The position numbers and the translations under genes are program-made. DNA of 29,430 nt, taken from the NCBI GenBank assembly GCA_041568895.1, contig JBFFYZ010000001.1, forward strand, positions 1-29,430, in the 5' to 3' direction. Each line of letters starts with the position of its first letter. Within the stretch, counting starts at the first letter, position 1. Below the pieces are notes generated by a model. It did not search any database. It saw only the letters and a list, made by a program, of their open reading frames with translations, and was not told where the DNA came from. Positions 1 to 29,430 of this stretch are shown here, piece by piece. The stretch comes from Nitrospiraceae bacterium (GTDB taxonomy: Bacteria; Nitrospirota; Nitrospiria; Nitrospirales; Nitrospiraceae).

Positions 1-468
1 CACGACGATGAGGTCCCGGTTCAGGTTGGCGGTGATCGTGCCGCGCACGATCGAGTGGGTCATGGAGATCGGCCCGGCAATCACCCGCAGGGTGGCGGGG
101 CCCCGTTCCCTGATCACCTCGTCGGACAGGGCGGAACGGCCTCCGAAGGACCCTACCTCGGTGACCGGCAACCGGTCCAGCAGCAAGTCGCCCTGTACCA
201 CCACGTTGTTGAGGTCAATGCTTTGGCCGGCTTTCAAGGCCGTGAGGAGATCCTCGGCGGGGACGGCCCGGGCCTCGCGTTCCTGGTCGGTACACCCTGT
301 GCTCAAATGCCGGACGAAGCGACCGGAGGGAGCGTCCGTGATGGACTCCATCACACAGCTTCCCTGGGCCGGCGGGACACCCGAAAGGAAGCCACCACAG
401 GCCAGCATCAGAACGGCTCGCAGGCAGAAGGAGGGGGGACACCACGGCCGCCGTGCGGTTGCGGTCAT
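1..468 (-). CDS. Partial hypothetical exported protein (runs off the window's left edge)
   Basis: Manual translation from ATG 468 is open to position 1: MTATARRPWCPPSFCLRAVLMLACGGFLSGVPPAQGSCVMESITD...DLNNVVVQGDLLLDRLP...ITANLNRDLIVV. Signal-peptide-like N-terminus. Absent from the ORF track because it has no stop in the window. Confidence 0.7.
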   Translation of the reverse strand, partial: MTATARRPWCPPSFCLRAVLMLACGGFLSGVPPAQGSCVMESITDAPSGRFVRHLSTGCTDQEREARAVPAEDLLTALKAGQSIDLNNVVVQGDLLLDRLPVTEVGSFGGRSALSDEVIRERGPATLRVIAGPISMTHSIVRGTITANLNRDLIVV

Positions 469-476
469 GGGCGACT

Positions 477-505
477 TATATACGGTCGGCAGTCGTAAAA
501 TGCAA
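477..505 (-). promoter_or_regulatory. Putative sigma70 promoter for the partial left-edge gene
   Basis: Minus strand TTGCAT-N17-TATATA, ending 8 nt before ATG 468. Confidence 0.45.
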
Positions 506-516
506 GGAAAGGGCCG

Positions 517-544
517 TTGCAATTTTCTCAAACTTTTCTACAAT
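517..544 (+). promoter_or_regulatory. Putative sigma70 promoter for the Lon-domain gene (divergent pair)
   Basis: TTGCAA(517-522)-N16-TACAAT(539-544); SD GGAGGTG at 564-570. Confidence 0.5.
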
Positions 545-575
545 ACCGCCTCGACTCCACGAGGGAGGTGAACCC

Positions 576-1235
576 ATGAAAAGCGGCGCGCTACGGATCC
601 TCCGCGCTCTCCTCATATTGGCCCTGTTGACCGCCTGGCTGGTGCCGGTTGCCCCGGCTGCCGCGGAGAACGTCGTTGAAGTCCCGGTGTTGGCCGCCTT
701 AAAAGCGAACAACAAAGGGGTCTTTGAGGTCATGCTGGTCTGGTGGGACCAAAAACCCGAGCCGATCCCCATTGCGCTCCGCTGGCTCGATGGCGGAGTC
801 ACACTCAAGCAATCCCACCTTGGCGCCATGGCAGACGCGTTTAACTTTGCCGTCGCCCACACGCCCGCGCAGCTCCATACCGGCACCGTGTCTGTCCAAG
901 GCGTAGCCTACCTCCCGACCAGTACCGACGGTCCCAGCGCCGGCGCGACAATGGCGGTAGGCTTCGTCGCGGTCCTCAAGGGGGAGAGCATTATCCGGGG
1001 AATCGCGTTGACCGGAACCATTCAACCAGACGGCCGGATCGGCCCCGTCGGCGCCATACCGGACAAGGTTCGGGCCGCCGCGAGGGAGGGCTATCGGACC
1101 GTTCTGATTCCGCAGGGACAGCTCCACAGCCCCGAATGGAACCTCGGCAGCCTGGCCCTGGAACTCAACATCACGGTCAAGGAGGTCGAGACGGTAGCAG
1201 AAGCGTATGAACTGATGACCGGGCGCCGAATGTGA
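576..1235 (+). CDS. Secreted stand-alone S16 (Lon C-terminal) Ser-Lys dyad peptidase
   Basis: Signal peptide MKSGALRILRALLILALLTAWLVPVAPAAA; DGPSAG motif; ALTGTI..DGRIGPVGAIPDK with Lys 43 residues after the Ser, as in E. coli Lon S679/K722; SD GGAGGTG. Confidence 0.85.
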   Translation: MKSGALRILRALLILALLTAWLVPVAPAAAENVVEVPVLAALKANNKGVFEVMLVWWDQKPEPIPIALRWLDGGVTLKQSHLGAMADAFNFAVAHTPAQLHTGTVSVQGVAYLPTSTDGPSAGATMAVGFVAVLKGESIIRGIALTGTIQPDGRIGPVGAIPDKVRAAAREGYRTVLIPQGQLHSPEWNLGSLALELNITVKEVETVAEAYELMTGRRM

Positions 1236-1267
1236 CGCGCAGGCGTTGCTACGTGAGCAGTCGAGCG

Positions 1268-1735
1268 TCAGGAGGTGGGGGTCCGCTTCTGGGCGTTCAG
1301 TGTCTGAAGAATGGCCGCGTACTGGTCCTGCGTCAGCCGGTGCATTCCTAAATTCAACCGTCGCATCAACTCCCTGCGGTCCGGCACCTCCAATACCGTT
1401 TCGAGTAACGCCAAACTGTGTTCGGGGGTGGACTCCCAGGTTCCTGTCGGTTTAATCCGAACGAATCCAAACTTCGTTTCAGCCTTTAATTCATCACGAA
1501 CGAAGGAGTCGAGCGCGTCGGGTTCCATGACATCCGAGGTGATGGAAAAATGGGCGCAGATCCCGACTTTCAACACGTACACAAGCCCGCAACTCTGCGG
1601 GGCCAGAAACTTCTTCAAGTTGTCCCGGATCAGCGCCGAGCGAAGTCCCCAGAGCTCCTGGCCCAGTTGCAATTGAGCACTCTCCAGGGAGTTGCGCTCC
1701 GTCAGGGCCCCCACCACAAAAAGAAAATGGCTCAT
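1268..1735 (-). CDS. EVE/PUA-like domain protein
   Basis: 155 aa. Layout (N-terminal strand, WGLR, central strands, C-terminal GMHRLTQDQYAAI) resembles EVE domains by eye. Low codon-shadow character. Confidence 0.55.
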   Translation of the reverse strand: MSHFLFVVGALTERNSLESAQLQLGQELWGLRSALIRDNLKKFLAPQSCGLVYVLKVGICAHFSITSDVMEPDALDSFVRDELKAETKFGFVRIKPTGTWESTPEHSLALLETVLEVPDRRELMRRLNLGMHRLTQDQYAAILQTLNAQKRTPTS

Positions 1736-1744
1736 GGCTCATGG
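1729..1744. repeat. Exact heptamer tandem duplication at the EVE start codon
   Basis: Forward GGCTCAT-GGCTCAT-GG, i.e. minus strand CC-ATGAGCC-ATGAGCC. Confidence 0.6.
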
Positions 1745-1772
1745 AGGTCCCAAGCGAAGAGGCGAGCACCGA

Positions 1773-2237
1773 TCAGGGACGGGCAAAGTCATCCTCGTCA
1801 TCATCGAGCTCTTCCGGCTTATCGAGAAAATCGGCGTCGGTTTCGTCATCATCCAGCGCCATGTCCTCAGCCATCTCATCCTCTTCCGGCAGGTCTTCGG
1901 GCAGCGCGATATCCTCCTCCATCTCCTCCGGCGCCAGGTCGACGTCGCCGACCCTGGACGGGCGCGTATCGCCCGGTCGAGCCTTCTTGGCCTCCATGGG
2001 TGCGCCCGCCTTTTTGGCCGCCGGGGCCTTACGGGGAGAAGCTGTGGCCCGGCCCGCCTTCTTCATGCCCTTCACCTTCCGCTTTGCCGATTTCGACCGG
2101 GAGGGTTTCCGCGCCTTGGTGGATTTCTTTTTCGAGCCCTTTTTCATTTTTCGCTTAGCCGATTTTTTCCCCTTGGCCTTGCGTTTGGCGGCCGACCGCC
2201 CGGCTCGTTTCGTCGCTTTCTTGCGTTTTTTCGCCAT
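1773..2237 (-). CDS. Low-complexity protein with Lys/Arg/Ala-rich (histone H1-like) N-terminus and Asp/Glu-rich C-terminus
   Basis: MAKKRKKATKRAGRSAAKRKAKGKK... then ...PEEMEEDIALPEDLPEEDEMAEDMALDDDETDADFLDKPEELDDDEDDF; strong SD GGAGAGGAGGGGAGG upstream. Confidence 0.8.
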   Translation of the reverse strand: MAKKRKKATKRAGRSAAKRKAKGKKSAKRKMKKGSKKKSTKARKPSRSKSAKRKVKGMKKAGRATASPRKAPAAKKAGAPMEAKKARPGDTRPSRVGDVDLAPEEMEEDIALPEDLPEEDEMAEDMALDDDETDADFLDKPEELDDDEDDFARP

Positions 2238-2370
2238 CGTCCTCCCCTCCTCTCCAGCGTTGACGCACGAATCCCGGCGCTACGTGCCCCTGGCGCTTCC
2301 TCTAGCATGAATCGATTAGGACTTGCAACCGCCCTCGCCCTTGGACCGACGCCGCCATGGGTCGGGGCAT

Positions 2371-3375
2371 TTAAGGTTCCACCCACACATTGATGAAGGC
2401 CGGCAGGCTATCCGCCCCCTTGACCGTATCCGGCCCCTTCATGTCGGTGACACGCAATTTAAATTGTAACAGGCGTTTCCCCGAGACCTTCGGGGCGACA
2501 AAGGTGGCCCGGACCGTATTCTGGTCGAGCAACGAGACTTTGATGCCCCGGACCTGGGTCCATTCGTAGCGGAGCGGGTCGCCGTCGGGATCCAGGCTCT
2601 GCAGGGCGCTGAGGACGACCCTTGATCCGGTTTTGACGGTGGCATCCGGTCCCGCATCGGCGGTGGGAGGATGATTCGGCTCGACCTCCGCCTTGACTAC
2701 CACCTGGAGGGTACCCTGCTTCCCGCGATTCACGACCGTCAGGAAGGCTTTGCCGTTGCCCATGACCCGGACGAACCCATCAGGGAACACGTGAAGCACG
2801 TCTTCGTCCGAGGACCGATACGTGCTTCCCGCTGTGGCCCCGTTCAGCCGCCGCACCACTCCATCGGAAAACTGGCCGACGACCGGTATGTCCAGGATTT
2901 TTCCCAGCGTGTCCAGACGCCAAGGCTTCACGGCCTCGAATTCAATCCGCAGCAGATCGGCCTGAGGGTCCACTTGCACGAGAATTTCGTCAAATTCTTC
3001 CTCTTGCTGACCTAACCGACCCTTCACGATTTGGCCGATGGCGAGCAAGCGCATGCGGCCCATGGCTTGCACGGGAACCGTCAGCAGGCCCCCGTACGGG
3101 GGTGTAGCCGACGATGAGGCCACAAGAGCGGGCTCAGCCTGCTGCCTGCCAAGTGGCTCCTCTCCCTGTCGGTACCAGTAGTACTCCACCTGCCTCACGC
3201 CTGCCTGATCCCCAATGTCCACCCTCACCTCAACCTGCTGCCCTGAACGCAGGGTCGCCCCCTCCTGCGGTGCAGTCATGTTCAACGCCTGGGTTCCACG
3301 AGGGCACAACAGGACCCCCACCAGGACGAGGAGGCTGAGGCATACTGGTCGATGTCTTGATACCATTACTATCAT
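2371..3375 (-). CDS. Exported Ig-like/PKD (REJ/K319-like) domain protein
   Basis: Signal peptide (RHRPVCLSLLVLVGVLLCPRGTQA); C-terminal NHPPTADAGPD...SLDPDGDPLRYEWTQ...ATFVAP...FKLRVTD motif. Start is ambiguous (ATG at 3390, 3375 or 3366). Confidence 0.8.
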   Translation of the reverse strand: MIVMVSRHRPVCLSLLVLVGVLLCPRGTQALNMTAPQEGATLRSGQQVEVRVDIGDQAGVRQVEYYWYRQGEEPLGRQQAEPALVASSSATPPYGGLLTVPVQAMGRMRLLAIGQIVKGRLGQQEEEFDEILVQVDPQADLLRIEFEAVKPWRLDTLGKILDIPVVGQFSDGVVRRLNGATAGSTYRSSDEDVLHVFPDGFVRVMGNGKAFLTVVNRGKQGTLQVVVKAEVEPNHPPTADAGPDATVKTGSRVVLSALQSLDPDGDPLRYEWTQVRGIKVSLLDQNTVRATFVAPKVSGKRLLQFKLRVTDMKGPDTVKGADSLPAFINVWVEP

Positions 3376-3643
3376 CCGGTACCACGTCATTGGCTGACTC
3401 CGAAACAGGGGCCCTGAGACAGCGGTCTCTTTCCGGGACCGCACGTTGGCCGGGGAGTATACCAAGGGCTCTCCAATGGTTCTACCAAAAGGACAGTCTT
3501 CCACTTCGGGCAGATCCAGCTGCGCCACCGAGGCTGCCCGTCTCTCTCTTGAGGGCCCCGGTCGAGAATGTACGGCCCACAGCTGCAGGCACTAGAGGGA
3601 ATTCCAATGGATCCTTCGAAGACAATAATAAAAAAATTCTTAA

Positions 3644-3656
3644 AATCAAAAGGTTG
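3644..3656 (+). promoter_or_regulatory. IHF-consensus site in the divergent promoter region
   Basis: AATCAAAAGGTTG matches WATCAANNNNTTR exactly and follows an A/T tract (3624-3643). Confidence 0.5.
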
Positions 3657-3675
3657 CAGAATCTCTGTCAAGGTG

Positions 3676-3704
3676 TTGTTGAGGGGCCAAATCCTTGATA
3701 AAGT
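3676..3704 (+). promoter_or_regulatory. Putative sigma70 promoter (extended -10) for the cupredoxin cluster
   Basis: TTGTTG(3676-81)-N17-TAAAGT(3699-3704) with TGn extension; ATG at 3711. Confidence 0.45.
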
Positions 3705-3710
3705 ATACGT

Positions 3711-4154
3711 ATGGTCGACCGGAAAAATGCTTTGAAAGCGATTCAGCTTCCCAGTGATTCGAGGCCCAAACAGTCCTCTTTCGTGGCCCGCCTGGCCCTG
3801 GCCATCCTGGCAGGTGGGGTGGTGCTGTGGGGCTGGTCCGGTGAGGCGTCCCCGCCTTCTTTCCGGATCATCATGGAAAGCCGGTCACCCTACTACGAGC
3901 CTCCGCTGGCCCGGGTGAAAACGGGGTTCCCTATTCGATGGGAAAATCCAACGGCCACCGTCCATACCGTGACCCATGAGGACTGTCTGTTCGGGGTAAC
4001 CTGCATGTTTGACTCCGGATCCGTGGCCCCTGGGGCCAGCTATACGCTGCCCGGCCTTCCGCCGGGACAATATCCCTACCAATGTCGGCTGCACCCGATC
4101 ATGCGGGGCGTCATCACGGTGGAAGAGGCCGCGACGCTTCCTTCCGAGACCTAG
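3711..4154 (+). CDS. Cupredoxin (plastocyanin/azurin-like type-1 copper protein) with N-terminal signal/anchor
   Basis: H85 (VHTVT) and C125-x2-H128-x2-M131 (YQCRLHPIMRG); hydrophobic segment at residues 28-42. Confidence 0.9.
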   Translation: MVDRKNALKAIQLPSDSRPKQSSFVARLALAILAGGVVLWGWSGEASPPSFRIIMESRSPYYEPPLARVKTGFPIRWENPTATVHTVTHEDCLFGVTCMFDSGSVAPGASYTLPGLPPGQYPYQCRLHPIMRGVITVEEAATLPSET

Positions 4155-4259
4155 TCGTCCGCACCACGCATGTGCCTCCGAACCGTCCGCTCGCCTTCTC
4201 ACTAGCTCCGACCTAACCCAGCTTGCCTCATCCCAGTTCCTTCGTGTACCCTTTGCTCC

Positions 4260-4952
4260 ATGCTGAACCACCTCATGGACGAGCTTCAGCGGCATCCCGT
4301 CAATGCCAATCCCTTTTTCCTGGCGTTTCGGGAGCGGCCCCTCAGCCCAGAGCAATTGCAGGTCTTTATGAGGCAATACCACTACTTCTGCAAACATTTC
4401 GTCAAGGCGCTGGAAGGCCTCCTGTACCACACGCCGGTGGACCAGATGGAAATGCGCATCGAGCTGGCGAAGACGCTCCATTCCGAGTTGGGAGGAGGCG
4501 TGGCGGAACGGGCCCACATCACCCTGCTCGAACGCTTTTGCGGGATGGCGGGCTTATCCCGGGCGGAGCTCGGACGGACGGTACCGCTCCCGGAGGTGGA
4601 TGCCTATCTGACCCTGCTGCACACCCTGTTCGTGGAATCCCATTATCTGGTGGCTCTTGGCGCGGAGCTGGCCGTGGAGGTCACCGCGGGTTCCGAATTT
4701 CAATACCTGTATCCCGGGCTGAAGCAATACCCCGCCTTTCAGGAACAGGACCTGGAATTTTTCAAGCTTCATCTGACCGAGGAGCCATGCCACAGCGCAT
4801 GGCTTCTGGAAGCGGTGCAGCGGACGGCGCACACGGAGGAGGAGCAGGCCTTGGTACAAGCCGGCGCCCGGGAAACGGCCGACGGCTGGCTCCGCTTTTG
4901 GGACGGCCTGTATCGGGCAGTATTCCCGGCGGAGGTGCCCGCCTCGGCATAA
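4260..4952 (+). CDS. Heme-oxygenase-like (TenA/PqqC/CADD superfamily) iron-containing redox enzyme
   Basis: Putative diiron ligand set E76, H86, E140, H171, E175, H178, paralleling CADD E81/H88/E142/H174/D178/H181; N-terminal HP...PF..F..L...QL..F..QY pattern. Confidence 0.85.
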   Translation: MLNHLMDELQRHPVNANPFFLAFRERPLSPEQLQVFMRQYHYFCKHFVKALEGLLYHTPVDQMEMRIELAKTLHSELGGGVAERAHITLLERFCGMAGLSRAELGRTVPLPEVDAYLTLLHTLFVESHYLVALGAELAVEVTAGSEFQYLYPGLKQYPAFQEQDLEFFKLHLTEEPCHSAWLLEAVQRTAHTEEEQALVQAGARETADGWLRFWDGLYRAVFPAEVPASA

Positions 4953-5009
4953 CCTCCAGCCCTCCCGGGCGAAACGGAGGCGCAGGGAACGATCGGTGAC
5001 GGAGACGTG

Positions 5010-6494
5010 ATGGAACGAACCGCAGCTCCCCACGAGTTACTGGACTTGACCGAGGACGTGCTCCGGCTGCGCGCCTGGAAAATGCCGGACATGGTCGTGT
5101 ATCAACAGACGACGGACGAATGGTGGTTGGCGCCGCTCGACAACGACTTACCCTTGATCCGCCTAAACCGGGTGGGCATCGACCTGCTCATGGCCCTGGA
5201 CGGGAACGTCACCGTGGAATGGCTCCTGGAGAAATTCGGGAAACGGGTCTGCGGGCCCGATGGAGAGACCGGCCGGTGGCATCTGGAACGCTGGGCCCTG
5301 CCCCGGTATTCCCTCTGCTACTACGGATCCGAACCAACCACGGGAGGACGGCACGGCGCCCAATGGGATCTCCTCCTGCAGCAGGTCCGGGAGCGGTGGT
5401 CCGGCCAGGAAGGGTTCGAAGGGGAAGAGCACCTGTCGGAGTTCCACCGGCATGACATCACCAAACAGGACGGCCACTTTGACAATATCGAAACCACGGT
5501 GTCCCACCTGTTTCGCGAACCGAGCGCGGCCCTTCAAGGGCTGACCTACGGTCGCCTGCTGGCGCGGCACCTCCGCCGGTTAGGGTGGTTGTCTCCCAAG
5601 CCCAAGACCATTCTCGAGGTGGGCGCCGGACTGGGGTACGTCTCCCGCGACCTCGGGCTGGAGCTCAGCCCGCAGGAGCGGCAGGGCATCAGCTATCTCT
5701 ATCTGGACATCACCAGGCCGTTCCTGGATTCCCAGCTCGCCCGTGGGCAAGAAGGCGGGTGGCAGTGCGGGGCCCTCCAGGGCAACGCCGAGCGGTTGCC
5801 GTTCCGGGACGCCAGCGTGGACCTCGTCATCGACAACGAGAATCTGGCGGATCTGACTCCGGTGCAGCTGAGCCCCGGGGAGGTGCATAACCGCCAAGGC
5901 CGAACGCCGCTACACCAGGAGGCGGTGGACTGGATGCACCGGTTGCGATTGCCCCTGGATCAGACCCTCCCCGACGAATTCATCTTCAACCTGGGTCCGA
6001 TCCGGTTTCTGGCGGAGCTGTGGCGGGTCCTCCGGCCCGGCGGCCGGGCCATCCTGATCGAGTTCGGCATCGAAAGCGGGTGGCCGGCACCCGTGAAACT
6101 GCCGGGCCATACCGAATACGAGGTCCAGTACAGCCATCTCCGCCACACGGCGCGCTGGCTGGGATTTCAGGAGCAGTATTTCGCGCTGCCTCAATTTTTG
6201 GTCATCCGGCCGGATACCCGCCTCCTCTGCACCGGCGCGGTCTATACGATCCAGCGGTTTTGCGAAGGCGAAGGTAAACCCTTCGCGGTGCGGGCCTATA
6301 CCGAAGCCGAGTTGGATCAGGCGTTGGGCGGCATGCTGCCCAAACTGCTCGGCTGCCACTACCATGACATCATTGATCCGGCCTGGTTCGGCCTGTGGGA
6401 CTTCAAGGTGCTGCTGGTGGAAAAGCCGGGGGGAGCCACCCTCCCCGCCTTCCGTGAGGCGAAAGGCTTCCGCTGGTACGCCCAGGGCCGGTGA
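5010..6494 (+). CDS. Class I SAM-dependent methyltransferase with N-terminal PqqD/RRE-like domain
   Basis: Motif I ILEVGAGLG; NAERLPFRDASVDLVI; VLRPGGRAILIE; N-terminal LIRLNRVGIDLLMALDGNVTVEWLLEKF. GTG 5007/ATG 5010 with SD GGAG at 5001. Confidence 0.85.
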   Translation: MERTAAPHELLDLTEDVLRLRAWKMPDMVVYQQTTDEWWLAPLDNDLPLIRLNRVGIDLLMALDGNVTVEWLLEKFGKRVCGPDGETGRWHLERWALPRYSLCYYGSEPTTGGRHGAQWDLLLQQVRERWSGQEGFEGEEHLSEFHRHDITKQDGHFDNIETTVSHLFREPSAALQGLTYGRLLARHLRRLGWLSPKPKTILEVGAGLGYVSRDLGLELSPQERQGISYLYLDITRPFLDSQLARGQEGGWQCGALQGNAERLPFRDASVDLVIDNENLADLTPVQLSPGEVHNRQGRTPLHQEAVDWMHRLRLPLDQTLPDEFIFNLGPIRFLAELWRVLRPGGRAILIEFGIESGWPAPVKLPGHTEYEVQYSHLRHTARWLGFQEQYFALPQFLVIRPDTRLLCTGAVYTIQRFCEGEGKPFAVRAYTEAELDQALGGMLPKLLGCHYHDIIDPAWFGLWDFKVLLVEKPGGATLPAFREAKGFRWYAQGR

Positions 6495-6535
6495 GGAGTA
6501 AAGGATTCCGCGGGTGGGCCTCGGGGCATCCCCCG

Positions 6536-7501
6536 TCAGCGAGGAACAGCGCGATGCCGGCGGGCGAGGTGGATCAAGAGCCCTTCGCGGAGGCCGAGGT
6601 CGCTCACGAGGCAGTCGCGAAACCCGAAGCCGTTCATCACGCCCAGCAGAATTAACGTCCCTCCCACGATGAGATCCTCCCGGTCGGGCTCCAACCCCGG
6701 GATGGCTCGCCGCTCGGCACTGGTCCGCGACAGCAGCGCATCTTCCAGCGTGCGGACGGCGTCCAATGTCAGCCGATAATGGTGGATCCGGGCTTTATCA
6801 TAGATTTCCAGCCGGAGGTCCATGGCCGCCAGGGTGGTAATGGTGCCGGCGGTCCCGACCAGACTCGTCCCATGAACGTCTCCGACCACCGTTCGGGCTT
6901 TCTCGAGTTGGGTCCGAATGAAGGTCCGCGCAGCTTCCAATTCCTCTCTGGTGGGAGGGTCGTTGCGGAGCAGCCGTTCCGTCAATCGGACCACTCCCAG
7001 CTCAAGGGACAGGACCACCGGCTGGGACCCCTTCCGGCCCAGGATGAACTCCGTGCTGCCGCCGCCGATATCCAGCCCCAGCACATCGGAGACGCCGCGC
7101 GGTAAACCGGATCGAATGCCCAGCAGGGTCCGGCGAGCCTCTTCATCGCCGGTGAGGACCTCCACCTCGAAGCCGGTCCCGCGCCGAATTTGGTCGAGAA
7201 AGGCGTCCCGGTTGGCCGCGTCCCGAACCGCACTGGTGGCCACCACCGACACCGCCTCCGGCTTGAAATCTTGGATCACCCGACGCCATTCGCGCAGAGT
7301 GTCCAGGACCCGGGACATGGCGGAGTCCTTGAGGCGTCCCTGCCCGTCCACCCCTTCGCCGAGCCGCAGGATTCGGCGTTCGCCGTGCAATTCCTCCAGC
7401 TGTTCGTCCGCAGACACCCTGCCGACCAGCAACCGACAGGTCAGTGTGCCGATGTCAATTCCCGCCAGCACCGGCCCCTTGGTGCCCTGGTCTCGTCCCA
7501 T
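6536..7501 (-). CDS. Ppx/GppA family phosphatase (short form)
   Basis: AGIDIGTLTCRL, VATSAVRDAAN, GDEEA, LDIGGGSTE, LGVVRLTE, GLREG motifs; start placed at ATG 7501. Confidence 0.92.
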   Translation of the reverse strand: MGRDQGTKGPVLAGIDIGTLTCRLLVGRVSADEQLEELHGERRILRLGEGVDGQGRLKDSAMSRVLDTLREWRRVIQDFKPEAVSVVATSAVRDAANRDAFLDQIRRGTGFEVEVLTGDEEARRTLLGIRSGLPRGVSDVLGLDIGGGSTEFILGRKGSQPVVLSLELGVVRLTERLLRNDPPTREELEAARTFIRTQLEKARTVVGDVHGTSLVGTAGTITTLAAMDLRLEIYDKARIHHYRLTLDAVRTLEDALLSRTSAERRAIPGLEPDREDLIVGGTLILLGVMNGFGFRDCLVSDLGLREGLLIHLARRHRAVPR

Positions 7502-7508
7502 CTCCGGG

Positions 7509-7832
7509 CTAGTCCCCGCTTCTCGCGAGGTCCATCTCGGCCTGGAGCTTGGCCCGCTCCGCACGGAGGGTACAGGCTCGATCGAGGTCTTGGGCCATTT
7601 CGGGATCCGACAGAATCCGGTCGATCGGTTCACGGCGTTGGTGCATTTCGAGGGCCCGCTCACCGATGTCCCGGCAGAGGTCCTTGACCTGGGTATCCAG
7701 GGTGCGCACGGCCAGCCGCAGGCGGAGCAATTCCGTCTCCTCTAGAGCACGATTGGCGGCCTTGGCGGTCCCGAACCGCAATCGGGCCCACCCGGCCTTC
7801 AAATCATGCCGAACTTGCTGCAAGATGCCCAT
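7509..7832 (-). CDS. Hypothetical helical/coiled-coil protein
   Basis: 107 aa between recG and ppx in the same orientation; SD GGGAGGGG. Confidence 0.7.
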   Translation of the reverse strand: MGILQQVRHDLKAGWARLRFGTAKAANRALEETELLRLRLAVRTLDTQVKDLCRDIGERALEMHQRREPIDRILSDPEMAQDLDRACTLRAERAKLQAEMDLARSGD

Positions 7833-7890
7833 GCCTGTCCCCTCCCGCTGAAATGGATCGACTCTCTTCTTGTAACGGCCGGGAGTATTC

Positions 7891-10482
7891 TCAGCTCACC
7901 GATCCCAAGGCCAGTTTTTCCTTCCAGCGCCGAATCATGGCGGACCGGAGACCGAGATGTTCGGGGGCGGTCAGGGAAGGATCCGACTCGAGGAGTGTCC
8001 ACGCTTCCTGTCTCGCCCCTTCCAACAGGACCCCGTCGCGGATCAGGTTGGCCGCCCGGAACTCCGGAACACCCCACTGGCGGACGCCAAAAAACTCTCC
8101 CGGTCCGCGAATCCGCAGGTCTTCTTCGGCGATGACGAACCCGTCGGAGGAGTGAACCAAAGCCTCTAGGCGACGGCGGGCCGAGGAGCCGGACGGAAGT
8201 GCCCGTCCGGGACGCCCCACCTCCGCTTCATCCGTATCTCGTTGCCCCTGGCCCGCCCCTCCGGACATGAGGAGCAGGCAGTAGGCCAGGTGGCTCCCGC
8301 GGCCGACCCGACCCCGCAGCTGATGGAGCTGGGCCAGGCCGAACCGCTCCGCGTGCTCGACCAACATGACCGTGGCGTTCCGCACGTCCACGCCGACTTC
8401 TACCACCGTCGTGGCGACCAGGATCTGGATGCGCCCGGCCTTAAAGGCGGCCATGACCTCGTCCTTCGCCTCGGTCTTGAGGCGCCCATGGAGCACCCCG
8501 ACCCGGGCCCAGGCGAAGTCCTGCGCCTGCAGGCGTTCCGCCGCCTGGATGGCGGCCTGCAAGTCCACTTTTTCGGATTCCTCTACGAGGGGGTAGACAA
8601 TAAAGGCCTGGCGCCCCGCGCGGACCTCCTTCTCCAGCAGACGGTACGCCTTCCGCCGCTGAGACACGGTGAACAGGAGGGTTTGCACGGGCTGGCGCCC
8701 CGGAGGGAGCGCATCGATCACCGAGACGTCCAAATCGCCGTAAACGGTCATCGCCAGCGTTCGTGGGATCGGCGTCGCCGTCATCACCAGCACATCGGGA
8801 TGATACCCCTTGTCGAGCAAGGTCTTGCGTTGCAGCACTCCGAAGCGGTGCTGCTCGTCGATCACCGTCAGGCCGAGATTGGCAAATCGGATCCCCTTTT
8901 GAATCAACGCATGGGTTCCGATGACCAGGTGGGCCTCCCCCGACTCGATCTGCCGGAGGGCTTCCCGCCGGTGTTTCGCGGGGCCACCGCTGCGCAGCAA
9001 GGCCACCGTCAGCCCCAGGGGCTGGACCTGCTCGCGGAGGTTTAAGTAGTGTTGTTCCGCGAGGATTTCGGTCGGCACCATCAAGGCGGCCTGGTAGCCG
9101 GACCCGCAGGCGATCACCATGGCTTGCAGCGCAACCACGGTCTTGCCGCACCCGACGTCGCCCTGCAATAGCCGGTTCATGGGCCGGTCCGCCTTCATGT
9201 CGGCCTGAATCTCGGACAGCACCCGCTCTTGGGCCGCCGTCAACCGGAACGCCAGGCGCTCCCGGAGGCGGGAGAGCATCGCCGGAGCGGGGTTGAACGT
9301 AATTCCCTTTTTTTCCTCCTTGACCTCCCGGTGCCGAAAGGCCAAGGCCAGTTCCAGCAACAAAAATTCCTCGAAGGCCAGCCGCCTGTGGGCGAGGGTG
9401 GTCCCGCGGTCCAGGGCCGGCAGGTCGACGGATGCCCCGGGGAAATGCACCTCGGCCATCGCCTCACCGATCGTCGGCAGGCCGAGCTTGGCTCGGAGGG
9501 AGGCAGGCACCACGTCCTCCAGGGCCTCCCGGTACTCGTCAAGAAGCCCTTTCATGACGAGCCGGAGCCAGCGGGAGGTCAATCCTTTGGTCTCATGATA
9601 AATCGGCACGATACGGCCGACGTGAAGGGGAGCCTCGGCGTCCTCCGTCAACACCTCATATTGCGGCCCTTCCATTCGGGGATCCATCCATCCCCGCCGT
9701 CCCCCGGAGACGGTCCCGCTCAGCATCACCCGGGTTCCCGGCTCCAGGGTTTTTTCCAAATAGGCTTGATTGAAGAAAATACCCGTCAGGAGGCCCGAGG
9801 CATCCTCCACCGCGACCTCCAGGATCGTCATCCGCCGGCGGGCGGTGCGTTTCAGGATGCACCGCCGGACGGTTCCGCAGATGGTCCCGAAGGAGCCGGG
9901 AGTGAGTTGCCCGATTGGAATGACGACCGACCGATCCTCGTAGCGCCAGGGCAGGAACCACAAGGCCTCCTCGACGGTCCGCACTCCCACTTTTTCAAGA
10001 AGCACGGCCCGTTTGGGCCCCACCCCTTTGGCATATCGGATTGGGAGTTTCCACAAGGGCACGCTCGGCGCGGCCTGCGGACTTTGGGTCCGTGGGCTGG
10101 GTGTGGGAAGGGTGGCCTGCGAACGGGAGCCACCCGTGACGGTCGCCGGCGGAGGCTCCCACGCCGGAGGCAGAATCGTACCTTGGGCACCGGAAGGTCC
10201 CGTCAGGGTTCGGAGACGGCGCAGGATGGTCAACGCTTCGGCAAGCCGTTGCTGGCGCTCAGGAGCGCCCAGATTGCGGTCATAGTCCGAAAAGAGCTGA
10301 CGGAGGGCCAAGAGGTCGGTTTCCACCGGCTGGGGATAGACCCGTTCGGACAAGGCCTCGATCACTTGACGGGAGACGAACGCGCCTAAGTCTCTGACCG
10401 TGGCGAGGTGCGCATAGCCATCGCGGGTGGCAAATTCGATGGGGCGGGTTAAGAGGTCAACGATATGGTGGAGAGACTCCAT
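7891..10482 (-). CDS. recG: ATP-dependent DNA helicase RecG
   Basis: LQGDVGCGKT, DEQHRFGV, MTATPIPRTL, QLHQLRGRVGRG, DLRIRGPGEFFG motifs; N-terminal extension of about 140 aa. Confidence 0.97.
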   Translation of the reverse strand: MESLHHIVDLLTRPIEFATRDGYAHLATVRDLGAFVSRQVIEALSERVYPQPVETDLLALRQLFSDYDRNLGAPERQQRLAEALTILRRLRTLTGPSGAQGTILPPAWEPPPATVTGGSRSQATLPTPSPRTQSPQAAPSVPLWKLPIRYAKGVGPKRAVLLEKVGVRTVEEALWFLPWRYEDRSVVIPIGQLTPGSFGTICGTVRRCILKRTARRRMTILEVAVEDASGLLTGIFFNQAYLEKTLEPGTRVMLSGTVSGGRRGWMDPRMEGPQYEVLTEDAEAPLHVGRIVPIYHETKGLTSRWLRLVMKGLLDEYREALEDVVPASLRAKLGLPTIGEAMAEVHFPGASVDLPALDRGTTLAHRRLAFEEFLLLELALAFRHREVKEEKKGITFNPAPAMLSRLRERLAFRLTAAQERVLSEIQADMKADRPMNRLLQGDVGCGKTVVALQAMVIACGSGYQAALMVPTEILAEQHYLNLREQVQPLGLTVALLRSGGPAKHRREALRQIESGEAHLVIGTHALIQKGIRFANLGLTVIDEQHRFGVLQRKTLLDKGYHPDVLVMTATPIPRTLAMTVYGDLDVSVIDALPPGRQPVQTLLFTVSQRRKAYRLLEKEVRAGRQAFIVYPLVEESEKVDLQAAIQAAERLQAQDFAWARVGVLHGRLKTEAKDEVMAAFKAGRIQILVATTVVEVGVDVRNATVMLVEHAERFGLAQLHQLRGRVGRGSHLAYCLLLMSGGAGQGQRDTDEAEVGRPGRALPSGSSARRRLEALVHSSDGFVIAEEDLRIRGPGEFFGVRQWGVPEFRAANLIRDGVLLEGARQEAWTLLESDPSLTAPEHLGLRSAMIRRWKEKLALGSVS

Positions 10483-10566
10483 CGTGAGACAGAATGCTGA
10501 CGGCTACCTGAGGTGGAGGGCTGCGATTCACCGCCCGTCATTGACGGGTCATCGTTTCAGGAAGGC

Positions 10567-10596
10567 TTGTCAGGCCACAGCCACCTATGGTAGCAT
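10567..10596 (+). promoter_or_regulatory. Putative sigma70 promoter of rpmB
   Basis: TTGTCA-N18-TAGCAT with TGn extension. Confidence 0.5.
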
Positions 10597-10658
10597 ACGC
10601 CCGTTTTTCATACAACGACGAGATCGGAGTTCGCGTTACAAGAGAAGGAGTTAGGATC

Positions 10659-10850
10659 GTGGCATTCACCTGCGACCTCTGTGGAAAAAAGCATCAGTCC
10701 GGACACAACGTCAGTCACTCCAACAATAAGACTAAGCGGGTCTTTAATCCGAACCTCCAGCGGGTCCGTGCCCTGATCGACGGCGCCGCCAAACGGATTC
10801 GGGTCTGCACCCGGTGCCTCCGTTCCGGGCGCGTGCAAAAGGCGGTCTAA
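10659..10850 (+). CDS. rpmB: 50S ribosomal protein L28 (Zn-ribbon C+ type)
   Basis: GTG start after SD AAGGAG; [37 protein letters not shown]...VCTRCLRSG. Confidence 0.96.
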
Positions 10851-11191
10851 GCCGGTCCCTCCCTCCAACCCTTCCGGAAGTTTCCATCCGTTTTCAAACG
10901 ACTTAGGGAGAAGTCAGGATCGAAAGGGATGGCCGGCAGCAATGCTCGGCCGTCAACTTGCGTTCTACTCCGGGGTGGAGGTAGGATGCCGAATGCGGCC
11001 TGCCCCTGGTTTTTCTTCTCGGCGATATCTATCCAAGACAATCCAGACACTCAAGGTGGACCGCCGGCACAGCCAATCTGTCGGCTTTTTCCACAAAGGA
11101 TTTCACGATCGGTGCGACCACGGAATCGAAGACATGGCATTCAAGCAGAAGCTGAAAGAACAATTCAGCATTTGAAGAAGGAGGACTCCTC

Positions 11192-11623
11192 ATGACCCAG
11201 GTAAAACTCGGCGATACGGTGAAGGTCCATTACACGGGAAAACTGGAGGATGGGTCCGTGTTTGACTCCTCCCAAAGCCGGGATCCACTCGAGTTCACGA
11301 CGGGTCAGGGCACGGTGATTCCAGGCTTTGAACGGGCAGTCCTCGGCATGAGCCCTGGCGACTCCAAGACGGAGCAGATCCCTTGTGAACTGGCGTATGG
11401 CTCCTATCAGGACCAGTTGGCGGTGGAATTGGATCGCGGGGAGTTTGCCAATCGGAATATCACCCCGCAGGTCGGGATGGAATTACAGGTTCGCCAACAG
11501 GATGGGCAATCGGTTCCGGTGATGGTCACGGAAGTCTCGGACAACCGCGTGAAGCTGGACGCCAATCATCCCTTGGCGGGCAAAAGCCTCACGTTTGAGA
11601 TTTCCTTGGTCGCGATTGTGTAG
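11192..11623 (+). CDS. FKBP-type peptidyl-prolyl isomerase (SlyD/SlpA-like, no His-rich tail)
   Basis: VKVHYTGKLEDGSVFDSS, VIPGFE, AYG, LDANHPLAGKSLTFEI; SD AAGGAGG. Confidence 0.93.
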   Translation: MTQVKLGDTVKVHYTGKLEDGSVFDSSQSRDPLEFTTGQGTVIPGFERAVLGMSPGDSKTEQIPCELAYGSYQDQLAVELDRGEFANRNITPQVGMELQVRQQDGQSVPVMVTEVSDNRVKLDANHPLAGKSLTFEISLVAIV

Positions 11624-11672
11624 GGAAAGAAAGAGAAGCGGGCTCTAATGGGAAATGTCTTGGAAAAAGATT

Positions 11673-11747
11673 TGGAGCGGGCGACGGGATTTGAACCCGC
11701 GACAACTAGCTTGGGAAGCTAGGACTCTACCACTGAGCTACGCCCGC
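11673..11747 (-). tRNA. tRNA-Gly (anticodon CCC)
   Basis: GCGGGCGTAGCTCAGTGGTAGAG...CTAGC-TTCCCAA-GCTAG...GGTTCAAATCCC...GCCCGCTCCA; cloverleaf intact, CCA encoded. Confidence 0.97.
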
Positions 11748-11772
11748 TCCGGATCTGAAGAAAACGAATTGA

Positions 11773-11801
11773 ATCCTACCCCTGCCCCCCGGGCAAGTCA
11801 A
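11773..11801 (-). promoter_or_regulatory. Putative sigma70 promoter of tRNA-Gly
   Basis: Minus strand TTGACT-N17-TAGGAT. Confidence 0.6.
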
Positions 11802-11830
11802 GGCCGCACCAGCGTCGGTTGAGGAATCTT

Positions 11831-13054
11831 CTAGCCGCCGGCCTTGAATTCCGCCGTCGCGAACTTCCGTCGGCCGATCCGCAAACGATAGCGATGGCCG
11901 GGCTGAAGCGACAGGCTCGCATTCGGGTCTTGGAGCTTGGCGTCGTCGATTTCCACTCCACCCTGGACGATCAGCCGCCTTGCCTCGCTCTTGCTTGAAA
12001 CCAACTGGGTCTTGGCCACCAACTCAACAATCCCGATTGCCGGCGCTGAGGAATCCGAGACATCCGCGGCGGTCAGGACCACCCGGGTATCCGGCTCATC
12101 CGGAAATTCTCTGGCTTGGAACCGCTGCTGGAAATCGGTTTTGCCCTGGCTCGCCGCCTCGGCTCCATGGTAGCGGCCCACGATCTGCTCCGCCAGGGCC
12201 AGCTTGGCCTCCATGGGATGGCTGTCCCGCACCCGGGCCAGGTCCTGTGTCGTGAGGAGCTCGTAATACCGGACCATCAGGTCGTCGCTGATCGACATGA
12301 GCTTGCCGAACATCTCCGCGGGCTGATCCTCCAAGGCGATGTAATTCCCGAAGCTCTTGCTCATCTTCCGGATCCCGTCGGTCCCCTCCAACAGGGGCAT
12401 GGTGAGCACGACCTGCGCCTCCTGCCCGAAGTCCCGTTGCAGGTCCCGCCCCACGAGGAGATTGAACTTCTGGTCGGTCCCGCCCAGCTCCACGTCGGCC
12501 TTGAGGGCGACGGAGTCATAGCCCTGAATCAACGGGTACAGAAATTCGTGCACGCTGATGGGTTTGTGTTCGTGGTAGCGCGTGTGGAAATCCTCCCGTT
12601 CCAGCATGCGGGCCACGTTGTATTTGGCGGCGACGTGGATCAACTCTTCCGCCCGCATAGCGTTCATCCACCGGCTGTTGAACTCCACCAGGGTCTTCTT
12701 GGGGTCGAGAATTTTGAAGATCTGGCGCTCGTAAGTCCTGGCGTTCTTCTCGACCTGGGCCTTCGTCAGGGCCACGCGGGTCTCGGACACCCCCGTGGGG
12801 TCGCCGATCATGCCCGTGAAGTCCCCGATGAGAAAGATGACCTGGTGGCCCAGCTCCTGGAAGTGCTTGAGCTTGTGAATCAGGACGGTGTGCCCGATAT
12901 GCAGGTCCGGGGCGGTGGGATCAAACCCGGCCTTGACACGCAAGGGACGGCGCTCCTTCAGCGACCGGGTGAGCTTCGCCTCCAGCTCGTTCTGCTGGAT
13001 CACCTCTACCGCGCCCCGGAGAATCAACTCCATCTGACGAGTCAGATCGGTCAT
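11831..13054 (-). CDS. tyrS: Tyrosine--tRNA ligase
   Basis: [39 protein letters not shown]-terminal S4-like domain. Real start ATG 13054 overlaps the upstream stop (ATGA). Confidence 0.97.
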
Positions 13055-13512
13055 GGCCGGCCTTTTTCGACGAGGGCGGGCCGCCGCGCCGGTTGGTCCG
13101 TTCCCTGCGTCCCTACCCGCACCCAGGGACGAAGCTGCTCCACACGTTTTCGGCCGATGCCTTTCACCTCCTGTAATTCCTCCACCCGCCGAAACGGCCC
13201 ACGCGCGACCCGCCGTTCCACGATGCGGGCCGCGAGAACGGGGCCGACTCCCGGCAAGGCCTGCAAGGCCTCCACCGTGGCTTCGTTCAAATCCAGCCGG
13301 TCGTGACCGCTGGGGCCAAGGCTCTTCCCTGACGGAGGCGCTGCCGGGGTTTCGGTTGGGACATCGGTTGTTGCGGGCTTGCCCTCGAGGGAAATGGGGG
13401 CTGCGGGGGGCTCTTGCCCCTCCGGCCCGCTCGACCCCGGCCATCCAATCCAGAGGACGAGGACCACCGCGATGGCCAACATCGCCAGCTTGATGAACAG
13501 TGAGCGACTCAT
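13051..13512 (-). CDS. comEA: ComEA-family helix-hairpin-helix DNA-binding protein
   Basis: N-terminal TM segment, Pro-rich linker, [29 protein letters not shown]...[16 protein letters not shown]; start ATG 13512 or GTG 13518. Confidence 0.88.
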
Positions 13513-13533
13513 CGTCACTCGTCACCCGTCACG
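13513..13533. repeat. Heptamer tandem repeat x3 at the lpdA/comEA junction
   Basis: CGTCACT-CGTCACC-CGTCACG. Confidence 0.7.
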
Positions 13534-13539
13534 AAGGGG

Positions 13540-14976
13540 TCAGGCACCAGTCGGAAGGGTGCCTGACCCCTTGCGCGCCATATGGATGGCGACCCCCTCC
13601 ATGTCCTCTGCCGCCTCCATCAGTCCTTCGGACAACGTGGGATGGGCATGGATCATGTCGGCCAGCTGCGCGGCGGTGGCTCCCATGTGCAGGGCGAAGG
13701 CGGCTTCATGGATCAGATCGGCGGCGTGGGACCCGACAATGTGCACCCCGAGCAGGCGGTCGGTTTTCGCCTCCGCAATGACCTTGAACAGCCCCGTGGT
13801 CTCACCCGTGGCCTGGGCTTTTCCCAGCGCCATGTGGCGAAAGCGCCCGACCTTAATGTCTGACCCGGCCGCTTGGGCGCGTTCCCGGGCCTGGTCCTCC
13901 GTCAATCCGACCCGGCCGATTTCCGGGAGTGTGAAAATGCCGGCCGGCACCACGTCGTAGTTGATTTCCCGGCCGTGGCCGAGAATATTGGACACGGCCA
14001 CCTTCCCCTGGGCCGAGGCGACGTGGGCGAGCATGGCCTTGCCCGTCACGTCTCCGATGGCATAGATCCCCGGCACGTTGGTTTCCATCCGGCTGTTGAC
14101 GAGGATTTCGCCTCGTTTGCCAACTTGAACCCCCGCGCGCTCCAACCCGATCCCTTTGCTGTTCAATCCGCGTCCAACCGAGACGAGCACCTGATCCGCC
14201 GTGAGGGTGGTGCCATCCTTCAAGGTCGCCGTGAGGGAGCCGCCCTGCCGGTCCAGTTTCTCCACGGTCGTGCCGGTGCACACCGACACCGTCCGCTTTT
14301 TCAATTCACGAAGCATGACCCCGGAGACTTCCTCGTCCTCCAGGGGGAGAATCCGCGGCAGAAGCTCCACTATGGTGACCTGGGTGCCCAGACCGCTGTA
14401 CAAGGCGGCAAACTCGCAGCCTTCCACCCCGCCCCCGATGATGAGGAGCCGGGCCGGGATGGCCCTCATATCCAGGGCCTCCTTGCTCGTGATGATGTCC
14501 CGGCCGTCAACCGGAAACAGCGGCAGGTTGGGCCAGGACGACCCGGTGGCCACCACGAGGGCGTCGGCCGACACCCTCGTCTCGCTTCCGTCTCCTCGGA
14601 CGACCCGGAGGGTCCTCTCATCCAGCAGTTCACCGGTGCCCGCAACGTGCTCGATGCCCCAGGTTTTAAAGAGCGTGGCGATTCCCCTGACCAGGGTGTC
14701 CACGACCTTCTGTTTCCGGGCGACCATGCGGGCCACGTCATACCCCACCTGCCCGGACAGCGTCAGCCCCAGGTCGTTCGCCTTCTTCGCCTTCTCCCCC
14801 AGCTCGACGACCGCCAACAACGCCTTGCTGGGAATGCATCCCCAGTTCAAACAGACTCCACCCAGCGCCTGATTTTCGACCACGGTCACCCGGGCCCCGA
14901 GTTGCGCGGCGCGAATGGCGGCGACGTATCCCCCCGGGCCTGCCCCCAGCAAGGCGATGTGCTTCCGTTCGGTCAT
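13540..14976 (-). CDS. lpdA: Dihydrolipoyl dehydrogenase
   Basis: GAGPGGYVAAIRAAQLG, GGVCLNWGCIPSK, IIGGGVEGCE, YAIGDV, HAHPTLSE. Confidence 0.96.
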   Translation of the reverse strand: MTERKHIALLGAGPGGYVAAIRAAQLGARVTVVENQALGGVCLNWGCIPSKALLAVVELGEKAKKANDLGLTLSGQVGYDVARMVARKQKVVDTLVRGIATLFKTWGIEHVAGTGELLDERTLRVVRGDGSETRVSADALVVATGSSWPNLPLFPVDGRDIITSKEALDMRAIPARLLIIGGGVEGCEFAALYSGLGTQVTIVELLPRILPLEDEEVSGVMLRELKKRTVSVCTGTTVEKLDRQGGSLTATLKDGTTLTADQVLVSVGRGLNSKGIGLERAGVQVGKRGEILVNSRMETNVPGIYAIGDVTGKAMLAHVASAQGKVAVSNILGHGREINYDVVPAGIFTLPEIGRVGLTEDQARERAQAAGSDIKVGRFRHMALGKAQATGETTGLFKVIAEAKTDRLLGVHIVGSHAADLIHEAAFALHMGATAAQLADMIHAHPTLSEGLMEAAEDMEGVAIHMARKGSGTLPTGA

Positions 14977-15027
14977 GGGAGAGGGCTGTGAGAAATTTGA
15001 CGATAAGGCGTCACGGAAAGAATGAGA

Positions 15028-15414
15028 TTACGTCTGCTGCGTGCCCAGGAACGCCTCGTACTGGGCTGCGGTCATCAGCGAATCGACTTGACTCGGGTCG
15101 GAGAGCTCCACCACGGCCATCCACCCCTTCCCATAGGGATCGGAATTCACCAGCTCCGGGTGGTCCTTAAGGTCGGGATTCACCTGGACGATGGACCCGC
15201 TGACGGGGGTGTAAATCGCCGAGGTGGTTTTCGTCGACTCGACCTCCCCGATTTCTTGCCCCGCCGTCACCTTGGCTCCGACTTTGGGCATCTCGATATA
15301 CACGATATCCCCCAAGGAATCCTGGGCGAAATGAGTGATCCCCAGCGTGGCCTGCTTCCCCTCCACACGGACCCACTCATGTTCCTTATGATACCGTAGA
15401 TCGGTCGGATTCAT
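15028..15414 (-). CDS. gcvH: Glycine cleavage system H protein (lipoyl carrier)
   Basis: RYHKEHEWV, GITHFAQDSLGDIVYIE, lipoyl-Lys in EVESTKTTS, NSDPYGKGW; start ATG 15414 with SD GAGG. Confidence 0.95.
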   Translation of the reverse strand: MNPTDLRYHKEHEWVRVEGKQATLGITHFAQDSLGDIVYIEMPKVGAKVTAGQEIGEVESTKTTSAIYTPVSGSIVQVNPDLKDHPELVNSDPYGKGWMAVVELSDPSQVDSLMTAAQYEAFLGTQQT

Positions 15415-15481
15415 AACCGCCTCTTGAATCTGTTTTTCGGCTGTGACCGAACGCCTGTCAATTCGGAAAAATAGTTGGGGG

Positions 15482-15510
15482 ATCGTAGTGCAGGAGGGTG
15501 GGTTTGTCAA
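15482..15510 (-). promoter_or_regulatory. Putative sigma70 promoter of gcvH-lpdA-comEA-tyrS
   Basis: Minus strand TTGACA-N17-TACGAT. Confidence 0.7.
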
Positions 15511-15666
15511 TCCTTCGACATCCACGCCATTCCGCCCTTCGGCAGGCTTCTGGCGCCCTAAGGTCCTCGAAGGGCGGGCGGGCCTTGCTCAGGATTGACG
15601 CTGAGCGGTCCCGGTAAACCGGCTCTTCCGAGTGGTGAGCCTGTTCAACCAGGCGCCGTCGAAGCG

Positions 15667-17229
15667 TCAAGGAACGGCGGCGGAGCTTTCCAGAAAAATC
15701 AGACCCATTCCCTTTGCCGGCGCGGCACGCTCGATATCCATGGTGAGCCGTTCCCCGAGGCGAGCTACGTCCCGCGTCGGAAGGGGGGTACTCACCCAAA
15801 TGGCGCCACCCTCCCCGACCATTTCCCGCAACCGTTCCGGAATCGATGGCACGGTCGTCTCTCCCACCACGCGGCCAGGTCGAGTCCCGTTCCGCGAGGG
15901 ACCGATGAGGAACAATTCGAATCCGCGGCGCTTGGCCTCCAACAGGTCCTCACTAAAGTACACGAGGGCGTGAATCGGATCGGTCACGCTCTCGGGGTGA
16001 ATCTCCAAGGCCACCTGGAACTCGGGAACCTGCCGGCGCATCATGTGAACCAGCCTGGCCAGCACCTTGACCTGTTCCCGGGCTTTCCATCCCGCCCACC
16101 GCCAGAACTCCGGGGCATAAACCGAGCCGTTCCTGTCGTCTTTGGTCCGAAGGAAGAGGCGAGAGGGTACAAGGGGCTTGCCGAAATCCTTTTCAAAGCC
16201 CCGCAGAGCGAAGGAACTGAACCCGTCCCGGGGCCCGAGCGGGGCATCATTGCGAAACAGGACGCCATCTATTTTGGTCTGAACCAGGTCCCTGAGAAGC
16301 CCGGTGAGGTATTCCTGCAGCCCGGGATGAAACAGATCCAGGTACAGAGAGGGCTGAAGTTGGAAGCCGGCATAATCGAGGGACCAGTCGTGCCAACCCA
16401 GGCGGGAATCGATCCAACTCATCCGCCGCGGCGTCAAGGACGCGAATACCTGCAGGCCGTACCGATGGGCAATGGGCACGACCTCCTCAAACCCTTCACG
16501 GACCGTGGGGGCCAACCGGGTGCGGAAGAAGACCCCCGGGGCCGGCGGCTTGCCGCCTTCGTAGGTCCGTCGGACCGGCTCCCATTCCCCAGTCCCGACC
16601 TCCAACAGAAGGGTCGTGATGCCGCCACGCTTGAGACTCTGGATCCAGCGTTCCAGCTCGCCTGCCGGAGGGAGGTGTGAGGCCGGAAAGAGCACGCCCA
16701 CCACCGAGCCGTCCGTTCGAGGCCCCGTCCCTCTCAGGCCCTCCAACTCCCGGATCCGGCCGTCCGCTTCCTGCCATCGCCTCCCGTCAGGCGCCGAGCC
16801 GGCCGGACCGGACCGGACCAGCGTTCGGTATTCGGCCAGAGCCGCATCCCACTGGCCTGTTGCCTCATAGGCCTGCCCCAACCACCAATGGGCTTCCGCC
16901 CGCAAAGGAGACTGGGGATAGGCCTCCACCAGGCGCCGAAACACCTGCACTGCCTCCTCATAGCGATGTTCGGTGAAATGCGTGCGACCCAGATTAAAAA
17001 GGCGCTCCTGGGCTTCCTGGGCCGGACCGGCTGCGGAATCTGAGGAAAGGGGACGGGAAGGTTGGGGGCCGGCACAGCCAGCCCACCCCAGAGCAAGCAC
17101 GAGAGCCGTCCACATCAACACCGCAGGCATGGAGAAGCGCAACGAAGCAAGCAGTGACCGGCGGCGGAACTGGAGGAAAAGAGGGCGTACCCCTGCGGCA
17201 CGATTTCTGCCGCGCAGTCCGGGCATCAC
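15667..17229 (-). CDS. Probable lipoprotein with TPR domain and PgaB C-terminal-like (GH153/GHL13-like) TIM-barrel domain
   Basis: Lipobox-like LGWAGC; [12 protein letters not shown]...[33 protein letters not shown]; later [20 protein letters not shown] motifs. GTG/ATG start overlaps the ndk stop; alternative ATG at 17130. Confidence 0.7.
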
Positions 17230-17648
17230 GGCCCGGTCACTTCCATCCCGGAAAAGAAATACCCGATCTCGAACTTGGCCGTCTCGGCGGAGTCCGAGCC
17301 GTGCACGGCATTGGCCTCGATCGAGCTCCCATGCCGCGCTCGAATGGTGCCGGGATCGGCCTTGGCGGGATCGGTGGCACCCATCAGGTCGCGATGCCGC
17401 TTGATCGCGTCCTCTCCGACCAGAATCAACACCACGACCGACCCCGAACTCATAAACGTGGTGAGGCTGTCGAAAAAGGGCCGGGCCCGATGCACCGCAT
17501 AGAACCCTTCGGCCGCCGCTTTCGTCAAGGTCATCATGCGGATGGCCGCCGGCCGCAGCCCCGCCGCTTCGTACCGTCCGATGATGTCCCCGATGGCCTG
17601 TTTTTTCACCGCATCAGGTTTAATGATCGCCAGTGTCCGTTCTACCAT
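17226..17648 (-). CDS. ndk: Nucleoside-diphosphate kinase
   Basis: [29 protein letters not shown]. Confidence 0.97.
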
Positions 17649-17704
17649 ACTGTGCTTCGGTCCTCCGATCTCAAGGCGTAGTCCATACTGTCGAGAGGAC
17701 CGCC

Positions 17705-17734
17705 ATTATAGTGAAAGCCCTCCTGCCCTTTCAA
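17705..17734 (-). promoter_or_regulatory. Putative sigma70 promoter of ndk
   Basis: Minus strand TTGAAA-N18-TATAAT. Confidence 0.65.
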
Positions 17735-17823
17735 GGAAGGAAGCCTGCACCCAACCGGACCAGCATGAGCGTGAGGGTCGGCGGGTTAGACAGGCATCTG
17801 CTCTGCGGGAGATCTCGGCCGGA

Positions 17824-18855
17824 TCAGGCGCGAAAACGGTCGGCCAGTTCCTGAGGGCGGAACACTCCGCGTTCGGTGATGATGGCGGTGATAAGGCGGT
17901 AAGGCGTGACGTCGAAAGCGGGATTGAGGACCTCGACCCCCTTGGGGGCAATGGGCCGGCTTCCTCCAAGCGAGGTGACTTCCTCAGACTTGCGTTCCTC
18001 GATCGGAATGTGGGCCCCGGTGGGCGTCGCCAAGTCGATGGTGGAATAGGGAGCGGCGACATAAAATGGGATCTGGTGAGCGTTGGCCAGGACGGCCACC
18101 GAATAGGTCCCGATCTTATTGGCGACGTCACCGTTGGCGGCGATTCGATCTGCCCCGACAACGCAGAGGTGGACCTTGCCCTGTTGCATCAACGCCCCCG
18201 CCATGTTGTCGGTGATCAGGGTCACCGGGATGCCGTCCTCCATCAGCTCCCATGCCGTGAGGCGGGCTCCTTGAAGGACGGGCCGGGTTTCATCCGCCAA
18301 CACCCGAATTTTTTTCCCTTGGTCCCAGGCCGCCCGGATGACCCCGAGGGCGGTGCCGTATCCAGCGGTCGCCAGCGCCCCGGCGTTGCAGTGGGTCAAC
18401 ACCGTCTGGCCATCCTTGACCAAGGCGGCGCCATGCTGGCCGATCGCCTTGTTCATCGCGACGTCTTCCTCCAGAATCCGTTGCGACTCCTCCACCAGAC
18501 GCCGCTTGATCTCCCCCAAAGGGGTTCCCCGCAGGGCGGCCAGGGTCCGCTTCATCCGGTCCAGCGCCCAAAATAAATTCACCGCCGTCGGCCGGGTCGC
18601 TCCTAAGTGGGCGCAGATATCTTCGACCGCCTTGGCAAAGGCGTCGTAATCGGCGGCCTCCACCGCCTGGGCTCCCAGGGCCACCCCCATGGCCGCCGTC
18701 ACCCCGATCGCGGGCGCGCCCCGCACCCGCAGCTCCCGAATGGCCGTGGCCACCGTCCGATAATCCCGGCAATCCAGGAAGACGACGCTTTCGGGGAGGC
18801 GGCTCTGATCCAGGATTCGAACGCTTCCCCCCTGCCATTCTACGGTCGGGACCAT
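17824..18855 (-). CDS. mtnA: S-methyl-5-thioribose-1-phosphate isomerase
   Basis: [68 protein letters not shown]. Confidence 0.96.
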
Positions 18856-18916
18856 CAGCTCACCATTTTCTTCTCAGTACACCCACCATGTCCGCTTGTT
18901 GGTCGGTCTCCTGCAG

Positions 18917-20200
18917 TCACTCGTGGCGACGCAGGGCCGGCGCTTGAGGCACCGTGCTCGAAGGCGTCGCCGAACCGGCGGAGACTTCACCACGAGGAAC
19001 CTCCCCGTTGGAGGCCCCTCCACGCCCCCGCTGCTCCAAGATCGTGATGATAATCACAATCAACGCGGCCTGGGTCAAGAGCATAATGGCCTCGGTTGTG
19101 TCGGCCTTGCGGAGGACGATGGCGGCCAACCCCAGGGTGATGGTCAACGCAAATATCATCGCCACGCTGGCCTTGCGGTTCCCCAACGCCCGCTCCAACC
19201 GGTGGTGAAGGTGGTCCTTCCCGACGTAATCGATCCACTCCTTCACCGTGGAGACCTTGCCGGTCAGGACCCGCTCCACGGAGATGTGAATCATATCGTA
19301 AATCAAAATGCCGAAAATCAACAGGGGGTTGCTGAAGGAGACGATCGGATTGTAGTTGGCCCAATTGCCCTTCACGGCCAGGCAGGCCAGCGTGAAGCCC
19401 AAAAAGGTGGAGCCGCCATCCCCCAGAAAGATCCGGGCCTGCCCCCGCCGGCGAAAATTATAGGGAAGAAACCCCATGCCGGCCCCGATGATGGCCACGG
19501 CCACCCAGCCCAGCCCTGCCTGGTAGGTATCAAAGGCGACGACCCCCATGAAAAACGCGATCAGGATCGCCAGCCCGGACGCGAGCCCGTCCATCCCGTC
19601 GAAGAAGTTGAACGCGTTCGTAATCCCGACGATCCAGAGAAGGGTCAGCGCCACGTTGATCGTGGTTCCCCAGGGCCCGTCCGGGAACAGCGTCAGGACT
19701 TTCCCTGAATAAATAACCATCCCCGCCCCAACCAACTGGACGGCCAGCTTGACCCAGGCCGGAAGGTCCCGGGCATCGTCGATGATGCCGACGACCAGCA
19801 GCAGGGATCCGGCAAAGAGGATCGCCACCATCCAATCGGCCAGAATGGAATTGACCAGCAGGGCGACCACGAAGCCCAGGAACACCGCGGCACCCCCGAT
19901 CCTCGGCGTCGGCGCCCGATGGATTTTTCGCTCGGCCGGTTGATCGACCAGTCCCGCGGCCAGCCCGAATCGGATGGCGACCGGGGTCAGGGCGAAGGAC
20001 GTGGCGAAGGAGACCAAAAGGATATACAGCCACCGGACTCCCTCGAAGATGAACACCTCTCGGACCCAGGGAATCAACAGAAGCGCGAGCGCGCCGAACG
20101 CGCCCAGGGAGGGCCAGGACACCCAGCGTTCCACCACAGGCCGGGACTCCTCCGTCCCCGTGTGAAGCCCCGACGACAATGATCCAGCTTCGGGTGGCAT
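18917..20200 (-). CDS. MraY/WecA-like polyprenyl-phosphate sugar-1-phosphate transferase (GT family 4)
   Basis: DQPAERKIH..TPRIGG, GIIDD, NAFNFFDGMDGLA, FLGDGGS, KDHLHHRL. Start ATG 20200 overlaps the upstream TAA (TAATG). Confidence 0.92.
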   Translation of the reverse strand: MPPEAGSLSSGLHTGTEESRPVVERWVSWPSLGAFGALALLLIPWVREVFIFEGVRWLYILLVSFATSFALTPVAIRFGLAAGLVDQPAERKIHRAPTPRIGGAAVFLGFVVALLVNSILADWMVAILFAGSLLLVVGIIDDARDLPAWVKLAVQLVGAGMVIYSGKVLTLFPDGPWGTTINVALTLLWIVGITNAFNFFDGMDGLASGLAILIAFFMGVVAFDTYQAGLGWVAVAIIGAGMGFLPYNFRRRGQARIFLGDGGSTFLGFTLACLAVKGNWANYNPIVSFSNPLLIFGILIYDMIHISVERVLTGKVSTVKEWIDYVGKDHLHHRLERALGNRKASVAMIFALTITLGLAAIVLRKADTTEAIMLLTQAALIVIIITILEQRGRGGASNGEVPRGEVSAGSATPSSTVPQAPALRRHE

Positions 20201-21291
20201 TAGGGCAACTCCTCGCAGAGGGCCTCCGCGGTCGCCCGCACTTCCTCCTCGGTCATCGACGGATAGATGGGTACCGAGAGGGCGGTGTGGCTGGCTTCCT
20301 CGCTGGCCGGAAATCCCTCCAGCTTCAGGTATTGATGCAGGGCCTGAAATACCGGGCGCCGGCATTGGATCCCTCGCCGTTCCAGGTTGGCGAGGACCTG
20401 TTCCAACGGTGGCTGTAAGGTTCCCGGGTCGTCTTTCGCCGCCGGTAACCTGACCACGTACCGGAAAAAAACGTGCGTCCGTCCACGGGGGACCTGCGGC
20501 AACCCCAGTCCCGTACTGCCCAACAGGCGGGTGAAGGCTTCGGCGATGGCGGACCGTTTCGCCAGGAAGGACGGCAGGCGGGCGACCTGGCGCAAACCCA
20601 GGGCCGCCTGCAGGTCCGTCATCTTCCGATTGAAGGCGGCGGCCTCCAGGGATGGCCGCTCGTCATAATCCCGCAGCGCAGCCATCTTCTCGATCATCGC
20701 CGGGTCATTGGACAACACCATGCCCCCTTCGCCCGTGCACAGCAGTTTGGTCGCATAAAACGAACAGACCGTGGCGATGCCGACGGTCCCGACCGTTCGT
20801 CCGGCCTCCGCCGCTCCCAGCGTTTGGGCACAGTCTTCGATCAGCGGAATGCCGAACGTCTGCAATCTGGTGAGGTCGGCCGGAAGACCGAAGGGGTGCG
20901 GCACGATGATCGCCTTGGTTTTGGAGGACAGCGCCTTCCGGGCTTCCTCAGGATCGATCCCATACGTCGACGGTTGGATGTCCACGATCCGCGGCAAGGC
21001 CCCGACCCGGACCACGGCCAGCCACGGGGCGGTACAGACATAGCTGGGGAGGATGACCTCGTCCCCTTCCCCGATGCCCAAGGCCAGCAGGGCCAATTCC
21101 AGGGCGACGGATCCCGAGCCCACCGCAACGGCCCCCTTGAGGCCCATATACGCAGCCATGCTGCGCTCGAACTCCTGGACGCAGGGACCTTGGGCGACGT
21201 GGCCGGACCGGATCACTTCGGCCACGGCCTGGACCTCTTCCTCTCCAAGCGTCGGTCGGGAGTGGGGCACCATGAGCTTGCCGGCGGTCAT
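20200..21291 (-). CDS. DegT/DnrJ/EryC1/StrS PLP-dependent sugar aminotransferase
   Basis: IEDCAQTLG, SFYATK (PLP Lys), TGEGGM, N.KMTDLQAALG, LSVPIYP. Confidence 0.93.
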   Translation of the reverse strand: MTAGKLMVPHSRPTLGEEEVQAVAEVIRSGHVAQGPCVQEFERSMAAYMGLKGAVAVGSGSVALELALLALGIGEGDEVILPSYVCTAPWLAVVRVGALPRIVDIQPSTYGIDPEEARKALSSKTKAIIVPHPFGLPADLTRLQTFGIPLIEDCAQTLGAAEAGRTVGTVGIATVCSFYATKLLCTGEGGMVLSNDPAMIEKMAALRDYDERPSLEAAAFNRKMTDLQAALGLRQVARLPSFLAKRSAIAEAFTRLLGSTGLGLPQVPRGRTHVFFRYVVRLPAAKDDPGTLQPPLEQVLANLERRGIQCRRPVFQALHQYLKLEGFPASEEASHTALSVPIYPSMTEEEVRATAEALCEELP

Positions 21292-21932
21292 TGTCCGATG
21301 TTGATGAAGAGCCGCAAGGGGATGAACCCTTCCGCATGCCTGACCCGTCCCTGAATGCCGCGAAAAGTGGCGGCGGAGCGGGTGATATCCACAATGGTGG
21401 TCCCTTCAATATTCGTTTTTTTGACCTGGGAGGCATGGGCCTGGAGCGCCTGGATTTTATCCTCCAGGACCGATTCAATATCCACAAACACCGTCGGGGA
21501 AAAGTTTTGGGTCGTCGGCCCCTCATAAAACAACACATTCCTGGTGTAGCGGGTCGCGGTCACGGTGCACCCGGCCAGATTGCGGTGGTCTTGATGGGTG
21601 TCGTCCGGGAAATGCACGAAAATGAAGTGCGGGTCCACCTCCCGGACGGCCACCTCGATCTTCTGGATCAACAGCGAGTCCAGAGGAAGCTTGGTGTCCG
21701 CATAGCCCCCCCAGAAAATCTTTTCCACCTGGAGGCATTTCGCCGCCTCTTCCTGCTCCCGCTTCCGAGTGCCCCCGCCGGCCCCCTGTTCGCCTTCCGT
21801 CAGGACCATGAGGAAAATGCGGTGCCCGTTTCGGGCATACTTGATCAAGGTCCCCCCGCATCCCGCCTCGATGTCATCGGGATGGGCCCCCAGGGCCAGC
21901 ACCCGCACTGCCTTTTCATTGGTTCGTCCCAT
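21288..21932 (-). CDS. PIG-L family de-N-acetylase
   Basis: AHPDD and HQDH motifs; SD GGAGGTG before ATG 21932. Confidence 0.93.
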   Translation of the reverse strand: MGRTNEKAVRVLALGAHPDDIEAGCGGTLIKYARNGHRIFLMVLTEGEQGAGGGTRKREQEEAAKCLQVEKIFWGGYADTKLPLDSLLIQKIEVAVREVDPHFIFVHFPDDTHQDHRNLAGCTVTATRYTRNVLFYEGPTTQNFSPTVFVDIESVLEDKIQALQAHASQVKKTNIEGTTIVDITRSAATFRGIQGRVRHAEGFIPLRLFINIGQ

Positions 21933-21984
21933 TGGCACCTCCGAATCACTCCCCCGGAACTTGACGATCTCGCTATGACGCAGG

Positions 21985-22698
21985 CTATTGCGCGTTTCCT
22001 GGAATGGCACTCGAGGGCTGCCGGGCTTCGCGCAGCCTGGCCAGGGCCGAATCGCCGCAGGCAAACAGCAGATCCACTGCGGACATACCCGGCATGAACG
22101 GCTCGTAACACTGGGGGTAGACGGGATGATGAAACGCCTGCAGTTCCAATTCCACCCCCGAAGCTTGGAATCGGGGCAGGTCCATGTATTGTGTGGCTCC
22201 CGCGCCGGCCAGGTAGCGGGAGGCGCCGACAGTCCGACAGATGTCGATCAACCGTTCGGTCGGTTCCTCGCGGAGGCGCATGTCGGATGACCGCTGCACC
22301 GGTGTGGTGATGCCGAACGCCTGGAGCAGCCACCGCAGGATGGCCAGGTTCAACTCGGCCAACTGGTCCCAGGGTCGGCCATAGATGGTGCGCAGCCCCT
22401 CGAGGTACCACCGGGCAAAGGCCGCCTTTTGGTAATGCATCTCCAACGCACGCAGATGTTTGGATCGCCATTCCGTCTCCGGGTTGATCCGGACCTGGTC
22501 CACCTGCTGCCCGAACTTGTGGAGAACGGGCACGGTAAGCCACTGCCATCCCTGAGAGGTTCGGATACGATTCCGGTTCTGCCACTCGTTTTTTTTGAAC
22601 TGGACGGAATCCAGGACCACAAACAGGTCCGCCTGGTCGATTTTATCCAGATACCCCAGCCAGGGCAGGTACTGCGGTTGGTGAATGGTGACCCGCAT
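21985..22698 (-). CDS. WbqC-like protein
   Basis: IHQPQYLPWLGYLDKI, DSVQFKKNEWQNRNRI, YLAG..A..Y, MSAVDLLF. Confidence 0.92.
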   Translation of the reverse strand: MRVTIHQPQYLPWLGYLDKIDQADLFVVLDSVQFKKNEWQNRNRIRTSQGWQWLTVPVLHKFGQQVDQVRINPETEWRSKHLRALEMHYQKAAFARWYLEGLRTIYGRPWDQLAELNLAILRWLLQAFGITTPVQRSSDMRLREEPTERLIDICRTVGASRYLAGAGATQYMDLPRFQASGVELELQAFHHPVYPQCYEPFMPGMSAVDLLFACGDSALARLREARQPSSAIPGNAQ

Positions 22699-22735
22699 CA
22701 GGAGGCCCACCTTGTGCTGTGCCGACGAGGTTGCG

Positions 22736-24343
22736 TCATGGGTTGGTTCCGAATATCACGAACACCGGATTGCTCAGGAGTTCCCCTTCCCCGTCAACCT
22801 GAATACGATAGGCCACCGCAGGTTCCCCCTTGGGCAAGTCTCCCAGATATCGCTGGTCGAAGGGCGTGTTGCCCTTCAACCGAGCCACCACCTCGCCTGA
22901 GCGGATGACGGAGACGGTGACCGGATAGGCCCCCTGATCCGTTGCCGACACTCTCACCCGAATGTCGAGCGGTTGCTCCGACGCCAGCCGCAAGGTCTCT
23001 CCCGGTCCGGCCCTTTGCCTTCCCCCCTCGGCTTCGACTTGAAGGGCATCGAGTCGGAACCTGAAGGCTTTGTGGTACCGATGCACAGCATAGGCCCGTC
23101 CCGCCCGGAGGGCGTCCAGGATCGCCTCCGAGGTCTGGTCGCGGACCCAAAAGACGGTGAGGACCCGGTCCAATTCTTTTGTGTCATGGCCGGGGCCATG
23201 ATAGCCCAACTCACCGAGCAACACCGGGGGGGCGGGCCGCTGGCCAGCCAGGTACTGGGCAATGGCTCGATCCCATTCGCCTCCCGGACGGTGGACGGTC
23301 CGGTTGTCTTCGTACAGACCGCCGAACCCGACGTACCCCTGGGTCGTCAACAGGGCTTCGGGATAGGGTTCCGTCTTGCTCGTCACGGTCCCAAGCCGTC
23401 CAAAGGTTTTGGTCTGAAAATCCCGGGCCTCAGGCATGGACCAGATGGTCATCCCGCCCCGCTCGGCCACCGTATCAATGAGGGCTTGATAGGGTCGGTA
23501 TCCCAACTCATCCTCGTAATTGCTGAAGGCGGGCTGTCCCAGCGGCCAGGCCTGATGCAACAGGACTCCGGCGGCCCCGGCGAGGGCCAGAGCGGCCCAG
23601 CGGTACCGCGTCACCTTGTAGTGTCGCATCACTCCCACCCTGATTTTCCGATAGCCCCGCTTGCGCCACAGCCAGGCGGCCGGGACGAACAGCAAACCCG
23701 GCGCCAGATTCCCCGCCGATTCCCATCCCCATCGATACGAGGCGGGGTTTCCACTGACCGGGAGACTGACATAGTCTTCCGCCCGGGAGAGTCCCAGGAC
23801 GATCACATTCCGCTGGGAATTGTGCATGGTGAGGTCGCCTCGGAACAACGATCCGGTCCAGTAGTAATGGGGCGCCACCTCCATCCCCGGCATCAAGACC
23901 ACGCGGGGATGGCGCGCTTGGACGTCCGCCACCTCCGCCAGATACCGATCCACGCCGTAGTCCACCACCGAGGGGAAGGTCATCACTCGACGGAACACGC
24001 CTCGCAGCGGTGGGAGGCCATACTCGTACCGCAGCGCGAAGTTGTCGGCCAGGAGAATGGCGTCCAGCCCCAGGGCTTCCGCGCGGTCGGCCAAGGAATC
24101 CAGACTCATGCCGCCCGTGCTGGCCGCACTGTGCACATGAAACGTGGCCACCAAGGGGCGCAGCGGAATGCCCGCCTCTCCTCGATCCCCGAGGGCCTGG
24201 CCCCAGCAGGGCCAAGCCAGTCCAGCCCAGAAACCGACCAGGCACCCGACGACCCCGATCAGGCCGATGGCTGATGTTTCGGAACATGGATGACGCCCCC
24301 GATCCGACCGGCTATCGGTTACTTTGATGAAGGACCTGCTCAT
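22736..24343 (-). CDS. Membrane-anchored hypothetical protein with a degenerate PHP-like domain and C-terminal beta-sandwich
   Basis: FHVHS..STG, LDAILLADN, MPGMEVAPH resemble PHP motifs; N-terminal signal/TM and two internal hydrophobic segments; start uncertain. Confidence 0.65.
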   Translation of the reverse strand: MSRSFIKVTDSRSDRGRHPCSETSAIGLIGVVGCLVGFWAGLAWPCWGQALGDRGEAGIPLRPLVATFHVHSAASTGGMSLDSLADRAEALGLDAILLADNFALRYEYGLPPLRGVFRRVMTFPSVVDYGVDRYLAEVADVQARHPRVVLMPGMEVAPHYYWTGSLFRGDLTMHNSQRNVIVLGLSRAEDYVSLPVSGNPASYRWGWESAGNLAPGLLFVPAAWLWRKRGYRKIRVGVMRHYKVTRYRWAALALAGAAGVLLHQAWPLGQPAFSNYEDELGYRPYQALIDTVAERGGMTIWSMPEARDFQTKTFGRLGTVTSKTEPYPEALLTTQGYVGFGGLYEDNRTVHRPGGEWDRAIAQYLAGQRPAPPVLLGELGYHGPGHDTKELDRVLTVFWVRDQTSEAILDALRAGRAYAVHRYHKAFRFRLDALQVEAEGGRQRAGPGETLRLASEQPLDIRVRVSATDQGAYPVTVSVIRSGEVVARLKGNTPFDQRYLGDLPKGEPAVAYRIQVDGEGELLSNPVFVIFGTNP

Positions 24344-25499
24344 AAATTCTTTCGATCGCGTGCACCATGGCAGGAACGCTGTACGATTCATCGATGGCGA
24401 CACTAGCCGCAGCGCCCAGTTCCTTTCCCCATTCCGGCCGGCGGAGGATTTCTTCCATGGCCCTCGCCAGCGCTCCCGGATCCCCGGGGGGGACCAAGAG
24501 CCCCGTGCGCCGATGATTGATGACGGCTCGCATCCCCCCCACTCGGCTGGCGATCACCGGCCGGCCGGCCGCCATCGCCTCGATCAGGGCGCGTCCCATT
24601 CCCTCATTCAATGAAGGCTGGACATAGAGGTCCATGGCTCCCAGACAGTCGGGCACATCCGTTCTGGTGCCGAGCAGCCGAACGGCCTCCCGGATTCCCA
24701 GTCTCCCCGCCAGCGCCATCAGGTCATCCCGCAGCGGGCCGCTGCCCACGATCACCACATAGAGGCGCGGGTGCGTTGCCTTAAGTGTGGCGACCGCTTC
24801 AATGAGGGTGCGATGCCCTTTGACCGGCGTCAGCCAGCCAACGCTTCCGATCACGATGGCCTCGGGGGGACACTCGAAGCCGGGAGGGCGTGGTCCGACG
24901 CTCCCGGCGAATCGCTGAAACCGGTCCAGATCGATGCCGCTGGGGATCACCGCGAACCGCTCGGCCTGCCCGACGCCGCGATCCAGATGCTCGACCCGCT
25001 CCGCTGCAGTCAGACCGATGAGCCAGCCCGTCCCTTTGGCCAAGAACCGTTCGATCTGAAGAAACAGCCAGGAGACGAGGGGGCCAAAGTGGCCGTAAAA
25101 CACGTGCCCATGGGGAGTATGAACGATCCCCGGCACACCGGCCAACTTGCCGGCGACTCGGCCCAGAGCCCCGGCCTTGGAGGTATGGGTATGCACCAGC
25201 ACTGGGCGCTCCCTCCGAAACACCCTTATCAAACACCACACACCGAAGAGGTCCTTCAGCGGATTGATCTCGCGACCCAGCGCGGGGACGATTTCCCAGG
25301 GCACCCCGGCCTCCTCCAGCCGGCGACAATTCTCCTCCAAGGCCTGGGCCCCTCCTTGGGGATCGTCCTGACCGGGTTGGCCCATCAGGACCATCGGCTG
25401 GAACCGAGACCGGTCCTGCCCGATGGCGGTCAACAGCGTGTTCTGGGCTGATCCACCTCGATCCAGCCGGGTAATGACATGCAAAACCTTAATGGGCAA
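24312..25499 (-). CDS. GT4 family glycosyltransferase
   Basis: VLHVITRLDRGGS, VHTHTSKAG, PSLNEGMGRALIEAMAAG. Confidence 0.93.
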   Translation of the reverse strand: MPIKVLHVITRLDRGGSAQNTLLTAIGQDRSRFQPMVLMGQPGQDDPQGGAQALEENCRRLEEAGVPWEIVPALGREINPLKDLFGVWCLIRVFRRERPVLVHTHTSKAGALGRVAGKLAGVPGIVHTPHGHVFYGHFGPLVSWLFLQIERFLAKGTGWLIGLTAAERVEHLDRGVGQAERFAVIPSGIDLDRFQRFAGSVGPRPPGFECPPEAIVIGSVGWLTPVKGHRTLIEAVATLKATHPRLYVVIVGSGPLRDDLMALAGRLGIREAVRLLGTRTDVPDCLGAMDLYVQPSLNEGMGRALIEAMAAGRPVIASRVGGMRAVINHRRTGLLVPPGDPGALARAMEEILRRPEWGKELGAAASVAIDESYSVPAMVHAIERIYEQVLHQSNR

Positions 25500-25533
25500 A
25501 ACTGGCTCCTACCATGTAAATAGTGAAAAACTT

Positions 25534-26784
25534 TCAACCATTAATTGAAGTTTTGACCTCACCGGAAACTTCCTGTAAGACCTCTTCAAGCTGTTCCCCA
25601 TGTCTGGCCCAGGAGTACTCGGTCTCCGCCACTACGCGTCCCTGTTTGGAGAGCTGTTCCTGCTCCCCTGGATGATCCCGAAATCGGCAGAGGAGTCGCC
25701 GAATGGCGGTCGCCAAGGCGACACTGTCGGTGGCCGATGCGATCAAGTCGGGATCAATTTTGCCCAGCACCTCGGGAATCGCCCCTACCGGGGTGCCGAG
25801 CACGGGCGTGCCACAGGCCAAGGCCTCGACCGTCACCAATCCGAACCCTTCGAGTTCATGCGTGGGCATCAGGACCAGGTCGGCCGCTTGATAGTAGTGC
25901 GGCAACTGCTCCTCCGGCAGGTATCCCAGCAGGCGCACTCGATCCGCCACGCCCAGGTCACCTGCGAGGCTCTGAAGGTCTTCCCGCAGGGGCCCTTCCC
26001 CTCCGATCAGGACCATCACGTCTCGGCCTTCGTCGCCCAACAGCGCAACCGCCCGAAGAAACTGATCAAGCCCCATCCGGGGAACGAGGTTCCGAACGGT
26101 GACCAGAATGACCTTGTTCAGGGGAAGCCCCAACTGGCGCCGGACTGCCACCGGATCGTCCGGAAGGCAAAATCTGGCGAGGTCCGCCCCTCCGGGAATA
26201 ACCCGAATCCGTTCGACCGCCACCGCGTGATGGGCCATCACCCGGCGCTTCATAAACTCGCTCAGAACCACGACGCGATGGCACCGGCGAATAACCACCC
26301 GCTCGCACCAGCGCCGAAGCCGAGCATTGATCGCTCGGCGGATCCGGTATCCCACCGCCAGGCTCCCCCCCAGATTCCGGGAGAGATATTCTTCATGGGC
26401 CAGGGAATGGCAGACATACACCCAGCCAGACGCACGATTGCGCCGCCGCAGGACCGGTCCCAGGCCGGCGAGGGATTGATGGATGACCCCCACATCAATG
26501 GCCGTTCGCTGGCTCACCGCATCCACCTGGTGGACAGACCCGCGGACGGAGGACAGCACAAACGCCAACTCATTCTGAGCGGATGGATGGTAGCGATCCT
26601 CCTGGATCCCCTCCCCGTCGTTCGTGATCCGCACCTGTGACCGGCTATCGCCTCGCGGGGCCCTGGTGATCAGGTGGAGCCGGTGGCCCCGCCGAGAGAG
26701 GCTCAGGGCCTGTTCCCGTAACACCCGCTCGGCCCCGCCCAAGACCGCAGCCGCGGAAACCTCGGCCAGCATCAGAATGTTCAT
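25534..26784 (-). CDS. GT4 family glycosyltransferase
   Basis: GGAERV, VRNLVPRMGL, EGFGLVTVEALACGTPVLGT. Confidence 0.93.
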   Translation of the reverse strand: MNILMLAEVSAAAVLGGAERVLREQALSLSRRGHRLHLITRAPRGDSRSQVRITNDGEGIQEDRYHPSAQNELAFVLSSVRGSVHQVDAVSQRTAIDVGVIHQSLAGLGPVLRRRNRASGWVYVCHSLAHEEYLSRNLGGSLAVGYRIRRAINARLRRWCERVVIRRCHRVVVLSEFMKRRVMAHHAVAVERIRVIPGGADLARFCLPDDPVAVRRQLGLPLNKVILVTVRNLVPRMGLDQFLRAVALLGDEGRDVMVLIGGEGPLREDLQSLAGDLGVADRVRLLGYLPEEQLPHYYQAADLVLMPTHELEGFGLVTVEALACGTPVLGTPVGAIPEVLGKIDPDLIASATDSVALATAIRRLLCRFRDHPGEQEQLSKQGRVVAETEYSWARHGEQLEEVLQEVSGEVKTSING

Positions 26785-26802
26785 AATCTCCTTGGAAAAG
26801 CT

Positions 26803-26959
26803 GTGACGGGTGACAAGTGCTGCGCCTCAATGATGAATGCTAAACGCGGATGCTGAATATTACGCTGCGAAAGCCCTTCCATTTATCACTCAGCCCTCAT
26901 CGTTCATGGTTATGGGTTCACCCCTTGCTCGTCACGCGTCACGCGTCACGATTCACGGG
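26803..26959. repeat. Nested inverted heptamer repeat arrays in the asnB/GT intergenic region
   Basis: Left: GTGACGG-GTGACAA (26803-16), then TGATGAA/TGCTAAA/TGCTGAA. Right: TCA in 7-nt phase at 26890, 26897, 26904, 26918, 26932, 26939, 26946, 26953 (TCACGCG-TCACGCG-TCACGAT-TCACGGG). Confidence 0.7.
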
Positions 26960-28844
26960 TTTGGTGCCAGAGCTCCAGCACCAACAGGGCATACAGCTGG
27001 TCGGCAAAATTTCGTCGGCCATCCTCGTGTTCCCTGATCAGCCACTGCACATACTCGGGCCGGACATAGCCGCGGCGCCGGATCGTATCTTCCGAGAGCA
27101 AATCATGGACCATCTCCCGAAGATCCTCCCGCAGCCAGCGTGCCACCGGCACCTGAAAACCAAACTTCGATCGGCCCAGAATCGTCTGCGGGAGCAGCGC
27201 CTTGAGGGCCCGCCGCATGAAGCCTTTCAACTTCCAGCCTTGGAATCGGACTCGGGCTGGCACCGCCAGGGCCAGGGCCAACAGCTCATGGTCACAAAAC
27301 GGCACGCGTAGCTCCAGCGAATGCGCCATGCTCAACCGGTCCCCCATCCGGAGGAGATCATCGGGAAGGTAGGTCTGAAGGTCCAGCCCCATGGCCCGGT
27401 CGGAGGGGTCCTCGGAAGGCCAGATCTGAAACAGGTCGGGATAGGTACGATCCAACATCGCGTTTTGGGCGTAGGGGTACAATCCAGGCGTGAAGATCTC
27501 CCCCTCCCGCTCCGGTGGCAAAAAGGTCATCCACCTTGTGTATTGCTCCGCCAGAGACCGGTGACCGTCCCGAAGGAACCGTCTCAGCCGGCCGGCATAG
27601 TTTTGACTCCCGGCGCCTTCCGAGAGCCAGGGGGACAGGGTCGCAGCCGTCCAGGCGCGCAGCCCACGAGGCACCACCGCGTACCGGGCGGCCGTGCGGA
27701 TGCCGAGGTACCGGGGGTACCCTCCGAATAATTCATCCCCTCCGATTCCCGAGAGCGCCACCGTCACCGACCGCCTGGCGACTTGTGACACCAGATAGGT
27801 CGGGATCGCGGAGGAATCCGCGAAGGGTTCTCCCATCGCGGCCACGATACGCGGCAACAGCGTCACGGCATCCGGTCGAAGCCGTTCTTCCGTGTGCACG
27901 GTGCCGAAATGATCGGCGAGCAGACGGGCCGCTGCCAACTCGTTGTAAGACTCGTCCGCCTGGGCTTCGTACCCGATCGAGAAGCTCTTGATGGGCTGAT
28001 CCGACAGGGTCCGCATCATGGCCAGGATCGCGCCGGAGTCCAAGCCTCCCGACAGAAACAAGCCCAACGGGACGTCACTCACCAAATGGTGGCGGACCGT
28101 GTCTTTCAGGGATTCCAGGAACCGTTCAGCCAGGTCCTGAACCCTGACCTCCGGCTGCTCCCGCCACGCCTTGTCCAGCCGAAAGTACCGCCTGGTTTCC
28201 AGGCGGCCTTGCCGGATCTGCACCCATTCGCCGGCCCGGACTTCCTGGATTCCCTGAAAGATCGTGCCGGTCCCCGGCACGTACAGCCTGGTCAGATACT
28301 GGGCGATGGCTTCCGGACGAAGACTGGGTGGGGACATGCCGGCGACGAGCGCCGGCAGCTCGGAGGCAAACATCAGGGCCCCGGTTCCAGAGTTCCCGCC
28401 GGACGACAGGGCATAGTACAGCGGCTTGATTCCCAAGCGGTCGCGGAACAGAAACAGCGTGTCCCGTGCTCGATCCCAGAGCGCATAGGCGAACATGCCG
28501 CGCAACCGATGAACGCCTTCTTCTCCCTCCTGCTCATACAAGTGGACCAGGACTTCGGTGTCGCAGTGGGTCGTGAAGCGGTGGCCTTTGCTGATGAGCT
28601 CTGCCCGGAGTTCACGGTAGTTGTAAATTTCCCCGTTGAGGGCGACCCAGACCGTCCCTGTTTCGTTGGTCATGGGTTGGTGGCCACCCTCCGGATCGAT
28701 GACCTGCAGCCGACGGACTCCCAGCATGACCCCGGGCTCGAGATGCCGTCCCTCCTCATCGGGACCTCGCGGAACCAGCCGGCGCAACATGCGCTCCAGG
28801 ATTTTTTCGTCCCCTTCCCCGACCATCCCGCAAATTCCGCACAT
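26946..28844 (-). CDS. asnB: Asparagine synthase (glutamine-hydrolysing)-like amidotransferase, probably sugar-modifying
   Basis: N-terminal MCGICG (catalytic Cys2), RGPD, NGEIYNY, RDRLGIKPLYY, LSGGLDS, SGIGGDELFGGY. Confidence 0.93.
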   Translation of the reverse strand: MCGICGMVGEGDEKILERMLRRLVPRGPDEEGRHLEPGVMLGVRRLQVIDPEGGHQPMTNETGTVWVALNGEIYNYRELRAELISKGHRFTTHCDTEVLVHLYEQEGEEGVHRLRGMFAYALWDRARDTLFLFRDRLGIKPLYYALSSGGNSGTGALMFASELPALVAGMSPPSLRPEAIAQYLTRLYVPGTGTIFQGIQEVRAGEWVQIRQGRLETRRYFRLDKAWREQPEVRVQDLAERFLESLKDTVRHHLVSDVPLGLFLSGGLDSGAILAMMRTLSDQPIKSFSIGYEAQADESYNELAAARLLADHFGTVHTEERLRPDAVTLLPRIVAAMGEPFADSSAIPTYLVSQVARRSVTVALSGIGGDELFGGYPRYLGIRTAARYAVVPRGLRAWTAATLSPWLSEGAGSQNYAGRLRRFLRDGHRSLAEQYTRWMTFLPPEREGEIFTPGLYPYAQNAMLDRTYPDLFQIWPSEDPSDRAMGLDLQTYLPDDLLRMGDRLSMAHSLELRVPFCDHELLALALAVPARVRFQGWKLKGFMRRALKALLPQTILGRSKFGFQVPVARWLREDLREMVHDLLSEDTIRRRGYVRPEYVQWLIREHEDGRRNFADQLYALLVLELWHQTRES

Positions 28845-28907
28845 GGGTTGCCTACGCTTGTCTCACCGTTTCAGGCTTATCGGGCTTCAGGAGTCTCTTG
28901 CTGGCGC

Positions 28908-29120
28908 CTACTTGGTCTTTCCGGGTTGCTGGAGTTTTTCGGGGGGCACATCCACCCCCTCGGTGTAGTTGGTCGATTTCGCCACCCCCACGGCTTGCAG
29001 GAGGTACTTAATGCCCATGGCGGCTCCAGCAGCCACGAGACAGAGCAACAGGGTCAGCACCCAAAACTGGATGCGTGGCCACCACGATTTGTGGTAGTGC
29101 AAAAACGATCCTTGAGGCAC
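28908..29120 (-). CDS. Small single-TM hypothetical protein (70 aa)
   Basis: GTG start 8 nt after SD AAGGAG; TM segment FWVLTLLLCLVAAGAAMGI; shares a motif with the upstream partial ORF. Confidence 0.7.
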   Translation of the reverse strand: MPQGSFLHYHKSWWPRIQFWVLTLLLCLVAAGAAMGIKYLLQAVGVAKSTNYTEGVDVPPEKLQQPGKTK

Positions 29121-29278
29121 CTTCGTGACTCCTTACCCATTTGGTCCCTGCAGGGTCAGTATCGGGACAGCTTAATCGCTCTCCTTGGTTGCCTTGAGGG
29201 GACCGTCTTACTCCTCCGTTTCGACCGACTCCAAACTGCGACCCAACTGCGGACCACGTCATGTTTAGAATCGACCGA

Positions 29279-29430
29279 TTATTCCTGAGGCTTGGTCCGT
29301 TTCTCCTCCCTTTGAATGAAATTCTCTGTCGAAATACGTTTATCTTTTTTTACGCTCGGCGCACCGGCCATCCCGACCGCGTCGAACAGATATTTCACCC
29401 CTAATGTGGCAACCGCGATACCGAGAGAAC
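29279..29430 (-). CDS. Partial small membrane protein (C-terminal part), paralogue of 28908-29120
   Basis: Manual translation: ..SLGIAVATLGVKYLFDAVGMAGAPSVKKDKRISTENFIQREEKRTKPQE* (TAA 29281-29279). Confidence 0.65.
   Translation of the reverse strand, partial: SLGIAVATLGVKYLFDAVGMAGAPSVKKDKRISTENFIQREEKRTKPQE

Follow-up and report, generated by a model that had tools for sequence, protein, structure and literature searches.

Three genes on the forward strand, at positions 3711-6494 of a 29,430 nucleotide stretch of Nitrospiraceae DNA (the window), raise the question of whether they encode one system that modifies a peptide or protein. An initial annotation had read them as a compact oxidize-and-methylate module consisting of a cupredoxin, a heme-oxygenase-like diiron oxidase (HDO) and a methyltransferase (MT) with a PqqD-like N-terminus. 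The question matters beyond this locus, as members of Nitrospirales perform both nitrite oxidation and complete ammonia oxidation all over the world. We give about even chances to the functional unit being the HDO-MT pair and not the trio, i.e., an RRE-guided methyltransferase of peptides or proteins that has an oxidase as optional partner and whose substrate is encoded at another locus.

Organization of the locus

The open reading frame list confirmed three co-oriented genes, bounded upstream by an AT-rich spacer and at the end by a convergent gene. The cupredoxin gene (3711-4154, + strand, 147 aa) is followed after 105 nt by the HDO gene (4260-4952, + strand, 230 aa) and after a further 54 nt by the gene for the SAM methyltransferase MT (5007-6494, + strand, 495 aa), which may start at an alternative ATG at 5010. 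The convergent gene (6536-7663, - strand) encodes an exopolyphosphatase of the Ppx/GppA type (PF02541, E 9.7e-66; TIGR03706, E 1.8e-77); it bounds the block and lies outside the module. The spacer 5' of the cupredoxin gene (3600-3710, + strand) holds one sigma-70-like site (3619-3646) with 9 of 12 matches. Since this one site in 3600-3710 compares with 0.6 expected in shuffled sequences, the promoter is statistically uncertain. A terminator scan of the locus gave four terminators relative to 3.1 expected, which is not above shuffles. The stretch itself occurs only in marine and sediment DNA metagenomes.

The cupredoxin gene is a neighbor in one family

The product of the first gene was found to contain a cupredoxin domain with the complete His, Cys, His, Met ligand set of a type-1 copper protein, as previously claimed for it. 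The match to Pfam Cupredoxin_1 (E 7e-6) scored 26.5 bits, just below the cut-off of 27, and the match to TIGR02657 amicyanin (E 1.7e-6) scored 28.4, far below the equivalog cut-off of 110.2. The ligands H85, C125, H128, and M131 (C-x2-H-x2-M) were invariant across 12 orthologs, as were C92 and C98, and conservation was absent from the N-terminal tail. Judged by its sequence, the protein is an exported or membrane-anchored, amicyanin-like type-1 cupredoxin.

A single system in which the cupredoxin serves as redox partner or is itself modified would fit the common orientation, the short gaps and the single AT-rich spacer 5' of the three genes. It would also fit the genomes of family f1, where, with few exceptions, the cupredoxin gene immediately precedes MT or HDO-MT. 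However, the entire f1 region LonS-orf155-basic-PKD-cup-MT-Ppx-RecG is collinear, and the adjacency is therefore explained by descent. In family f2 MT and the cupredoxin ortholog are separated by hundreds of kb, the latter being placed between genes for a GT2 glycosyltransferase and an ABC-2 transporter, and no ortholog was found in family f3, though MT is present there with or without HDO. Together, the three genes occurred in only three of 41 related genomes (G000, G010, and G017), and the trio thus failed as a conserved unit. The cupredoxin domain is moreover exported, whereas HDO and MT are without signal sequence, in line with the earlier caveat that the export signal would place it in a separate compartment; the unconserved N-terminal tail also speaks against a common system. 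By its distribution the cupredoxin was rejected as a member of the unit. We regard the gene as an f1-specific neighbor that is probably outside the module, and a three-gene system as very unlikely.

Distribution of MT and its linkage to HDO

Full-length MT orthologs with 61-76% identity were identified across Nitrospirales. The gene was present in 34 of the 41 relatives, and in 39 of 40 genomes from f1 and f2 compared to 0 of 160 from other families of the phylum. MT is an order-specific, near-universal Nitrospirales core gene.

The distribution of HDO was patchy. Where an ortholog was present (19 genomes), it was directly upstream of and co-oriented with MT in 15, and the pairing was seen in f1, f2, and f3, whose flanking genes differ. 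In f2 and f3 there is no gap between HDO and MT, the reading frames being either contiguous or overlapping by 4 nt. The f2 clade was recovered in both the MT tree and the HDO tree, the latter with two paralog outgroup rows left out, which is consistent with co-inheritance of HDO and MT. Most f1 genomes, complete ones included, carried MT and lacked HDO. Because many complete genomes keep MT without HDO, MT function does not depend on HDO. What stands of the proposed module is therefore a conserved pair (15 of 19, three families); it is not self-contained, since HDO is dispensable.

The neighbors of the four HDO copies unlinked to MT were uninformative. A search for HDO homologs gave no HDO-MT pairing outside Nitrospirota among the 120 matches listed, all of which were at least 56% identical and the named ones from Nitrospirota. 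The genes upstream of the pair in f3, one encoding 103 aa and the other a CxxC protein of 158 aa that weakly matches DUF7455, were considered as universal partners and rejected, as they are present in f3 only.

HDO belongs to the BesC/CADD branch

HDO matched PF14518 (E 7.7e-22) with 78.4 bits, above the cut-off of 28.9, and PF03070, the TENA/THI-4/PQQC family, with E 1.1e-9. The full HDO metal-ligand set that had been reported was recovered: E52, E76, H86, E140, H171, E175, and H178 were invariant in 18 orthologs and fall, in alignment, on positions that hold ligands in BesC and CADD. The matches in the PDB were BesC (7twa) and 4-aminobenzoate synthase (9pj4), each with E about 5e-10. By these matches and ligands, the window protein is classified as a heme-oxygenase-like diiron oxidase of the BesC/CADD branch.

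Two specific assignments within the superfamily were rejected. The invariant F20 of HDO aligns with CADD Tyr27, and L150 with CADD Lys152 (C. trachomatis numbering), the two sacrificial residues of CADD. Since both are replaced, HDO is not self-sacrificial, and with a TIGR04305 score of 54.6 against a cut-off of 200 it was not accepted as a CADD-type pABA synthase. HDO is not PqqC either (TIGR02111, 16.3 against an equivalog cut-off of 240), and no pqq genes were present among the neighbors when pqqA/B/E were sought.

MT carries an RRE-like domain and a MidA-like catalytic region

The catalytic region of MT (5409-6464, + strand, approximately residues 135-486) matched Methyltransf_11 over residues 203-281 (E 3.3e-11). 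The window protein did not match PF02636 (MidA/NDUFAF7), although distant MT homologs with 25-38% identity did, with E down to 5e-15. In the AlphaFold2 model of MT (pLDDT 88.9) the region has the MidA/NDUFAF7 fold, with a Rossmann core and the family-specific extra elements, inserted and C-terminal. The nearest structures were those of protein methyltransferases, MidA and then NTMT1. Nitrospirales genomes have a canonical COG1565 protein in addition (E 1e-60 to 1e-70), and MT thus represents a lineage separate from MidA.

The N-terminus of MT had been described as PqqD-like, with the proviso that the proposal would fall if it were not. Residues 1-180 had no Pfam match of their own, and PF05402 was matched neither by residues 1-127 at E ≤10 nor by the whole protein at E ≤0.1. 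The description was nevertheless borne out by indirect tests of profile, family members and fold. PF05402 was matched by 7 of 28 homologous N-domains, with a best E of 3.2e-7. With hhalign, the N-domain profile aligned to stand-alone PqqD proteins, which are neighbors of homologous MTs, at 86% and E 5e-6 over 45 columns. The domain (5070-5321, + strand, approximately residues 22-105) has a winged-helix fold of three strands followed by three helices that resembles solved RREs, and its fold matches were dominated by RRE domains. The structural scores were low in absolute terms because the isolated domain model is of only moderate confidence (pLDDT 64). We conclude from these indirect tests that the N-domain is PqqD/RRE-like, and binding of a peptide is predicted; a winged-helix domain could instead serve other purposes, e.g., docking of a protein partner.

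The same data bear on the possibility that the pair acts on small molecules, with HDO converting a free amino acid or a comparable metabolite in the manner of BesC, MT methylating the product, and the RRE-like domain being vestigial, structural or used for protein docking. The best sequence matches of HDO, BesC (free 4-Cl-lysine) and the pABA synthases, agree with this, as do the frequent metabolite specificity of class I methyltransferases of this size, the UbiE-like JGI annotation of MT orthologs and the lack of a precursor gene nearby. However, the N-domain was as strongly conserved as the catalytic core and had many invariant residues, and it is therefore not vestigial. The protein methyltransferases among the closest structures, the peptide clusters (PqqD/radical SAM and lasso-like) that harbor distant family members, and the retention of MT without HDO in most genomes likewise argue against it. 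We consider a small-molecule pathway possible but unlikely.

Genomic context and the nature of the substrate

None of the Nitrospirales loci examined had a precursor adjoining the genes, in agreement with the suggestion that the substrate is not encoded locally. Neither precursor, protease nor exporter was found beside the genes in the window and 20 Nitrospirales loci, and no cyclase or radical SAM enzyme was adjacent to the HDO-MT pair. The surroundings of distant MT homologs did contain RiPP genes of the precursor and protease/exporter type: all six contexts examined were peptide-maturation clusters. These contained radical SAM/SPASM genes, ScmC/ScmD/ScmE/ScmF-like genes and an ABC exporter, with one ScmF-MT fusion; a stand-alone PqqD gene directly adjoined MT in two of them (L032 and L050), and two contexts were lasso-like with Asn_synthase. 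Searches of the literature on ScmC/radical SAM, SynChlorMet, HDO with RiPP and methyltransferase, and PqqD with MT and nucleotidyltransferase gave no such system, and the earlier failure to recognize a described pathway therefore stands.

From these contexts it could be argued that the pair tailors a leader-bearing precursor of a classical secreted RiPP from a lasso-like or radical SAM cluster elsewhere in the genome. In some Nitrospira genomes (G001 and G011), a PqqD-HprK-like-FA_hydroxylase-NTP_transf_5 cluster indeed lies at a distance of 12-16 kb from MT. In G024, however, the PqqD cluster is about 490 kb away, and the complete f2 genome G028 has MT and HDO yet no PqqD or NTP_transf_5 match. 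Near-universality and the degree of identity across the order are also atypical of natural-product tailoring genes, and MT-linked proteases or exporters were lacking in Nitrospirales. We find a secreted RiPP unlikely as the product.

Returning to the RRE-guided methyltransferase, its N-domain would bind part of a ribosomally synthesized substrate in extended form, and this substrate the MidA/NDUFAF7-like SAM domain would methylate. By analogy with the nearest structural relatives, the methyl acceptor is most likely a nitrogen (Arg, Lys or the N-terminus). The upstream HDO, as an O2-activating diiron oxidase, would most likely hydroxylate or otherwise oxidize the substrate of MT as an optional co-tailoring step. 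We infer that the substrate is more likely a cellular protein or peptide that is conserved and encoded at another locus than a secreted natural product, because MT is near-universal and strongly conserved without adjacent precursor, protease or exporter.

A more specific version is that the RRE-fused MidA-like methyltransferase, in some lineages with HDO, methylates a conserved Nitrospirales core protein, which may or may not receive a hydroxyl group as well. This would be an RRE-guided bacterial counterpart of complex I maturation, in which NDUFAF7 methylates Arg85 of NDUFS2 and NDUFAF5 hydroxylates an arginine (PMC3829151, PMC3750175). It is a speculative extension that we hold improbable; if correct, RiPP-type substrate recognition has been recruited into housekeeping protein maturation. 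The co-occurrence of nitrite oxidoreductase with MT was used to ask whether this enzyme is the target. NxrB-like genes turned up in 10 of 24 f1 genomes, 6 of 6 f2 genomes and 0 of 5 f3 genomes; as f3 genomes do have MT, this idea gains no support.

Altogether, a gene that these nitrifiers retain almost without exception, and that is both lineage-specific and strongly conserved, is annotated merely as a generic methylase. It unites a peptide-recognition domain of the natural-product type with a fold of the protein-arginine-methyltransferase type, in some lineages coupled to an O2-activating diiron enzyme. Its substrate could reveal a new post-translational modification in nitrifiers or, alternatively, new RiPP tailoring chemistry, in which an HDO works on a peptide and a MidA-type methyltransferase operates together with an RRE. 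The larger family to which MT belongs, with members in clusters of the SynChlorMet-like and lasso-like kinds, likewise appears uncharacterized.

Comparison with known systems

The window cupredoxin shares the H...C-x2-H-x2-M pattern and the N-terminal hydrophobic export or anchor segment with amicyanin-type type-1 copper proteins. It differs from these by the extra invariant cysteine pair C92/C98, and by a linkage to MT that is confined to f1.

Oxygenase and methyltransferase pairs are also known from RiPP tailoring, and the distant MT homolog L051 follows an Asn_synthase (lasso-cyclase-like) gene and, directly upstream, a PhyH oxygenase gene. The Nitrospirales pair, in contrast, has no cyclase, radical SAM enzyme, precursor, protease or exporter nearby.

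The catalytic fold of MT resembles that of the MidA/NDUFAF7 protein-arginine methyltransferases (COG1565, PF02636; PDB 5ztz, 4g67, 1zkd; PMC3829151), whereas the RRE-like domain is absent from MidA. This domain has the same three-strand, three-helix topology as stand-alone and fused PqqD-family RREs (TbiB1 5v1u, PqqD 5sxy, CteB 5wgg, NisB 4wd9, LynD 4v1t) and the LN..G..LL...DG..tV..L pattern common to them, but it carries an additional conserved Cys-containing extension (C82, C104).

HDO has the PF14518/PF03070 membership and the ligand set in common with the stand-alone HDOs BesC (7twa) and CADD-type 4-aminobenzoate synthases (9pj4, 8va9, 1rcw), but is far under the equivalog cut-offs (BesC 54.9 against 500; CADD 54.6 against 200). 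BesC, its closest solved relative, acts on a free amino acid (4-Cl-lysine) and not on a peptide. PqqC is without a metal cofactor, whereas the window HDO has metal ligands. The pair nevertheless echoes the adjacency or fusion of pqqC and pqqD, with an enzyme of the TENA/THI-4/PQQC family encoded next to a protein that begins with a PqqD-like domain.

Gene Organization

The initial annotation proposed that a type-1 copper protein (cupredoxin), a heme-oxygenase-like diiron oxidase (HDO) and a SAM methyltransferase (MT) fused to a PqqD-like RiPP recognition element (RRE) form one peptide- or protein-modifying system. Its description of three co-oriented genes closed by a convergent one was confirmed. 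The open reading frames for the cupredoxin (3711-4154, 147 aa), HDO (4260-4952, 230 aa) and MT (5007-6494, 495 aa, with an alternative ATG start at 5010) lie on the + strand with gaps of 105 and 54 nt, and the block ends at a Ppx/GppA gene (6536-7663, - strand). A PKD-domain gene (2371-3528, - strand) diverges upstream of the cupredoxin gene. The presumed promoter region at 3600-3710 is AT-rich by eye, as claimed; it contains a single sigma-70-like site (3619-3646) where 0.6 were expected, which makes this site a weak candidate promoter for the block. Terminator-like hairpins were no more frequent in the window than in shuffled sequences.

Conservation and Linkage in Nitrospirota

MT was found in 34 of 41 related genomes, with families f1, f2 and f3 all represented, and in none of the five f4 genomes; these orthologs are 61-76% identical along the full length. 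In a sample drawn evenly across the phylum, 39 of 40 f1 and f2 genomes carried MT against 0 of 160 from other families. MT is a core gene specific to the order. Its distribution differs from that of NxrB-like genes, since f3 has MT and no NxrB-like match.

HDO orthologs (E below 1e-79) were present in 15 of the 41 relatives and, in the phylum sample, in 9 of 10 genomes belonging to g26, a genus of f2, and in 0 of 28 f1 genomes. The HDO gene was located directly upstream of MT on the same strand in 15 of 19 distinct HDO-bearing genomes: five of f1 (G000, G010, G017, G008 and G019), nine of f2 and one of f3 (G032). Around this pair f3 keeps none of the flanking genes of the window and f2 only some, on the downstream side; in both families HDO and MT either abut or share 4 nt. 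The unlinked HDO copies (G007, G013, G015 and G021) form one supported clade (99/98), which fits a single relocation or duplication. The f2 clade was recovered in both the HDO and the MT tree, the remaining branching not being resolved.

The cupredoxin behaves differently. It adjoins MT in nearly all f1 genomes, where the region LonS-orf155-basic protein-PKD-cupredoxin-(HDO)-MT-Ppx-orf107-RecG-L28 is collinear throughout. Its f2 ortholog lies far from MT, between GT2 glycosyltransferase and ABC-2 transporter genes, and no ortholog was found in f3. The cupredoxin was therefore excluded as a module member. Given this distribution, the trio is confined to G000, G010 and G017, and the conserved unit is HDO-MT, with MT as its hub. 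That all three genes work as one system, as first proposed and as their shared orientation in the window might suggest, is very unlikely.

The f1 collinear block also keeps a disordered basic/acidic protein (1773-2237, - strand) and a Lon-protease-domain protein with a signal peptide (576-1235, + strand). In f3, two family-specific genes stand ahead of MT or HDO-MT (L012:7667-8762, L023:5498-5974 and L024:5371-5682). One encodes a protein of 103-130 aa; the other, which shares 13 nt with the gene after it, encodes a protein of 158-170 aa with four Cys pairs and a weak DUF7455 match. In four genomes the intact MT gene is followed about 0.8-4.5 kb downstream by short C-terminal copies, some with in-frame stops (G115:C195:58408-58809, G176:C20:40414-40623, G218:C1:3790202-3790555 and G018:C5:33872-33946); these look like remnants of tandem duplication.

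Cupredoxin and HDO Proteins

The cupredoxin matched Pfam Cupredoxin_1 just below the cut-off (E 7e-6, 26.5 bits, cut-off 27), and its top NCBIfam match, amicyanin, scored far under the amicyanin cut-off. H85, C125, H128 and M131 (C-x2-H-x2-M) were invariant in 12 orthologs, as was the Cys pair C92 and C98. A charged and then hydrophobic N-terminus, read from the sequence, points to export or membrane anchoring.

HDO matched PF14518 above cut-off (E 7.7e-22) and PF03070 (TENA/THI-4/PQQC, E 1.1e-9). The solved structures nearest to it are BesC (7twa), 4-aminobenzoate synthase (9pj4) and CADD/CT610. The full metal-ligand set first noted was upheld: none of E52, E76, H86, E140, H171, E175 and H178 varies among 18 orthologs, and in the alignment all seven fall on ligand positions of these three proteins. 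The sacrificial Tyr27 and Lys152 of CADD are replaced by an invariant F20 and by L150. Hence HDO is not a pABA synthase of the self-sacrificial kind, and its substrate must be external.

A second paralog of HDO, sharing 32-39% identity with that of the window, was found in G000 (contig C39, L038:4810-6598) and at L040:6312-10671. It is followed by a gene for a Nitrospirota-specific protein of 437-449 aa without Pfam match, and then by MoxR AAA+ and DUF58 genes. This protein contains a stretch resembling SAM motif I (LLELGAGDL), and its language-model neighbours are methyltransferase-like; paralog and protein may represent a second oxidase-plus-methyltransferase-like pair.

Domain Structure of MT

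Residues 203-281 of MT match the class I SAM domain Methyltransf_11, and residues 1-180 had no Pfam match. An AlphaFold2 model from an alignment of 45 sequences had a pLDDT of 88.9 and a pTM of 0.87. PF02636 was matched by several MT homologs at 25-38% identity and not by the window MT. Because a canonical COG1565 protein is also encoded in Nitrospirales, the RRE-MT is a lineage separate from the MidA-type proteins there.

The claim of a PqqD-like N-terminus held on four concordant lines. The 28 family members share the N-domain consensus L-N..G..LL...DG...V..L; seven of the 28 N-domains match Pfam PqqD (best E 3.2e-7), that of the window MT itself not being among them; the N-domain profile matches a stand-alone PqqD profile (86% probability, E 5e-6); and both the full-length and the isolated model show three strands followed by three helices. 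Foldseek ranks 1-4 for the isolated model, which is moderately confident (pLDDT 64), were the TbiB1 and ThcOx RREs, with low absolute fold scores. On this agreement we take the N-terminal domain to be RRE-like, with peptide binding as a putative function.

Distant MT Homologs

A search of 1.8 billion representatives gave 486 MT relatives, mostly of 440-600 aa, matching residues about 125-475 and having N-terminal extensions of like length. Fusions to radical SAM/SPASM (P0136), HD and GNAT domains occur in the family. All six distant-homolog contexts examined were peptide-maturation clusters, and from these neighbourhoods the wider family is predicted to consist of RiPP-type tailoring enzymes. 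L031, L032 and L033 have stand-alone PqqD, radical SAM, ScmC, ABC transporter and NTP_transf_5 genes near the MT homolog, PqqD being directly upstream with a 4-nt overlap in L032 and L033. L034-L037 carry a SynChlorMet-like cassette (ScmF-like radical SAM protein fused to MT, ScmE, the PqqD protein ScmD, and ScmC) with an ABC exporter and a signal-peptidase-like gene. L050 reads MT-PqqD-rSAM/SPASM-42-aa ORF, and at the P0185 locus MT lies near PqqD and Asn_synthase. The lasso-like L051 reads 50-aa ORF-Asn_synthase-PhyH-MT; the order of oxygenase and then MT thus also occurs outside Nitrospirales, there with another oxygenase.

P0136 (L034:6001-8526) is an 841-aa fusion of a ScmF-like radical SAM/SPASM maturase and a MidA-like methyltransferase within the SynChlorMet-like cassette; no description of this fusion was found in the literature searched. 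Beside the lasso-like cluster lies a copper-handling set (L051:4693-8214; MerR, cytochrome c, CopC, CopD and multicopper oxidase). A PqqD-HprK-like-fatty-acid-hydroxylase-NTP_transf_5 cluster, the same gene set as around distant MT homologs, lies 12-16 kb from MT in the Nitrospira genomes G001 (L042:4001-8699) and G011 (G011:C1:658927-661541); in G024 the distance is about 490 kb, and no such cluster was found in G028 of f2. The window has a glycan locus 12-22 kb from MT (18917-22064 and 26946-28844; Glycos_transf_4, DegT aminotransferase, PIG-L, two GT1 genes and Asn_synthase). PIG-L and Glycos_transf_4 directly follow the distant MT homolog in L031, a likeness that could be coincidence.

Proposed Function

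The substrate of MT would be a ribosomal product: the RRE domain would bind an extended stretch of it, the MidA-like domain would methylate it, and HDO, where present, would oxidise it too. Nitrogen is our best guess for the methyl acceptor, by analogy with the nearest structural relatives, MidA and then NTMT1, and from the invariant acidic residues E278, D282, E352 and E370. BesC and 4-aminobenzoate synthase as nearest structures of HDO would speak for a small-molecule pathway; with protein methyltransferases nearest to MT, such a pathway seems unlikely.

The clusters around distant homologs could speak for a classical RiPP whose precursor is encoded far away. In the Nitrospirales loci examined MT had no linked precursor, protease or exporter, and the streamlined complete genome of G028 keeps MT and HDO with no match to stand-alone PqqD or NTP_transf_5; we consider a classical RiPP quite unlikely. 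Together with the near-universal presence and high conservation of MT, these observations point to a cellular substrate encoded elsewhere and not to a secreted product. RRE-guided methylation, with HDO oxidation in some lineages, of a conserved cellular protein or peptide is accordingly our leading reading, held with about even confidence.

HDO and RRE-MT make up an uncharacterised two-gene module that is real and conserved, not the three-gene system first proposed. The literature searched held no description of an HDO-MT system, in line with the earlier remark that the trio was not recognised as a described pathway. Its components, an RRE-guided tailoring enzyme and an HDO, are both of known kinds.
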